Shown here piece after piece: positions 1 through 64,000 of a DNA stretch of 64,000 nt. The translations under genes were made by a program, and so were the position numbers. The notes below the pieces were generated by a model. The model searched no databases and was not told the origin of the DNA. It saw only the letters and a program-made list of their open reading frames with translations. The stretch is taken from IMG/VR virus record IMGVR_UViG_3300045988_125802; one strand, written 5' to 3'. The stretch is from a virus. Numbering within the stretch: the stretch's first letter is position 1; every line of letters begins with the position of its first letter.

Positions 1-67
1 GAATCAAGAAGATGCAATCAAAGCAATCAAGATTTTGGGTAAAAGAGTAAAGAGTCTATTTGATTAA
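1..67 (+). CDS. 3' end of an upstream ORF truncated by the window edge (...NQEDAIKAIKILGKRVKSLFD*)
   Basis: Open frame from position 2 to TAA at 65-67; the composition looks coding. Too short to assign a function. Confidence 0.3.
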   Translation, partial: NQEDAIKAIKILGKRVKSLFD

Positions 68-233
68 AGAAAGAATATTTGCACTTAGTAAGATTGTCTA
101 TTAACTATAGCTCTGATAGATAGTCTCCTTGTGACGGGTGAAGGGAAGATAGTTCAATAATCAGGACTATTACCATTAGGGAGGATAGTAGGAAATAACA
201 ATGGAGGAATACCTACTATAAGTGCTTATAAAT

Positions 234-305
234 ACTCTCATAGTTCAGTGGATAGAATAACTCTCTCCTAAAGAGTAGACACAAGTTCGAGTCTTGTTGG
301 GAGTA
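234..305 (+). tRNA. tRNA-Arg (anticodon CCT, reads AGG)
   Basis: Hand-folded cloverleaf. Acceptor 234-240/298-304 (7 bp, one G-T). D stem GTTC/GAAT. Anticodon stem ACTCT/AGAGT with 7-nt loop CTCCTAA. T arm ACAAG-TTCGAGT-CTTGT. Confidence 0.85.
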
Positions 306-421
306 CTGAGGTATTACTCATATAAGGTAATTTGATTGTTTTTAGGTAAAGGATTTTTAGTTCGGGTGACATATTGTCACTACAGGTCAAAGGTTCGTGA
401 GAATATTTGACCTTTTGTGAT

Positions 422-495
422 GTCTCCATAGCTCAATTGGATAGAGCAACAGACTTCTAATCTGTAGGTTGTGAGTTCGAGTCTCACTGGAGATA
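422..495 (+). tRNA. tRNA-Arg (anticodon TCT, reads AGA)
   Basis: Hand-folded cloverleaf. Acceptor GTCTCCA/TGGAGAT. D arm GCTC-AATTGGATA-GAGC. Anticodon stem ACAGA/TCTGT with loop CTTCTAA. T arm GTGAG-TTCGAGT-CTCAC. Confidence 0.9.
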
Positions 496-636
496 CAATG
501 TCTATTTAACCACTATTTCCTGACCATGCTGGGCAAAATGACTGAAAATGTGGTGCTGGTAGGTAAGCTACTGTTTCTTGTTTTAGCTTGTACTTTGTTC
601 TTAGAAAAGAATCAAAGCAATAGGGAATCACATTGG

Positions 637-720
637 GAATGTATAGCTTAATGGTAAAGCAGCGTGGTACCACTTCAAAACAATGAGAGCAAGATGTAGG
701 TTCAACTCCTACTACATTCC
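637..720 (+). ncRNA. tRNA-like element (about 84 nt) with no foldable canonical anticodon arm; possible tRNA pseudogene or non-canonical tRNA
   Basis: Perfect acceptor GAATGTA/TACATTC, D arm GCTT-AATGGTA-AAGC and T arm GTAGG-TTCAACT-CCTAC. The 34-nt central segment (contains palindrome GTGGTACCAC) gives no 5-bp stem with a 7-nt loop in any register I tried. Confidence 0.4.
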
Positions 721-1159
721 TATCTTATAATGGGGCATGATTGGTTTTGATTACTGATTATTTGGTAAGAGAACATGCAAAGACTGATGGAAAGACATCA
801 AACAATTAAATGGCACATCCTATAGAATTGCTGCCTGATTTAGGCTGAGTAGCACTTACTTGGAAACAGAAAGGTGTATTGCCTTAATAAATGGTTCTCT
901 GTTTTATAGATTAAGGCACTTATGAAACAAAAATAGAGGTTTATATATGATAAGATTAATCTACTTTAAAGTCTTATCTGTAACTATGAGTAGGTAGGAA
1001 AATTTCCTTATCAAATAGGAATATTATTAAATTGACAGATAACTAACTGTATAACAAATAAGTAAGCATGTGAAATTCTTTTATTAGAGGTTAGTAAGAC
1101 AGGGGTTCGAGTCCCCTATGCTCCACAAAACAATCTTAGTATTAACAAAAAAAAAAAGT

Positions 1160-1555
1160 ATGTTTTATGTATTAATGTTTGAGTTCATGCTATTGGGAGT
1201 AATAGGTGGACTATTAGGTATATTCTATAGGAATTGCCTGAAGGTTGAGGATATGATATTCTATCCTTTGTATAGTAAAGTGTTTGTACCTATGGTTAAA
1301 AGTGGCAATAGGTTCTTACATTTTATAGCATATCCATTGGGATTCTGCATCTATTGTAGTACCTTTTGGATAACCATGCTCATTCTTATACTCTTCTTGA
1401 CAAGCTGGGACTCACTTCCTAAGTGGCAGGATATTGTAATAGGAATTATAGCAGCAGAAGGTGTAGCTCACCTGATAGTGTGTATAAGTTGCAGATTCTT
1501 AATACATAAACATCCTGACTTAGATAAGGATTACTTAAAACATTTACATGAATAA
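1160..1555 (+). CDS. Small multi-pass membrane protein, unknown function
   Basis: ORF track 1118..1555. I prefer the ATG at 1160, directly after an A11 tract (1147-1157), because the 1118 ATG lies inside a tRNA T-arm-like remnant. Several hydrophobic helices and a CxxC (FCIYCSTFW). Confidence 0.5.
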   Translation: MFYVLMFEFMLLGVIGGLLGIFYRNCLKVEDMIFYPLYSKVFVPMVKSGNRFLHFIAYPLGFCIYCSTFWITMLILILFLTSWDSLPKWQDIVIGIIAAEGVAHLIVCISCRFLIHKHPDLDKDYLKHLHE

Positions 1556-1570
1556 CTAAAACAGTAAGAT

Positions 1571-2470
1571 ATGCAAAAGGATTTAGTTTTCTTCAAGAAG
1601 GAAGGTGAAGAAGGAGTAGCCTTAACTTCTACAAGTGCTAACCATATTGCTAACTTAGCTAAGGAGTATATTCAAGGTGCGGAGACACAATTGAATAATA
1701 TAAGCTTCTTTAATGTTGAGGTGGCATTGGTAGGCAGTACTGGAGGTGCAAGTACCATTCAGACAGGGGAATCATCCGAAGTTTTAGATAGCTTACAATC
1801 ATTGCTTGAGGGAGTAGCACAGGCTAAATCCCTTATAGCTTGGTTGAGAGAAGGCATCAAAGCTAAGGAGAATCTGATGAAGGGCTTGCAGACTATCAGC
1901 CTTGAGGATTGGTGTAAGGAGAATGGAATGGTTAAGCCTGAAACTCCTAACTATGGTCATGTATTGACTGAAGTAGAGTATTATGCTTCTCTTCCTATCA
2001 AGGAGAGAAACAGATACTATCAGTTAGAGACTGAGGCTGCTGTATTAGGTAAGTATATTCATCCTGATGGGCACTTGTCTGATGTAAGAAAGGAGTTAAA
2101 GGACAATATTTATCATCCTCATAAAGTGGATGGTAAAGGCAGGGATGCCCTTATCTACACCTATACTCCTACTACAAGCATAGCTATAGTAGACAATGTA
2201 TTCTATGAACTTCAAAAGAAGCACAGAGAAATACAGGCTCAACTGAATGCTATGAAGTACAGCTGTGAGCAGGCTATCAATGAGTCCACTAATAAGGTGA
2301 ACACAGAGTTTATGGCTGCTTCACAGAAGTACCAAGCTGAACTCAAAGATGTATTAGGAGCCTTCAAGACATGGAAGGATGAGAAGTCTCAAGAGTACAG
2401 CAAGTTGAAGATTGTAGTACCTAACTCACTGTTAGGTATTTATAATACTATCAACTCTTTGGGCAAGTAA
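1571..2470 (+). CDS. Hypothetical protein (299 aa)
   Basis: Long ORF with no competing frame. No motif recognised. Confidence 0.6.
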   Translation: MQKDLVFFKKEGEEGVALTSTSANHIANLAKEYIQGAETQLNNISFFNVEVALVGSTGGASTIQTGESSEVLDSLQSLLEGVAQAKSLIAWLREGIKAKENLMKGLQTISLEDWCKENGMVKPETPNYGHVLTEVEYYASLPIKERNRYYQLETEAAVLGKYIHPDGHLSDVRKELKDNIYHPHKVDGKGRDALIYTYTPTTSIAIVDNVFYELQKKHREIQAQLNAMKYSCEQAINESTNKVNTEFMAASQKYQAELKDVLGAFKTWKDEKSQEYSKLKIVVPNSLLGIYNTINSLGK

Positions 2471-2723
2471 ATAAGGACTTGGGATATTAATCCCTAACCT
2501 TATTGAATACACATAGCAGGTATCTGTTCTTATTCATAGAATTAATTGCTAATAAAAAGTGATATATCTAATGCTCAGCCATTAGATAGTCTGTTATTCC
2601 AAAATAACCAACCCTATGAAGTCTGACTGATGGAGGGATGTTCTTGTTCTTGATGGAATGACAGGTTCTTGCTATTGATATTGGCTTTGTGTTGGTAGGT
2701 ATTTGCTATGTGTAACTTGTCTT

Positions 2724-2811
2724 TGTATCTTGGTGTAATTGGTAGCACATCAGAGATAGGAGTAATCCCGTATTGCATCTGGAGGTTAGGTTCGAGTCCT
2801 AAGATACACCA
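2724..2811 (+). ncRNA. tRNA-like element with an expanded (about 23 nt) anticodon loop; possible intron-containing or non-canonical tRNA
   Basis: Acceptor-type pairing TGTATCTT/AAGATACA, then an ACCA-like tail (A-C-C-A, 2808-2811). D arm GTGT-AATTGGTA-GCAC. T arm TTAGG-TTCGAGT-CCTAA. Anticodon stem TCAGA/TCTGG encloses GATAGGAGTAATCCCGTATTGCA instead of 7 nt. The exact acceptor register is ambiguous. Confidence 0.45.
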
Positions 2812-2838
2812 CATTTATTGTTTCACTTCTAAAAAAAG

Positions 2839-3204
2839 ATGGAAAAGAATGAAGAAAAGGTTCTGGAAAGAAATCTGGAACAGGAGCATTTTGAAGATGC
2901 TGCAATAGCCATTAAAGGTGGCAAAGAGAATGGTGGTTTAACCAATGTTGAACTTGTTGAAAACTTGGTAGAAAGCTACAAAGGTAAGACAGTGCAAGCA
3001 CCTATTGAGGTGATTATAACAAGTGCAATATTCCTCAATGTGAGAGAGTTGATGGGTATTATTGAAGCCTTGAAATATACTCTTCACGTTAAAATGACAG
3101 AGGAGTTGAGAGAAAAAGCAGATAAGGGAGAAGCTACAGCAAGAGATGCAATAGCTGCTCTTATGCTTGCTGTAACTATGAAGAAAGAATCTGAAGAAGA
3201 TTAA
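2839..3204 (+). CDS. Hypothetical protein (121 aa)
   Basis: ORF preceded by an A7 tract (2831-2837). No motif recognised. Confidence 0.6.
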   Translation: MEKNEEKVLERNLEQEHFEDAAIAIKGGKENGGLTNVELVENLVESYKGKTVQAPIEVIITSAIFLNVRELMGIIEALKYTLHVKMTEELREKADKGEATARDAIAALMLAVTMKKESEED

Positions 3205-3209
3205 TAAAC

Positions 3210-3644
3210 ATGAGTGAAATCAAGTTAAGTCTGAGTATTGAGCTTCGAGGAAGCACAATGTTCAGCAAGGAGGAGTGCCTTAAAACAACTCACAAAGTGA
3301 TTGAGAAGAAGACCAAAGCTGGTAAAATCTACAAGAAAACCATTGAGGTAAAAGTAGAGGATTGGGACAAGATGGAGAAGCACACTATGAGAGTGACTGA
3401 CACAGATGGCACCAATCCAGAGATTATCACTTTCCATACAAGGAAGTGTAAGCCAGCTACACAGTCCCTGAACATGAGCAAAGAGGCTTATGAATATATG
3501 ATTGATAAGGATTCTTGTCCTTCATGGTCTAAGCCTGGCAGGTGGGCTGCAATGAGTGAAAAGGAAAGACTTGAAGCTCATTTGCAGAGAACCTGTGAGC
3601 ATGTAGGAGGTAAATCTTTCACTTATGAAGTGTTAGGAGATTAA
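3210..3644 (+). CDS. Hypothetical protein (144 aa)
   Basis: ORF starts 6 nt after the previous stop. No motif recognised. Confidence 0.6.
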   Translation: MSEIKLSLSIELRGSTMFSKEECLKTTHKVIEKKTKAGKIYKKTIEVKVEDWDKMEKHTMRVTDTDGTNPEIITFHTRKCKPATQSLNMSKEAYEYMIDKDSCPSWSKPGRWAAMSEKERLEAHLQRTCEHVGGKSFTYEVLGD

Positions 3645-3661
3645 TTATCTCAGTGTAAGAA

Positions 3662-3703
3662 GAAAGGAGTATGCTGAATAAGCTGCTCCTTTCTTTTTTT
3701 TTT
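3662..3703 (+). terminator. Rho-independent terminator-like hairpin plus T-run
   Basis: GAAAGGAG (3662-3669) pairs with CTCCTTTC (3686-3693), followed by T10 (3694-3703), just downstream of the stop at 3644. Confidence 0.5.
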
Positions 3704-3787
3704 AGTGTAAACTGATTAAATAATAAGGTTATTATGACTAAAAAAAAAGTATAACATAGTCTTAATGCCAAGGTAAATGATGGAGAT

Positions 3788-4330
3788 ATGGCAGAATTTG
3801 TATATTTCAAGAATGCTTGTAGGATGTGGTATCCTGTAGGACAGTATTTCTCTTCAGATAACTTTGATTATATAAGAGAAGCTGCATCTTCCATTAATAA
3901 AGTGTTCCCAACAGGTAAACTTATCTTGGTGGTAAGAGGTCATTCAGGCTCCATACTTGCAGGTAGTATAGCATATATACTGAAAAGGAAAGGTAGAAAA
4001 GTGTTAATATCTGTATCAAGGAAAGCAGAATCTACTCATGGTGACAATCTTGAAGGTGTATATCCTTCATGTATTTCAGATGATACACACATAATAGTTA
4101 TTGATGATTTTGTCCAATCAGGTGAAACTATTGAGGCTATACTCAAAGATTTGACTGAAAGAATAGAGGGTGTGGAAGTATTTGACATGTTATGTGTTGC
4201 TAATCACTGGGATGAGGATGATTTGACTGAGGAAGGAGGAAAGAGAGGAACTAACAGATATTGGGAGGCAAACAAAAGGATTGCTTCTCATTTTGAGTAT
4301 ATATTGTGCAACAGACCAGATGAGAAATGA
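3788..4330 (+). CDS. Type I phosphoribosyltransferase-domain protein (PRTase)
   Basis: PRPP-binding signature IIVIDDFVQSGET (4091-4129): hydrophobic run, two acidic residues, then xxSGxT. An upstream Rossmann-like strand LILVVRGHSG. Size (180 aa) fits small type I PRTases. Confidence 0.7.
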   Translation: MAEFVYFKNACRMWYPVGQYFSSDNFDYIREAASSINKVFPTGKLILVVRGHSGSILAGSIAYILKRKGRKVLISVSRKAESTHGDNLEGVYPSCISDDTHIIVIDDFVQSGETIEAILKDLTERIEGVEVFDMLCVANHWDEDDLTEEGGKRGTNRYWEANKRIASHFEYILCNRPDEK

Positions 4331-4497
4331 AAGTATTAGTGGTACTACTTCTATTCTACTTAGTATGGGCATACATTAGGTATGACCCTAAGTTGGATTG
4401 GATAGAGAAAGAGGGTAAAACCCTGCACATCATACTGTGGTATAACAAGTATTATTGGAGTGGGGAAGTAAAAAGAGTCTATGTAAAACTATTTTGA
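4327..4497 (+). CDS. Small protein with one N-terminal TM helix (56 aa; below the ORF-track cutoff)
   Basis: ATGA overlap with the preceding stop (4327-4330). MKVLVVLLLFYLVWAYI hydrophobic start. Ends TGA 4495-4497, 3 nt before the next ATG. Confidence 0.4.
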   Translation: MKVLVVLLLFYLVWAYIRYDPKLDWIEKEGKTLHIILWYNKYYWSGEVKRVYVKLF

Positions 4498-4500
4498 GAC

Positions 4501-5244
4501 ATGATAGAATTTGGAACTAAAAGGTCAGGTGGTGGTAAGAAATCAAGACTTCATAAGAAGTTTCCAAGAAAGAAGATAGACAGGGTAGGTGAGAAAGTTG
4601 CTGGATGGTTTAGAAGAAATTGGGATGATGATAGTTATCCTTATTTCAGTGGAAACCTTCATAAATTTCTCTTATCTAATGTAGACAGACCTGTTGATAA
4701 AGTATTCTCTGAGTTTTTGGGTAGATGTAGAACATCAGCAAAGAGGTACAATCTTAAGCATGAGTTCTATAGCATGTTTGAGGAAAAAGAGGATATTGGC
4801 TGTTGGGGAGGATTCTATCTTACTAATGGTATTATCAACTATAAGAAGAAAAGAAAATCTCCTCATAGAAAATCTCCTGCATCTATATTAGACCTCAATA
4901 GAAATCTCATCCCTGAAAACCTCAATGCCATATGCAAAAGATGTGAAGAAACACATAAAAAGCAATATTTAGGGAAGTTTTGGGTAGATTATAAAACCTT
5001 TCAAGAAGTGTACATCATAGAAAGAAAGGTATGGGATGATTGGATTTATGACTATAATACATTCAAACTCACGCAACACTACAAGAGATGTTATCTTTAT
5101 GGAGTAGGCTCAGGTGCACATAAGCATTCTTGGACTTCACAGAGTAGATTACATCCAAAAGTTACTTATGGAATAGTTGATTCTTTTGATATTATGAGAG
5201 ATAAGTCTGATATTATATTCATTACTAAATACAAATCCCAATAA
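4501..5244 (+). CDS. Hypothetical protein (247 aa), basic N-terminus
   Basis: Long ORF. The K/R-rich N-terminus suggests nucleic-acid binding, but no motif was recognised. Confidence 0.55.
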   Translation: MIEFGTKRSGGGKKSRLHKKFPRKKIDRVGEKVAGWFRRNWDDDSYPYFSGNLHKFLLSNVDRPVDKVFSEFLGRCRTSAKRYNLKHEFYSMFEEKEDIGCWGGFYLTNGIINYKKKRKSPHRKSPASILDLNRNLIPENLNAICKRCEETHKKQYLGKFWVDYKTFQEVYIIERKVWDDWIYDYNTFKLTQHYKRCYLYGVGSGAHKHSWTSQSRLHPKVTYGIVDSFDIMRDKSDIIFITKYKSQ

Positions 5245-5269
5245 GAAATACAATTTTATTAAAAGGAGT

Positions 5270-5461
5270 ATGAAAACAAGTACAATAAGTAAGCTGGTGG
5301 TATGGGTTATCTTATTTATAATCCTACTTAATGTAGGATTTAGTATGATAACAATGCCTAATACAATAGGGAATGTGATTGGGTTTCTTATTGTAGTAGC
5401 TATAGTGGTTATTTCAATCAAAACAAAATGTCTAACAACTATTAAATTCAATAAGAAATGA
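5270..5461 (+). CDS. Small two-TM membrane protein (63 aa)
   Basis: Two hydrophobic segments; fits the tight gene packing. Confidence 0.45.
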   Translation: MKTSTISKLVVWVILFIILLNVGFSMITMPNTIGNVIGFLIVVAIVVISIKTKCLTTIKFNKK

Positions 5462-5598
5462 CTGAAGAAAAAGTGAAACAAGGTGAAGAACTACTCAGGA
5501 GGCTAAGTAGACTCAAAGACCAAAGAAGCAGGTGGGAGAAGGGAGTATGTTTCTTTAGACTTGAGCTTGCTGATGTCACGGGGTATAATGGGAGGTAG
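5458..5598 (+). CDS. Small ORF (46 aa) ending at TAG, with coding-like sequence continuing in frame to 5712
   Basis: ATGA overlap with the previous stop. See the finding on the in-frame TAG at 5596-5598. Confidence 0.3.
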   Translation: MTEEKVKQGEELLRRLSRLKDQRSRWEKGVCFFRLELADVTGYNGR

Positions 5599-5723
5599 AA
5601 TACCTTCAGTATAGATGATTCCTTTATCAACTTTAATGAGGTCAAGCTACTTGCCATAGCCAAGATTGATAGGAGAATTTCAGAAGTTCAGGAGGAGTTT
5701 GATAGGTTGTAGAAAGAAACCAA

Positions 5724-6587
5724 ATGTTTAACAATAAATTAAAAGAAAACGTGAAAAGTAAGTTTATTAAAGGGCTTTTGTTCACCTTTATGGTGATGAC
5801 AAGTGTGATGTTCACCTCTTGTGGTTATGAGAGGGTGGATGCTGGTTATGAAGGCATCAAAGTGAATCTTTATGGTGATGACAAGGGAGTGGATGACATT
5901 ACTCTTGTCACTGGTGCAGTATGGTATAATCCTGTTACTACTGCTGTGTATGAGTATCCTACATTTGTACAGACTGTAGACTATGCTCCATTCAGTATCA
6001 ATGCCAAAGATGGTAGCTCATTTACAGTAGACCCTACTATCTCCTTGAAAATTGTAGATGGCAAATCTGCTGAGGTATTCAAGAAGTATAGGAAGGAGGA
6101 TATTACTGAGGTTATCAATACAACTCTGTACAACTATGTAAGGAATGCTTTCAGAATCCAGTTGAATAATTACACTACTGATGAACTGGTGAGCAAAAGA
6201 GAAGAGTTTGAGAAAGCTATTGAAGATAGACTGGCTAAGGAGTTACTTGCTGAGAATTTTCAGTTAGAGCAGATGACTTCAGGTCTGCAATATCCTCAGA
6301 CTCTTGTAAATGCTATTGATGCAAAGAATGCAGCAGTTCAAGAGGCTCAGAAAGCACAGAATGAGGTATTGAAGATTAAGGCAGAAGCTGAGAAGAAGAT
6401 TGCAGCAGCAGATGGTGAAGCACAGGCTTTGAGAATCAAGGGTGATGCAGAAGCAGAGTATAATAGAAAGATTGCTGCATCCTTATCTCCTTTGATTGTA
6501 CAGCAAATGATGCTTGACAAGTGGGATGGTAAATTGCCTGTATATGGCACAGTGCCTACATTATTCAAAGATATAGCAGGTAAATAG
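5724..6587 (+). CDS. SPFH/band-7 (stomatin-prohibitin-HflC/K-like) domain lipoprotein
   Basis: N-terminal signal with lipobox-like MFTSCG. SPFH-type core (GYEGIKVNLYG...). Alanine/charged coiled coil typical of HflK/C (QEAQKAQNEVLKIKAEAEKKIAAADGEAQALRIKGDAEAEYNRKIA). Confidence 0.75.
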   Translation: MFNNKLKENVKSKFIKGLLFTFMVMTSVMFTSCGYERVDAGYEGIKVNLYGDDKGVDDITLVTGAVWYNPVTTAVYEYPTFVQTVDYAPFSINAKDGSSFTVDPTISLKIVDGKSAEVFKKYRKEDITEVINTTLYNYVRNAFRIQLNNYTTDELVSKREEFEKAIEDRLAKELLAENFQLEQMTSGLQYPQTLVNAIDAKNAAVQEAQKAQNEVLKIKAEAEKKIAAADGEAQALRIKGDAEAEYNRKIAASLSPLIVQQMMLDKWDGKLPVYGTVPTLFKDIAGK

Positions 6588-6588
6588 T

Positions 6589-6927
6589 ATGTGGTGGATT
6601 ATTATAGCTATCATATTTATTCTCATTACTATCTATATACTCAAAGATACTCATGTCAAAGTATATGATAGTGACTACTATGCTAAATTACAAGAGGAGT
6701 ATGACCTCAAGTTACCTGTATGGGCATTACTGCTCATAATACTTGTGTATCTTATCCCTATTGTAAACATTATAGCATTTGTAGCTTTTCTTATTTTCTA
6801 CATTGTACATGCAGTATGGGACCCTAAAGATTGTGAGGATGAAACTCATGTGTTCTCATTAAATGGGAACAACTGGGTAACTAAAAGCCTGTTGGCAATA
6901 AAAGAAATATTAAACAAGAAGATATGA
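6589..6927 (+). CDS. Membrane protein, two or three TM helices (holin candidate)
   Basis: Strongly hydrophobic segments. Sits immediately upstream of, and overlaps, the peptidoglycan hydrolase gene. Confidence 0.45.
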   Translation: MWWIIIAIIFILITIYILKDTHVKVYDSDYYAKLQEEYDLKLPVWALLLIILVYLIPIVNIIAFVAFLIFYIVHAVWDPKDCEDETHVFSLNGNNWVTKSLLAIKEILNKKI

Positions 6928-7415
6928 AACAAAGAGTATTCAATGTACTCATTTCTCTTGCAGTATTAGGTCTGGGGGCTGTAGTGCTCTCAGACCACTA
7001 CAAGGGAGATGACCCGCCTCAATATGAGGTGGTAGATGTCAAATTAGTGCAACCAGAGTTTCTGTTATCAGAAAATCCTGAGGAAGACTTAATTGCTGTG
7101 ATGGACTATTATGGGGTAAAACACCCTGAAATAGTCTATGCACAAGCTGTACTTGAAACTGGTCATTTTAAGTCAGACTTATGTCTGAATGGTAATAATC
7201 TGTTTGGCTTATACAATAGTAAGAAACACAGATACCATACATTTGACCATTGGACTGAGAGTGTGGTTGCATACCTTGACTATGTGCAATATAGATACAA
7301 ACCTCCGAATGATTACTATAAGTTTTTATCAGACATAGGGTATGCAGAAGACCCTGACTACATTAACAAACTAAAAGGAATTGTAAGTAGAAATGACAAG
7401 AGAAGAAGTGAATAA
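6924..7415 (+). CDS. Peptidoglycan hydrolase, glucosaminidase/FlgJ-type domain, with N-terminal signal-anchor (endolysin candidate)
   Basis: YAQAVLETGHFKSDLCLNGNNLFGL matches the mannosyl-glycoprotein endo-beta-N-acetylglucosaminidase family signature (xAQAxLESGxGxS...NNLFGI). N-terminal hydrophobic helix. Confidence 0.75.
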   Translation: MKQRVFNVLISLAVLGLGAVVLSDHYKGDDPPQYEVVDVKLVQPEFLLSENPEEDLIAVMDYYGVKHPEIVYAQAVLETGHFKSDLCLNGNNLFGLYNSKKHRYHTFDHWTESVVAYLDYVQYRYKPPNDYYKFLSDIGYAEDPDYINKLKGIVSRNDKRRSE

Positions 7416-8532
7416 CTTAGCTTTGTCCAAGATAGACAAAGCTAAGTATCTTATCTTAGAACTTATTACTGGGATGGGAAAGACCAAAGTAGCAATAGAC
7501 CTCATTAATCATATATGTGATAGGGTATTCAGAAATGATGAAAGTCCTACTACTATACTTATTCTTGTGGCTAAGACTGTGCATAAGCAGACTTGGAAGG
7601 ATGAGATTGAGAAATGGGGAGGTATCAAGTCTGACTATATTACCATTGAATGCTATGAGTCACTAAAGAACTATGAGAACTCATACTTTGATGTAGTAGT
7701 GGCAGATGAGATGCAGCATTTGTCAGAAGCAAGAATTGATGTATTGGAGACTATCCATATCAATGAGTCTTTCATTGGATTGTCTGCCACTATTAAGAGA
7801 GACATGAGGGATTATTTCATCTACAACCACAAGGCTGAGGTCATTAAGTGTGGTCTCAAGGAAGCTGTAGAAGATGAAGTATTACCTGAGCCTACAGTAT
7901 ATCTACTGCCTTTGACTTTGGACACTACTAATTATACCTATAAGGTTAAGAAGTTTGGTCGTGATATAATCACCACCCAGAAAGGTTGCTATGATAGTAT
8001 CTCTTCACTTATAGAGTGGTACAAGAATAAGTACTTTAATTCAAGAAATGAGAGAATAAAGAACTTATGGCTTTCAACAGCAGGCAAAAGACTGAAGTGG
8101 TGTGCTGAACAGAAGGAAGCCCTTGTACTATCTCTTCTTGACAAGTTCAGGAATTACAAGACTTTGACTTTCTGTAGTAGTATTGAGCAGTCAGAGAGGT
8201 TAGGTAAATACAATATCACCTCGAAGAATAAGGCTTCAGTGAAGAACCTTGAGATGTTTAATCTCAATAAGATTAAACATATTACTGCCTGTAATATACT
8301 CAATGAGGGTGTGAACTTGACTAATTGTAGGATAGGTATATTCTGCAACTTGAATAGTTCGGAGATTGTAGTAAAGCAAAGAGTTGGTAGAATACTTAGA
8401 CACAAATCTCCTATTATCATCATACCTTATTTTAAGGATACAAGGGAAGAGGAACTTGTGCAGAAGATGATAGAGGAGTACTCTGAGGATTCTATCATAA
8501 GTGTTGATAGTATTAATGACATTAAGCTATGA
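7393..8532 (+). CDS. Superfamily 2 (DEAD/DEAH, SNF2-like) helicase
   Basis: Motif I GMGKTKVA, motif II VVADEMQHL (DExH), motif III LSAT, motif VI QRVGRILR. Confidence 0.75.
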   Translation: MTREEVNNLALSKIDKAKYLILELITGMGKTKVAIDLINHICDRVFRNDESPTTILILVAKTVHKQTWKDEIEKWGGIKSDYITIECYESLKNYENSYFDVVVADEMQHLSEARIDVLETIHINESFIGLSATIKRDMRDYFIYNHKAEVIKCGLKEAVEDEVLPEPTVYLLPLTLDTTNYTYKVKKFGRDIITTQKGCYDSISSLIEWYKNKYFNSRNERIKNLWLSTAGKRLKWCAEQKEALVLSLLDKFRNYKTLTFCSSIEQSERLGKYNITSKNKASVKNLEMFNLNKIKHITACNILNEGVNLTNCRIGIFCNLNSSEIVVKQRVGRILRHKSPIIIIPYFKDTREEELVQKMIEEYSEDSIISVDSINDIKL

Positions 8533-9128
8533 CAATTTGTTTAAGTAAAGAAGGATGTCAGAAGAACAACATTAGTCTTGCTGAGGCTCTCTTGATGCTT
8601 GCCATCCATAATAATGCTGACCTTGATACAGCTCAGAAGGAGCTGATTAAGAAGGGCTATATAACTGCTAATAGGGATGACTTATTCCAACAGATTGGAT
8701 GGAGACTTACTAATAAAGGCACTGAGGTAATAGATTCTGTGATTGTGGATTCTGATAAGAAACAGGAACCTAATGACAGGTTAATTCAGTTGGCTACAAG
8801 GCTCAAAGAGATATTTCCTAAAGGCAAAAAAGATGGTACTAACTATTATTGGGCAGATGGAGTAGCTTTGATTGTACGAAGATTAAAGTTATTCTTTAAG
8901 AAGTATGGAAATACTTATACTGATGAGCAAATCATACAGGCAACCAGTAAGTATGTGGAAGGTTTCAATGGAAACTATACATATATGAGGTTATTAAAGT
9001 ATTTCATATTCAAAGAGAAAGTTGGTGCTGCTGGGGAAGTTGAGGGGGATTCGGAGTTGATTAGTTATATTGAGAATGCTGACCAGACAGATAACCTTAA
9101 AAATGATTGGACATCTACATTAAAATGA
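8529..9128 (+). CDS. Hypothetical protein (199 aa)
   Basis: ATGA-coupled to the helicase gene. No motif recognised. Confidence 0.55.
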   Translation: MTICLSKEGCQKNNISLAEALLMLAIHNNADLDTAQKELIKKGYITANRDDLFQQIGWRLTNKGTEVIDSVIVDSDKKQEPNDRLIQLATRLKEIFPKGKKDGTNYYWADGVALIVRRLKLFFKKYGNTYTDEQIIQATSKYVEGFNGNYTYMRLLKYFIFKEKVGAAGEVEGDSELISYIENADQTDNLKNDWTSTLK

Positions 9129-10303
9129 ATACATTAAGAGAAAGAGTAACAAAGAATCTACATGCTAGAAGGCAAAGGATTCTTGATGGACAATTAAATT
9201 GTATTCCATCCCCATTTAAAAGATTTAGTAATGACTTTATAGGTATAGAACAATCCTGTTACTATACTATAACTTCATTCACTAAGGGTGGTAAATCACA
9301 ATTTATGTCATACACCTTTATCTATAAGCCTCTTATGTTCTGTTATTATACAAAGGCAGATATAGATATAAAGATATTGTATTTTCCTCTAGAGGAAACT
9401 CCAGAGAGAATTATGCAGAGATTTATATCTTGGTTGCTGTTTGATTTTAGTCATGGAAGGATAAGAGTAAGTCCAAGAGACTTAAGAAGCACTACCAAGG
9501 CTGTTCCACAAGAAATACTTGATATAATTAATACTGAAGAGGTACAAGATATAATCAGGTACTTTGAAGAACATATAGTATTTCCTGATGAAGCTTGCAA
9601 CCCTACAGGTATATATAAGTGTTGTGTTAGATATGCAGAGGAACATGGTAGTACCTATTATAAGACTGGGCAATATAAAGACGAGTTTGGGGTAATACAA
9701 GAGAGACAAGTATTTGATAGATATGAGCAAGATAATCCTAATGAATATAGATTAATAGTGATAGATACTATTAATCTCATAGATACTGAAAGAGGGATGA
9801 CCCTCAAACAATCTATGGATAAACTCAGCGAATACTGTGCTAAATATTTGAGGAATAGGTATCATTATTCCCCTGTAATAATCCAGCAACAAGCTTTTGA
9901 TCAGGAAGGAAATGAGGCCTTCAAATTGGGTAGGGTAAGACCTTCGGTTGCAGGGTTAGGAGATAGCAAGTATACCTCAAGAGATAGTAATGTAGTACTT
10001 GGTCTATTTTCACCATTCAGATTTGCTATCAAGGACTATGAAGGATATGACATTTCCAGGTTCAGGGATAACATAAGGTTTCTTGAAATGATTGTTAATA
10101 GAGATGGTGAGAGTGGTGGACTATGTCCTCTGTTCTTTGATGGAGCTGTATGCTACTTTAATGAGCTTCCAAGACCTAATGATAAAGATGGGTTATCAGA
10201 AGTATATAGGTACATAGATTCAACAATAAATCAAACTAACAAGACTGCTAAGTCCTTCTTTAGTCATATTAGGAGGAAATTAGGTAAAGGGTTGCATCAG
10301 TAA
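9125..10303 (+). CDS. DnaB/RecA-superfamily replicative helicase-like ATPase
   Basis: Walker A-like TKGGKSQF and Walker B-like RLIVIDTINLI, with DnaB C-terminal-like organisation. I prefer the ATG at 9125 (ATGA overlap) over the track start at 9107. Confidence 0.6.
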   Translation: MNTLRERVTKNLHARRQRILDGQLNCIPSPFKRFSNDFIGIEQSCYYTITSFTKGGKSQFMSYTFIYKPLMFCYYTKADIDIKILYFPLEETPERIMQRFISWLLFDFSHGRIRVSPRDLRSTTKAVPQEILDIINTEEVQDIIRYFEEHIVFPDEACNPTGIYKCCVRYAEEHGSTYYKTGQYKDEFGVIQERQVFDRYEQDNPNEYRLIVIDTINLIDTERGMTLKQSMDKLSEYCAKYLRNRYHYSPVIIQQQAFDQEGNEAFKLGRVRPSVAGLGDSKYTSRDSNVVLGLFSPFRFAIKDYEGYDISRFRDNIRFLEMIVNRDGESGGLCPLFFDGAVCYFNELPRPNDKDGLSEVYRYIDSTINQTNKTAKSFFSHIRRKLGKGLHQ

Positions 10304-10314
10304 GAAATATCTCA

Positions 10315-10322
10315 TAGATTTG
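10315..10322 (+). promoter_or_regulatory. Candidate Bacteroidota-type -7 box (TAgaTTTG)
   Basis: Matches TAnnTTTG, 47 nt upstream of the ATG at 10369, in an intergenic gap. Confidence 0.3.
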
Positions 10323-10368
10323 AAGTCTAATTTAGAAGTAATAATATTATAAATGAGAAGAAAAGAAA

Positions 10369-10669
10369 ATGGCAAATGCAGTGATTCTATTAGGAAAAAG
10401 TGGGACAGGTAAAAGTTCTAGTATCAGGGGTTTAGATCCCAAAGAGACTGTGGTACTAAATGTCCTTGGCAAAAAATTACCATTCAAAGGCAGTAATAAT
10501 TTGTACAGTGAGAAGAATAAGAATCTATTCAGAATAGATGATTATACTCAAGCTATTAACATGTTACAAGGTATAGATAAGAATGCCTCTTATGTTCATA
10601 ACATTATCATAGATGATGCTATCTATATCATGAGAAAGGAATACTTTAAAAGAGCTAAAGAAACTGGAT
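10369..10669 (+). CDS. P-loop ATPase (AAA_24/Sak4-like), exon 1
   Basis: Walker A GKSGTGKS and Walker B-like IIIDDAIY. The frame closes 2 codons after KETG. Exon end ctggaT (10664-10669) can pair with GTTCAG (10683-10688) as a P1 helix with a U-G at the splice site. Confidence 0.6.
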
Positions 10670-11444
10670 TAAATTAGCCATAGTTCAGTATAAATTACTC
10701 AAATTGCTGGGAAGCCCTTAGAGCCTTTAGACTACAAAGTAGCCAGTAATGGCAAGCTTGAATGTTTGAAAACTAAAGGATTGGGTAATCAGCAGCTAAG
10801 GGTGCTATGTTATAGCATCAAAGTTCAACGACTAAAAGGGTAAATGTATGAAGATAAAGAATAAACATCCAAGAGAGTACAGAATTTGGAAAGCAATGAG
10901 AAGTAGATGTAATGCTCCTTGCTTTGATAAAAGCACTTACAGGATAAAGAATATAAAATGTTGCAGAAGATGGGATTCTTTTGCTAATTTTATAGAAGAT
11001 ATGGGTCAATGCCCTGAAGGTTGTAGCATAGATAGAATAGATAATAGTAAAGACTATGAGCCTTCAAATTGTAGGTGGGCAAATAATAAGGTTCAAGCAT
11101 CTAATAGAGGTGATTTTACTCCTTTAATAGAATACAAGGGGGAGAAACATATTCTCAAAGATTGGTGTAGGATTCTCAATAAAAATTATTCTACCATGAG
11201 GAAGAGAATGTATAGACTGAACATGTCTTTTGAAGATGCTTTGATTTACGTAGACCCTAGAGATAAACTTATTCTGTGGGAGGGGAAATATTATACAAGA
11301 CAGGAACTATGTGCACTGTATAATATACCTTTACAAAACTTTTATGATAGAAGTCATAAGGGTTGGTCTCTTGAGAGGATACTTAAAACACCTATACATA
11401 CATAAGATATAGTCTATTCCTTTATGAAAGTAAAGGTAGTTAAG
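10670..11444 (+). mobile_element. Group I intron with internal HNH endonuclease ORF (boundaries approximate; 3' end 11444 or 11447)
   Basis: R-like element AAGTTCAACGACTA (about 10818-10831). S-like element AAGATATAGTCT (11404-11415). P1 pairing as above. The downstream exon frame opens at 11444. Confidence 0.65.
10848..11405 (+). CDS. HNH homing endonuclease (intron-encoded)
   Basis: YRIWKAMRSRC... N-terminal module followed by IDRIDNSKDYEPSNCRWANNKVQASNR, an HNH-type motif. Located between the intron R and S elements. Confidence 0.7.
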   Translation: MKIKNKHPREYRIWKAMRSRCNAPCFDKSTYRIKNIKCCRRWDSFANFIEDMGQCPEGCSIDRIDNSKDYEPSNCRWANNKVQASNRGDFTPLIEYKGEKHILKDWCRILNKNYSTMRKRMYRLNMSFEDALIYVDPRDKLILWEGKYYTRQELCALYNIPLQNFYDRSHKGWSLERILKTPIHT

Positions 11445-11824
11445 ATGGCAAATATACAGAATTAGCTATGCACTTTCAACAAATCATATCTACTATTGAG
11501 AGCATGAGAGATGATGTAAATGTATTCTTAATCCTTCATAGTGAAGATGTTCAAAGTGATAAAACCACTATAGGATATAAAGTAAGCACTGTTGGACATT
11601 TGATTGATAATCAATATAATCCTGTGGAAGTAGTTCCTATGGTACTATATTCCTCTATCAAATATGATGATAAAGGGATAGCCACTTATGGATTTTATAC
11701 TCACAGATTTATGGATGGTGTGGTAGAAATACCTGCTAAATCTCCTGCAGATATGTTCACTGAAGATTTTATTCCCAATGACCTTGGAATAGTAGTTAAA
11801 GCTATGAAGGAATATTATGGATAG
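11445..11824 (+). CDS. P-loop ATPase (AAA_24/Sak4-like), exon 2
   Basis: The frame is open from 11444 (..GKYTELAMHFQQII..), continuing the ATPase fold (VFLILHSED = sensor-type strand). The track starts it at M 11468. Confidence 0.55.
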
Positions 11825-12089
11825 ACAAACAGTAGTAGAGGTAAGTAATATTTTGAATCAAGGAAAAATCCCCAACAATTCTCTGCAAATTATAGTTGAG
11901 TATTGCAGAGAGAAAGGTAAACAGGAAGATGCTATACCTGCCTTTATATCAGTAATTTCTACGGAAAATATGTTAATCAGGAAGTGTCTGGAAGGGGCTA
12001 TGGATTATTATAAGACAAAATTCAAAGTGTGCGAGTTATATAGTGCTCCCAATAGTTTAGGGATCCGAAACTTATTATTAATATATTAA
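11817..12089 (+). CDS. Hypothetical protein (90 aa)
   Basis: Overlaps the previous stop (ATGGATAG). No motif recognised. Confidence 0.5.
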   Translation: MDRQTVVEVSNILNQGKIPNNSLQIIVEYCREKGKQEDAIPAFISVISTENMLIRKCLEGAMDYYKTKFKVCELYSAPNSLGIRNLLLIY

Positions 12090-12103
12090 AAACAAAGAGA
12101 AGT

Positions 12104-12544
12104 ATGAACAAAGTATTGTCAATAAGACAGTTTGCATCAGTAAAAAGGATTGCAATGAATGTAAATCCTCTGGTGGTTAAAAAGAATAAGGTCGCTGCCA
12201 GGATTAATGAACTTAATGCAGAGTATAATGCTCTGACTGAGGAAATTGAAGGACATGAGATGGGCATCAAAGCCCTTACTGGCGGTTATACCAGTGAAGA
12301 TTTGGTTACTAAGAGAGTAGAAGATACTGGTAAGGTAGACAAGGAGGGCAAACCTATCAAGAAAACTACTTATGAACCTAAAGAGGGAGTAGTTATCTTC
12401 AATGAACAGGCTAATGTATATGAGATTCATATAGAAGAGCCTAAACTTGAATATAGAATTATCGAAGTAGGTAATACCGAAAAAGTTCCTGAAGTAGAGG
12501 TAAAAACAGGAATAGATACCTCCATAGATCCTTTTAATGAGTAG
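12104..12544 (+). CDS. Hypothetical protein (146 aa)
   Basis: ORF. The antisense ORF 12137..12556 is judged a shadow. Confidence 0.55.
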   Translation: MNKVLSIRQFASVKRIAMNVNPLVVKKNKVAARINELNAEYNALTEEIEGHEMGIKALTGGYTSEDLVTKRVEDTGKVDKEGKPIKKTTYEPKEGVVIFNEQANVYEIHIEEPKLEYRIIEVGNTEKVPEVEVKTGIDTSIDPFNE

Positions 12545-12612
12545 TAAACTATACATGAGAGATAATAAAGAAGATTTGAAAGTATAAAAAACAGCTTATA
12601 AAAACAATAATT

Positions 12613-13557
12613 ATGTATAAGAAGAAAACAGGTTCCACTTTTATGGCTTTTAGTAAAGGTACAGAAAGCAAAGAGGGTAATGAAATTGTAAGATATACAG
12701 GTGTTGCTCCTGTGTTTGTATTGGCTGTGAACCCTAGCAAAGAAGAATTGGAGAAATTATATAATACACAACTTGAGAATGCTCCTGAATACCTCGGAGA
12801 GATTGAAGTAGGTGAAGATAAACATAAAGTGAAAAATGTCAGGCTTGATTTTATTGTCAAAACCGATGCTGAAAAGTGTAATGGTATTGAGTTTGTTACT
12901 AAAGTAGCTTTCTTCATTAGAAATGAATATAGGTATAATAAAGATCGAACCAAAGTACAGGTAATTGACAAGTATGGTAGAACTGCTTGGGTTACTATTG
13001 AACAGGCTAAAGCACATGAGATCCCTATGTATAAAAATGGTCCAGCTAATCTTGATAAAGACTATAGACCTGCTTATCATGGTGAGGAAGAGCTTACTGG
13101 ATTTATAAAGGCATATCTCAACATTCCTAATGTAATGAAGTATGTCAATAATACTTGGGTTATGGTAGACAAACCTGAGGATTGTGAAGCAAGACTTGAG
13201 AGCATTGCTGAGTACTTCAAGGGTAATTTCAAGGAGCTGAGAGATGTTATTGCATTGCAGCCTAATAACAAGGTTAAAGTATTGTTTGGTGTAAGAACCA
13301 CTGATGATAACAAGCAGTATCAGGCTGTTTATAATCAGATGTTCTTGAAGAACAATATCACTGACTACAGTAAGTTGGATGCAGACTTGCAGGAAAGAAA
13401 GGCTGCTGGTGCATATCCTACTACTGAGTTTACTGTGGGTGACTTGAAGGAGTATGATGTAGAATCTACTGACCTTAGTAACTCTGGTGCAGCAGGTGAT
13501 ATGCCTTTCCCTGCTGGTGATACTGCTGGTGGTACACCTTGGGATTTTGGTAAGTAA
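12613..13557 (+). CDS. Hypothetical protein; possible ssDNA-binding protein
   Basis: Position between the ATPase and the primase. Flexible acidic/Gly-rich C-terminal tail containing DMPF, reminiscent of SSB C-terminal D-I-P-F tips. Weak evidence only. Confidence 0.35.
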   Translation: MYKKKTGSTFMAFSKGTESKEGNEIVRYTGVAPVFVLAVNPSKEELEKLYNTQLENAPEYLGEIEVGEDKHKVKNVRLDFIVKTDAEKCNGIEFVTKVAFFIRNEYRYNKDRTKVQVIDKYGRTAWVTIEQAKAHEIPMYKNGPANLDKDYRPAYHGEEELTGFIKAYLNIPNVMKYVNNTWVMVDKPEDCEARLESIAEYFKGNFKELRDVIALQPNNKVKVLFGVRTTDDNKQYQAVYNQMFLKNNITDYSKLDADLQERKAAGAYPTTEFTVGDLKEYDVESTDLSNSGAAGDMPFPAGDTAGGTPWDFGK

Positions 13558-13581
13558 GTAGTAATTTCTAAAAAAAAAGCA

Positions 13582-14622
13582 ATGGCAATCAGCAAAGGTA
13601 AATCTTCTGTGAGCCTTGATGATATTCTAAGTAAAGTGACAGAAGCAGACATTTTGTCATATTACTTAGGAGTCACAGAGGTTCCTTGTATTATAAATAG
13701 TCCTCTTAGACAGGACAGGAGACCTTCTTTTGGTCTTTATTCTACTGATGGTAGAAGAATATTTTACACAGATTTATCCACGAGGGATAGAGGAGGTCTG
13801 TTTGACCTGCTTGGTCATATGTGGAACTGTGGTTATAAGGAAGTTCTAACAAGGGTTAATGAGGACATTTCAAAGTTCTGTGGTGGTGCCAATATTCATT
13901 CATATACTCCTTGTGCTGTAAGAAGTACAAATAGTTACAACAAAGATACAGACTTGCAGTGCAAAGTCAGAGATTGGAGGAGTTATGATATTGAATACTG
14001 GGCATCCTATGGTATAACTTTAGAATGGCTCAAGTATGCAGAGGTTTATCCCATATCTCATAAGATTGTCATAAAGGATGGTCATAGATATGTGTTTGGA
14101 GCTGATAAGTATGCCTATGCTTATGTAGAACACAAGGAAGGTAAAGTTACTCTAAAGATATACCAGCCTTTTAATAAAGCTGGTTATAAGTGGAGTAACA
14201 AGCATGACAATTCTGTAGTAAGCCTATGGACTAAAGTACCTGAATATGGGGAACAGATTTGCATCTGTTCTTCACTGAAAGATGCTTTATGTCTATGGGC
14301 TAATACAGGTATTCCATCTCTTGCCATTCAAGGCGAGGGATATAGGATGAGTGATACTGCAATTAGTGAACTGAAAAGAAGATACAAACAAGTCTTCATT
14401 TGCTTGGATAATGATGAGCCAGGATTGAAAGATGCTCAGAAGTTAGCTGAGGAAACAGGATTTACTAATGTAGTATTACCACCCTTTAATGAAGGGAAAG
14501 ATATTTCAGACTTGTATAAGGCTAAGGGCAAAGATGAGTTCCTTAGAATAATCAAGCCTTTATTCAACTCTTCAAGACAAGAGGACAATGATTGGAATGA
14601 TTTGCCCTTTTGTATAGATTAA
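13582..14622 (+). CDS. DnaG-like primase (TOPRIM domain)
   Basis: SPLRQDRRPSFGLY resembles the primase zinc-binding-domain region (CPFHxEKTPSF) without the cysteines. TOPRIM DxD motif in VFICLDNDEPGLKDAQKLAEE. Confidence 0.6.
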   Translation: MAISKGKSSVSLDDILSKVTEADILSYYLGVTEVPCIINSPLRQDRRPSFGLYSTDGRRIFYTDLSTRDRGGLFDLLGHMWNCGYKEVLTRVNEDISKFCGGANIHSYTPCAVRSTNSYNKDTDLQCKVRDWRSYDIEYWASYGITLEWLKYAEVYPISHKIVIKDGHRYVFGADKYAYAYVEHKEGKVTLKIYQPFNKAGYKWSNKHDNSVVSLWTKVPEYGEQICICSSLKDALCLWANTGIPSLAIQGEGYRMSDTAISELKRRYKQVFICLDNDEPGLKDAQKLAEETGFTNVVLPPFNEGKDISDLYKAKGKDEFLRIIKPLFNSSRQEDNDWNDLPFCID

Positions 14623-14663
14623 AGTTTCAATAAGTCCAATTTATAAAAAAAAAAAGTGAAAAC

Positions 14664-15371
14664 ATGGAAGCAAGAAAAATTACAGTCGTACAGACTAAGA
14701 ATCAGAAAAAGAGTGTTATCATGTCAGCAGCCACGACCCTTGCTGAGTTGAAAAGTGACCTGAGAGCCAATGGTATTGACTATAATGGTATGACCTTCTT
14801 TGAGGGTACATCAAAGGTTGAATTGAAGAATGATGCTTCAGTTCTGCCACATGATGTTCCTTACAAGGGCACTATCACAAATGAGTTGGTTTTCATGCTT
14901 ACTAATACCAACAAGAAAATCAGAAGTGGTGCTGTTGCAATGAGTAGAGCTGAGGCATACAATGCTATCAAATCTATGGGTTTGCAGGATGCTTGTGTAA
15001 AGAAGTTTGGCAAAAACTTCACTATGTGTAAGACTGCTGACCTTATTGCATTGGTACAGAGTAATGGTGCTTCAAAGCCTGCTCCTGCTGCTCCTAAAGC
15101 TGAAGCTAAGGCTGAGACTAAGAAGGAGGGAAAGGTAGAAGCACCTGTAAGTAATGGTGGTGAGTGTGTTGATACTGTAGCAAGAGCTGCTATCAGCAAG
15201 TTGGTGGAAATTCTTGAGGACAATGGCACAATTGAAGATTATGAGAAAGAGAAAGTGCTTGATATTCTTGGGGGTGCAGTAGAAGTTGCACCATCTGAGG
15301 AATATAAGCCTAAGTCAGCTTCTCCTTACTCTGATGATGAGATTGATGATATGTTTAATTTTGTAAACTAA
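14664..15371 (+). CDS. Hypothetical protein (235 aa) with an Ala/Lys/Pro-rich linker and acidic C-terminus
   Basis: ORF preceded by an A11 tract. Low-complexity stretch KPAPAAPKAEAKAETKKEGK. Confidence 0.6.
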   Translation: MEARKITVVQTKNQKKSVIMSAATTLAELKSDLRANGIDYNGMTFFEGTSKVELKNDASVLPHDVPYKGTITNELVFMLTNTNKKIRSGAVAMSRAEAYNAIKSMGLQDACVKKFGKNFTMCKTADLIALVQSNGASKPAPAAPKAEAKAETKKEGKVEAPVSNGGECVDTVARAAISKLVEILEDNGTIEDYEKEKVLDILGGAVEVAPSEEYKPKSASPYSDDEIDDMFNFVN

Positions 15372-15376
15372 ATTAT

Positions 15377-15916
15377 ATGGTTGAAATATGGAGACCTATA
15401 CAAGGATATGAAGGGTTATATGAAGTTTCTAATTTAGGGAATGTGAAATCTCTAAGTAGGAATGCTTTACTAAGCAAGCACAAGAATAACAGAGGATATT
15501 TATCTGTAAGCTTATACAAGGAAAATGTAGGAAAACATTATCTTGTACATAGACTTGTAGCACAGGCTTTTATTAATAATCCTTTCAACTTACCTTATGT
15601 AAATCATAAAGATGAGAACCCTATTAATAATGTTGTAAGCAATCTTGAGTGGTGTAGTCAAAGTTACAATGTAAATTATGGGAGTGCTCAAGAAAGACTC
15701 TCTTCAAAGAAAATTAGTAAAAAGAGAGGACTAAAAATAGCACAATATAGGGCAAGTATTCTTGTAAAGACTTATAACTCAGCTTCTCAAATACAAAGAG
15801 AGTTAGGATATAATACTGCTCCAATACTTAATTGTTGTAGAGGAGGATATTATAGAGGAGGTAAGTGGGTCTCAGTATCTCAATCTTATGGCTTTGTTTG
15901 GAAATTTGCAGAATAA
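15377..15916 (+). CDS. HNH homing endonuclease with NUMOD4-like N-terminus (free-standing)
   Basis: EIWRPIQGYEGLYEVSNLGNVKS (NUMOD4-like). HRLVAQAF...VNHKDENPINNVVSNLEW (HNH_3-type). Paralogous to the ORFs at 24596, 27600 and 47364. Confidence 0.8.
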   Translation: MVEIWRPIQGYEGLYEVSNLGNVKSLSRNALLSKHKNNRGYLSVSLYKENVGKHYLVHRLVAQAFINNPFNLPYVNHKDENPINNVVSNLEWCSQSYNVNYGSAQERLSSKKISKKRGLKIAQYRASILVKTYNSASQIQRELGYNTAPILNCCRGGYYRGGKWVSVSQSYGFVWKFAE

Positions 15917-15920
15917 TATA

Positions 15921-15966
15921 GTAGGTGAGGAGATTAGAAATGCCCCCTTACCTACTTTTTTTTTTA
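15921..15966 (+). terminator. Rho-independent terminator
   Basis: GTAGGTGAGG (15921-15930) pairs with CCTTACCTAC (15946-15955), followed by a T-run of about 11 nt. Confidence 0.6.
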
Positions 15967-15973
15967 CAGTAAT

Positions 15974-17278
15974 ATGAGTGGAGAAACAATTAAATTAATT
16001 GAGGAGAAGATAGAAGAACTATATAACTCCTTGATGGACAGACCACTCCGAGTATTAAGCATATTCAATGACTTTTTTGGAGAGGATAAAGTTGATATGC
16101 AAGGATATTGGAGTTTGGACAAGTTCAAATCTTGGATGAATATAGAGCCTTTATCTACTTATATTCCTGATGGTAATATTGTAAGCATGAACAGGAATGA
16201 CTGGAGCATGTATAAAACATGGGCTATTACTGATTTACCTGGAGACCAGGTAGAAAAGGTTGTAAATGTGCTTACAAGTACTACAGTAAAGGAAAGAATT
16301 GGTAATGCTAAGTTCAATGGCATATTCATTCTTGTACATTTTCCTCATATAAGAGTAACTAATGAGCATGACAGATTTGTGGATATTAACCATCTGTGGG
16401 CTAAGGTAAAAGTAATGTATAATGGCACATTGAATGGTGGATTTACACTTAACAGGTCAGAATATACTATGCTTCACATTAGCAGTGGATATATGCACAG
16501 TCATATCGATAGTATTCCTACAAGTGACTTTACCAGTTTTCAGAATCCTTGCACAGGCAATGGTCCCATCAATGGTACTATTAGTGCCCTCAATAGGGAT
16601 TATGATGAGGATATATGGAATATGTTTTGTCTTGAGCTAAGTAAGTATGTAACTGTAGAATCCATTGCTGGCAGACCTTATAAATATCTGGAAAAGTTAG
16701 GTACTAATAACATGGAGATGGGTGTAGATAGGTTTGTTACATATCTATCACCAGGCTACTACTATGGGGGTGCTCTTAGTTCTGATAAGTTGAAGGAGTT
16801 TGTAAGAGGCTTTATCAATTCAAAGAAACTTAAATTCAATTATGTAAATGGCTCTTATTCTATTGGTATGTCACTTATTGAGTTTATTGTACTTATTAGC
16901 AATGAATTTATTAAGTGGTATAATGACCAGTTTAATAAAGAGGAACTAACTGCCAAGTTTGCAGAATTGAAGAGGAAAGGTACCTTGAAAGAATGTATCA
17001 TAGATAATGGGAAGATTTACTATGATAAAGGTAGGAACAATGTAAATACCTATGCCCAATATATAGGCAAGAAGGTTTGCATGTTCAAGGGAAGAGAGGT
17101 TACTGTTGATATTACAGATATTGCTGAGGTAAGGAATGAGAATAAGAGTATAATTCTTAATATTCGTACCGCACTATACATATTAGCAACAATACTTAAA
17201 GTGTTAAATTATAGATATGGAAGAAGTAAAGCAACCCACGAAAGTAATCAGCTTGGTACAGAAGTCAGGTACTTATAA
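15974..17278 (+). CDS. Hypothetical protein (434 aa), first gene of the JAB/E1 cluster
   Basis: Long ORF. Its last 62 nt overlap the JAB ORF in another frame. Contains a GYMHSH...NPCTGNGP segment of unknown significance. Confidence 0.6.
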   Translation: MSGETIKLIEEKIEELYNSLMDRPLRVLSIFNDFFGEDKVDMQGYWSLDKFKSWMNIEPLSTYIPDGNIVSMNRNDWSMYKTWAITDLPGDQVEKVVNVLTSTTVKERIGNAKFNGIFILVHFPHIRVTNEHDRFVDINHLWAKVKVMYNGTLNGGFTLNRSEYTMLHISSGYMHSHIDSIPTSDFTSFQNPCTGNGPINGTISALNRDYDEDIWNMFCLELSKYVTVESIAGRPYKYLEKLGTNNMEMGVDRFVTYLSPGYYYGGALSSDKLKEFVRGFINSKKLKFNYVNGSYSIGMSLIEFIVLISNEFIKWYNDQFNKEELTAKFAELKRKGTLKECIIDNGKIYYDKGRNNVNTYAQYIGKKVCMFKGREVTVDITDIAEVRNENKSIILNIRTALYILATILKVLNYRYGRSKATHESNQLGTEVRYL

Positions 17279-18434
17279 TTATAAGCTGATTATCCCAGCA
17301 GAAGTGGAGAGAAAGATAAGATTTGCCTGCCAAAAGGTGTGGAGTACTGAATGGTCAGGTACACTATTCTTTACACATGAAGGTTCATTTGAAAATAATG
17401 ACCTTGTAATAAGATGTGTGGATATTTACATTATGGATATTGGTACTCAAGCCTATACAGAGTTTGATATGAATCCTGATGTGATAGCCTATATGTGTGA
17501 GAATCCTGAGCTACTTGATTGCCAAATAGGTCTTATACATTCCCATAACAATATGAGTACTTTCTTTAGTGGAACAGATACTGCTACTCTAAAGGAGGAA
17601 GGTAGGGATAGAAATAACTTTGTATCTCTCATTGTGAATAATGCAGGTACTTATACTGCTGCAATTACAAGGAGAGTTAAGTCAAAGCAGGTCAAAGAGT
17701 CTGTGTCTTATGAGTTCTTTGGTGATGGTGAAAAGCATGATACTAAGGAATATGTAAGTAGTGCAGATGAAATTGAATGGTTCTATCTTAAAATAGAGAA
17801 TGAAAATGAAACATTTTCATTCCCAGACATGGCAGCAAGACTTGAGGAAATCGAGCAAGCCAAAGCAGAAAGGGCAGAGAAAGCTAAGAAAGCTCGAACA
17901 CCTGTATATCAAGGTGGCTATAAACCTGTTATTGCTAATTCCTATGGTACAAAGGCAGGTCCAGCAAATCTTGTCAAGAAGGAAGCTGATAAGCCTAAGG
18001 TAGCTCAGCCAACTCTCTTTGATAATGCAGATGACTTGCCATTTGAAGAGGGGTATGACATACCTTATGGTCATGTATCATTTGATAAGGTTACTTTGAA
18101 ATCTCTTGTACTTCAATTGATTACAGGTAGTATTATCATTTCTAATGATAGTAAGATTGACATTACTAAATGGGCTAAGTCAATGCCTACACTGTATGAA
18201 AAGAGGTTTGGTAAAGGCAAAGCTGGTATGGATAATTTCAAGATATGGGCAGAGACCTATGCAGAGTATCTGACATGGTATATAACAGATGAGAAATTAG
18301 AAGAGCTTGGCTTTGATGAAACAGAAATTTGTGCTATTTGTGCCCATGATATGATAGAGGAGCTTACAAAACTCCCTGAAAATGATTATATCAAAGGGTA
18401 TATTGATGCACTTCAAAAGTATTTAGTATTATGA
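17217..18434 (+). CDS. JAB/MPN (JAMM) metalloprotease-domain protein with an unknown C-terminal domain of about 200 aa
   Basis: JAMM signature HSHNNMSTFFSGTD (HxHx7Sx2D, 17538-17579), with an upstream conserved Glu context (STEWSGTLFF). Confidence 0.7.
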   Translation: MEEVKQPTKVISLVQKSGTYNYKLIIPAEVERKIRFACQKVWSTEWSGTLFFTHEGSFENNDLVIRCVDIYIMDIGTQAYTEFDMNPDVIAYMCENPELLDCQIGLIHSHNNMSTFFSGTDTATLKEEGRDRNNFVSLIVNNAGTYTAAITRRVKSKQVKESVSYEFFGDGEKHDTKEYVSSADEIEWFYLKIENENETFSFPDMAARLEEIEQAKAERAEKAKKARTPVYQGGYKPVIANSYGTKAGPANLVKKEADKPKVAQPTLFDNADDLPFEEGYDIPYGHVSFDKVTLKSLVLQLITGSIIISNDSKIDITKWAKSMPTLYEKRFGKGKAGMDNFKIWAETYAEYLTWYITDEKLEELGFDETEICAICAHDMIEELTKLPENDYIKGYIDALQKYLVL

Positions 18435-19549
18435 GTGAAGAAGCAATTGAGGCATATAACTCTCTTATGGAGAGCCTCAATGAAGGTGATGTTCGTGAAT
18501 ATAATGAGGTGGGACATGCTGACCTTAGTACCTTCAACAGTGTCCTTAATAGTATTAGAATGGGTCTCATTACCTCTCTTTATGTTGTTGGTTTGGATGG
18601 TGTACCTAATACCTATAAAATTGTATATAGTAGCACTGAAGGTGTAACAGGTAGAATCTTTGTCAATGAACACTTCAAAAGTTTAATTGAAGAGGCTTGG
18701 GCTATAAGGATAGGTAACTCTGTAGAAGATGATGGTGACAGCATTAGCTTTGAACTTTCAGAGGAAGAACAGGCTATTCTTGACCAAGCTGTAGAAGATG
18801 CACACCAAGAGATACCTACAAACTCTGCAACTTTGCTTGTGGATGAAGCTACAAGTAGGTTTAGTTCTGCCATTTGGTATGAGAACATTCAGAAGAAGAC
18901 TGTCATTTTGGCAGGTGTAGGTGGCATTGGTAGTTATGTAGGCTTCTTATTGGCAAGAATGAAGCCAGCTTCCATGTTTATCTATGATGATGACATAGTG
19001 GAAACTGTCAATATGTCAGGTCAGTTATATGGTCAATCTGATTTAGGTAGACCTAAAGTATCTGCACTGGCTGAGATGATTAGAAACTATGCTGGCTATA
19101 GCAGTGTCTTTGCAATAAGGGAAAGATTCACTGATGAATCTGAGGCATCAGACATTATGATTTGTGGCTTTGATAACATGGCAGCAAGAAGACTCTTCTT
19201 TAATAAATGGGTAAATCATGTTCAATCCAAACCAGAGGAGGAAAGGAAGAATTGCCTGTTCATTGATGGTAGGTTGGCAGCAGAGGAGTTTCAGGTATTG
19301 TGTATCAAGGGAGATGATGAGTACAACATCAATAGGTACAATAATGAGTTCCTATTCTCTGATGCAGAAGCTGATGAAACTATCTGCTCCTATAAACAAA
19401 CTACCTTCTGTGCAAATATGATTGCATCTTATATGGTTAATTTGTTTGTAAACTTCTGTGCTAATCAATGTGAGCCTCTCATTGATAGAGACCTGCCATT
19501 CCTTACCACATATAATGCAGAAACAATGTATCTTAAAACTGAAGTATAA
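18431..19549 (+). CDS. E1/ThiF/MoeB-like adenylyltransferase with an extra N-terminal domain of about 150 aa
   Basis: Rossmann motif VILAGVGGIGSYVGFLLA (GVGGIGS at 18914-18934), followed by IYDDDIVETVNMSGQLY and GRPKVSAL. This matches the ThiF-family pattern GxGGxGS...DxDxVxxSNLxRQ...GxxK. ATGA-coupled to the JAB gene. Confidence 0.8.
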   Translation: MSEEAIEAYNSLMESLNEGDVREYNEVGHADLSTFNSVLNSIRMGLITSLYVVGLDGVPNTYKIVYSSTEGVTGRIFVNEHFKSLIEEAWAIRIGNSVEDDGDSISFELSEEEQAILDQAVEDAHQEIPTNSATLLVDEATSRFSSAIWYENIQKKTVILAGVGGIGSYVGFLLARMKPASMFIYDDDIVETVNMSGQLYGQSDLGRPKVSALAEMIRNYAGYSSVFAIRERFTDESEASDIMICGFDNMAARRLFFNKWVNHVQSKPEEERKNCLFIDGRLAAEEFQVLCIKGDDEYNINRYNNEFLFSDAEADETICSYKQTTFCANMIASYMVNLFVNFCANQCEPLIDRDLPFLTTYNAETMYLKTEV

Positions 19550-20319
19550 TGGAATTTAACCCAAGATTTGCATATAATGTAATGGGTGTTTTCAATAGCA
19601 GTGAGTCTGGTAATCCAGACCAGCTTGAAATGAATCTGTCTCTTGATAGTAACAATGTATTTAGAAGAAGCCTTGTCATTGAAGTAAACAATGATGAGGT
19701 AGAGATACCTGTGATTGCAAGAGAACACTTTGAGAAGCTGGTTTCAGACAATATGGCTTATCCCGCAATTATGGGAATCAAGAGGATAATATTGCCATTA
19801 TATGACAATGCACCAAGCCAAGAAAGAAGAACCTTTGATAGTATCATAGCTCAATTATTTACTAATGTAGGATATGGTAAAGGATTGCAGAAGATAACTA
19901 CCAATAAGGGTGAAGTGTATTATGGTGGTAAAGGTATCATCTTTGATGAGAGCTACACTCCATTACTATTATGTACATTAACTGCAAGAAGTGTACATAC
20001 TGAGGATAATGGTAATGCTATGGTCTATTACAGACCTGTATGCCATGTCAGTCCCAAAGTATTCTTAGAGTCTGATAAGTTGATTAATAAAGGCATCATC
20101 AAGAAATTGATTCCCTATTATACAAGTAGGGATATAAATTTCCCAAGAAACAATTACAGCTTCAGCAGTAATCCAGAGGACAGGAAAGTAAAGGTCATAG
20201 TAGATAATTTCAATAAGTTCTTTGTAGAACCTATTAAACCTACTCCATCTGCCTGCTCTAATGATGCACTGAATGAATGCCTTATTGACAATATTGATGA
20301 CATAATGATGTTGATATGA
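19549..20319 (+). CDS. Hypothetical protein (256 aa), last gene of the JAB/E1 cluster
   Basis: Start overlaps the E1 stop by 1 nt (TAATG). No motif recognised. Confidence 0.6.
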   Translation: MEFNPRFAYNVMGVFNSSESGNPDQLEMNLSLDSNNVFRRSLVIEVNNDEVEIPVIAREHFEKLVSDNMAYPAIMGIKRIILPLYDNAPSQERRTFDSIIAQLFTNVGYGKGLQKITTNKGEVYYGGKGIIFDESYTPLLLCTLTARSVHTEDNGNAMVYYRPVCHVSPKVFLESDKLINKGIIKKLIPYYTSRDINFPRNNYSFSSNPEDRKVKVIVDNFNKFFVEPIKPTPSACSNDALNECLIDNIDDIMMLI

Positions 20320-20993
20320 CATTAGATGAATACTTTGGAGATTGGATGAAGGTAATTGATAGGACAGAGCTTAATAATGTAATGGCTAAGGTTGGGCAAG
20401 AATACAGGAGGAAACCATTGTGTCCTGCCCAATCTGATGTATTCAGAGCATTTGAGCTTTGCCCTCTCAATGACTTGAAAGTAGTTATGTTAGGTCAAGA
20501 CCCCTATCCACAAAAGGAAGTGGCAACTGGAGTATTATTCGGGAATAGAAAGGAAGTTGATGAGGATAACTTATCTCCTTCATTAAATGTTGTTAAAGAG
20601 GCAGCAATTAATTTTGAAGTTCCACATTATTGTATTACCTTTGACAACTCTCTTGAGAGTTGGTCTAAACAAGGAATACTAATGATAAATTCTGCACTCA
20701 CTGTAGAAATGAATAGGATAGGTTCCCATGTGATGTTGTGGAGACCCTTCATAGCTAAATTGCTAAAGAACTTGTCTGAATATAATACAGCTATAGTATA
20801 TGTATTGTTTGGCAGGCAAGCCCAAACCTTCAAACCTTATATTAATGATAGGTTCAATCATATCATAGAGATTGAACATCCTGCATACTTTGCAAGGAGT
20901 GGTACTAAGATGCCACATCAGCTATTTGTTGATATAAGTAATAAGGTAAAAGAGATTTATGGTGTACCTATAAAATGGTACGAAGAGTATTAA
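20316..20993 (+). CDS. ung: Uracil-DNA glycosylase (family 1-like)
   Basis: VVMLGQDPYP (GQDPY water-activating loop), a LINSALT-type segment and a C-terminal EHPAYF (HPS-like) motif. Size 225 aa. Confidence 0.75.
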   Translation: MTLDEYFGDWMKVIDRTELNNVMAKVGQEYRRKPLCPAQSDVFRAFELCPLNDLKVVMLGQDPYPQKEVATGVLFGNRKEVDEDNLSPSLNVVKEAAINFEVPHYCITFDNSLESWSKQGILMINSALTVEMNRIGSHVMLWRPFIAKLLKNLSEYNTAIVYVLFGRQAQTFKPYINDRFNHIIEIEHPAYFARSGTKMPHQLFVDISNKVKEIYGVPIKWYEEY

Positions 20994-21010
20994 TACTAAA
21001 CAAAAAAAAA

Positions 21011-21565
21011 ATGGAAAAGATTTATTTGACAAATGGTAAGGAAGTACAGATTGGAGACACTTTGACTAAAGTATCTAAGGTAGTAGACCCTTTCTTTGGT
21101 GAGGGTACTGTAGTTCAGCACATTGTGGTAACTAAGGACATTCTTCCTAAGCTCCTTGAGGCTGGCATTGTTACTACTACCAAGCCTGCAAAGTCTGCTG
21201 TGGTTGAATCTGAGGTTCCTATGGAGCTGGAGTACTACATTCAGAAGATTGCAGAGAAACTTGGTTGGAAGATTGAGAAGGTCTATAACTATCTCAATAG
21301 TGTAGATACTATTCTTCCTGCTGCTGCATTCTCTATGGTACTTAGAGAAGTAGCCATTGAGTTGGACAAGAAGTATGAGGACCATATTGAGAAGAGTCCT
21401 GAGATTTATGTAATCTCTATGCTTGATGGTAGAATCACTAAGGCTAACAAAGCCCACATCAAGAACTATAGGAACTTCGCAGCATTTAGATCTATAAATG
21501 ATGCTAAAATTGCTTGCAGAATCACTAAAGACCTACTTAAAAGATTATTCAAGAGTGACAAATAA
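21011..21565 (+). CDS. Hypothetical protein (about 184 aa)
   Basis: I prefer the ATG at 21011, directly after an A-run (21002-21010; A10 counting the A of the ATG), in frame with the track ORF 20975..21565. Confidence 0.55.
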   Translation: MEKIYLTNGKEVQIGDTLTKVSKVVDPFFGEGTVVQHIVVTKDILPKLLEAGIVTTTKPAKSAVVESEVPMELEYYIQKIAEKLGWKIEKVYNYLNSVDTILPAAAFSMVLREVAIELDKKYEDHIEKSPEIYVISMLDGRITKANKAHIKNYRNFAAFRSINDAKIACRITKDLLKRLFKSDK

Positions 21566-22043
21566 GAAAATTAGGAATGCCACTATATGTACTGCCAAGA
21601 ATGTAACTTTTAAAAGTGTATTAGAGAAGTCATGCTTTACTTATCTTGAAGAGCAAGGATTTATGCCTGAATATGAACCAAGAAAGTTTACTATCTTTCC
21701 TTCCTTTATTCCCATAACTCCCTTTTATGATAAAGAGACTGATGTACAACAGAAGAAAAGAGTTGAATCTCTAGGCGGGCAAAGAGGCAAAGAGCTTAGG
21801 TTATGTGATAAGTCAGTTCCACCAATTACATATACCCCAGATATATATATAAGGTATAATAATTTGGATATTTGGATAGAGTGTAAAGGATTCGCTAATG
21901 ATGTGTTTCCTTATAAGAAAAAGATGTTTAGGAAGTTGCTTGATGACATATATATAAAAACAGGACAAAAAAGTATGTATTTTGAAATATATTCCAAGAA
22001 GCAGCTTTTACAGGCTATAGAAATTATCAAAGGTCATGGATAG
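21498..22043 (+). CDS. PD-(D/E)XK-fold nuclease (TnsA/endonuclease-like); start uncertain
   Basis: SVLEKSCFTYLEEQG...YTPDIYI...DIWIECKG fits the D...(D/E)xK restriction-endonuclease-like core. A GTG at 21555 is an alternative start with less overlap. Confidence 0.5.
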   Translation: MMLKLLAESLKTYLKDYSRVTNKKIRNATICTAKNVTFKSVLEKSCFTYLEEQGFMPEYEPRKFTIFPSFIPITPFYDKETDVQQKKRVESLGGQRGKELRLCDKSVPPITYTPDIYIRYNNLDIWIECKGFANDVFPYKKKMFRKLLDDIYIKTGQKSMYFEIYSKKQLLQAIEIIKGHG

Positions 22044-22350
22044 TAAAGAACCAGTAAGCAGAATAAGAGCCTTAATTCCTTCATTACCTGAAGGAGATAT
22101 AGAGCTTGCATATAAATTCTTGAATGATAGAGATTTTGGCTCTCTCCAACTCTTGATTAATTCATCTCTTGTTAGAGTAAAAAAGGGCCTCAATAGAGAG
22201 AATCCTAGAGAGGAATATCTAAAAGCAGACCTTGGAGGGATGGAAAAACTTAAGTTGGAGATAGATCTCTATTGTGAGGTATTTGAATTACCAGAACAAG
22301 ATGGATGTGATGGTTTTAGTAGTGAAGAATATAATCAAGATTATTATTGA
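22036..22350 (+). CDS. Hypothetical protein (104 aa)
   Basis: ORF overlapping its neighbours by a few nt. No motif recognised. Confidence 0.5.
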   Translation: MDSKEPVSRIRALIPSLPEGDIELAYKFLNDRDFGSLQLLINSSLVRVKKGLNRENPREEYLKADLGGMEKLKLEIDLYCEVFELPEQDGCDGFSSEEYNQDYY

Positions 22351-23399
22351 TGGAAAGAAAATCTTTGAAAAGTATATCTTGGGATGTTCCTGAAGAAATA
22401 TATAGGATAGATCCTGCACTAAGCTACTCGATCCTCGCAAAATATGAAAGAGAGGGATTTAATAACTTAGATAAACTATTTGACAAGTTAGAGACACCTT
22501 CTCTTACCTTTGGTAGTGCTGTAGATAGTATTATCACAGGTGGTCAGGAAGAGTTTAAGAAAAAGTTTATAGTTGCTGAGTTTTCTTCTACTCCAGACTC
22601 TATTATAAAGATAGTAAAATCTTTGTTCAGTCAGTATGGAAATTCTTATAGGAGCCTTATTATGATTCCTGATGATGCAATTATTAAGGAGACTGAACAT
22701 CAGAGTTATCAGATGAACTGGAGACCTGAAACAAGGGCTAGGGCTATCAAGGAGAAAGGAGCTGACTACTATAATCTGTTATTTATAGCAGACGGTAAGA
22801 CTATACTTGATACTCAGACTTATCAAGATGTATGCAATGCAGTAAGAACATTGAAAGAGAGTAAATCCACTCAGTTCTACTTTGCAGAGGATAATCCATT
22901 TGAACCAGATATTGAGAGATTCTATCAGTTAAAGTTCAAAGGAGAGTTTAATGGTGTAAAGTATAGAAATATGGCTGACTTAATCATAGTCAATCATAAA
23001 GAGAAGTGGGTAAGGCCAGTAGATTTGAAAACAAGTTCCCATACAGAGTGGGATTTCTATAAATCCTTTGTAGATTGGAGATATGATATTCAAGCCAGAC
23101 TATATTGGGCTATTATAAGGCAGAATATGGATAAGGATGAGTGCTTCAAAGACTTCAAGCTGCTTGACTATGATTTTATTGTAGTCAATAGGAGAATCCT
23201 TGTCCCATTGGTGTGGACTTGTCCATTTACACAGGCAGTAGGTACATTGAAATTTGGAAAGAATGACCAAATAGAAATGAGAAGTCCTTTTGTGATAGGA
23301 GAAGAGCTTTCTTCTTATCTCACTTCCAGACCAAAGGTGCCTATGGGAATTAGTGAAACTGGCCCTAATGATTTAAGAGAATGGTTAAATACATTGTAA
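22347..23399 (+). CDS. PD-(D/E)XK nuclease (RecB/Cas4/lambda-exonuclease-like)
   Basis: MADLIIVNHKEKWVRPVDLKTSSH matches the D...(D/E)-x-K (iiDyKTg-like) motif of RecB-family nucleases. Confidence 0.55.
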   Translation: MMERKSLKSISWDVPEEIYRIDPALSYSILAKYEREGFNNLDKLFDKLETPSLTFGSAVDSIITGGQEEFKKKFIVAEFSSTPDSIIKIVKSLFSQYGNSYRSLIMIPDDAIIKETEHQSYQMNWRPETRARAIKEKGADYYNLLFIADGKTILDTQTYQDVCNAVRTLKESKSTQFYFAEDNPFEPDIERFYQLKFKGEFNGVKYRNMADLIIVNHKEKWVRPVDLKTSSHTEWDFYKSFVDWRYDIQARLYWAIIRQNMDKDECFKDFKLLDYDFIVVNRRILVPLVWTCPFTQAVGTLKFGKNDQIEMRSPFVIGEELSSYLTSRPKVPMGISETGPNDLREWLNTL

Positions 23400-23400
23400 T

Positions 23401-24467
23401 ATGCAAGTAGTAAAAAGAGATGGCAGTATAGAGGAATTTAATGTTGATAAGATTATAAGTGCTGTAGAAAAAGCCTTTAAGTCTTGCAACAAGAAAATGC
23501 CTCAGTATCTGTATGATATGCTGGGTGCTTTATTTGGCACTTTGGAAGGAGATACTATAGGTATTGAGGAGATACAAAATAAGGTTGAGGATGTTCTTAT
23601 GAATGATAAACACTTTGATGTAGCAAAGAGGTATATCATTTATAGGGAACAGCATAAGCAGGCAAGATTCATTAGGGAAAGAATTGACTATATGAATGAG
23701 TATAGTCAATCCAATGAGAATGCAGCTACTTCATCAGAGACAGATGCTAATGCAAATGTAACTATGAAAAATGTTGCCAACCTTGAGGGTGAAGTGTATA
23801 AGACTACTAATAGGGTTATTCAGAGGCAAAGAATGAAAGACAAGCTGAATGAAATGTACCCTGAAGTAGCCAAGAAGTATGAAGAGGATTTGAACTCTCA
23901 TGTCATTTATACACATGATGAAGCAACTACTCCTGTCTTGAAGCAGTATTGTATGGCTGTGAGTCTATATCCTCTTATGATTGAGGGAGTAGGAAACATT
24001 GATGGCATCACTCCTAATCCACCTAATGATTTACAGTCATTTAGTGGTCAAGTAACCAATCTTATCTTCTTATTATCTTCACAGTGTAAAGGTGCAGTAG
24101 CAGTAGGTGAATACTTTATTGCTCTCAACTATTATATTGTGCAGGAATTTGGAGTTAATTGGTATGAGAAACTGGATGTGATAACTACTACAGGATATTG
24201 TATCAAGCAGAGGACTATCAGAGATGCTATATATAAAGCATTCAAGCAGTTTATTTATGGTATAAACCAGCCTGCTGGTAATAGGTCATATCAAAGCCCA
24301 TTTACTAATGTGTCTTATTATGATCACACCTATTTTGATTCACTATTTGGAGAGTTCTACTATCCTGATGGTACTAAACCTCAATGGGAAGCGGTAGACT
24401 GTCTACAAAGGCTGTTTATGAAGTTCTTTAATAAGCTGAGAACTAAACAGATTCTTACATTCCCCGT
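23401..24467 (+). CDS. nrdD: Anaerobic ribonucleoside-triphosphate reductase NrdD, exon 1 (ATP-cone plus N-terminal barrel half)
   Basis: ATP-cone start VVKRDGSIEEFNVDKIISAVEKA. The frame closes shortly after ...ILTFPV. Exon end CCGT (24464-24467) can pair with GCGG (24478-24481) as P1. Confidence 0.85.
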
Positions 24468-25302
24468 AAATTATTCTGCGGCTTAACAGAGTAATCTGTT
24501 ATGAAAACCTCTTTAACTGCTGAAAAATCCTAGTATAAGATTTGGAAATGTTAGAAATATTTTTCAACTTTATAGGACAATTAGCAACTAAGATTATGCA
24601 AAATGAAGTTTGGAAAGAGATAAGTGGATATGAGGGTTACTTTGAAGTAAGTAACCTTGGTAATTTCAGAAGTAAGGATAGGATCATTAGGTATAAAACT
24701 AATGGAACTAGATTATATCCTGGAAAACCCTTAAAGACGGAAACTATAGTAGAAGGTTACCAAAGGATAGTACTTATGAAAGAAGCTATAAAGAAGAGAC
24801 ACATGTGTCACAGACTTGTAGCTCAAGAATTTGTACCTAATCCCAATAATAAGCCCTATGTAAACCATATCAATGGTAATAAAGCTGATAATAGAGCTGA
24901 AAACCTTGAATGGGTAACTCAATCAGAAAATGAATTACATTCTCATAATGTTCTTGGAAACACCATGAGGGGTAAAACATATCCTAAGAAAGTAATAGCA
25001 ACTTTTCCTAATGGAGGAGATAAAGTAATATTTGACTCTATGAGTGATGCTATCAAGTTCTTAGGAGCTGGCTGTATTGAAGGGCTTAAGAAAGCTATAT
25101 CTGCTAATAGAGTTTATCATGATTTCAAATGGGAATTTGCATAATAAAGTTCAACGACTATTCCGAAAGGAAGTACACCTAAGTAGGTGGAAATGGGAGG
25201 AATCCTAGAAATAGGATTGTGATATAGTCTGAACTGCATAGTAATATGCAGAAGTTCATAAGAGAACTGCATAGAATTAACGACTCTATGTGAACACATT
25301 TG
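24468..25302 (+). mobile_element. Group I intron in nrdD carrying an HNH endonuclease ORF (boundaries approximate)
   Basis: R-like AAGTTCAACGACTA (about 25148-25161). S-like GATATAGTCTGAAC (about 25221-25234). P1 pairing at the 5' splice site. G at 25302 precedes in-frame ETMAMVYD, which would join as FPV-ETMAMVYD. Confidence 0.7.
24596..25144 (+). CDS. HNH homing endonuclease, NUMOD4-like N-terminus (intron-encoded)
   Basis: MQNEVWKEISGYEGYFEVSNLGNFRS; HRLVAQEF...VNHINGNKADNRAENLEW. The track starts at a TTG (24542); I prefer the ATG at 24596. Confidence 0.8.
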   Translation: MQNEVWKEISGYEGYFEVSNLGNFRSKDRIIRYKTNGTRLYPGKPLKTETIVEGYQRIVLMKEAIKKRHMCHRLVAQEFVPNPNNKPYVNHINGNKADNRAENLEWVTQSENELHSHNVLGNTMRGKTYPKKVIATFPNGGDKVIFDSMSDAIKFLGAGCIEGLKKAISANRVYHDFKWEFA

Positions 25303-26401
25303 GGAAACAATGGCCATGGTGTATGACCCTAAGACCAGTGATATTATAGATAAAGACTATAAGGATTTTACTGCTGAAATGTATGCAGAAGGACATAGTT
25401 TCTTTACTTATATCTCAGATAGTGCTGACAGCCTTGCATCCTGCTGTAGATTGAGAAATGAGCTTGCAGAGAATACCTTTAACCCTACATCAGGATTGAC
25501 TGGGGTTATGACTGGTAGCTGTAATGTTATTACTCTTAATATCAATAGAATTGTTCAAGACTGTGTGAAAAAAGAACATCTCGGAAGCAAAAAATCCCAA
25601 TGGAGTGATGAAGATATTATAATTCTTAAAGAGTACTTGATAGATATTCTTGGAAGGGTTTATAAGTATCATATTGCTTTCAAGACTATGCTTTATGAAA
25701 TGGAGGATATAGGAATGTTTGCAGCTTCTAATGGTGGTTATATCCATATTAGCAAGTTGTATAGTACAATAGGAATCAATGGGCTAAATGAGGCTGCAAG
25801 GTTCTTAGGTATGACTGTTAGCAACAATAGAGATTATATTGAGTTTTTGCAGTTGATCCTTGGTACTATTAAGGAACAGAATAAATTGCACTCTATTCAT
25901 GATAAGAAGAGGCCATTCTTGTTTAATTCTGAGGTAGTTCCTGCTGAAGGATTAGGAGGTAAAAACTATAGATGGGATTTGGAAGATGGATATGTAGTTC
26001 CAGAGGATGAGAATTTATATAATTCATACTTTTATAATGCACATGATGACACCTCAGTACTTGATAAGTTTATACTTCATGGAAGACAGACTTATCAATA
26101 TACTGATGGGGGTAGTGCAGCCCATATCAATCTTGAAGACCACCTTAGTAAGGAACAATATCTCAAGCTGATAGACTTTGCAATAGCTAATGGAACCAAC
26201 TACTTCACATTTAATATTCCTAATAGTAAGTGTGATGACTGTGGCTACATTACTAAGCATCCTATCACTGAATGCCCAAAGTGCCATAGTAAGAATATCA
26301 CTCAATATACAAGAGTGATTGGCTATCTCAGACCTATCAAATCATTTGGCAAAGACAGGCAGATTGAAGCTAACAAAAGAGTTTATAGTAAAGGTGTATA
26401 A
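25303..26401 (+). CDS. nrdD: NrdD, exon 2 (C-terminal half with zinc ribbon and glycyl-radical loop)
   Basis: CDDCGY...CPKCHS zinc ribbon followed by TRVIGYLRPIKSFGKDRQIEANKRV, the class III RNR glycyl-radical region (RVxGY). Confidence 0.85.
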
Positions 26402-26438
26402 TTTGTCCTTAAGATTTTGTTATTTGCATTATTTTTAG

Positions 26439-26446
26439 TACCTTTG
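26439..26446 (+). promoter_or_regulatory. Candidate Bacteroidota-type promoter -7 box (TAccTTTG), with TTTG at 26416-26419 as a -33-like element
   Basis: Matches TAnnTTTG. TTTG lies 19 nt upstream. The ATG at 26464 is 18 nt downstream. Confidence 0.45.
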
Positions 26447-26463
26447 CATCAAAATAATTTAGT

Positions 26464-27192
26464 ATGGAAGATAAAATTTTACAAAGTTGTGGTGATGTCT
26501 TGGTAATAGAAGGTAAATCAACAAAGAAAGTAAGGAATAGGTACTATTACACAGGACATTTTGAGGGATATACCAGAAGGCTATATTTTAGATTAGATAG
26601 TGCCCAATATGGTAATGTCTCTAATCCAGATAAGAGAGATGAATATGGATTTATCTGTGATGAGTCTATTACTGATAAGCATATTTATAATGTTTGGAAG
26701 AATATGGAGAGGAGATGTTATGACCCTAAATGTCCTGCTTACAGTACTTATGGAGCTAAGGGGATAATAGTATCAGAAGAGTTCAAGATATATTCAAATT
26801 TTAGGAGATGGTATGAAGAAAATGGAGATAGTAGTCATAGTCTCGAAATAGATAAAGATTGCAAGCCTCTTATACTGAATATTCCTAAAATATACTCCTC
26901 TAATACCTGCATCCTCTTACCTCCAGAAATTAACACTTTTATTTCAACTATAGGTAAGGGTATTTATCTTACTTCTCATAATACATATTGTGTTAGGTTG
27001 AGAAGAAGATTTGCTAAGGTTAATAGAAATTTCAAAACTTTGGAAGAAGCAATTGCTTATAAAAAGGATAAAGATATGGAGTATCTTAATATCTTGGTAG
27101 AAAAATATCCTCTATCTGTAGATAATCTTAACATAGTTAAAAAGTATGTTGAAATATTTGAATACTCAAGTGACATTTGCAGAAGTGCCTGA
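26464..27192 (+). CDS. Homing-endonuclease-like protein related to the 10848 HNH ORF (free-standing between nrdD and nrdG)
   Basis: YNVWKNMERRCYDPKCPAYSTYGAKGIIVSEEF..FRRW parallels YRIWKAMRSRCNAP...CCRRWDSFANF of ORF 10848. A degenerate LEIDKD replaces IDRIDN. Confidence 0.45.
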   Translation: MEDKILQSCGDVLVIEGKSTKKVRNRYYYTGHFEGYTRRLYFRLDSAQYGNVSNPDKRDEYGFICDESITDKHIYNVWKNMERRCYDPKCPAYSTYGAKGIIVSEEFKIYSNFRRWYEENGDSSHSLEIDKDCKPLILNIPKIYSSNTCILLPPEINTFISTIGKGIYLTSHNTYCVRLRRRFAKVNRNFKTLEEAIAYKKDKDMEYLNILVEKYPLSVDNLNIVKKYVEIFEYSSDICRSA

Positions 27193-27634
27193 CGAAATTA
27201 CATTATGTATAAACATTACAGGATGTAAAAATGGATGCAAAAACTGTCATAGCTCTTACTTGGCAGAGGATATTGGTAATCCACTGAATAAGACAGTCCT
27301 CAGCAAACTTTTGGAAGATAACAAGGGAATATCTTGTGTGTCTTTCATGGGTGGTGATAGGGACACTATACATATAGTAGCTTTGGCAAGTTGGGTAAAA
27401 ACTCATACAAACTTAAAGGTTGCATGGTATAGTGGTAGGCAAGAGATTAGTGATATAGTAGCAAGGCAATTAAGGTGGTTTGACTACATTAAACTTGGAC
27501 CCTATAAGGAAGAGTTTGGTCCACTTAACAGTAGGACTACTAACCAGAGATTCTATAAGGTTAGTGATGGAGAATTAGTAAATATAACAAGCAGATTTTA
27601 TGACAGAAATTTGGAAACCTGTAGTGGGATATGA
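27146..27634 (+). CDS. nrdG: Anaerobic RNR activating protein NrdG (radical SAM)
   Basis: CINITGCKNGCKNCHS contains the CxxxCxxC radical-SAM cluster motif near the N-terminus. Size about 160 aa, adjacent to nrdD. Confidence 0.8.
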   Translation: MLKYLNTQVTFAEVPDEITLCINITGCKNGCKNCHSSYLAEDIGNPLNKTVLSKLLEDNKGISCVSFMGGDRDTIHIVALASWVKTHTNLKVAWYSGRQEISDIVARQLRWFDYIKLGPYKEEFGPLNSRTTNQRFYKVSDGELVNITSRFYDRNLETCSGI

Positions 27635-28139
27635 AAGTCAATATCAAGTATCAAACCTTGGCAATGTAAAATCCCTTAATAGGGGAATATTAATGTCTCC
27701 CTCTACTACTCCTAATGGATACTCTATAATTAATCTTAGTAATAATGGCAGAAGGAAGTGTTTTGCAATTCATAGATTAGTAGCTCAAGCTTTTCTGTCT
27801 GACTATAATGATTCACTAGAAGTTAATCATAAAGATGAGAATAAAGCTAATAATTCTGTAGAAAATCTTGAGATGTGTACTAGGCTATATAACATGAGAT
27901 ATGGCACTGGTATAATAAGACATGCTGAGAGTAAAAGAGCTAATAATCATAGAAAAGTATTACAGTATGATTTAGACGGAGGTTTAATTAAAGAGTGGGA
28001 GAATGCAAGAATAGCATCTGAAACTCTTGGAATTAGTCATGCTAACATCATAGTAGCCTGTAGAGGCTATTATACTAAGAATAGTAGGAAATATCCTGTA
28101 AAGTCAGCTTATGGGTATGTTTGGAGATATGCAGATTGA
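27600..28139 (+). CDS. HNH homing endonuclease, NUMOD4-like N-terminus (free-standing)
   Basis: EIWKPVVGYESQYQVSNLGNVKS; HRLVAQAF...VNHKDENKANNSVENLE. Overlaps the nrdG 3' end by 35 nt. Confidence 0.8.
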   Translation: MTEIWKPVVGYESQYQVSNLGNVKSLNRGILMSPSTTPNGYSIINLSNNGRRKCFAIHRLVAQAFLSDYNDSLEVNHKDENKANNSVENLEMCTRLYNMRYGTGIIRHAESKRANNHRKVLQYDLDGGLIKEWENARIASETLGISHANIIVACRGYYTKNSRKYPVKSAYGYVWRYAD

Positions 28140-28160
28140 TAAAATATAAGTTTTGGAAAC

Positions 28161-28691
28161 ATGAAACTGAAAATTAAAGTAAAAGTATTGACTGAGGGCT
28201 GTATGCCTGTAATTAGTGAGAATGGTGATTGGATTGATTTGAAATCGGCAGTAGATATTACTATTCCTGCACCACAGGCCAGTGTCCTTAAAAGGAAGAT
28301 TGTTGAAGGAGAGAGAGTAGGTCATAGGAATATAGAGATCTCTACCTATTATATCCCTCTCGGAGTTGCAATGCAACTACCTAAAGGATTTGAAGCTATT
28401 ATTGATTCAAGGAGCAGTGGTCCTAAGAAGTTAGGATTGTTCATCCCAAATGGTCAAGGTGTAGTGGATAATACATATAATGGTAATAATGATCAATGGC
28501 ACTATGTATGTTCTCCTATGAGAGAGACTACTATTGAAACTGGCAATAGGATCTGTCAATTTAGGATACAGCTTAGTCAGAAAGCTACTATGTGGCAGAA
28601 GATTAAATGGCTATTAAGCTCTGGTGTTAAGCTTGTGGAAGTAGATAATCTAGGCAATAGTGATAGGGGAATGAATATAACTGGTATATGA
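28161..28691 (+). CDS. dut: dUTPase (trimeric dUTP pyrophosphatase family)
   Basis: DLKSAVD, IDSRSSGPKK (motif 2 RSS), GQGVVDNTYNGNND (motif 3 GxxDxxYxG) and ICQFRI. Confidence 0.8.
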   Translation: MKLKIKVKVLTEGCMPVISENGDWIDLKSAVDITIPAPQASVLKRKIVEGERVGHRNIEISTYYIPLGVAMQLPKGFEAIIDSRSSGPKKLGLFIPNGQGVVDNTYNGNNDQWHYVCSPMRETTIETGNRICQFRIQLSQKATMWQKIKWLLSSGVKLVEVDNLGNSDRGMNITGI

Positions 28692-28695
28692 TAAT

Positions 28696-28884
28696 ATGGA
28701 AGGTTACTTAGAATATAAGTCTGACAAAGTATACGAAGCAAAATGTGAGAATTCACCATATGCCTATTCGTGTGAGGGATTTAAATATATAATTCCCCCT
28801 AAAAAGTCAGAATTTGACCCAGTAGGGGCTTTTATTGATAAATTATCTCTCTCTATTGTATTGAAAGAAAAAGAGAATAACTAA
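28696..28884 (+). CDS. Hypothetical protein (62 aa)
   Basis: Short ORF filling a gap. No motif recognised. Confidence 0.4.
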   Translation: MEGYLEYKSDKVYEAKCENSPYAYSCEGFKYIIPPKKSEFDPVGAFIDKLSLSIVLKEKENN

Positions 28885-28920
28885 TCTTTATTATAAGAAT
28901 TAAAAAAAAAAGAATGAAAC

Positions 28921-29415
28921 ATGGTATTAGAAATAATTGGTATTATGCTCTCAGTGGCTCTTCTAACTGTTGTTATCAATGGAGTAGAAAGCCATTGTAA
29001 ACTTAGTAAAGGAGTAATGTCCTTTAAAGAGGCTATGGATCTTGTAGAGTTGCCTGTAGTAACATTTCTTAATGGAAAGAAAAAGCTCAACTTTCTACTA
29101 GATACTGGCAGTAATATTTCTCAAATTAATAGTTCTGTTCTTCCTCTTCTTGACTATAAGAAAATAGATGGAAAGGATATGGATGTGATGGGAATTGAAG
29201 GTAATAAGGTAAATACTAAATTTTGTGAGATGATAATTACCTATAAGGGACAGGACTTTATAAACGAGTTTTGTATTCATAATTTAGATGAAGCATTTGC
29301 TATTATTAAAGAAGAGTCTGGTGTGCAAATTCATGGTATCCTTGGTAGTTTATTTTTCCAGAAATACAAGTATATTCTTGATTTTAACTCATTAATAGCA
29401 TATAATAAGAAGTAG
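28921..29415 (+). CDS. Retropepsin-like (clan AA) aspartic protease with an N-terminal TM anchor
   Basis: LNFLLDTGSNISQI (DTGS catalytic motif, 29101-12) and HGILGSLFFQKY (the GILG-type C-terminal motif of retropepsin-like domains). N-terminal hydrophobic helix MVLEIIGIMLSVALLTVVI. Confidence 0.6.
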   Translation: MVLEIIGIMLSVALLTVVINGVESHCKLSKGVMSFKEAMDLVELPVVTFLNGKKKLNFLLDTGSNISQINSSVLPLLDYKKIDGKDMDVMGIEGNKVNTKFCEMIITYKGQDFINEFCIHNLDEAFAIIKEESGVQIHGILGSLFFQKYKYILDFNSLIAYNKK

Positions 29416-29430
29416 GGAAAGGAACAATAT

Positions 29431-29700
29431 ATGGAAGATACTATAAAACTTAAATCCAGGTACAGAGCTAGAAATTATCTGGAGAGGATACAGAATCTTG
29501 GAGATATTAAGTCCAAGACTTATGCTCTTAAGACTGATACACCTTCATTGAGAATAGGAGAGACTAACAAAGGTGATAAATTTATTGACCCATCAGGAGG
29601 ACCTATGATTATAGAGAATCATTATCTTGAGGAAGCTGGGGCAACTGTCAAATCTATAGACTTTATAGTGGGATATGGGTGGACTATAACATTGGAATAA
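29431..29700 (+). CDS. Hypothetical protein (89 aa)
   Basis: ORF abutting the polA start. No motif recognised. Confidence 0.5.
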   Translation: MEDTIKLKSRYRARNYLERIQNLGDIKSKTYALKTDTPSLRIGETNKGDKFIDPSGGPMIIENHYLEEAGATVKSIDFIVGYGWTITLE

Positions 29701-29701
29701 T

Positions 29702-31867
29702 ATGATATACTTTGTTACTGGACAGAGAGAGCTATTTGAATTTCCTGATTCAAAGTATAAATGTATCTCTGTAGAAGAATCTCTTGAAATATTGGAGCAT
29801 CTTCGCATTGTAGGGTTAGATACTGAAACTACAGGTACAGAGATATGGCAGGGTAAATTGCTTACTCTTCAGCTTGGCAATAAGGAGGATCAGGTAGTAA
29901 TAGACTGCATGACTATCAGTATTAAGCAATACAAAGATTATCTTGAGAGTGACAGACTTTTTATTATTCATAATGCAAAGTTTGATTTGAGATGGTTATA
30001 TAAGGAGCATATTGTAGTCAGAAATGTTTATGATACTTATTTAGCCGAAAAGATCCTATTTCTTGGATTCCCTCCAGGTATTGTATCACTCTCTTTACAA
30101 GCTTGCTGTAATAGGTATTTGAATATCTATCTTGACAAAACTGTAAGAGGACAAATACATGCTGGTATGACAGAGGAAGTCATAGTTTATGCTGCAAATG
30201 ATGTGGTGCATCTTGAGGATATTATGAACTTGCAGACAGTTAGAATTAATGCAAGAGGTCAGTCAGTGGCACTTTCTATTGAAAATGAATTTGTAAGAGT
30301 TCTTGCATATATTGAATTTTGTGGTATTAAACTTGACCCCGTTAAATGGAAAGCTAAGATGGCCAAAGATGCAGAGAGGTTAAAGGTTACTGAGCAAAAG
30401 CTTAATGATTGGGTAATAAACTATGTAATGGAGAAGAATGACCCTTCTCTTATTGCAAGAAACTATGACCCTCATAAGAAAGGTAAGTCTGTTAAACTCC
30501 CAGACAATGTGTATGTAGTAATACCTACCCCTTCATTATTTTCTGAATTTGATACTGGGCCTCAATGTGTTATTAACTGGAATAGTTCCAAGCAAGTAAT
30601 CAAATTGTTTGAGGAACTTGGATTTGACTTATTAGTTAAAGATAAAAAGACAGGTAAAATGAAAAAATCTGTGGAATCCAAGTTTATAGAATTGCAAGCA
30701 GATAAGAGTACTATTGTTCCTTTATATCTAGAGTATTCAGCAGCTTTTAAGGTAGTAACATCTTTTGGTCAAAACTTCCTTGATGCTATTAATCCTGTTA
30801 CAGGTAGAATACATCCAACATTTAATCAGATGATGGATACTGGTAGATTATCTTGTGGGTCAGGAGGTAAAGGTAAGGGAGGTAAGACTAAGGATGACGA
30901 TATTGCGGAGGAGGAAGATGATAACAAAAACACTTCTATTCAATCAAATGATAAGAGTGTTAATGTTCAGCAGCTTCCTGCTACAGAAGAAACAAGAGCA
31001 GCGTTTATTCCAGATAAAGGACACATGTTAATAGATTGTGATTATGGAGATCAAGAAGGCCATGTATTCACTGAGTTATCAGGAGATGAGGAATGGATTG
31101 CATTCTATAATGACCCTAGCCAAAGAGATGGACATTCTTTTGTAGCCAAGATGTGTTTTCCTAAGGATCTTGATGGGGTTGCAGAGAAGGATGTCAAGAA
31201 GGTAAGGAAAGATCTTAGGGATTTAGCTAAGAAGGCAAGGTTCTGTTTCAATTATAATGGTCAAGCTCCTACAATGGCAACTAATTGTAATATTCCTATA
31301 GACTTTGCAACTAAGATTTATAACAACTATTTCAAGAGATTTAATGGTATAGCAAACTATTTCAAGGTTCAGAAAAGGGACATGTGGAATAGAGGTTATA
31401 TCTTGATCTCTAAGATAACTGGATTAAGGGCATATATCTATGACTATCCTATACTGAAAGGTATTGAAAAGAGAAAGAATAGTATGGAAGATTTCTGGGA
31501 TATATACAAAGCTGCAAGAGATAGCGGTAGAGTAATATCTGAAATTCCACCATCAGTTATGCAAGAGATTGCCAAAAGATTTGCTGAAGGCAAACCTATT
31601 GAAGAAATAGCTGTTAGGTATTTATATAAGGTTAAAAAGGCAGGTAAGATAGAGGAAAGATTTATAGACATTAACAGGGAAACTGTATATGTGTCTGTAA
31701 TGAAACACTTATGGAAGAGAAAGAGTGCTTCTGATAATCAGTCATGCAATTATCCAAGTCAGGGGATAGCCGCAGCTATGACAAAAATAGCAGGAATCAG
31801 ATATTTTAATCATTTGGTAAATGATAATTTGATATTCAAAGTATTGATACCTAATGATGTACACGAT
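29702..31867 (+). CDS. polA: Family A DNA polymerase with 3'-5' exonuclease domain, exon 1
   Basis: Exo I VGLDTETTG, Exo II IIHNAKFDLRWL, Exo III YAANDVVHL. Pol motifs TGRLS...NVQQLP, LIDCDYGDQE (motif A), RDLAKKARFCFNYNG (motif B). The frame ends just after NDVHD, the first part of motif C (VHDE). Confidence 0.9.
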
Positions 31868-31957
31868 AGAATACTTGTTGTGTATAAACTGTGTTAATTG
31901 CTGGAAACTCCTAAAGAAGTAAAGTACTATACATTTGTATATGTGAAAATCTTTACT

Positions 31958-31965
31958 TATCTTTG
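31958..31965 (+). promoter_or_regulatory. Candidate -7 box (TAtcTTTG) inside the intron, upstream of the LAGLIDADG ORF (a second TAcaTTTG at 31930-31937)
   Basis: Matches TAnnTTTG, 13 nt before the ATG at 31979. Confidence 0.35.
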
Positions 31966-31978
31966 TACATTAAATTGT

Positions 31979-32683
31979 ATGAACAATATGAGTACAAGAA
32001 TGGACAATCAGCAGCTTTATCTAAATGATAAGCAAATTCAAGTTATTGTAAGTGGTAAATTTGGAGATGGATATTTATATCCTGAAGGTGACAGGTCATA
32101 TTACATGACTAACTGCAAGTATAAAGAATATCTCCAGTATAAAAAGGACTTATTGGGAGAGTTATGTGACACTACCAATATAAACAGTATTGAATATAAT
32201 GGATTCTTAGGTACTAAGATTTACACTCTTAAAACTAAGAGGGATGAATCAATTGGTTACTTGAGAGATTTAAGCCTTGAAGATTCGTTAGAGTTAATGA
32301 ATGATTTAGGACTGGCATTATGGATATATGATGATGGTAGTTTGCATAAGAATAAGTTATTCTACAACATAAATACTCAAGGATTTCCAAAAGAAATTCA
32401 GGAAGAGCTATTTATACCTTTCTTTAATAGGTTCAACATTTACCCAAAACTTACAGTGGAGAGAAAAAGAGATGGGAGGGAGTTTTGGTATCTTAGAATT
32501 TCAAAGTATGAAGGTGCTTATGAAATCTCCAAGGTACTGGAGAAGTATCCTATTGAATGTTATGCTTACAAGAGATGGAGTTCAGAGACTATCCAGAAAT
32601 GGAGTAAGCTCCAAGAGGAGCTGAAAAACACAGATATAGATAGGAGAACTTTAGCAGCAATGCTAAAGAAAGTGTCTATATAA
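31979..32683 (+). CDS. LAGLIDADG homing endonuclease (double-motif, intron-encoded)
   Basis: Two LAGLIDADG-like motifs: IVSGKFGDGYLY and GLALWIYDDGSL. The track begins at a TTG (31898); I prefer the in-frame ATG at 31979. Confidence 0.75.
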   Translation: MNNMSTRMDNQQLYLNDKQIQVIVSGKFGDGYLYPEGDRSYYMTNCKYKEYLQYKKDLLGELCDTTNINSIEYNGFLGTKIYTLKTKRDESIGYLRDLSLEDSLELMNDLGLALWIYDDGSLHKNKLFYNINTQGFPKEIQEELFIPFFNRFNIYPKLTVERKRDGREFWYLRISKYEGAYEISKVLEKYPIECYAYKRWSSETIQKWSKLQEELKNTDIDRRTLAAMLKKVSI

Positions 32684-32752
32684 GATATAGTCCGACCTTA
32701 TAGGAAACTATAAGAGAATAAGTGGATTCGACTTATTCGTAACATTAAAATG

Positions 32753-32896
32753 GAGTATCTGATAGAACCACCTGAGGAAATTGCAGAGCAGGAAGCCAAG
32801 AAGTTAAGTGAGTGTATGGAGTATGCAGCAGCAATCTTCTGTAAGAAAGTAACTATTAAGGCAGTACCTGAAATTGGTTCATGTTGGATTCATTGA
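32753..32896 (+). CDS. polA: Family A DNA polymerase, exon 2 (47 aa C-terminus)
   Basis: EYLIEPPEE...VTIKAVPEIGSCWIH* resembles the Pol I C-terminus (VHDELVFE....V.VG.G.NW..AH*). In frame, with stop TGA at 32894-32896. Confidence 0.8.
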   Translation, partial: EYLIEPPEEIAEQEAKKLSECMEYAAAIFCKKVTIKAVPEIGSCWIH

Positions 32897-32941
32897 ACCC
32901 TAAGTAATTTGTTTTTGGTCTTGCATATTTGAATTTATTTG

Positions 32942-32949
32942 TATCTTTG
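32942..32949 (+). promoter_or_regulatory. Candidate -7 box (TAtcTTTG)
   Basis: Matches TAnnTTTG in the 300-nt gap after polA, followed by an A9 tract and a 42-codon ORF. Confidence 0.4.
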
Positions 32950-32962
32950 CAAAAAAAAAGAT

Positions 32963-33091
32963 ATGAGAGTAAAACAAATAGCAGGACCAAATCAAACAAA
33001 GGCTTGTCCTATAAGAGGGTTCACAAAGGTAGTAGAGTTTAAGGTTTCTATTGTAACAGGTATAATGAGACCATGCTATCTATGTGAATGA
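32963..33091 (+). CDS. Possible small Cys-containing protein (42 aa)
   Basis: ATG directly after the A9 tract. Sequence has ACP...PCYLCE. Below the track cutoff; weak support. Confidence 0.25.
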   Translation: MRVKQIAGPNQTKACPIRGFTKVVEFKVSIVTGIMRPCYLCE

Positions 33092-33193
33092 TAAAGGAAG
33101 GCATATCAGCATACCTTAGAATCTTGAATGTGTAATTGCTCGAAAACTAATTAAAGAGAATAACTTGATAACAGACATTAAAAGAAAGAAAAA

Positions 33194-33553
33194 ATGACTG
33201 AAAGTGGATATTATCCCCTAGGGACAGAACATAGCTCTAATGCACCTTGGAATCAGGTTGATAACCCTGAAAGGGAAATTGAGGTTACAGTAAGTATAAC
33301 CCTTAGTAAAACTGTCAAGATTAAAGTTTCCGATTACGAAATTATTGATTCTGGAAAGGATGAAGATGGTGAGTATTTTGAAGATATAGACTACTCAAAC
33401 TGTGACCTTAAAGGTGCAGTAGAAGAGCAAGTTATATTGCCTCAAAAAGCTTGGGACTATATAACTCCTAAATCAAAGAGAGATGTCAATGTTATCTCTG
33501 ACTTAAAGGGCTGGAATGTTGATGACTTTGAAGTTATCTATGACAATTTATAA
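33194..33553 (+). CDS. Hypothetical acidic protein (119 aa)
   Basis: ORF. No motif recognised. Confidence 0.55.
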   Translation: MTESGYYPLGTEHSSNAPWNQVDNPEREIEVTVSITLSKTVKIKVSDYEIIDSGKDEDGEYFEDIDYSNCDLKGAVEEQVILPQKAWDYITPKSKRDVNVISDLKGWNVDDFEVIYDNL

Positions 33554-33572
33554 CTATTAGTTCTATATATTT

Positions 33573-33755
33573 ATGGAGGATGAGAATAACATCAGATATT
33601 GCTGTAGTGAGTGTGGTGGAACCAACATTCAAGTAAGGGCATGGATAGATGCCAACACTAATAAATATATAAGTGATATAGATGATGGGGAGTGTTGGTG
33701 TGCAGACTGCATGGATTATACTAAAATTGAAGAATATGAGGTACATAGTAATTGA
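33573..33755 (+). CDS. Small zinc-ribbon protein (60 aa)
   Basis: CCSECGG...CWCADC gives two CxxC pairs. Confidence 0.45.
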   Translation: MEDENNIRYCCSECGGTNIQVRAWIDANTNKYISDIDDGECWCADCMDYTKIEEYEVHSN

Positions 33756-33888
33756 AGATTTTAATGATAATATTGCCATAGTAAGTGATCCTGAGACTGG
33801 TGAAGTAAAGGTATTTGATACTGAAGTAGAGGCACAGGAAGAAGCAGATAAGTGCCAACATGGTATAATAGTAAACTTAGGTAAATAA
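33736..33888 (+). CDS. Hypothetical small protein (50 aa)
   Basis: In frame with track ORF 33682..33888. The ATG at 33736 reduces the overlap with the previous ORF. Confidence 0.35.
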   Translation: MRYIVIEDFNDNIAIVSDPETGEVKVFDTEVEAQEEADKCQHGIIVNLGK

Positions 33889-33890
33889 AT

Positions 33891-34811
33891 ATGAAACTTA
33901 TAAAACCATCATTTGAAATTTGGGAACAGCCTAATGGACTTGAAGGAATTTATAAACAGATCGAGAAAGCTGGAAGAATCTGTTATAAATCGGAAGATAG
34001 AATAACAGAAGATTCTGCTAAAGGATTTGTGGATAGAATGATTAACTCTAAACATTTATCTACTTTGGAGCATGGTACTGTGTATCTTAAAATAGATAAT
34101 AGAGATGATGTCTTGTATAAGCATTATCTTGAGGCCTCTACCTACTATTATGACAATCCTTATTCAAAAGTAGAAACAAATAAACTTGAAAGTTCTCATA
34201 CCCCTATTCACTATGTAACTACTAACTTTAGGGTGTTGATAGAGAATGACAGACTTAGTGATTTGAAATATATTTGTGAACCTACAGAGTATCATGAAAA
34301 GAGAGTAACTGTACACTTTGTATGTGATAGGGGTGTATCCCATGAATTTGTAAGGCACAGAGTAATGTCTTTTGCTCAGGAAAGTACAAGGTATTGTAAC
34401 TATTCTAAAGATAAGTTTGGTAATGAACTTACCTTCATTATTCCTGAATGGTGTCCTGAAATTAGAGAGAATTCTAACAAAGGATGGGATCCTTGTAGTA
34501 TGTATGACAAGTTGTATCTACAGCATCTTCAAAGTGCAGAAGATAGCTATTTTGCTCTACTAAAGCAATGGGATGAGAGAGTACCAGATAAGAGATATAA
34601 ATCTGGATTCAGAAATAATCCTTGGGTGCCTCAGCAGGCAAGAGCTATCTTGCCTAACTCCTTAAAGACAGAATTAGTTGTCACTGGATTTGTATCTGAT
34701 TGGGAACACTTTTTTGCATTAAGGTGTGATAATTCAGCCCATCCACAGGCTAGAGAATTAGCCATTCCTTTGAAAGATGAATTTATTAAGAAGGGCTATT
34801 TAAATGGATGA
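33891..34811 (+). CDS. thyX: FAD-dependent thymidylate synthase ThyX
   Basis: ThyX signature RHRxxSxxxxSxR in FVRHRVMSFAQESTRYC, plus a C-terminal ALRCDNSAHPQ-type segment. Confidence 0.9.
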   Translation: MKLIKPSFEIWEQPNGLEGIYKQIEKAGRICYKSEDRITEDSAKGFVDRMINSKHLSTLEHGTVYLKIDNRDDVLYKHYLEASTYYYDNPYSKVETNKLESSHTPIHYVTTNFRVLIENDRLSDLKYICEPTEYHEKRVTVHFVCDRGVSHEFVRHRVMSFAQESTRYCNYSKDKFGNELTFIIPEWCPEIRENSNKGWDPCSMYDKLYLQHLQSAEDSYFALLKQWDERVPDKRYKSGFRNNPWVPQQARAILPNSLKTELVVTGFVSDWEHFFALRCDNSAHPQARELAIPLKDEFIKKGYLNG

Positions 34812-35031
34812 GAGGGAGAAAATATTTGAAGAAATAAATAGTTGTACTAATCCGTCATCTATAAAAGATGAATACCTGAGTAATAGTAATCATGTAGCAA
34901 GATTTAAAAACATATTTGCTTTCCTGGATGTGTGTAAATCAAGAAGAGTTACCACAGAAAATAGTATTACCTATTATGATGAAACAGAAGGTTATATGTA
35001 TATTAAATTCCCATTTATAGGATGTTGTTAA
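34804..35031 (+). CDS. Hypothetical protein (75 aa)
   Basis: ORF overlapping the thyX end. No motif recognised. Confidence 0.45.
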   Translation: MDEREKIFEEINSCTNPSSIKDEYLSNSNHVARFKNIFAFLDVCKSRRVTTENSITYYDETEGYMYIKFPFIGCC

Positions 35032-35053
35032 CCATTAAAAAAAATTATTCAAT

Positions 35054-35680
35054 ATGATAGAAAAAGTATCACAATTAAAAGAAGGTTCAGTGATTAGTGA
35101 AAGTTCCCACTATATTATAAATAGATTATCAGGCTCTACTGTGTATCTTACTCACTTTGAAAGTGGTGAAGAGGTACAGATAGGTATCGATTACTTAAAG
35201 AGCTATACTAACTCTGCTGACTTATACACTACTGAAGTAAAAGTAACTAAGGAAGATAAGAAGGATGGTACTCTTGGTATTAGAAGTATTTGGGAGAACA
35301 TTCACTCTGGTCAGGTATTTACTGTATGCTTCAAGAAGCAGGATAAGCCTAAGAGTAAGAGGAAGTTACAGGAAGAGATTGATGCTATTGTAGAGCAGTT
35401 CTCAAATAGTATTGATACAGTTAAGAACAATAAGAAAGGTGTTGCAAATGCAGCAAAGAATCTTATTACTGAGCTGGTTAATAACCCTGTACTTCCTTAT
35501 GAAGAAGGTGAAGATAGAGTTCTTAGAGGCTATAAGATTCAATTTGAATCAAGAGATGGCAGATATGATTGTGTAGATATGGATATTCAAAGGACTGATA
35601 AGGAAAATGGTATCAGACCTGTCAATATTTTGACCATTAAGTGGCTAATCTATAATGGTGTGAAATATACTGTAGAATAG
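35054..35680 (+). CDS. Hypothetical protein (208 aa)
   Basis: ORF preceded by an A8 tract. No motif recognised. Confidence 0.6.
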   Translation: MIEKVSQLKEGSVISESSHYIINRLSGSTVYLTHFESGEEVQIGIDYLKSYTNSADLYTTEVKVTKEDKKDGTLGIRSIWENIHSGQVFTVCFKKQDKPKSKRKLQEEIDAIVEQFSNSIDTVKNNKKGVANAAKNLITELVNNPVLPYEEGEDRVLRGYKIQFESRDGRYDCVDMDIQRTDKENGIRPVNILTIKWLIYNGVKYTVE

Positions 35681-35706
35681 AATCTATTGATTCATATAAT
35701 TCTAAT

Positions 35707-35750
35707 AAGGGAGAGTAAGTCTTTAACTTACTCTCCCTTAATTCTTTTTA
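35707..35750 (+). terminator. Rho-independent terminator closing the early/replication module
   Basis: Perfect 14-bp stem AAGGGAGAGTAAGT (35707-35720) / ACTTACTCTCCCTT (35726-35739), loop CTTTA, followed by AATTCTTTTT. Confidence 0.7.
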
Positions 35751-35781
35751 ATATAATATTGCACATACCAACTAAAATAAT

Positions 35782-35789
35782 TACCTTTG
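35782..35789 (+). promoter_or_regulatory. Candidate -7 box (TAccTTTG) for the giant-ORF operon
   Basis: Matches TAnnTTTG, 22 nt upstream of the ATG at 35812 and directly after the strong terminator. Confidence 0.5.
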
Positions 35790-35811
35790 CACAAATGATA
35801 CTTTTAATTAT

Positions 35812-38800
35812 ATGAGTTGTTTAATTATAACACCAGAAATTAGAGAATTAGCTAAGAAATTTCCTAATGAAACAGAGCAATCAATACTTAACTTAGTTGG
35901 ATTGTGGCAGGAAAAGAATAATAAGTCTATTGAGGATATTCCATTAGGTAGTGAACTCAATGATTTTATTAAGGAGCTTAGAAAGGAAGACCTAATTACT
36001 GCTCTGCCTATCAGTAAATATGTGACTACTGAGGGCTTTCTTACAGAAAGAGGAGAGGAAACTATAGACCCACTTAGCAGTCCTTTTGGTACTCCAAAGG
36101 TTACTTCTGTTGAGGAGCAACAAAAGGTGGACCTACTTTTTGATCCAAGAACAAGAAGAGATAGAGTAACACTTATTGCAAGATTCTTCAGTAATGAAGT
36201 TGATAATGCCTTACAGGAAATAACTGATTCCTTGAAGAGAAGGATTAATGATGTTAGCGGTGTAGAGAAAGAAGAGTTGCAGACTGAACTTAATAGCTTG
36301 GATAGATTCTCTGCTATAGAGAAATACACTCCTGCTGGCATATTCAAGAGAGTAGCTAACATCTTCAATTCTTATGTACAAGATACAGAAGAGGGCAGGG
36401 TACAGCAAGAACTTAATGCAATCAATTCTATGAGAGGTGCAGATAAGTTCTCTGATGAGCAGAAATTAGAAGCTGCCAAGAAGAAAGCTGCTTATAAGAA
36501 TCAGGAGTATAAGAAGATAGTTGATGACCCTTATGTCTATAAGGCTCTTGCTGAGGAAGCAAGTACTTTACTTGTAATGACTGAAGGTATTAGGATAGAC
36601 CCTAACTACATTGCACCTGCTGATGCAAACCTCAATGATGATGACCCTGATGGTAACAGTGAGGTAGATAATGAAGCAGAGGATTGGAGACAAGAAGAGG
36701 CTTATAAGGATGGATGGATGACTAATTTCAGACAGGTAAGTTCACATGAGTCTCTGTCACAAGCTGTAAGAAAAGTAATCAGACAAGTACCCAAACTTGA
36801 CTATAGAGGCAAGTATGAAAAGGATGATTTAGGTTTCACAAGATACCTTGATGCTGACTATGTTCATGCTACTTTCATTGACAAGTTAAGGAACATGATT
36901 AACTCTGATGATATGCTTCCTTTGATGCAGGATTTGCAAAGAATCAAGCCTTGGGTTAAGCAAGTAACCAAGTTACTTCAAGGTGATGAGACTTTGTTCT
37001 CTCAATTCTACCAAGACTTCAGAAAGGACTTTATGCCTTACTGGATTCAAAAGAAGAAGATGATGCCTGATGGTACTTTCAAGATGGAAACTATTGCCAT
37101 CAATAAGCCTGAAGGTGTGTATTACCTCCTTGATGCTTGGAGAGATAACTATGAGAATGGAGTACAGCTTGATGATGATAGTGTATATGAGAAGAATGGG
37201 GAAATAAACAAGGATAATGCAGCTAAAGGTTTACAATGGACTGAGACATTGAACAATATGTTCCAGAACCTTGATACAGAATCCAGACTTCAACTCTTGG
37301 AGAGAGAAGATGTATGGAATACCATAATGAAGTTGCTTCATATGTTAGGTATTGATGCCAATCCTTCTGTATTGAAAACTGCATTAACTGATATAAAGAC
37401 AGCTCCAGGTATCACATTTACTGACCCAATCATGCTTCTTTTACCACAATTGAATGTCATATTTAGTGGTATTAAGAAGGGTGAAGTCAAGTCTGAGACA
37501 AGAGAGGATGGTACTGAGAAGAGAGGAGACCTTATCAATACTTTTGGCTCTGCTTACAATATGATTGCAAGTATGATGGCAGAAGTTACTGAGGATGCTA
37601 TTGAAAGTAGTGTCAGAGAGAATGATAAGTCTTACTATTCTCATGTTACTCCTAACTACTTAGGTAAACTTATTAAGAATCTCAAGAATGTTATGAATGA
37701 CAAGGAGAGATTTGAACAGTTTATGCAGACTGAGTTCAAGGACTATGAGTGGTTCTTTAAGGATGGTCATTGGAGAAATGACTGGCTAAGACAGCTTGCA
37801 GAGTCTGATGAATTGAGAAGAGGTCTTAACCATAAAGTAGTATTGAACTCTGATAAGGTAGACTATACTAATTGGGATGATTTGGACTATACTTTGGCTC
37901 TTCTTACAGAGTATTGGGGAGACCCTGATTCTGCAAAGTCAAGTATAAAGTATGCTTGGTATCATGTTCCTATTCTTTCAGATAGCCCTTCTGCTGAGTT
38001 TATCAGATTCAGAAAGTACACAACAGGTGATGTACTTGATGAAAATGGTAAGAAGAGAACCTATGATGATGTTATTCTTGATAAGTTGGTAGACTTGGTT
38101 AATCAAGAGTATGACAGAATCATGCTGGTTAGAGAAAGGGATGAGGCTTACCAGAGTGGAGATAAGAATGTAGAACCTATTGCAAACCATGATATTGTCA
38201 GAAAGAAAGATGGTAGTATAAAGAGTATGGGAGGTGCAGAATTTAAGTTCCTTCCTGCACTTAACAACCTCAGATATGACAATGGAGAGACATTCATTGA
38301 TAGGCTAAGCAGACTTAAATCCAAAGGTACTGGTGCTGAACTTAGGAACTTCCTAAGAACTACTCTTAATGACATGATGGAAGATGGTTTTGAACAGACC
38401 TATAGAGATTGGATGAGGGTAGGACTTTTGGATGAGCTTCCTAATGGTAAGTACAAGTATCTTCCTTTTGAGGGTCAGTCCAAGCAGAATGCAATAACTG
38501 CAAAGGCACTCATTAAGGCTAAGGATGCCTTAGGTTCATTGTGGAATACCAATATGGAACTGATGCTTAGAGCCTATAACAATAATAGTGCTTTTGATAG
38601 TAGGGAAGCCAATAACCTGATGGAGCAGATTAAGAATTTGCTGACAGATAAGGCAACAAGAGGTGAGATGGAATTGAAAGATGCTCAGTCAATCTCAAGA
38701 AGTCTGTTTGTTAAGAATAATGCTAAGGATGCACTTAGGGAATACTATTGGAACAGTAAGTTAGCTACTTCACAAATTATCCAGCTTACTACTACTGACC

Positions 38801-41800
38801 TTGCCTTCTATAAGAACCTTGAGGACTTTCAGAAGAGATATAAGGAGGTTCATGCTCCTGCCCTTAGGCTGAATACTAAGGCTACTTATAAAGGTGAGAG
38901 AATTGGTAGGGATTGGGAAAGAACCATCTACTTGAAGGATGATGAGATAGTATCTTCTGTACTTGAAGACATCAAGACTGTACTTGATGAAAGGGTTAGA
39001 AGAAATGAAATGACCAAGATAGACAGAGATAATATCATCTACAAGTTTAAGAATGTGAATGTAGCAGATGCTCAGGCATATAGAAGTTTGAGTTCCTATA
39101 GGGCAATACTTGGTATGTCAGGTCAGTGGACAGATGATATGGAGCAAGCATATAACAACTTCAAGAATGGAGATTGGAATATTAAAGACTTCAATATCAT
39201 TTGGCAGACTAAGAAGCCTTATGTTTATACACAAGTCAATAATAACAGTGGCATTGAAGGCCATACTGGAATTAAGACTCCTGTACAGCATAAGAACTCA
39301 GAGTTCCTATTACTTGCTATGCACGAACTAATTGCTGGTCCTTTAGGAAGGTCAGGTAAGCTGAAAGCTATAAATAAGTTTATGGAAGATAATCAGATTG
39401 ATGTAGTTCAGTTTGAATCTACTACTAAGGTTGGAAAACAAGGTGTGATAGATTTGAATGATGTTAATACAGAGGCTGATGTAATTCAAAGACTTAAAGA
39501 TACCACAGGTATTGGATTTGGTAATGAGAATCCTAATGTGGTACATAAGGTATCTTATGAAGATTATGGTATTCAGACTGCAACTCCTGAACATGCTATT
39601 GATGCAGTTCAGTTGGTAGGTACTCAGATTAGAAAGCTAATTACTGCTGACATCTCTGATGACACAATCATTGAGGTTAATGGTAAGAAGATGACTAAGA
39701 AAGAGTGGCTTGACCTGTATAATGCCATCAATACTGAGAATATTCTTCAAGCATTTGCTAATGTAGATAAGATATTCAAAGACCCAAAGAAGGTAGAAGA
39801 AATCTTACTTGAAGAGATAAGAGGTAATCAAAGATATGGTATGGATATGATGAGGGCTTGTACTCTTGATGAGAACAATAACTTCAATATACCTCTCTTT
39901 GACCCTGTACAATCTCAAAGAGTACAGACACTTCTTAATAGTGTAATCAAGAGTGGAACTAAAAAAGTATCAGGTATTACCAAACAGAAGATTAGAGGAG
40001 GAGCTTTAATTCAGGTGTCTGATTATGGCTTGACTGATGAACTTCATATAGTGTTTGAAGGTGAAGGTGCTAACAAGAGGATTAAGTATCTTGAGTGCTA
40101 TATGCCTGCATATAGTAGAGAGTTCTATGAGCCTCTCATGGACCCAAATACTCACCAGCTTGATGTAACTAAACTTCCTGAGGATTTGAGAAAGTTGATT
40201 GGATATAGAGTTCCAACAGAGGATAAGTACTCAATGGCTCCTCTGTATATTAAGGGATTCCTTCCTCAACAGAATGGTTCTGCAATCATGCTTCCTGCTG
40301 AGATTACTACTCTATCAGGTTCTGACTTTGATGTGGATAAGATGTATATCATGTTACCTGAGTTCAGAGTTAAGAAATATGATATGAGACAGGCAAGAGA
40401 AGACTATGCAAGAATGAATAGCTTATTCAATCAAGTATTGTCACAATTCACTCATAGCCAGTTGGCAGAAGATATTCTCAATGCAGATACTGATGACTTT
40501 AAGGAATGGTTCAAGGAGAATAAGGAGAAGTACAGACTTGCCAAGCCTATTATAAGTAAGGTAAAGTATGACTTCAATAAGTCTCCACAGGAGAACAGTC
40601 TTGAGGCAAGAAATAACTTGTTGATAGATATGATGTATGGAGTCCTGACTAATGCAGATACAGCTTCAAAGATTCTTAACCCAGGTGGTTTTGATTATCA
40701 GAAGAAGTCTGCAAGAATAATGACTATTCTCAATGATTCTTATGAGAGTGATTTGGTTAAGGCTCTAAATGAAGGTGGTGTTAAGTTTAATAAGACTATT
40801 AAAAGGGCAGGAAAGGAAATAAAAGCCCCAATATCTTCCTACCTTTTTGACTTGCCATTAGAGTTATCTAATGAGGAAAAAGAGGAAAGGAAGAAGAAAG
40901 GGGAACCTTTCATAAGTCTTACTGAATTAGCAGAGAAAACAAAGGTCAAGATGGACCCATTATCACCAAGAACTCAAGTAATGTTACATCAACAAAACAT
41001 GACTGGTGCTAAGTTGATTGGTATTTATGCCAACCATAATGCAAATCATGCTTTGATGCAACATACTCAGTTAGCTTTGGATGAAGAAAATGGCTCATTT
41101 GTATTGAATGGAAAGAGACTTACATCTTTACATGATATTATGAATGGTGACAAGGAATTTATCTCAAAGAATAATGCTGGATTCTTGGCTGCTTCTGTGG
41201 ATAATGTTAAAGACCTTGTGCTTGCAGCACTTAATCAGAATACTTTCACTGCTGATGCTTCTATGCTTCTTTCAAGATTAGGTTATAATCCTATTGAGAT
41301 AGGTCTGCTAATGATGCAGCCTATTGTACAAGAGATTACTCAGACCTATTTTAGAGAGAGTAGAGAAGGTAAAGGTAAAGATACCATCATTGATGAAGTA
41401 TTGGATAAGTATAAGGAGAAGGCTGCTCTTAATAATGACTTGACTTATGATAACTACAAGAATAATAGCTTCTACATTGAAGAGCTTGCAGATAACATAA
41501 TGTTTGCTAAGGAAGCTGTTACTGACAGGTCTCAGACTTCTGATTTCAGAAAGATTGAGTTCTATCAGAAACAAGTTGCAGTTGGATATTTGTTCAAGAG
41601 AATTATGAACTCTGCTAATGCTTTGGGACAGTTAGTACAGGCTACAAGGTCTGATACCCAAGGAGGTGCTGCTGGTCCTACTATTGCAGATACAGAGTTA
41701 AAGATGCAGAAAGTGAAAGACCTGTTAGACCAAATAGAGGATAATGACAAGTTCCCATTGAAGAATGCCAATGTAATACTTGATGGTCTGTTATCAGACA

Positions 41801-43176
41801 ATCCTGACACTGACACTCTAAGAGAAAGACTATTGTCAGCTCCTCTTCCTTTCTTACAAGCTTTCTATACTCTTGGCTTGCAGAAGACAGAAGAAATGTT
41901 AGGGTCTTATTTCCCTCAATATACTGAATCATTCAGAACTGTAATTGATGACCTTAGAGACATGACTAAGACTGGTAAGTTGAATGTAAAGACTATGAAT
42001 AGTATTTATAATGACCTGCTTGCCTATATCATGTCAAAGAATGGATTCTTTGGTTCTGAATTGATTGTAAACCCTGACTCAGAAGTAGGTGATATTATTG
42101 TAACTTCCTCTGATAAGAGAAAGGATTTCATCAATAACTTCCCTGAATACTTCAAGAGAGTGGTTACAGATAATGAGGATATAGCTGACCTTGAATTTAT
42201 TAAGAGACTCAAGGTAATTAGGGCAAATGACAGTAATCCTGTAGACACAGTAGTGTTTAAGAATGTAGGTCAATTAAGTCCTACTTTGAGAGAAAGATAT
42301 ATGAGGGATTGGGCATCTCTATTATATATGAATAACCCAGAAGCTCAGAAACTTGCTCTTAATCTATTCAGATATAGCTATTATAGAAATGGCTTTGCAT
42401 TTGGACCTTCAACCTTCATCCATTTGGCACCTGTGGCAGTGAGAAATGCTATCCCAGAGTACATAAGTACATTGAGAACTCTCTTGTCATCAAGTGATGA
42501 TTATAGTCAATTTGTAGACCAATATGTCTATAACCACTTGGATAATAGAAAGTTGGTTCCTGAAATCCCTGATACAGCCTCTGTCCAGTTCATAGGAGAG
42601 GATAATGAAGTTAAAGATGAAGTTACATTTGTAATTGATGATAATGCTACCTTTGGAGATAAGAAAGTTATCAAGAAAAGGATAGATACTCCTGATGGTC
42701 CTGCTTATGACTTCTTTAAGTATATAGGCAAGAGAATTAGAGGAAGTTATGTCTATTATAAGCTGGCTTCATTAGGTACTGAACAAACTAATGTTGCAAC
42801 CTATGAAAGGATTGAGCCATTAGGTTTCAGAAACAGCTTCATTGAATATGAGTATGGCAAGGATGTGGAAGAGATGGAAACTGTAATTGATAAGAACAGG
42901 AAAGATTATGACCCTTATGCAGATACATTGTCAAGATTTGACCTTGGAGATGCTGAGGTTGATTATGACTCTATGCCTGATTATCAAGATATGCCTCAGG
43001 AGTATTGGGATTCTATTCCAGAAGTAGATACTGATGCTTTCCAACAGGTATATGGTACTCCTCTTGATACTTCAGCTCCTAAGGCTGATGATGTAACAGC
43101 TATTCAGCCTAATACAGAGTATAAGGATGAGAATGGTGATAGTATTTGTGGTGCTCCAACATTATATAGTTTATAA
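35812..43176 (+). CDS. Giant (2454 aa) protein; candidate virion-packaged two-barrel RNA polymerase of the crAss-like type
   Basis: Uninterrupted 7.4-kb ORF. LSGSDFDVDKMY carries a DxDxD metal-binding motif (40324-40338) like the catalytic loop of two-barrel RNAPs and the crAss-like gp66-type enzyme. Assignment rests on motif, size and context only. Confidence 0.55.
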   Translation: MSCLIITPEIRELAKKFPNETEQSILNLVGLWQEKNNKSIEDIPLGSELNDFIKELRKEDLITALPISKYVTTEGFLTERGEETIDPLSSPFGTPKVTSVEEQQKVDLLFDPRTRRDRVTLIARFFSNEVDNALQEITDSLKRRINDVSGVEKEELQTELNSLDRFSAIEKYTPAGIFKRVANIFNSYVQDTEEGRVQQELNAINSMRGADKFSDEQKLEAAKKKAAYKNQEYKKIVDDPYVYKALAEEASTLLVMTEGIRIDPNYIAPADANLNDDDPDGNSEVDNEAEDWRQEEAYKDGWMTNFRQVSSHESLSQAVRKVIRQVPKLDYRGKYEKDDLGFTRYLDADYVHATFIDKLRNMINSDDMLPLMQDLQRIKPWVKQVTKLLQGDETLFSQFYQDFRKDFMPYWIQKKKMMPDGTFKMETIAINKPEGVYYLLDAWRDNYENGVQLDDDSVYEKNGEINKDNAAKGLQWTETLNNMFQNLDTESRLQLLEREDVWNTIMKLLHMLGIDANPSVLKTALTDIKTAPGITFTDPIMLLLPQLNVIFSGIKKGEVKSETREDGTEKRGDLINTFGSAYNMIASMMAEVTEDAIESSVRENDKSYYSHVTPNYLGKLIKNLKNVMNDKERFEQFMQTEFKDYEWFFKDGHWRNDWLRQLAESDELRRGLNHKVVLNSDKVDYTNWDDLDYTLALLTEYWGDPDSAKSSIKYAWYHVPILSDSPSAEFIRFRKYTTGDVLDENGKKRTYDDVILDKLVDLVNQEYDRIMLVRERDEAYQSGDKNVEPIANHDIVRKKDGSIKSMGGAEFKFLPALNNLRYDNGETFIDRLSRLKSKGTGAELRNFLRTTLNDMMEDGFEQTYRDWMRVGLLDELPNGKYKYLPFEGQSKQNAITAKALIKAKDALGSLWNTNMELMLRAYNNNSAFDSREANNLMEQIKNLLTDKATRGEMELKDAQSISRSLFVKNNAKDALREYYWNSKLATSQIIQLTTTDLAFYKNLEDFQKRYKEVHAPALRLNTKATYKGERIGRDWERTIYLKDDEIVSSVLEDIKTVLDERVRRNEMTKIDRDNIIYKFKNVNVADAQAYRSLSSYRAILGMSGQWTDDMEQAYNNFKNGDWNIKDFNIIWQTKKPYVYTQVNNNSGIEGHTGIKTPVQHKNSEFLLLAMHELIAGPLGRSGKLKAINKFMEDNQIDVVQFESTTKVGKQGVIDLNDVNTEADVIQRLKDTTGIGFGNENPNVVHKVSYEDYGIQTATPEHAIDAVQLVGTQIRKLITADISDDTIIEVNGKKMTKKEWLDLYNAINTENILQAFANVDKIFKDPKKVEEILLEEIRGNQRYGMDMMRACTLDENNNFNIPLFDPVQSQRVQTLLNSVIKSGTKKVSGITKQKIRGGALIQVSDYGLTDELHIVFEGEGANKRIKYLECYMPAYSREFYEPLMDPNTHQLDVTKLPEDLRKLIGYRVPTEDKYSMAPLYIKGFLPQQNGSAIMLPAEITTLSGSDFDVDKMYIMLPEFRVKKYDMRQAREDYARMNSLFNQVLSQFTHSQLAEDILNADTDDFKEWFKENKEKYRLAKPIISKVKYDFNKSPQENSLEARNNLLIDMMYGVLTNADTASKILNPGGFDYQKKSARIMTILNDSYESDLVKALNEGGVKFNKTIKRAGKEIKAPISSYLFDLPLELSNEEKEERKKKGEPFISLTELAEKTKVKMDPLSPRTQVMLHQQNMTGAKLIGIYANHNANHALMQHTQLALDEENGSFVLNGKRLTSLHDIMNGDKEFISKNNAGFLAASVDNVKDLVLAALNQNTFTADASMLLSRLGYNPIEIGLLMMQPIVQEITQTYFRESREGKGKDTIIDEVLDKYKEKAALNNDLTYDNYKNNSFYIEELADNIMFAKEAVTDRSQTSDFRKIEFYQKQVAVGYLFKRIMNSANALGQLVQATRSDTQGGAAGPTIADTELKMQKVKDLLDQIEDNDKFPLKNANVILDGLLSDNPDTDTLRERLLSAPLPFLQAFYTLGLQKTEEMLGSYFPQYTESFRTVIDDLRDMTKTGKLNVKTMNSIYNDLLAYIMSKNGFFGSELIVNPDSEVGDIIVTSSDKRKDFINNFPEYFKRVVTDNEDIADLEFIKRLKVIRANDSNPVDTVVFKNVGQLSPTLRERYMRDWASLLYMNNPEAQKLALNLFRYSYYRNGFAFGPSTFIHLAPVAVRNAIPEYISTLRTLLSSSDDYSQFVDQYVYNHLDNRKLVPEIPDTASVQFIGEDNEVKDEVTFVIDDNATFGDKKVIKKRIDTPDGPAYDFFKYIGKRIRGSYVYYKLASLGTEQTNVATYERIEPLGFRNSFIEYEYGKDVEEMETVIDKNRKDYDPYADTLSRFDLGDAEVDYDSMPDYQDMPQEYWDSIPEVDTDAFQQVYGTPLDTSAPKADDVTAIQPNTEYKDENGDSICGAPTLYSL

Positions 43177-43179
43177 GAT

Positions 43180-46100
43180 ATGGCAAGAAGTTGTGCAATT
43201 ATTCCAAAGGTAAGAAATAGAAATGGTCAGGTAGTGGACAGCAAGTTATTTAAGGACTTGCTGTCCTTCACTTCAAACAATAGAAGTGAGGCTACAAGAT
43301 TGTATCTTATCACAAAAGCTGACTCTTTTATAAGAGATTGGAATCCAAGGCTAACATTAGATGAAAACAATGAACCTACATTGAGGAGTTTGCTAAAGCA
43401 GACTAATCTCAGTAAAGTCATTCCAGAAACTAAGGTACTTGAGAGACTTAATAGGGAGATTGGGTACTATAAGAAAGGAATGGATAGACCAGCTCTATGG
43501 GTAAACAATGATGAGAATTATCAGAAGTTGAAACAAAGGGCTATAGCCTTTAATCAGAACTCAGAGTATAGAGATGATTATGTGGCTAATATAGTTAAGA
43601 TTCAAGACAGTGAATCTCCAAGAGTATTCATTGGAGTAAAGGTTGAGAAAAGAAACAGGCTTAACTCTATTAATGCAGATAAGATGGAATACAATGAAAA
43701 CCTTAATAATAGGTTGAGGGGTATTCTTGAGTCTCATGGAATAGGGATAGGTGCTTTGACTGACCTTGAAAAGAGAATGGGTGTTCATGGTGTGACTGAT
43801 TTTGATGTTGCAAGAAATGCAGCAAATGGTCTTGTTGAAATGATTAGGCTTGCTAATAGTATTCAAGGTGAAAGAGCACTTCCTGAGGAATTTGCACACT
43901 TTGCCATTGAAGCTATGGGAGATAATCCACTTATCACAAGACTTATCAATAATATATCTTCCAATGGACTGGCAAGAGAAATTATAGGTGAGGACTATGA
44001 TACCTATGATACTCTATATCATAGTGATGATACTAAGTTGGCAAAAGAAGCTGCGGGTAAACTACTTGCAAAGCATCTTCTTCAAGGTGAGAATATCCCA
44101 TCTGCTCCTTATAAGAATCTACTGCAAAGAGTAATCCAAGCAGTTAAGAGTTTCTTTAAGAATATTAGTGCAAGTCCTATACAAAGAGCCATGAAGGAGG
44201 CTGACAAGAACTTTGGTTCTTTAGCACAGCAAATACTTAATGGCAGCATGGATGAGGCTATTGATGTTAGCAATATAGCTTCAAATGGGGTATTTTACAG
44301 TACCTCAGAGAGAGTGGCAAGAGATAAGAAGTTACTTCAAGGAATCATTGAGAATGAGTTGAAGAGATTGAAGATTTATGAAAAGAGAAATCCTAATAGC
44401 CAGTTTAGTGCTAATCAAAGGTTACTAATTGATAGATTGGATATTGAATTAGCTGATAACAATGAGATTGAGGGTATTTATACTTTTGTAGAGAATGCTC
44501 TTGAAGAATTGACTAAGGTAAGTGACAGACTTACTATGCTACAGAATACTCCTGCTACTAATGTTAATGAGAGAGCCAGAGTACTAAGAGATGTCAGAAA
44601 CTACTTGTATAGTTACAAGCATATTACTGATGATATTAGGAAGGCTCTTATTGATGAAGAGAAGTATGCAGACAATAGATATGGTCAAAGGGTAAGGGTA
44701 GTATTGGACAACACAACTACATTACTTGGAGACTTGTTTGTAAGGTACAATGAAGTATCAATGCCTCTCTTTGTTGATTTCATTAAACCTTTTGTAGGAG
44801 AGAGCATAACTGTTCCTTTTGGCAAGTTCAAAGGTAAGACTATGACTGCTGAAGACTTGGTTAAGGTAGCTGACAAGGACATATCTTTCTTTGATAGGTG
44901 GCTTGATTCTATGGCAGACTCTTCAGATTATATGCTGAAAGTTATGGACCAAGCTGTCAAGAAGAGTAAAGAAAATGCAAGGTTGGAGACTATCAATGTT
45001 ATGAAGGAGCTTCAAGCTGCTACCATTAAGTTAGAGCAAGCTGGGGTTAAGAGCACTGATTGGATGTTTGAAAGAGACAGTAAAGGTAACCTTACAGGTA
45101 ATTATATCTCTGAGATTAACCAAGGTCTATTCAAGGAGAAAGTCAGGGAAATGTTCAAGTCTCTCAATGAAAAGTATGGTAAGAATCCTGTAGGAGATAA
45201 TGCAGAGAAGTACAGAAAGGAGAGACAAGCTTGGTTTGATGCTAATATGGAGATAGTCAATGGAAAGAAGCAACCTAAAGTATCAATCTATGGCAATAAG
45301 GCTTATCAGAACTTGAATCCTGCCCAGAAAGAGTACTACAACAAGGTTATGGAGATAAAAGCTAAGCTGGATTCATACCTTCCTGACAAGTACACTACCT
45401 TAACTAATGCAGTTAAAATCAGAAAGGACTTACTTGAAAGAGTAAAGGCATCTGATGGTGTAAAGTCAGGTAGTACGCAAGTATGGGAAGCTGTTAAAGA
45501 CCAATTTATTAGAAGGACAGATGACACTGAGTTTGGAGATAGGGCTACAGTAAAGGACTTTGAAGGTAAAGAGGTACAAGTACTTCCTATCTACTATACT
45601 AAGATGAAAGAGGGTGAAAGTCCTAATGACCTATCTACTGATATAGTATCTACTCTCACAGCTTATGCAGCTATGGCTAATGACTTCAATGAAATGAATA
45701 AAGTAATTGATGTTCTTGAGCTTGGTAGGGATATGCTAAAGGAGAGGGAAATTATACAGACAAGAGGTGGTAAACCATTGGTTGAGAAGTTTAAGTCTGT
45801 AGGTAGAAGAGTAGAATCTACTCTCACTAAGTCTGGTGATGAAACAAGATTTATGCAGAGACTAAATGACTTCTTTGAGATGCAGGTCTATGGTAGATAC
45901 ATGGCTGATGAAGGCACATTTGGTAATACTAAAATTGATAAAGGAAAGGTGGCTAACTTTGTTAATAGGATGACTTCTCTTAATACATTAGCTGTCAATG
46001 TACTATCAGGTATTTCCAATGTGGCTACTGGTGGAGTTATGATGAGGATTGAATCTTTCTCTGGAGAGTTCTTTAATGAATCTAATACTCTAAGGGCTGA

Positions 46101-47235
46101 CAGGAACTATGGTCAAGCATTACCTGAGTTCCTTGCAGAGATTGGTAATAGAGTCAAGACAAGTAAACTTGCCTTATGGGATGAATTATTCAATGTATTG
46201 CAGGAATATGAAACTGATGTTAGAGAGGTAAACTTTGATAGAAAGACTTGGTTCAGTAGAATGTTTGGTGCTTCTGCCTTGTTCCTTATGAATAATGCTG
46301 GTGAGCATTGGATGCAGAATAGAACCTCATTAGCACTTGCAGATGCTTATAAAATGAAAGCCCCTGATGGTAAGATAGTATCTCTATGGGATGCTATGGA
46401 AGTGGTTCCTATTGATAAGAATAACAAGAAATTAGGTGCTAAGTTACAGCTAAAGCAAGGTTATACTAAGGAGGATGGGTCTGCATTTACAAGAGATGAT
46501 ATTATAGCATTCAGTAGAAAGTCTGCTGCTATAAATCAGAGAATGCACGGTATTTATAATAAGGCTGACAGAAGTGCAGTACAAAGGTTAGCTGTAGGTA
46601 GAATGGGTGTTATGTTTAGAAAGTGGATTAAGCCATCTCTGAACAGAAGATTCAAGTCTGCCACATATAACTATGACTTGCAAGCATGGACAGAAGGTTA
46701 CTATAATACCACAGGTAGGTTCTTGATGCAGCTTGCTAAGGAATTAAAAGAAGGTCAGTTTGCACTAGCTGCAAATTGGAACCAACTTTCCAAGACTGAG
46801 AAAGCAAATATCAAAAGAGCTGCAACTGAAGTAGGACACTTCTTAGCAGTAGCACTTGTACTTGGTCTTATGGACTGGTCAGATGACAAGGATAGACCTT
46901 GGCTGGCTAAGATGGCAGAATATCAGGCAAGAAGATTATACACTGAATTAGGTTCATTGATTCCTGGACCTCAGATGGTTGGAGAAGGATTGAAGATTAT
47001 AAAGTCTCCTGCTGCTGGCATTAATACTCTTGAGAATACTCTTGATTTAATTGGACTTATGAATCCATTTAATTATGAAGTATTTGCTGGAGAAGATGCT
47101 TTGATACAGTCAGGAAGATATGAAGGGGAGTCTAAGGCAACAAGACTATTCTTTGAATCTCCACTTATTCCAATGAATAGAACCATTTATAGAGGTTTAC
47201 ATCCTGAGGAAGGTATTCCATTCTTCAAGCAATAA
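43180..47235 (+). CDS. Large (1351 aa) protein of unknown function, co-transcribed with the RNAP candidate (possible ejected/cargo virion protein)
   Basis: Starts 4 nt after the previous stop. Hydrophobic segments near the C-terminus. No catalytic motif recognised. Confidence 0.5.
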   Translation: MARSCAIIPKVRNRNGQVVDSKLFKDLLSFTSNNRSEATRLYLITKADSFIRDWNPRLTLDENNEPTLRSLLKQTNLSKVIPETKVLERLNREIGYYKKGMDRPALWVNNDENYQKLKQRAIAFNQNSEYRDDYVANIVKIQDSESPRVFIGVKVEKRNRLNSINADKMEYNENLNNRLRGILESHGIGIGALTDLEKRMGVHGVTDFDVARNAANGLVEMIRLANSIQGERALPEEFAHFAIEAMGDNPLITRLINNISSNGLAREIIGEDYDTYDTLYHSDDTKLAKEAAGKLLAKHLLQGENIPSAPYKNLLQRVIQAVKSFFKNISASPIQRAMKEADKNFGSLAQQILNGSMDEAIDVSNIASNGVFYSTSERVARDKKLLQGIIENELKRLKIYEKRNPNSQFSANQRLLIDRLDIELADNNEIEGIYTFVENALEELTKVSDRLTMLQNTPATNVNERARVLRDVRNYLYSYKHITDDIRKALIDEEKYADNRYGQRVRVVLDNTTTLLGDLFVRYNEVSMPLFVDFIKPFVGESITVPFGKFKGKTMTAEDLVKVADKDISFFDRWLDSMADSSDYMLKVMDQAVKKSKENARLETINVMKELQAATIKLEQAGVKSTDWMFERDSKGNLTGNYISEINQGLFKEKVREMFKSLNEKYGKNPVGDNAEKYRKERQAWFDANMEIVNGKKQPKVSIYGNKAYQNLNPAQKEYYNKVMEIKAKLDSYLPDKYTTLTNAVKIRKDLLERVKASDGVKSGSTQVWEAVKDQFIRRTDDTEFGDRATVKDFEGKEVQVLPIYYTKMKEGESPNDLSTDIVSTLTAYAAMANDFNEMNKVIDVLELGRDMLKEREIIQTRGGKPLVEKFKSVGRRVESTLTKSGDETRFMQRLNDFFEMQVYGRYMADEGTFGNTKIDKGKVANFVNRMTSLNTLAVNVLSGISNVATGGVMMRIESFSGEFFNESNTLRADRNYGQALPEFLAEIGNRVKTSKLALWDELFNVLQEYETDVREVNFDRKTWFSRMFGASALFLMNNAGEHWMQNRTSLALADAYKMKAPDGKIVSLWDAMEVVPIDKNNKKLGAKLQLKQGYTKEDGSAFTRDDIIAFSRKSAAINQRMHGIYNKADRSAVQRLAVGRMGVMFRKWIKPSLNRRFKSATYNYDLQAWTEGYYNTTGRFLMQLAKELKEGQFALAANWNQLSKTEKANIKRAATEVGHFLAVALVLGLMDWSDDKDRPWLAKMAEYQARRLYTELGSLIPGPQMVGEGLKIIKSPAAGINTLENTLDLIGLMNPFNYEVFAGEDALIQSGRYEGESKATRLFFESPLIPMNRTIYRGLHPEEGIPFFKQ

Positions 47236-47260
47236 CATAACAGATAATAATTAGCAGATA

Positions 47261-47306
47261 GGGAGAGTGAGTAGATTAAGCTCTACTCCTCCCCTTATTT
47301 TTTTTT
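47261..47306 (+). terminator. Rho-independent terminator (imperfect G/C-rich stem plus T-run)
   Basis: GGGAGAGTGAGTAG pairs with CTACTCCTCCCC (with bulges), followed by TTATTTTTTTTT. Confidence 0.55.
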
Positions 47307-47338
47307 ATTCAAAATTTGCTACCCTGCAAAAACTTTTG

Positions 47339-47346
47339 TATCTTTG
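47339..47346 (+). promoter_or_regulatory. Candidate promoter: -7 box TAtcTTTG with TTTG at 47315-47318
   Basis: TAnnTTTG with a -33-like TTTG 20 nt upstream. The ATG at 47364 is 18 nt downstream. Confidence 0.5.
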
Positions 47347-47363
47347 CAGAAAATTTATATGAT

Positions 47364-47888
47364 ATGGAAAATTGGAAATTAATAGATGAAAATTCTAAGT
47401 ATGAAGTGAATAATGAAGGACAAGTGAGGAATGTAAAAACAGGAAGATTACTAAAGCCATTCCTTAGTCATAATAGGTATCTAAAAGTAAGTTTAGGAGG
47501 TAAAAATAGGATGATACATAGACTTGTGGCATTAGCTTTTCTTCCTAATCCCAATAATTATCCTTTTATAAACCATAAAGATGAAGATAAGGAGAACAAT
47601 AGTGTAGAAAATTTAGAATGGTGTACCGCTAAATATAATATAAATTATGGAGATAGAACTGCAAAATTTGTAGAGACCATAAATACTAAGAGAAAAATTA
47701 GACCTTATTTATATAGACCTGTATTACAGTACTCTCTTGATGGTGAATTTATACAAGAGTTTCCATCTATAAAAGCTGCTGCACAAGCTATAAATGCTAA
47801 AAATGACTCTGGAATTGGGCTATGCTGTAGAGGGAAATATAAATATGCTATGGGATATATTTGGAGGTATAAAAATAGGGCAAGGTAA
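47364..47888 (+). CDS. HNH homing endonuclease, NUMOD4-like N-terminus (free-standing)
   Basis: MENWKLIDENSKYEVNNEGQVRN; HRLVALAF...INHKDEDKENNSVENLEW. The track begins at a TTG (47316); the ATG at 47364 is preferred. Confidence 0.8.
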   Translation: MENWKLIDENSKYEVNNEGQVRNVKTGRLLKPFLSHNRYLKVSLGGKNRMIHRLVALAFLPNPNNYPFINHKDEDKENNSVENLEWCTAKYNINYGDRTAKFVETINTKRKIRPYLYRPVLQYSLDGEFIQEFPSIKAAAQAINAKNDSGIGLCCRGKYKYAMGYIWRYKNRAR

Positions 47889-47900
47889 CAACCCTGCCCT
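47877..47900. terminator. Hairpin between convergent genes (possible bidirectional terminator)
   Basis: AGGGCAAGG (47877-47885) pairs with (A)CCCTGCCCT (47891-47900) with one mismatch. A/T-rich runs flank both sides. Confidence 0.4.
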
Positions 47901-47923
47901 AATAAAAAATTTCACCCTACTGA

Positions 47924-50900
47924 TTAAAAGGCTATACACTTAATAGCTTGGTCTCTCTCCTTTTGAGAGATTGAATCAAACTTCTCTGCTGTCCAACCTT
48001 TCTTCAATAAATTCTCTTGCATAGAATCACTTAAAGTATTAAATGATGTAGTAGTTGAAGTAGTACCTCTCAATTCACTGATGGTAGGAACTTTGAATGT
48101 ACTATCTGCATACTTACCCTCATTAATTCTTCTATAGTAGTCTATCAAGGAAGGTCTAAAGTTATTCCAGTTAGTAACCTTAGCAAAGAGTTCCTTGAAG
48201 AAATCAAGTATTCTCTTACCTAAGCCCCTATTCTGTCTTGTCATTACATACTCTCTGAATCCTTCTGCCATATCTTCCTCAAGAGAGAGATTATCTTTCT
48301 CACCATATAACTTTCTTGCTTCATCATATAATGCCTGTCTCTCATTATTGTCAAGAAGGAGATTAAATACAGCATGAAATGCTTCATGGTATGCAGTACC
48401 TTCAGCAGCTATGTCAGACAATGTGATTACACCTTTATCAAATTGACCCCAAGCTAAGGCACCTTGTCTGCCTACTTTAATAAGACCTTTTACTACTTGT
48501 ACTTTATCATTCTCACTTAATTGAGGTAGCACTCTACTAATCCAATTAAGCTCCTTTTCCTGATTCCATACTGGAGCCTCTGTGTCATCTACTCTTCTTA
48601 GGGTAAATTCATCCTCAAACTCTTCATCATGGTCATTAATTGCCTGTTCCTTTTGGGCAGTATAGGCAGCACCTGTCTGGGTATTACCTTGATTAATAGT
48701 TGCAGGAGTTTCCACAGTAGTAATAGGAGTAGCACTTACAGTAGGTACTGCATCAGGGTCAAACAATATAGTCTTTTCTGATGCTAATTCCTTAACTTTC
48801 TGTGGCTTAGCCTCAAGTCCCTTTCTAATTGCATCCTCAACTTGTGATTGGGTCATACCCCCCTGCACAGGATTATTCTTCAAGAATAGGAATGTCTTAC
48901 CATTAGGGAATACTGCATAGAAGCTATTTGAAGCTACATGAGCAGCTTCCTTACCAAATCCCTTTGTAATATTAGGAACCTTAGTTACATGAACTTCAAC
49001 CCCATCAATTACAGTCAGTGGTGTAACATATCCCTTGTGTAATTTGCCATCCAACTCAAAGTAACCTACTCCCTCATCAGCATTATTCATACTGTGTTCA
49101 GGTGTTAAATCCTCAATAGGATTTTGTGTCTCTAATGAGGTTTCAAAAATAGGCAATACTGTCTGAGCCTGTGCTGGAGTGGCAGGAGTTTCTGTAGATT
49201 TATCTACCTTAACTGCACTTGCTAAAGGTACATTAACAGCAGGATTGTATGCAATAGGAATACCTTTTTCACTCTGTACTGCTGATACATTCTCCTTATC
49301 ATAACTCAGTACAAATGGCATTACAGCTAACTTAGTAACTGGTACACCATACTGAGATTCAAAGAGGTTCTTGTATGCAGAAAGTTGTAAAGTATAATAA
49401 TCCTTTGCACTCATCCTTTGAGTAGCAGATGGAGTAGTAAAGTCATAGAAGCTGTATCTACTTGTCTTTACATCATAAATCCTAAAGTTACCATCCTTAT
49501 CAACAGAAAGAATATCAACCTCACCTGCAACTCTTGTGCCATCAGGATACTTTTGGAACAATACAATATTGTCAGCAAGGAACCTTTCCCCCATTTGCTC
49601 CATATTTGATTTAACCCTATTGAGAGTAGTAATCAAATCTATAAAAGCATTCTCTGACATATTGGATGGCTTTACTATCTTAGATACATCTCTTATAGTA
49701 AAGTACTGTCTGATGATACTATCTACTGCTGAACCAGCATCAAGTGCCCTTTGTGAATTAGTACCAGACATCTTGTCTCTTACTATATTCACAATAGTAT
49801 CTCTACTCTTGGCATCAGTCTTTCCTCTATAAGCAGTCAAGTCTACCTTAAACTTGTTCTCCAAGTATTTCAGATAATTCTCATACTGAGTAGGATTATC
49901 TACAAACTTGCTAAGATTAAGTCTTGCTAATTCAAGAGCCTTTGTCTGCTTGTCAGATTCTACCCAATTAGAACCTAATCTACTATGCACTCTACTATAT
50001 TGGTGATATTCACCATCATCTTCAAGTACATAATAAAACTCTCCATCAGTTCTTGTCTTGTCTATTCTCTTTTGGTTCTCATATATTTCGCTGATAACCT
50101 CCTTAGACTTGGCAACTCTATCTTCTCTTTCTTTCTTCCTACCTGCAATAGTATCCTTAACATCTTGTGCCTCTTGACCACTGAGATATGTCTGCTTGCT
50201 TCTATCAAGTACCTTACCATCAGGGGTAAGAACTTTGTTATCTACCATCATTGATGAGTTAGTGGAATCCCCAAAGTTATCTTGTGCCCAAGCCAAGTCA
50301 AATAATATTCTATTACTGTCAGTAACTTCTACAGTCCTGCCTTGGTCATCTCTGATAGTGTTTGTCTTTAAGTCTACATAGTATGGCTTATTTGAGAATA
50401 CAGATACTATTCTTGTACCTGCAATAGCACCCTCAGTACCTCCTACAGGAGTTTCTACTTTCCTCTTAGGTTGAGGAGCTACAGAAGCTGGACTTATAGC
50501 CTGATGTAAGTTACCTTCATTATCAAAGTAATCAGTTGTAAACCAATTACTTCTTACTGAAGCCTCAGTAATATTTGAAGTAAGGATATTAGAGTTTATC
50601 AATCTATTGTTGTATGCACCTTCATTTATTCTCCTTGTGCTGACCTGTAAAGGAAGATTGAACTTGATAAGGTGTCCAAGTATCTCATTGTATATATCCT
50701 CAGGATTCTTAGGAGTACCTAATGCACTTGTATCTCCCAAGTCTTCAAGAGCAGTTACATCAAAGTTTATACCATTGATTTCTGCACTCTTACTACTTGT
50801 AGAGAAATATACATCATATTTATCCTCCTTGATTTGCTCCTTTCCATTAATGATTACCTTCTCATAAGTACCATCTGGTTTTCTTACCTTCTTACTGATA

Positions 50901-53900
50901 ACAATACCATCACCTGCCCTACTACTAAACCAAGTAACCATAATATCCTGCATATACAAGTCTTGTGCTAAATCTTGCATAGCAGCAGATACATCATCTT
51001 GTGATGTAGCAGTTGATAACTTAGTAATGGCATTCTTTATATCCTCTCCAACAGGAGTAGAACTTACATTGCTATCATTCAGATTGAACTCTTCATTATT
51101 AAAATGCTTAACCCTCACAGCAGCAGGAGAATACTTACCAGCTCCATTAGGTATAAGCAGATATAATCTACCTTCCTTTTGGCTCATATCCACTGGCTTG
51201 ATAATAAGACTATCATCAACCTTACCATTAGTGGTAAGAACACCATTCTTTATAATACCAAAGACAGGTTTTCTATCAGTTGAAGATACATTAGGTATTT
51301 CAGACAAACTCCTTTCAGTATTACCATAAGGAACTCTACCTACCATTACCTTAGATACCTTTGTAACAGGTGTGGCAATGAACTTGCCAGTCTTATTCTG
51401 CCTATTAGCATACTCACCTCTTATCTTCTCTTCAAGACCCTTCAAACCCTCATACCTTGAAACACTATAATCAGACTCATCCAAACTACCTACTACTTGG
51501 TTGTTTCTTTTGTCTACAATGAAGATTGTACTCTCATTATAGTCTGGGTCAATCATAAAGCCAAGTTCATCACCTGCCTTTAAGTTACCCTCATTTACAT
51601 ATCTGAATGCTCCTTGGTCTCTTAGATAACCATAAATGCCAGAGAAGTCTACATTCTTTTCTCTCTCACTTACTACAATATCAAATGGTCTAAAATCTCC
51701 TTCTTTACTTGCTTCTATATGTAATTCAGGTATAGCAGGCCTATAGAATTGATTGGAGGTATCTCTATTTGGTCTCTGTGGAGTTTCTACCCTCTCATTG
51801 GCTTTCTTATTCTCCTCATTAACCATCTCAGCGGTTATATTACCTACAGGTAATTCTGTTGCAGGAAAGTTCCTACTACTTGTTACAGTAGGAATTGTAG
51901 ATGTGCCACTATCTCCTGTAGTGGTTCTATCATCACCTCTTACAGTTCCCTCTCTTTTTTCTGCAGGCTTCTTATATTCAGGTGAGAATCTATCCTTGAA
52001 TCTATTGTCATTGTTTACTTGAAACATTGCATTCTGCAAAGCATATTGAGCTTCTTGGAATCTTGTTGCAGATAACTCAACATCACCCTCAGAATCCTCA
52101 TCAAAGGCATTCTCATTATTGATATAGACTGAGTTAGGGTTAGCCAACTGTTCAAGATCTTTGGAGTTATTGAACTGGTCTTGAAGAAGCTTTATTGCAT
52201 CCTGTTTAGTTTGTACATCTGCATCTGAAGAATTGATAGCTAGCCTTACTTCATTATTATATTGTGAAGTTTCTCTATAGTTCTTAGCCATTTCATTTCC
52301 TTCATTCTCTAAAGATTCCAAAATACCATTTACATTTCCTGTATCATCTTGAGAATCTATAATGCCTCTAAACTCTTGTAGATTTGTGGCAGAGTTCAAT
52401 AAATTCTTTAAATCTTTAGATTTCTTCTCTACTTCTTGTTGTATAGATTGCTTATCTGCCTCTATATGATTCTCTATCTGCTTTTTAGGATTTCCAAGGT
52501 ATTCTTTTAATTTTGCGTTATATACTTTTGAAGCATTCCCTAACCTAACAATATCATTAAATTTGGTTATAATATTTTGTTTTTCATCCGCATTAAGTGT
52601 AATGTCATCAACTTCATTAATCTCTTTAATAAGCCCATCTACAAGCTTAGGTCTATTAGCTAATATATATGCAAGTGATTTATCATCTTGATTCATAACT
52701 ATATTAAGGGCACTAATAGTTTCTTCAATAGCTCTTATATTCTTATCTGATTGTAAATATTCCTTAGATAAATTAGCATGTGCTTGGCCCTCATAGCTTC
52801 TTATTGCTTGATTAAATCTAAGTATTGCAGATAAATTTCCTATAACATTATCAATAGAAGATCTAATATCTTTTGACATCTCAACTGCTCTGTCAGACCA
52901 ATTATCTATTTGGGATTTCATCCATGTAAGCTCCTCAAGTTGGTCATCAGATAATTGCTGTCCAGTTATAATATCAAGCTCATCTCTTATAGTTTGGTAT
53001 TGCTTAATTGTATTAAGCATATCATCCTTATTCTGAGTGAGTTTTTCAATCATCTCCTGCTTACTCTCTTCATTCCCAAAATTGACTGATATAGTGCCAT
53101 CGGCATTTTTTATGGCATATTGAGCAAATGGTCCCACTAAATCTCCTTTATCTGTTATAGCAGTTGTATTCTCCACTATAGCAATTAAGTTCTCATCTGA
53201 AATGTCATAAGCAGAAGAGATTAATGTCTTAAGGTCTTCTGTCCTACCTGCATTATCAAACATTGCAATATCAGAGACTAACTGGGCATGTTCTGCATTT
53301 TTAAAGTCAAATTCATCACCTTGCTCAGCAGCCTGGTTCATATCATTTTGATACTTATTATGTCTAATAAGGCCTTGATAATAATTTCTAAATTCAGGAG
53401 AATTTACTCTATTATTTATGTAATCAGCAATATTTCGTTCCCTTGCTATTTTCTCTCTATATTCTCTCCATTTATTTATGGAACCCCCTTCAATAGTAAT
53501 AGGAGACTGTAATGAGCCAGACTCATTCTTGATTCCTCTAAATCTTGGCATACCTAATGCACCTGTCAAAGAACCAATAAAGAACTCTTCCCATGCTGAC
53601 CCATCATTTACTGTCTCATTGATTCCTTTAGCAAAGGACTTAACCCATGATAATGTTTCTTGTGCGGCTTCTGGGTTAACCTTTGCTTTGTAGAAATTAT
53701 TTACGTCAGTAGAGTAGAAATCACCTGATATTCTACTTGCAGCACTTTGTAAGATCTCTTCACTACCTTCAGACAGTGCACCTCCTGTAATAGCTACAGC
53801 AGTACCTAACTTTGTAGTCCCTGCTGTATATTTCCCAGACTTTTCTACTATATTAGTTGCTTTCCTTGCTGTCTTGAAGCCATTGGCATATAATTTATCA

Positions 53901-54913
53901 AACTGTATAATATTTGACGCAGTAAGGATAGGTAGGTTCATGAGCATATCTGCATTACCCATTTTTATCCTATCCTCATTTATTTTACTCAGTACCTCAT
54001 TATATGTATTAAGCTGTCCTAGAGTTAAATTAGAAGTATTATTATCTATTACACCAAACTGATCATCTAGCTTAGCTTTATGTAGGTCGAACCAATCTGT
54101 AGAGTTATTCAGAGCTTCAATCCTTCCTTCATTAACTGCTGATATAGTGGCACCTACAGCAGAAGTAGCAATAGATGGGAATTGTGAGGCATCTTTTACT
54201 ATCCTCATGGTTTTAGCTAAATTAGAGGCCTTTTGAGTTAATTTAGGGGCTGCCCTTAATGCTCCTTTAATTCCAGCAGAGGCGACACCTCCACTATAGA
54301 AAGCACCAACTGTAAAGCCAAGATTTTTAATAAATTTATCACCCAGAAAATTTGAGGTAAGAATATTTTTAGTCCAAGGTTGTTCTCGCTCAGCATCTGT
54401 ATAATAATTAGGCAATGCTTCCTCTGACCATTTGTTAACAGATTGCATAGCTCTGGAGAAATCATTATCCCAAAGACCAGATCTAAATCCAGTGTTAGGA
54501 TCTCCATCTACCAAATTATATACTCCTTGCCCAGCACCAAGTACTAAACCTATGGTACCATCAAGAAAAGTTGTACCTGCAAGAATAGCACCCTTAGCCA
54601 ACCCTGCTCCTATTTGTGCATACCATGGTTGTAGCTCTCCCCTTGTATTAGCTAAATTATCAAGCTGTGATGCAGATGTGATATATTTATCATACCTACT
54701 ATCATTAATCCCGACAAAACCTATATCCTGTTTTGGTGTAGTAGCTTGATTGATTGCCTCCATTGTGCCTCTATAGTCATCAGGAAGAGTAAGGATAGAG
54801 GTATTAATGTTAATGCCCTTCTCTTTCAATCTATTAATACCTTCCAAACCCTTTAAGCCCGTAACTCCATTTACAGAAGGGTCTTGTATTTGTTGATCAT
54901 CTAATACTGCCAT
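47924..54913 (-). CDS. Giant (2329 aa) multidomain virion-type protein with an internal PD-(D/E)XK nuclease-like motif and a C-terminal HExxH zincin-like motif
   Basis: Uninterrupted 7-kb ORF. GEVDILSVDKDGNFRIYDVKTSRYSF (plus-strand about 49436-49529) fits a RecB-type D...D-x-K core. YHEAFHAVF (HEAFH at plus-strand 48374-48388) fits a zinc metalloprotease HExxH. Confidence 0.6.
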   Translation of the reverse strand: MAVLDDQQIQDPSVNGVTGLKGLEGINRLKEKGININTSILTLPDDYRGTMEAINQATTPKQDIGFVGINDSRYDKYITSASQLDNLANTRGELQPWYAQIGAGLAKGAILAGTTFLDGTIGLVLGAGQGVYNLVDGDPNTGFRSGLWDNDFSRAMQSVNKWSEEALPNYYTDAEREQPWTKNILTSNFLGDKFIKNLGFTVGAFYSGGVASAGIKGALRAAPKLTQKASNLAKTMRIVKDASQFPSIATSAVGATISAVNEGRIEALNNSTDWFDLHKAKLDDQFGVIDNNTSNLTLGQLNTYNEVLSKINEDRIKMGNADMLMNLPILTASNIIQFDKLYANGFKTARKATNIVEKSGKYTAGTTKLGTAVAITGGALSEGSEEILQSAASRISGDFYSTDVNNFYKAKVNPEAAQETLSWVKSFAKGINETVNDGSAWEEFFIGSLTGALGMPRFRGIKNESGSLQSPITIEGGSINKWREYREKIARERNIADYINNRVNSPEFRNYYQGLIRHNKYQNDMNQAAEQGDEFDFKNAEHAQLVSDIAMFDNAGRTEDLKTLISSAYDISDENLIAIVENTTAITDKGDLVGPFAQYAIKNADGTISVNFGNEESKQEMIEKLTQNKDDMLNTIKQYQTIRDELDIITGQQLSDDQLEELTWMKSQIDNWSDRAVEMSKDIRSSIDNVIGNLSAILRFNQAIRSYEGQAHANLSKEYLQSDKNIRAIEETISALNIVMNQDDKSLAYILANRPKLVDGLIKEINEVDDITLNADEKQNIITKFNDIVRLGNASKVYNAKLKEYLGNPKKQIENHIEADKQSIQQEVEKKSKDLKNLLNSATNLQEFRGIIDSQDDTGNVNGILESLENEGNEMAKNYRETSQYNNEVRLAINSSDADVQTKQDAIKLLQDQFNNSKDLEQLANPNSVYINNENAFDEDSEGDVELSATRFQEAQYALQNAMFQVNNDNRFKDRFSPEYKKPAEKREGTVRGDDRTTTGDSGTSTIPTVTSSRNFPATELPVGNITAEMVNEENKKANERVETPQRPNRDTSNQFYRPAIPELHIEASKEGDFRPFDIVVSEREKNVDFSGIYGYLRDQGAFRYVNEGNLKAGDELGFMIDPDYNESTIFIVDKRNNQVVGSLDESDYSVSRYEGLKGLEEKIRGEYANRQNKTGKFIATPVTKVSKVMVGRVPYGNTERSLSEIPNVSSTDRKPVFGIIKNGVLTTNGKVDDSLIIKPVDMSQKEGRLYLLIPNGAGKYSPAAVRVKHFNNEEFNLNDSNVSSTPVGEDIKNAITKLSTATSQDDVSAAMQDLAQDLYMQDIMVTWFSSRAGDGIVISKKVRKPDGTYEKVIINGKEQIKEDKYDVYFSTSSKSAEINGINFDVTALEDLGDTSALGTPKNPEDIYNEILGHLIKFNLPLQVSTRRINEGAYNNRLINSNILTSNITEASVRSNWFTTDYFDNEGNLHQAISPASVAPQPKRKVETPVGGTEGAIAGTRIVSVFSNKPYYVDLKTNTIRDDQGRTVEVTDSNRILFDLAWAQDNFGDSTNSSMMVDNKVLTPDGKVLDRSKQTYLSGQEAQDVKDTIAGRKKEREDRVAKSKEVISEIYENQKRIDKTRTDGEFYYVLEDDGEYHQYSRVHSRLGSNWVESDKQTKALELARLNLSKFVDNPTQYENYLKYLENKFKVDLTAYRGKTDAKSRDTIVNIVRDKMSGTNSQRALDAGSAVDSIIRQYFTIRDVSKIVKPSNMSENAFIDLITTLNRVKSNMEQMGERFLADNIVLFQKYPDGTRVAGEVDILSVDKDGNFRIYDVKTSRYSFYDFTTPSATQRMSAKDYYTLQLSAYKNLFESQYGVPVTKLAVMPFVLSYDKENVSAVQSEKGIPIAYNPAVNVPLASAVKVDKSTETPATPAQAQTVLPIFETSLETQNPIEDLTPEHSMNNADEGVGYFELDGKLHKGYVTPLTVIDGVEVHVTKVPNITKGFGKEAAHVASNSFYAVFPNGKTFLFLKNNPVQGGMTQSQVEDAIRKGLEAKPQKVKELASEKTILFDPDAVPTVSATPITTVETPATINQGNTQTGAAYTAQKEQAINDHDEEFEDEFTLRRVDDTEAPVWNQEKELNWISRVLPQLSENDKVQVVKGLIKVGRQGALAWGQFDKGVITLSDIAAEGTAYHEAFHAVFNLLLDNNERQALYDEARKLYGEKDNLSLEEDMAEGFREYVMTRQNRGLGKRILDFFKELFAKVTNWNNFRPSLIDYYRRINEGKYADSTFKVPTISELRGTTSTTTSFNTLSDSMQENLLKKGWTAEKFDSISQKERDQAIKCIAF

Positions 54914-54921
54914 AATTATCT

Positions 54922-56592
54922 TTATTTACTAGATGTATTGCTTTGTCTCTTTTCAAGAGTGTTAAATCTATTATATATGAACTCCATTAGACCAGGATGG
55001 TGAATTCCATTTTCATCATCATATCCATTTATGAATAAAGTAGCTACTTCAGGCTCTCCGTTATCTAATGCTATTCTGATGTTTTCTTGGAATTTCTTAA
55101 CAGTTCTATTAGAATCGTCTAATAATTCAGTATCAATAACTGCTGATCTTACCTTACCCTTATTATCAAGGGAAGTAATAATAAATCCCAAATCAGGATC
55201 AAATTCTATATTAGCATCTGGTGTGAAATACTTATCTAAATCTTCAGTATCTATCTCATTCCCTATTACCCCATCCTCAAGCTCTGATAAGCCAGAATTA
55301 TTAGATCTTCTATAGCGTGATAATGAATTTTTTCTCAGAACATCAACAATCAAATCATTCTGTGTAATATTGGGGATATAAGTAAATTCCCTTACTGCAC
55401 TACTTTTAATATCATTTTCAATCTGCTGTGCAATGTCTTTAAGATTACCACTTAGTTTACCATCTGTAATAGTATAATTTATATCTCCATATTTTTTTGC
55501 CATCTCTTCTAGTTTATCCACATAAGGATAATATGTTTCCTGCCTTGTAGGTCCTAATCCTGCATTAATCCAATAATTAGTCATTGGGTCAGGATTTATC
55601 ATACTGGGATCTATCACCTCTCTTGTATCTTTTTGTTCAAGTAGACTTGGGTTAGCTATTATCTCCTTTAAAATTTGCAAATCTGCATTCATTTGGGAAG
55701 TTTTCTTAGTTTCATCTACAGAAGATACAGCAGATGTCCTATAATAAAGTCTTTTATCATCCTTATTATTCTTCCTATTTTCAGGAGATATATAACCTCT
55801 ATTAGGTTGTATCTGATATTGAGTATCCCCAACTGCATTCCATAATCCCTGTCTTGCGTACTTATAAGCTCTTTCAAGGAGATCCTTATCTCCCCAGCCT
55901 GCAATATTTGTACTCTTTATCGCGTCTTCCACTATATTCTCTAGTATAGGAGAAGCATTTGGATCATTTTGTAATACTTGAATAATCTCTTCAGGACTAT
56001 AGCCTCTTTGCATGATGGTTTCATAATATTGATTTCCAAGAATATCTCTCCACCTCCTTGGGTTTTCTCTCATCTCCTTAGCTAAATTTTTAGCAGCAGA
56101 CCCTACTTGATTCATAAGGTTAGCCCCCGAATATGATTGGTAAGTTAATTGAGGATTCTTAATTAAATCACCGAGTCTTAGTGCAGAAGCATCCTTATCA
56201 AACATCAAAGTGTTATCCTGCGATAGTCTCTTTCTCTGTTCATCAACAAGCTCTTGTCTCCTTTTATAAGCTTGCTCTATAGGAATAATATCACTTGAAT
56301 ATCTCTGTCTTAATTTTAGCATATTTTGTCTACTCAAAGGATTTAATCCTTCTTTAGATAACAACTCCGCCTGATTTTCTACATCGTTAATGTATTCTTT
56401 GTAAGTCTTATAAACATCATAATCAGTTTGTTCATTAAGCATCCCTTCCAACATATTAGCTCCAGTAGCTAACTCAGAGTATTTATTCTCAAGCTCTTGG
56501 TGAGCCTGATTAGCTAATTGAACAGGCTGAATCAATTCTGCATAGGAGAAAGGATTAAATTTGCTATTTGTTACTATGTAATTAACTGCCAT
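54922..56592 (-). CDS. Hypothetical virion-module protein (556 aa)
   Basis: Long ORF tightly packed between giant genes. No motif recognised. Confidence 0.55.
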   Translation of the reverse strand: MAVNYIVTNSKFNPFSYAELIQPVQLANQAHQELENKYSELATGANMLEGMLNEQTDYDVYKTYKEYINDVENQAELLSKEGLNPLSRQNMLKLRQRYSSDIIPIEQAYKRRQELVDEQRKRLSQDNTLMFDKDASALRLGDLIKNPQLTYQSYSGANLMNQVGSAAKNLAKEMRENPRRWRDILGNQYYETIMQRGYSPEEIIQVLQNDPNASPILENIVEDAIKSTNIAGWGDKDLLERAYKYARQGLWNAVGDTQYQIQPNRGYISPENRKNNKDDKRLYYRTSAVSSVDETKKTSQMNADLQILKEIIANPSLLEQKDTREVIDPSMINPDPMTNYWINAGLGPTRQETYYPYVDKLEEMAKKYGDINYTITDGKLSGNLKDIAQQIENDIKSSAVREFTYIPNITQNDLIVDVLRKNSLSRYRRSNNSGLSELEDGVIGNEIDTEDLDKYFTPDANIEFDPDLGFIITSLDNKGKVRSAVIDTELLDDSNRTVKKFQENIRIALDNGEPEVATLFINGYDDENGIHHPGLMEFIYNRFNTLEKRQSNTSSK

Positions 56593-56615
56593 ATTGCTCC
56601 TCGTATTTGTATTAA

Positions 56616-59474
56616 TTATCTCCTTTTCTTTCTCTTATAGTGTACTTGACCTCTCTTATTAAGAGTATAATCAGAATAGGGATTACTATTTACCATATTT
56701 ATAGCAAAATTCTCTTTCCCTAATTCTCCCAAAGAAGTTAATAAATTAGAAAGATTTGAGGACTTGGCAGCAGAAGTAGCTCTATCTATCTGGTCTCTAA
56801 ATGAAGCTTCCTGAACAGCTGCTTGTAACCTTACCTTATCTAAGTTTTGATTAGCTAAAGCTGCTCTCATAGCTCCTTCACTATTTAACTGCTCAGTGCC
56901 CCTATTAAACGTTTCTACCCTTTCTTTTTGACTTCTATTATATTCCTCAGCTTGTCTGGCAAGATTACCAAGTTGCATCTGTGCATTGTTATCAGCAGCC
57001 AGTAATGCAGCCATTGCTGTAGCTCTGTTACCATTAGATTGATTCATTATAGCTCTTCTATTAGCAGCTGCTTGTGACCTTAATTGATTTGTATAATAAT
57101 TTCTATCTAGGGGTTTATATGATAAATAGTTACTTACAGGTCTATAGGAAACCTCTCTTAAATTTGAAGCAGCTTTGCCAATTAAATTAGGATTAGAATA
57201 ATCTGGCCTATTGGTTATACCAAGCCTATCTGTCATAACATTGACAGCACTTCCTATTATAGGAGCATACCTACTGCCTACTTGAAATGAAGGCACACCA
57301 TCAGTGCTTTCATACTCATCAGCTCCTCTATTAGCAGGATTTATATACCTATTGTAGGGATTACCTATGAGATTTGGAGCAGCTTTGGTTAGATTAGGAG
57401 ATGTGTTAAAATCTAATGAAATAGAACTGCCTAATCTTTTAATATCAGGAATTTGTTTCCACTGTGAAGCATCAGCACCATAAAAAGGTACTTCATATTT
57501 AATACCATCCACTGTTTCTATATAGGAATCATTATAGCCATCAAATAAGTGGCCACCTAGCTCTTTATAATTCTTATTGTTCTTTATCTTCTTCATCTCC
57601 TTTATAACTTCTTGAGCTTGCTGTAACTTATTCATACTATCTTTCAAACCACTCATACTTATAGGATCATTAGGTCTTTCTTCAGACTCTTTGCTCAATT
57701 TTTCAGCTATATAAGCAAAAGAATAATTATTGTATTTAGTAGGTAATCCTACTTCCTGCAACACTTTTTTGTCAGGAAAGAGTCTATTACTATAGACATA
57801 GTCATTATAGATTACTTCTCCCTCTTCTACCAGATTAGGTTCACCATCAGGTGCAATACCCATAGGAACACCATTAAGGGGATTAGTTTCATGTAAGCCC
57901 CCCTCATTGATAGTTTTAACCCCATTGGTGAAATCAGTTCTGCGTGTATCTATCTTTCCTCCCTCATTATATAAAACAGGGATATTTATTTTAGCTTCAG
58001 GTATTTCTAATATAGGAGATATACTAGACTCATCTATCTTGCTTAAATCTTGTCTCTTAATAGGCTTGGGCTTTACTACAGGTTTATCATACTCAAAAGG
58101 TTCAGACCCACTTAATTTAATATAGACAGGATAAGAATCTATTGGATTCAATTTACCTTTCCTAATAAGATTAGCAGCTCCTGCATTACCCCTATGATAC
58201 CCTGCTTGGGCATATGCCCAAAGATTATTATCACTTACTTTAGGAAATTTCTTCTTCATATAGTCTCTCCTGCTGATTAACTCAGCAGCTACTGCTGAAA
58301 TAGGCTGATACCATTCATCAAAAATAACTGAATTAACAGGCCTTCCATGCTCATTCATTGTAGGAAATTCATGTACTGGATAGTCTTCTAGAAGTTTAAC
58401 ATCCCCATTCTTGTAATGGGTATAAAAATCACCTAAACCAAAATCTGTAAATCCTGATAAAGGAGTTCTAGGTAACTCTTTAGCAGTGTTATACATATTA
58501 ATGTAACTATCTATGACTCCTTCTTGAGCTAACCTTGTAGCCAATACATTAGTTGGGATATTATATCTTTTTGCAATACTCTTAACAGAATCAGCGAATT
58601 CAGTATCCCTATCATAATATTTCTGCCTTGCTCCCCTTGGAGAACCTCCTATGTAACTGTATTCATCACCAGACAAATATCCCCCATCAGCATGTTTCCA
58701 TTTACTGGCATTCCTAGCAAAATTAGCCTTCTTAACCATAGCAGGAGAATAATCTTCTTTGTTAGCCAACACCTGTCTGGCAAATTCCTGAACTCCTTTC
58801 CCTCTTCTTTTAGCAGCTGCTGTAAATGTTCCCTTCTTTGAAGGATTTATATGTATTTTTCCACCTTCAGCCATATAATTACTTAATAGATCATTTAATT
58901 GTCTATCTTCAATGTTATCAGCTCCAACAGCAAAGGCACTTTGTGCTGCCAAATTTGCAGCATTTCTCTGCTCATTAAGAGTCCTAGTTAAGTTCTTTGC
59001 TTTATCAGAAAACCACCCATCAGTCCCAACCTCATCTTGAGATATAATCCCAAGAGGAGTCTGAGAAGCTTGTTGGGCAAGTAAATTATCATAGCTACTT
59101 TGATCTACTGTAATATTTCTTTGAGAAGCATTGGCTTGTTCAATATCTTTTACAGCCTCTTCATTTATATTAGAACCAAATGCTGCATTTACAAGACCTC
59201 CCAAGACATTAACACCAGCTCCTATTATACCTCCTACCCCAGGTATATTAGAGGCTAAAGAGCCTATAGTTTGCATAGCACTCCCAACTCCTGTTGAATT
59301 TCCGCCAGCTAATACATCACTTACCCCTCCAGCAACTGAACCTAAAGTGTTAAATAAATTCTGAGATTTATTAGTAAGATTGCCAGACACCTTATCTGAT
59401 ATTTTATTCAATCTGTCACCAAAGGCATATAAGTGTAAGGCTCTCTTATTATTTCTAATCCTTTTATTAGTCAT
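56616..59474 (-). CDS. Large virion-module protein (about 952 aa) with a Gly-rich hydrophobic N-terminal region and a possible lysozyme/transglycosylase-like segment
   Basis: The track starts at GTG 59582. I prefer the ATG at 59474 (MTNKRIRNNK), downstream of a terminator hairpin and a TAtcTTTG box. GGVSDVLAGGNSTGVGSAMQTIGSLASNIPGVGGIIGAGVNVLGGLVNAAFG. LATRLAQEGVIDSY ... AYAQAGYHRGNAGA weakly resembles SLT-type lysozyme motifs. Confidence 0.5.
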   Translation of the reverse strand: MTNKRIRNNKRALHLYAFGDRLNKISDKVSGNLTNKSQNLFNTLGSVAGGVSDVLAGGNSTGVGSAMQTIGSLASNIPGVGGIIGAGVNVLGGLVNAAFGSNINEEAVKDIEQANASQRNITVDQSSYDNLLAQQASQTPLGIISQDEVGTDGWFSDKAKNLTRTLNEQRNAANLAAQSAFAVGADNIEDRQLNDLLSNYMAEGGKIHINPSKKGTFTAAAKRRGKGVQEFARQVLANKEDYSPAMVKKANFARNASKWKHADGGYLSGDEYSYIGGSPRGARQKYYDRDTEFADSVKSIAKRYNIPTNVLATRLAQEGVIDSYINMYNTAKELPRTPLSGFTDFGLGDFYTHYKNGDVKLLEDYPVHEFPTMNEHGRPVNSVIFDEWYQPISAVAAELISRRDYMKKKFPKVSDNNLWAYAQAGYHRGNAGAANLIRKGKLNPIDSYPVYIKLSGSEPFEYDKPVVKPKPIKRQDLSKIDESSISPILEIPEAKINIPVLYNEGGKIDTRRTDFTNGVKTINEGGLHETNPLNGVPMGIAPDGEPNLVEEGEVIYNDYVYSNRLFPDKKVLQEVGLPTKYNNYSFAYIAEKLSKESEERPNDPISMSGLKDSMNKLQQAQEVIKEMKKIKNNKNYKELGGHLFDGYNDSYIETVDGIKYEVPFYGADASQWKQIPDIKRLGSSISLDFNTSPNLTKAAPNLIGNPYNRYINPANRGADEYESTDGVPSFQVGSRYAPIIGSAVNVMTDRLGITNRPDYSNPNLIGKAASNLREVSYRPVSNYLSYKPLDRNYYTNQLRSQAAANRRAIMNQSNGNRATAMAALLAADNNAQMQLGNLARQAEEYNRSQKERVETFNRGTEQLNSEGAMRAALANQNLDKVRLQAAVQEASFRDQIDRATSAAKSSNLSNLLTSLGELGKENFAINMVNSNPYSDYTLNKRGQVHYKRKKRR

Positions 59475-59494
59475 GAATAATAGTTTTAATCTTA

Positions 59495-59502
59495 CAAAGA
59501 TA
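59495..59502 (-). promoter_or_regulatory. Candidate -7 box on the minus strand (TAtcTTTG)
   Basis: The reverse complement of CAAAGATA at 59495-59502 matches TAnnTTTG, 21 nt upstream of the minus-strand ATG at 59474. Confidence 0.4.
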
Positions 59503-59545
59503 TAGAAAGAGTTTGTTATATACAATAGTTTACTTAAAAAAATAA

Positions 59546-59575
59546 TACTAGGTAAATCAAATTGTTTACCTAGTA
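59546..59575 (-). terminator. Rho-independent terminator on the minus strand
   Basis: Perfect 11-bp stem TACTAGGTAAA / TTTACCTAGTA with an 8-nt loop. On the minus strand it is followed by TATTATTTTTTTT. Lies just downstream of the stop of the 59582.. gene. Confidence 0.55.
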
Positions 59576-59581
59576 TTAACA

Positions 59582-62500
59582 CTACTCAAAATAATGCACT
59601 ATTAAATCATGTATAACTGTCTTAATTCCCGCGTATACATCATTTTTAGTTAACATAATATTAAGCCAAGGATTTCTCATCCTATCTCTATTATTCTTTG
59701 AATCTCTTGGTATTAAAAGATTCCATGTTCTAAATTTCTTCTTAACATTAGAATTACCTATTCTATTAAATTTTAAACTTACACTATTAGATTGATATTC
59801 ATTTTTTACCTCTAATCTATCAAAAGCCATATGATCATACCAGTATGTATTATCATCATAAAAACAGTCAGCTCTATATTCAATGTTGTTGAATATTTTG
59901 TCACTTGTAGGATCTGGATTAGCTATTATATTTATATAATAAGGCTGCAACACGTTATAGAAATCGTTATAATTACCTTCATGTTGCTTCCATAGTTTAT
60001 ATCCACCTTCATAGATATTTTTATAAGAACTGAATGGTCTTATAGCCCCAGTGGTATCTGTTAGGGAAAATATATAAGGAGTTTTTTCATAACTATAGAA
60101 TGATGTAAACTCATTAAACAATTCATTATAGGCTAGGCACTCTTTATTTGTTATAAACAATATATCTCCAGTGGTATTATCATAATAAGTTACCATATTA
60201 TTAAAATCAACAGGATTCCAAACAATGCCTTCCTTGGAGTTACTATATACCCAAGAGTGAAATCCTTTTGAATCACTAAGATTAGTTATAGAATTGTTGA
60301 ATAAATAAATGCTCTTTGAAATATCATCTGTAAAGTATAGTCCATTAGGACTCTGACAAATAGACCACTTATTTTGACATCCTATGATATTACTAATATA
60401 TCTTACTCCATTAACTTTACCACTATTGCCCAATTCCACTGGAACACCTTCAGTTGTAGATAACTGAGTCCTTGTATTATACAATATTTCTGAAATACCT
60501 TTATCTTGAAAAGCTATAAGACTGTTATTTAAAAATTTAATAGCATTCACAGGACCTAAAGCACCATCTAAGTCATAAGTATTTAACATGCTTATATTCA
60601 ACCAAGGATCAATGTCTTGCCCATTGGATTTTGGTTGAGTCCAAGTTATTAGATTTAAAAATTTGTCATTTCTTAAATCACTCAAAGCTCTATATGTGAA
60701 GAAGTTATTAAGCTGACTATATACAGGATTGATTTGATTAAATATATTTGGATTTATGTTAGTGTTATCTTTTAATCCCCTATTTCTATCATATCTTCCA
60801 TCAATATTTATTCTGGTCTCACACATAAAAGATACTATATCTACTATATTGTTTTTATATCCTTCCTCATAAGGATATGTCTTTAAATGGTCATATCTTT
60901 GATAATATGTATCTCCCTCTTTCCATACTATATTACCTATATTTTCAATACTTATTTCATCTCCACAAATTAACCACTCATTTTGTTCTACAGCAGTAGA
61001 TGAAGTACCTCCAAATCTATTCTGTATATCATCTCTATATAGCTCCCCTAACCATAAAAATCCGTAATCCAGGCTACGAAACTTATAGCTTAAATCTATA
61101 ATATCTGTTATAGTTCCTGTAATTTCTCTGTTTTTATCCCATAGTAGGTGGGTACTGCCAGAGTCCTCCTTATTAAATTCAAAGAATGTAGAGTTAATAT
61201 ACCAACTTCCACTATTATCTCCATCTATTATAGATGGCAAGGTTATTTGTTTCCCGTTATTAGTATATCTAAGAGACATTACAATATGGGGAGTAGATTT
61301 ATAGGATATTCTAACAGGCTGATTCCCCAGATTAGTAGTCGAAAATCCTTTTGCCTTCACTGTTTCAGGTTTGGAAAAGACATAATCAGTATTAATAGGA
61401 TAAGCTACTTGCATAACATTATCCCCTTGAAACCTAGTATAACCAATATCTGGATCACCTATTTCAGTGACTCTATTTGTACTATACCCAACTATACTAT
61501 TCCCTGTATATCTTAAAGGTCCAACATAGGAGGTATTAATAGGATATGCACCATTATTATTATTTACAGACTTATAGACTACCTTATCAACATTCCCCAT
61601 ATATACAATATCATCTCCATTACTCTGGGATGGGAGTTTTATAATATCTGTGCTGTCAGACCTAAAGAGATAAGCTCCTGTTATACCTCTTTTATTTGCA
61701 TCCCCTTCTATTTCAGTATAGTAAATTTTATTACTATTCAAATAAATATTTGTATAAGAGTATCTGAGATTAGACATAGTTTTCTTTATCAATAAAGAAG
61801 GAGCTGCAGCATCTGTCCTATCAGAGTTGTTTAGACATCCTTCCCTATGCCAAGGATATACCACAAAGGAGGTATCATAATGATTAGGATTAGCTTGATC
61901 TTTAAAATAAGCATCGTAATTGTATATTTCATCTCTCCAAAAGGGATAAGCACATAAGCACCTGCCTCCATCATGTGCTATGTTCAAAACCTCTACATTA
62001 TCAAAGGATTTTACAAGTCCTGGAGCAAACTTAGTAGAATATGTTGGGGAGGAACTATTATCTGAAGCTGCCTTATCTACATATGCAGAAGGACTATTAG
62101 CTTCTATATCTATATCTGAAGCAAATGCTGTAATAGGAACGATGCCAACTATTCTCAATTTGGCATTACTAATTAGCTTATCAATATTGTCATTAAATTC
62201 TATATCTGGAGAATGCAGAGTAAAGATACTTTGATCCACAAAGAAATTGTCGCTATGGTTGTCTATTAATGCGTCATCTTCATTTCTATTATTGGTATTA
62301 TTCCCTATAGGCCAAGTAAGATTATTATAAGTAAGCTGTATTTCACAATTTCTATTATAATTATTAGGTAAGCCAATTAAATGAGTATTTTCCAACCAAG
62401 AACCCTCTTCAGCAATTTTACTATAAGGGACTCTATTAAAAGTATAAATATTAAACCAGTTCTGATCATGAAAAGACCTATCTGAATCTAAATTTATAGT

Positions 62501-64000
62501 ACTTCTACTCTCATTTGCTAATACATTTCTTTTGGAAAACTCTCCATTTGACTCTATTATAGGGTCATTAGTGTCTCCATTACTATATGTGAATATAACT
62601 GGATTTAAAGTATCTGGATAATAATTCGTGATAGTAACATTGGATTTGTCATTTATAGTTCTACCTTGGTCATAAGGTTTAAAAGGTCTTGTAAACCATG
62701 ATGGTATAGCATAAATCTCTCCATCACACCTATCTTTCAAATTAAAGAGGGTAGGACATAATATACCCTGGCAAATAGATTCTCTCTCTTCTTCTCTTGG
62801 ATATACAATAATAGGTCTTACAGCAACATAATCTAATTCACTTAATTCATTATACAAATCAGATATTATGCTGTGTTCTCCCTCACTATCTGTATAAGTA
62901 TAGTCCTCTAAATTAGCTATAACAGGGAATATTTTCTTATTTTTCATTGTTCCAGATTTTATATCTGGAACCCCTATACTAACTGTATTTCTTGCATCCC
63001 TTATAAAGACTGGAGAACTCCACTTACCAGATTTGTGTTTAAATTGTAACCCGAATCTGTACCACTCCAAATATTTAAAAGTTCTAATCTGTTGAGAGTT
63101 ATACTGTAAAGTACTATCATAAGAATATGTAGTTCCAGTAGGGTCTGATACTGGGTACCCTAATTCCCCTTGGTTGGTATAAACTATACCTAATTTTCTT
63201 ACTTTATCTTTGATGCTATCTGTTATATCTTTCTGATTGAGAGTTATCCCTCCTAAGAACAAAGTATTATCTTTGATACCTAATGTTGAGGCTGTTATAT
63301 CTTCACTTCCTAGATATAATAATAATTTATAATCAACATCTTCCCCATATATACCAGTATCTGAAAATGTTATTTCCTTATTTCCATTTATCTCAATGTT
63401 ATTAACGATTTTAGCTATAGGGGTACTATCTATAGAGGTTCTCAATATAGAGTAAACCCTAATATACTCTTCCTTATCATTTACATCACTAATTTTTATC
63501 TCAAAAGAATTACTAGAGCTAGATTCTGCATCTAATCCTCTGTCTTCTAGTGATATGTAATATAATGGAGATATATAAAATGGAGAGGATTCTTTACCAT
63601 TCTTAGTATAGTATGTAAACATATATTGAATGACACCAGAAGAGAAATAGCCTCCGCCATTTAACCTAGTTATAGTAACTTCACTACTACTACTACTACT
63701 AGCAAAGTTGAAGCTATCATCATTCCACAGAGATCTAGTTCTCTCATCTGCTGCAATATTTATGTATCTGGGTTGATTAATACCATCAACCCAGTATATC
63801 TTTTGGATTGCGTCATTTTCATAATTTGCTATAGCTTCTATGGGATACTTGTATTGAAAATTTAAAAAACCCTTATATAATAATTCAGACTTAATAATGC
63901 CTTCATTAAAATTTATCTTATATATAAAGTCTCCGCTTTCTATCTCTATATCAGAGATATTTGCAGTCTCTGCTTTAATAGAGATATTTGCAGTCTCTGC
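59582..64000 (-). CDS. Giant tail/receptor-binding-like protein, 5'-truncated by the window (at least 1472 aa visible)
   Basis: The track gives 59582..63622 from the first ATG. I translated the same frame upstream to position 64000 and found no stop (…AETANISIKAETANISDIEIESGDF…SSSSSSEVTITRLNGGGYFSSGVIQYMFTYY…). N/Y/G/T-rich composition is typical of beta-rich fibre/propeller proteins. Confidence 0.55.
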   Translation of the reverse strand, partial: AETANISIKAETANISDIEIESGDFIYKINFNEGIIKSELLYKGFLNFQYKYPIEAIANYENDAIQKIYWVDGINQPRYINIAADERTRSLWNDDSFNFASSSSSSEVTITRLNGGGYFSSGVIQYMFTYYTKNGKESSPFYISPLYYISLEDRGLDAESSSSNSFEIKISDVNDKEEYIRVYSILRTSIDSTPIAKIVNNIEINGNKEITFSDTGIYGEDVDYKLLLYLGSEDITASTLGIKDNTLFLGGITLNQKDITDSIKDKVRKLGIVYTNQGELGYPVSDPTGTTYSYDSTLQYNSQQIRTFKYLEWYRFGLQFKHKSGKWSSPVFIRDARNTVSIGVPDIKSGTMKNKKIFPVIANLEDYTYTDSEGEHSIISDLYNELSELDYVAVRPIIVYPREEERESICQGILCPTLFNLKDRCDGEIYAIPSWFTRPFKPYDQGRTINDKSNVTITNYYPDTLNPVIFTYSNGDTNDPIIESNGEFSKRNVLANESRSTINLDSDRSFHDQNWFNIYTFNRVPYSKIAEEGSWLENTHLIGLPNNYNRNCEIQLTYNNLTWPIGNNTNNRNEDDALIDNHSDNFFVDQSIFTLHSPDIEFNDNIDKLISNAKLRIVGIVPITAFASDIDIEANSPSAYVDKAASDNSSSPTYSTKFAPGLVKSFDNVEVLNIAHDGGRCLCAYPFWRDEIYNYDAYFKDQANPNHYDTSFVVYPWHREGCLNNSDRTDAAAPSLLIKKTMSNLRYSYTNIYLNSNKIYYTEIEGDANKRGITGAYLFRSDSTDIIKLPSQSNGDDIVYMGNVDKVVYKSVNNNNGAYPINTSYVGPLRYTGNSIVGYSTNRVTEIGDPDIGYTRFQGDNVMQVAYPINTDYVFSKPETVKAKGFSTTNLGNQPVRISYKSTPHIVMSLRYTNNGKQITLPSIIDGDNSGSWYINSTFFEFNKEDSGSTHLLWDKNREITGTITDIIDLSYKFRSLDYGFLWLGELYRDDIQNRFGGTSSTAVEQNEWLICGDEISIENIGNIVWKEGDTYYQRYDHLKTYPYEEGYKNNIVDIVSFMCETRINIDGRYDRNRGLKDNTNINPNIFNQINPVYSQLNNFFTYRALSDLRNDKFLNLITWTQPKSNGQDIDPWLNISMLNTYDLDGALGPVNAIKFLNNSLIAFQDKGISEILYNTRTQLSTTEGVPVELGNSGKVNGVRYISNIIGCQNKWSICQSPNGLYFTDDISKSIYLFNNSITNLSDSKGFHSWVYSNSKEGIVWNPVDFNNMVTYYDNTTGDILFITNKECLAYNELFNEFTSFYSYEKTPYIFSLTDTTGAIRPFSSYKNIYEGGYKLWKQHEGNYNDFYNVLQPYYINIIANPDPTSDKIFNNIEYRADCFYDDNTYWYDHMAFDRLEVKNEYQSNSVSLKFNRIGNSNVKKKFRTWNLLIPRDSKNNRDRMRNPWLNIMLTKNDVYAGIKTVIHDLIVHYFE
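63953..64000. repeat. Direct repeat: 21-nt unit AGAGATATTTGCAGTCTCTGC twice at a 27-nt period
   Basis: Identical copies at 63953-63973 and 63980-64000. They encode AETANIS twice on the minus strand. The second copy ends exactly at the window edge. Confidence 0.6.

Follow-up and report, generated by a model that had tools for sequence, protein, structure and literature searches.

A candidate module for ubiquitin-like protein activation and conjugation in the replication gene block of crAss001-type phages

The window analyzed here, a 64,000-nucleotide stretch from a crAss-like gut phage (IMG/VR record IMGVR_UViG_3300045988_125802), contains a co-oriented five-gene set, ORF0, ORF1, JAB, E1, and ORF4, located on the plus strand in the phage replication/repair gene block, the last four genes being tightly coupled ORFs (15974-20319). 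We propose, with a probability of about 0.6, that these genes, in the order ORF0-ORF1-JAB-E1-ORF4, constitute a phage-encoded module for the activation and conjugation of a ubiquitin-like protein (Ubl) in a crAss001-type phage. The order ORF0-ORF1-JAB-E1 was invariant, with zero exceptions, in the ~170-176 loci examined, and a synteny survey, which an earlier reading of this DNA (the preliminary description) had proposed, gave an identical gene order in 176/176 loci; this repetition places the module far beyond chance. The core observation of the preliminary description, a JAB protease and an E1-like enzyme in a coupled cluster, was confirmed, its four ORFs and their 62-nt, ATGA, and 1-nt overlaps were all found where it had placed them, and its overall interpretation was partly supported.

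The module recurs in hundreds of related phages and is essentially confined to viruses: in a set of 185,579 genomes, it was found on 398 viral contigs but on just 11 MAG contigs. A primase was found nearby in 44 of 50 diverse loci, and other neighbors include a PDDEXK exonuclease, UDG, a 5′-3′ exonuclease, and RNR. The preliminary description knew of no report of the module as a typical crAss-like gene set; the block is in fact characteristic of crAss001-type (Steigviridae) phages, present in records but never interpreted. Its crAss001 counterparts are gp79-gp75, among which gp77 and gp76 are labeled "metalloprotease" and "thiamine biosynthesis protein", respectively.

ORF0 (14664..15371; 235 aa), located upstream of the region covered by the preliminary description, encodes a candidate Ubl precursor and corresponds to PHROG 15560, listed there as function unknown. 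Its family was found in 160 loci, in 149 of which ORF0 lies directly upstream of ORF1; five loci apparently without ORF0 have divergent equivalents instead, and ORF0 or an equivalent was present upstream of ORF1 wherever the locus flank sufficed. The N-terminal domain (residues 1-89; 14664..14930), the predicted Ubl moiety, ends in N-K-K-I-R-S-G89 and is 89 aa long here and 72-94 aa long in nearly all relatives. The glycine closing this domain was found in all 56 non-redundant intact members, as Ser-Gly in 50 of them, with the junction consensus P-K-K-[VIT]-K-S-G (usual form K-x-K-S-G), and conservation collapsed right past it. The 146-aa C-terminal extension (14931..15371), without match in Pfam and PHROG searches, is replaced in other lineages by variable tails of 1 to 209 aa. 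Some phages have free-standing ORF0 proteins of 75-91 aa, in which KSG is followed by 1-5 residues, and in one relative (L023), a homing endonuclease interrupts the ORF0 gene exactly at the Gly junction, the tail being a separate ORF. Gly89 is thus predicted from sequence to be the mature C-terminus of the ORF0-derived Ubl, after which the extension would be released.

A profile search of the ORF0 N-terminal domain against the PDB gave no matches, per-member Pfam matches to ThiS, DUF348, and DIX were single and sub-threshold, and hhalign alignments with ubiquitin (E 0.13) and ThiS (E 0.06) were in register, though not significant. This domain may have a β-grasp fold. The Ser-Gly terminus, found instead of Gly-Gly, counts against the Ubl reading. 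ORF0 is the only Ubl-like copy within the window; the cryptic Ubl fold for which the preliminary description had suggested the flanking ORFs or extra domains is not located there.

In the window, ORF0 and ORF1 are separated by a NUMOD4/HNH homing endonuclease gene (15377..15916; Pfam NUMOD4 1.5e-15, HNH_3), a mobile insertion that is missing from the same position in crAss001, bajarodcaudo, Dulem 41, and FpV4, and is not part of the Ubl system. The insert ends with a terminator-like hairpin and T10 (15920..15966), overlooked by the automatic scan because of its 15-nt loop. The terminator claimed in the preliminary description is real, as an 11-bp stem at 15920-15956 precedes the T10 (dG -15.5 kcal/mol, z = -3.6). 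The hairpin, however, is not an edge of the cluster, which begins upstream at ORF0 (14664); together with the HNH gene, it forms an insertion that crAss001 and bajarodcaudo virus lack.

The JAB gene (17217..18434; 405 aa), which overlaps ORF1 by 62 nt, encodes a JAB/JAMM metalloprotease with a catalytic domain at approximately residues 30-160, followed by a C-terminal region that is weakly conserved and seems to be helical. The JAMM motif already noticed in this ORF is complete, with E45 and H108-S-H110-x7-S118-x2-D121 (the latter at 17538-17579). The string HSHNNMSTFFSGTD, together with a Glu further upstream (EWSG), was kept across 56 diverse homologues. The window protein scored 22.7 bits against Pfam Prok-JAB, slightly below the 25-bit cutoff; at the family level, 32/56 members matched Prok-JAB, and 19/56 matched a CBASS-type (Cap3-type) JAB model (best 6e-8). 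Cleavage of ORF0 after Gly89 is the activity that we infer for this protease.

The E1-like protein (18431-19549; 372 aa), whose gene shares an ATGA overlap with the JAB stop, was correctly assigned in the preliminary description. Its adenylation domain, of the ThiF/MoeB/UBA5 type (18857..19549; Pfam ThiF 1.3e-17, above cutoff), contains R143, G162-x-G-G-x-G-S168, D186/D188, N194-x-x-G197-Q198, K209, D248-N249, D279-G-R281, and C319 (19385-19387), the last aligned with ThiF Cys184; G162, G164, S168, D188, N194, K209, D248, R253, and C319 are invariant. The family profile matched UBA5, MccB, ThiF, MoeB, and TcdA at 1e-15 to 1e-12, and the BubCD structure was also among its matches; among defence models, the E1 matched Cap2-type E1 down to 7e-12 and, weakly, BilD (5e-5). 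At least 90% of the members have Gly197 in place of the canonical Arg of the E1 N-L-x-R-Q motif, and there are no Zn-binding CxxC pairs; adenylation competence is therefore no more than plausible. C319 would be the site of thioester chemistry. The N-terminal extension of ~142 aa (about 145; 18431..18856), in which the preliminary description had envisaged an E2-like or Ubl fold, turned out to be a lineage-specific, Cys-free accessory, variable even between close relatives (match starts differ) and missing in the E1s of FpV4 and Dulem 41 (~230 aa).

The "E2 slot" is occupied by ORF1 (15974..17278), a conserved enzyme-like protein of 434 aa whose family comprises 3233 clusters at 50% identity. 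Alignments of 58 and 56 sequences showed the invariant motifs H175-S176-H177 (16496-16504), C193-x-G195 (16550-16558), and E229-S230-x-x-G233-x-P235 (16658-16678), and the H-S-H/C/E-S residues lie within the confidently modeled region of an AF2 model (pLDDT 85, pTM 0.67). Foldseek gave zero matches of this model at E<0.5 in the PDB, and matches in BFVD were limited to its own uncharacterised relatives. Similarity to UBC E2s was absent by hhalign and by Foldseek, and the E2-like fold expected in this flanking ORF was therefore not recognisable. A transferase role for ORF1 may be suggested solely from its gene position and Cys/His signature.

ORF4 (19549..20319; 256 aa), which overlaps E1 by 1 nt, is a fast-evolving fifth component without any invariant Cys, His, or Ser and without match in Pfam, PHROG, and PDB searches. 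Its family was found in 103 loci; by hhalign, it is connected with the FpV4 gp49 cluster (E 2.5e-5), and links were likewise obtained among other downstream clusters, so that ~140/175 loci are covered in all. It is possibly an adaptor or a target. UDG (20316-20993; Pfam UDG 6.7e-13) follows directly.

In the proposed mechanism, the JAMM protease would cut ORF0 past Ser88-Gly89, generating a Ubl of ~89 residues whose C-terminal Gly is free, and a separate C-terminal fragment. The small, probably homodimeric ThiF/UBA5-type E1 would use ATP to adenylate Gly89, and the Ubl would be transferred as a thioester to Cys319 of the E1 crossover loop. ORF1, which has an invariant Cys193 with His175, His177, and Glu229 on either side, may then accept the Ubl and/or steer it onto target lysines, with fast-evolving ORF4 as a candidate adaptor or target. 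Candidate targets are phage or host proteins of replication or defence, and conjugation could also be reversed by the JAB protease. Direct observations comprise the assignment of JAB and E1, whose catalytic motifs are intact, the invariant gene order, the invariant Gly closing the ORF0 N-terminal domain with variable or almost missing tails behind it, and the replication-gene context.

Bil operons have the order Ubl-E2-DUB-E1, and their DUB pre-processes the Ubl by trimming a C-terminal extension to expose Gly (PMC10557695). The phage module has the same gene order as BilABCD (type I/II Bil; "CEHH/6C"), a predicted precursor extended as in Bil (PMC10557695), an E2-slot protein with conserved Cys and His, and an E1 weakly matching the BilD model; this order and the adjacent Ubl-precursor candidate with its invariant Gly support the earlier suggestion of a Ubl-transfer module. 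However, it is located in a lytic-phage replication block rather than in a bacterial defence island, its minimal E1 consists of a single adenylation domain of ~230 aa that carries its Cys in the crossover loop, whereas BilD has an IAD+AAD+CYS-domain architecture, ORF1 (434 aa) resembles UBC proteins neither in fold nor in sequence, the Ubl family is unrelated by sequence with a Ser-Gly end, and capH/capP regulators are absent. Bub ("6E/DUF6527") shows that E1/E2 chemistry can diverge strongly in bacterial Ubl pathways and that these can employ Ubl-fusion pre-proteins, which a JAB domain cleaves (PMC11601596). Bub, however, works through oxyesters on Tyr and Ser and has a serine protease of the DUF6527 type, whereas the phage module has no DUF6527 protein and its E1 retains a Cys at the ThiF-Cys184 position. 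The only phage pairing of an extended Ubl-like domain with a JAB peptidase noted before is that of lambda/T1-type TAPI (Ubl, C-terminal extension) and TAPK (JAB+NlpC/P60), in which JAB was predicted to release the Ubl (PMC1779556); this pair lacks an E1 and an E2-slot protein and belongs to a tail-assembly rather than a replication cluster. Type II CBASS Cap2 (E2-E1) and Cap3 (JAB) were the best defence-library matches of both phage enzymes, but the phage E1 has no fused E2 domain, its N-terminal extension being Cys-free and dispensable, no CD-NTase or effector is found in the neighborhood, and a dedicated Ubl (candidate ORF0) takes the place of the CD-NTase C-terminus.

In the archaeal SAMP-UbaA-JAMM1 and Thermus TtuB-TtuC-JAMM systems, a small Cys-containing E1 of the MoeB/ThiF type works with a small Ubl, and a JAMM protease takes care of maturation and deconjugation; these systems are cellular, need no E2-slot protein, have a Gly-Gly end, and perform both conjugation and sulfur transfer with identifiable sulfurtransferases. 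The phage module likewise has such an E1, a candidate small Ubl, and a JAMM protease, but adds an invariant protein, ORF1, and also ORF4. A sulfur-carrier pathway, in which a ThiS/MoaD-like ORF0 N-terminal domain would be adenylated by E1 and converted to a thiocarboxylate, the sulfur source of a thiolated nucleotide, tRNA, or DNA base, while ORF1 would serve as sulfurtransferase and JAB would merely mature the carrier, would fit the small ThiF/MoeB/UBA5-type E1, its invariant Cys at ThiF Cys184, the thiamine label in crAss001-type records, the location among nucleotide/DNA metabolism genes, and ORF1 H-x-H/C/E as a possible metal or persulfide site. It is, however, quite unlikely: no sulfur or cofactor genes lay beside the module in 50 diverse loci (0/50 for rhodanese, cysteine desulfurase, PP-loop ATPase, radical-SAM, ThiG/ThiH, or a MoaE partner), which also argues against the thiamine/molybdopterin cofactor cassette considered in the preliminary description, ORF0 ends in Ser-Gly with precursor tails up to 209 aa, the module is colinear with conjugating Bil operons, and JAB resembles deconjugating CBASS Cap3-type proteases.

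We also consider it unlikely that JAB and E1 strip or titrate host Bil, Bub, or type II CBASS pathways, with ORF0 as a decoy Ubl. The Cap3-type matches of JAB and the Cap2- and BilD-type matches of E1, the arms-race-like fast evolution of ORF4, and the published speculation that phage tail-assembly DUB domains counter Bil (10.1101/2023.09.04.556158) are consistent with such a role, but a deconjugase by itself would be enough, yet the phages keep a dedicated candidate Ubl precursor, an E1 whose ATP site and Cys are intact, and the large ORF1 protein with its invariant motifs, all in a strict order across very divergent phages. The constant replication-module location, moreover, points to a core function of the phage more than to an accessory island against host defences. 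Since the phage supplies its own Ubl and E1, of the functions put forward in the preliminary description, the self-contained phage system is favored over the pure conjugate remover. Finally, an MccB- or PaaA-like E1 could modify the ORF0 polypeptide C-terminus by RiPP/peptide-nucleotide chemistry (for example, peptidyl-AMP or cyclisation), without protein conjugation. Although some of the best matches of E1 to solved structures are to MccB and PaaA, and the missing canonical Arg hints at altered chemistry, these matches are confined to the shared nucleotide-binding half, the substrate candidate is a conserved ~72-94 aa domain with a Gly end and not a short peptide, and in most lineages the ~230-aa E1 core lacks an additional substrate-binding domain at its N-terminus; JAB co-occurrence and Bil colinearity better match conjugation, making this chemistry highly improbable.

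To our knowledge, ubiquitin-style tagging systems have so far been described in cells, the bacterial ones being anti-phage defences, and we found no earlier description of such a phage Ubl module in the literature. The crAss001-type phages would thus carry a Ubl toolkit of their own, comprising a tag precursor, a trimming protease, an activating enzyme, and a further enzyme, that looks self-contained.

The four ORFs of the cluster were found at exactly the positions reported in the preliminary description, all on the + strand. ORF1 (15974-17278, 434 aa), which occupies the position of an E2, is followed by the gene for a JAMM protease, JAB (17217-18434, 405 aa), by that for a ThiF-like adenylating enzyme, E1 (18431-19549, 372 aa), joined to the JAB stop codon by an ATGA overlap, and by ORF4 (19549-20319, 256 aa), which overlaps E1 by 1 nt. 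A second ATGA overlap links ORF4 to a UDG gene (20316-20993, +; Pfam UDG, 6.7e-13). Another + strand gene, ORF0 (14664-15371, 235 aa), encodes a candidate ubiquitin-like (Ubl) precursor and lies upstream of the hairpin that precedes ORF1. In the window, ORF0 and ORF1 are kept apart only by a NUMOD4/HNH homing endonuclease gene (15377-15916, +; Pfam, 1.5e-15), which is accompanied by its own terminator-like hairpin region (15920-15966, +). The terminator described upstream of ORF1 was recovered as a hairpin (15920-15956; dG -15.5 kcal/mol, z -3.6) whose 11-bp stem encloses a 15-nt loop and precedes T10; the size of this loop explains why a consensus scan missed it. The HNH gene is missing from this site in crAss001, bajarodcaudo virus, Dulem virus 41 and FpV4, where an ORF0-like gene directly abuts ORF1. 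The Ubl gene thus escaped the preliminary description because the insertion breaks an otherwise contiguous module.

The overlap between ORF1 and JAB (17217-17278) measures 62 nt in the window, as in crAss001 and bajarodcaudo virus, 125 nt in FpV4 and 80 nt in Dulem 41, which suggests that the two genes may be translationally coupled. A programmed frameshift producing an ORF1-JAB fusion was also considered and gained no support: JAB is read in frame +1, and relatives conserve the end of ORF1 and the start of JAB as two separate termini. The window is AT-rich (GC about 35%) and transcribed from the + strand up to about 48 kb; GC and AT skew reverse sign at about 48000, consistent with a change of coding strand as the replication block gives way to the remainder of the genome. 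At the start of the window (234-721) lies a cluster of tRNA genes for Arg (CCT and TCT) and Trp (CCA), three in all, and a tmRNA called next to them by ARAGORN (732-1126), without Rfam support, is probably a false positive.

The closest record to this block is bajarodcaudo virus 1, with about 80% nucleotide identity, and the crAss001-type Bacteroides phages (Steigviridae) matched at the nucleotide level in the E1 gene only (about 73%). The crAss001 block runs from gp78 to gp75, with gp77 annotated as "metalloprotease domain containing protein" and gp76 as "thiamine biosynthesis protein, ThiF"; the UDG gene gp74 comes next. A tblastn search gave 74 phage records for each of ORF1, JAB and E1, which co-occur in the same groups (gut phages of the Steigviridae-like type, Flavobacterium psychrophilum phages of the FpV4 group, and Dulem virus 41), and ORF4 was detectable in just 40 phage records. 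Scans with degenerate patterns showed that 398 viral contigs encode this E1 subfamily. Among prokaryotic genomes (one per species, 185,579 species), 11 matches were obtained, all in MAG contigs with phage-like gene density. Mis-binning of phage contigs is the probable explanation, with prophage-like elements as the alternative for two of them (374 and 640 kb). The bins of these contigs (loci L165-L175) had been assigned to Bacilli, Clostridium, Thermotogaceae, Spirochaetia, Acholeplasmatales or Puia; at 94 kb, contig L168 is as long as a crAss-like genome, and L165, the one inspected, shows phage-like packing of genes on one strand. More distant ThiF/E1-like genes, with no tblastn match to ORF1 or JAB, were seen in the Xanthomonas jumbo phages PhiXhv, Moraxella Mcat phages and Acinetobacter phage MD-2021a, and may belong to other E1-based systems.

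A survey of synteny was carried out on 176 loci (175 fetched and the window), in which the order ORF1-JAB-E1 was constant wherever the flank sufficed. Of the genes around the module, those that recur across the 50 most diverse loci all share its orientation; they encode a Toprim primase (in 44/50), UDG, RNR and two nucleases, a PDDEXK exonuclease and a 5'-3' exonuclease. Genes of the rhodanese, desulfurase, PP-loop, radical-SAM, ThiG/ThiH and MoaE types did not recur near the module in these 50 loci, and no CD-NTase was found among its neighbours in the window or in the diverse loci. The proposal that the cluster is a transfer module, rather than a MoeB/ThiF sulfur-carrier cassette, is supported by the lack of recurrent sulfur or cofactor partner genes in these loci.

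The assignment of 18431-19549 to the ThiF/E1 enzymes also held. The window protein matched Pfam ThiF at 1.3e-17 (64.2 bits, cutoff 28.1), and a family profile built from 50 sequences, all below 60% mutual identity, matched UBA5, MccB, PaaA, ThiF, TcdA and MoeB at 1e-15 to 1e-12, in the nucleotide-binding half only; hhalign comparisons to MoeB and ThiF gave E values of about 1e-11. PADLOC models of the Cap2-type "E1-E2" matched down to 7e-12, in their E1 part only, and BilD at 5e-5. Invariant or near-invariant positions are R143, G162-x-G164-G-I-G-S168, D186/D188, N194, K209, D248-N249, R253, D279-G-R281, Y303, C319 and T324, and include the G-x-G-x-x-G loop, the conserved Lys (K209) and the D-N Mg2+ motif (D248-N249). 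The N-terminal Arg (R143) is kept, and the ATP-contacting Arg of N-L-x-R-Q (the position of MoeB Arg73) is replaced by Gly197 in at least 90% of the 50 members. The alignment with E. coli ThiF continues across the crossover region, where it pairs the invariant C319 with ThiF Cys184, so C319 is probably a crossover-loop cysteine that would carry an acyl intermediate.

The first ~142 residues of the window E1 (18431-18856) are accessory to this ThiF-type core (18857-19549). The E1s of FpV4 and Dulem 41, of just 228-235 aa, lack the extension, leaving a single-domain core of ~230 aa, and it is missing outside the gut Steigviridae-like phages. It contains no Cys and is hypervariable among relatives that are otherwise 85-97% identical, whose matches start at residues 1, 52, 62, 78, 100 and so on. 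The suggestion that a cryptic Ubl might reside here, in the extra domain of JAB or in the flanking ORFs did not hold, since no Ubl-like copy was found in the E1 extension, the JAB C-terminus or ORF4; ORF0 is the only Ubl-precursor-like domain in the window.

The complete JAMM motif noted in 17217-18434 is present and kept in 56 diverse homologues, in which E45-W-S-G and H108-S-H110-x7-S118-x2-D121 are conserved and the motif E...H-x-H-x7-S-x2-D is invariant or nearly so, in register with archaeal JAMM1 and CSN5. The window protein itself scored just below the Pfam Prok-JAB cutoff (22.7 against 25 bits), and across the family 32/56 members matched Prok-JAB at E<=0.01 and 19/56 matched the PADLOC CBASS-type JAB model (best E 6e-8). 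Conservation is low over the C-terminal ~240 residues, which appear to be helical, the sole matches in this region being weak ones to designed helical bundles. The JAB gene is interrupted within the JAMM motif in three loci (L105, 4636-6951; L111; L132) and in Fpv1/Fpv2/Fpv20; the L105 gene is divided between ...GGIHTH and ...FFSGTD, around an insert of ~1.1 kb with an antisense LAGLIDADG endonuclease gene.

The ORF0 family was found by HMM survey in 160 loci and adjoins ORF1 in 149 of them, and five loci seemingly without it contain divergent equivalents ending ...KQMKAG or ...KDGKQG. Among 56 non-redundant intact members, the N-terminal domain spans 72-94 residues (one outlier, 126) and ends in Gly without exception, preceded by Ser in 50/56 (consensus P-K-K-[VIT]-K-S-G). 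Conservation vanishes at the residue right after this Gly, and the C-terminal tail varies from 1 to 209 residues. In six environmental lineages ORF0 consists of the domain and only 1-5 further residues (...KVKSGF*, ...KVKSGK*, ...KTKSGK*, ...KVKSGTSI*, ...KVKSGNKN* and ...KVKSGNEKKH*). In three close relatives (L023, L057 and L058) the gene is split, yielding a free 91-aa product that ends ...KKIRSG-IC* or ...KKIKSG-KF*. The split ORF0 of L023 (3174-4475), the locus inspected among the three, is a natural "cleaved" version: a second HNH/NUMOD4 gene (3464-3976) lies exactly after the Ser-Gly codons, and the rest is found in a separate ORF. Rfam detected no group I intron at the split ORF0 and JAB genes; one was seen downstream of the module in L023 (9679-9922, +; RF00028, 84.8 bits). 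A transfer of the tail onto the ORF1 N-terminus in the phages with a stand-alone Ubl was rejected, as no similarity was found and the length correlation was -0.11.

Judged from these sequences, ORF0 has the predicted anatomy of a Ubl precursor that would need C-terminal trimming. Its fold was sought in several ways. A profile search of the N-terminal domain (ORF0-N, residues 1-89, ending at Gly89) against the PDB gave no match, no match to BilA was found in the family, and Pfam returned only single sub-threshold matches among 55 members, to ThiS (0.014), DUF348 (0.015) and DIX (0.044). Alignment with hhalign to ubiquitin (E 0.13) and ThiS (E 0.06) placed the beta2-alpha1 elements in the expected register and was not significant. 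By eye, the hydrophobic pattern reads beta-beta-amphipathic helix-beta-beta-beta, compatible with a beta-grasp; a hydrophobic-periodicity score did not discriminate helix from strand.

ORF1 belongs to a family of 3233 clusters at 50% identity (1.84 billion representatives searched), of which the best 150 consist without exception of full-length proteins in a single stretch, 340-445 aa long. Sequences otherwise only 15-20% identical share N130, R161, Y173, H175-S176-H177, C193-x-G195 and E229-S230-x-x-G233-x-P235. A first AlphaFold model, from a shallow alignment (88-92% identical homologues plus clades at 57% and 72%), reached a pLDDT of 63.6 (under 50 in the conserved core), and its Foldseek search was meaningless; after realignment with 22 divergent homologues, pLDDT rose to 85 (pTM 0.67; 87-94 in the motif-bearing loops). 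In this model a long helix at the N-terminus is followed by a short strand and a helical insert; three long antiparallel strands then lead to the H-S-H loop and to Cys193, after which come two helices. This predicted order (helix, beta-meander, H-x-H, Cys, helices) is reminiscent of the UBC layout. Foldseek nevertheless found nothing better than E 0.5 in the PDB and only uncharacterised relatives of ORF1 in BFVD, with no E2 among the top matches to either; hhalign to four canonical UBC E2s gave a probability of 0.05%, and neither UQ_con nor Prok-E2, nor any other recurrent Pfam family, was detected in 58 members. ORF1 is therefore not a UBC protein by any test run, and the earlier idea of a cryptic E2-like fold in this flanking ORF was not substantiated. 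No known domain was fused in the long variants (490-690 aa). The motifs had also evoked a second JAB/MPN protein, an HUH nuclease or a caspase-like protease, candidates that were dropped as no Pfam, PDB or Foldseek match supported them. Its position and Cys/His/Glu signature point, at close to even odds, to a Ubl acceptor or transferase; a second peptidase or a target-binding scaffold are the alternatives.

The genes after E1 fall into 33 clusters by BLAST, which iterative HMM searches did not merge into one family. Profile-profile comparison linked the window ORF4 cluster to that of FpV4 gp49 (E 2.5e-5, 105 columns) and several other downstream clusters among themselves at 89-94% probability. 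ORF4 is probably a fifth, fast-evolving component of the module, since the linked sets total about 140/175 loci. It has no invariant Cys, His or Ser, which makes an adaptor or a target likelier than an enzyme.

Taken together, the best-supported reading is that the module encodes a phage Ubl activation and conjugation pathway, to which we give a probability of about 0.6. ORF0 would be matured by JAB at Gly89; E1 would adenylate the matured protein and probably carry it on Cys319; ORF1, perhaps with ORF4, would hand it to targets; and JAB could reverse the modification. Bacterial Bil operons have the invariant order Ubl-E2-DUB-E1, and their JAB DUB was shown to trim the Ubl precursor (PMC10557695). 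If ORF1 is counted in the E2 slot, ORF0-ORF1-JAB-E1 follows the same order, and the pre-processing logic would be the same. However, BilD comprises IAD, AAD and CYS domains whereas the phage E1 has a single-domain core, BilB is UBC-like whereas ORF1 is not, and Bil loci are bacterial defence loci whereas ORF0-ORF4 reside in phage genomes. The best sequence matches of the phage E1 and JAB are to Cap2/Cap3, but type II CBASS combines an E2-E1 fusion with a CD-NTase and an effector, whereas here the matches cover only the E1 part, the extension is devoid of Cys and no CD-NTase is nearby. The only earlier association of a Ubl with a JAB in phages is the lambda-type TAPI/TAPK tail-assembly pair (PMC1779556). 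The phage module is set apart by its lytic-phage genome and replication-module context, by a minimal E1 in which one canonical Arg is missing, by a Ubl family that is unrelated and ends in Ser-Gly, and by a large non-UBC protein in the E2 slot.

The main rival is that the module serves a sulfur carrier, in the manner of ThiS/MoaD or of SAMP and TtuB, which have both functions. The archaeal and Thermus SAMP/TtuB systems are E2-independent, and the phage module shares with them a small E1 and a JAMM protease. ThiS/MoaD-ThiF/MoeB cassettes, by contrast, are accompanied by a synthase or sulfurtransferase (ThiG/ThiH, MoaE, rhodanese, IscS-like), and their carriers end in Gly-Gly. In the 50 diverse loci the phage module has no recurrent partner of this kind, its candidate Ubl ends mostly in Ser-Gly and its precursors are long, so that we consider this explanation quite unlikely. 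The "thiamine biosynthesis protein" annotation of crAss001 gp76 is almost certainly wrong. The preliminary description had also envisaged counter-defence; a purely counter-defensive role, directed against host Bil or CBASS conjugation, is unlikely and would not account for the constant retention of a Ubl, an E1 and an ORF1 of the phage's own. Peptide chemistry of the MccB/PaaA type, two families matched by the E1 profile, misfits the size of the substrate and the context and is highly improbable. Beyond the conjugation pathway itself, we propose tentatively, at somewhat less than even odds, that lytic phages of Bacteroidota, including crAss001-type phages, possess a complete, self-contained Ubl pathway, with a non-UBC protein (H-x-H/Cys/Glu) in the E2 slot, that tags phage or host proteins during genome replication.

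The module does not appear to have been described in lytic phages, crAss-like or other, in the literature searched, which was partly accessible, and an earlier mention elsewhere is possible; the main comparative paper on crAss phages, Yutin 2021, does not mention JAB, MPN, ThiF or ubiquitin (PMC7886860). The module is conserved among phage replication genes in hundreds of viral contigs, and the ORF1 family extends to thousands of clusters. To our knowledge, the bacterial systems of Ubl conjugation reported to date (type II CBASS, Bil and Bub) have been presented as means of host immunity against phages. crAss001-type phages are abundant in the human gut, and crAss001 is a cultivable model phage, five of whose "hypothetical" or mis-annotated genes (gp79-gp75) now receive names and testable roles. 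The module also provides candidates for a new Ubl family and for a non-UBC transferase, and it leads to a sharp prediction for proteomics: digestion with trypsin should leave a Lys-epsilon-(Ser-Gly) remnant. If the tentative proposal is true, Ubl transfer would have been invented on a second, non-UBC scaffold, and ubiquitin-type tagging would be a viral weapon or tool in prokaryotes too, besides its part in cellular defence, showing that bacterial viruses also wield it, as eukaryotic viruses manipulate ubiquitin.
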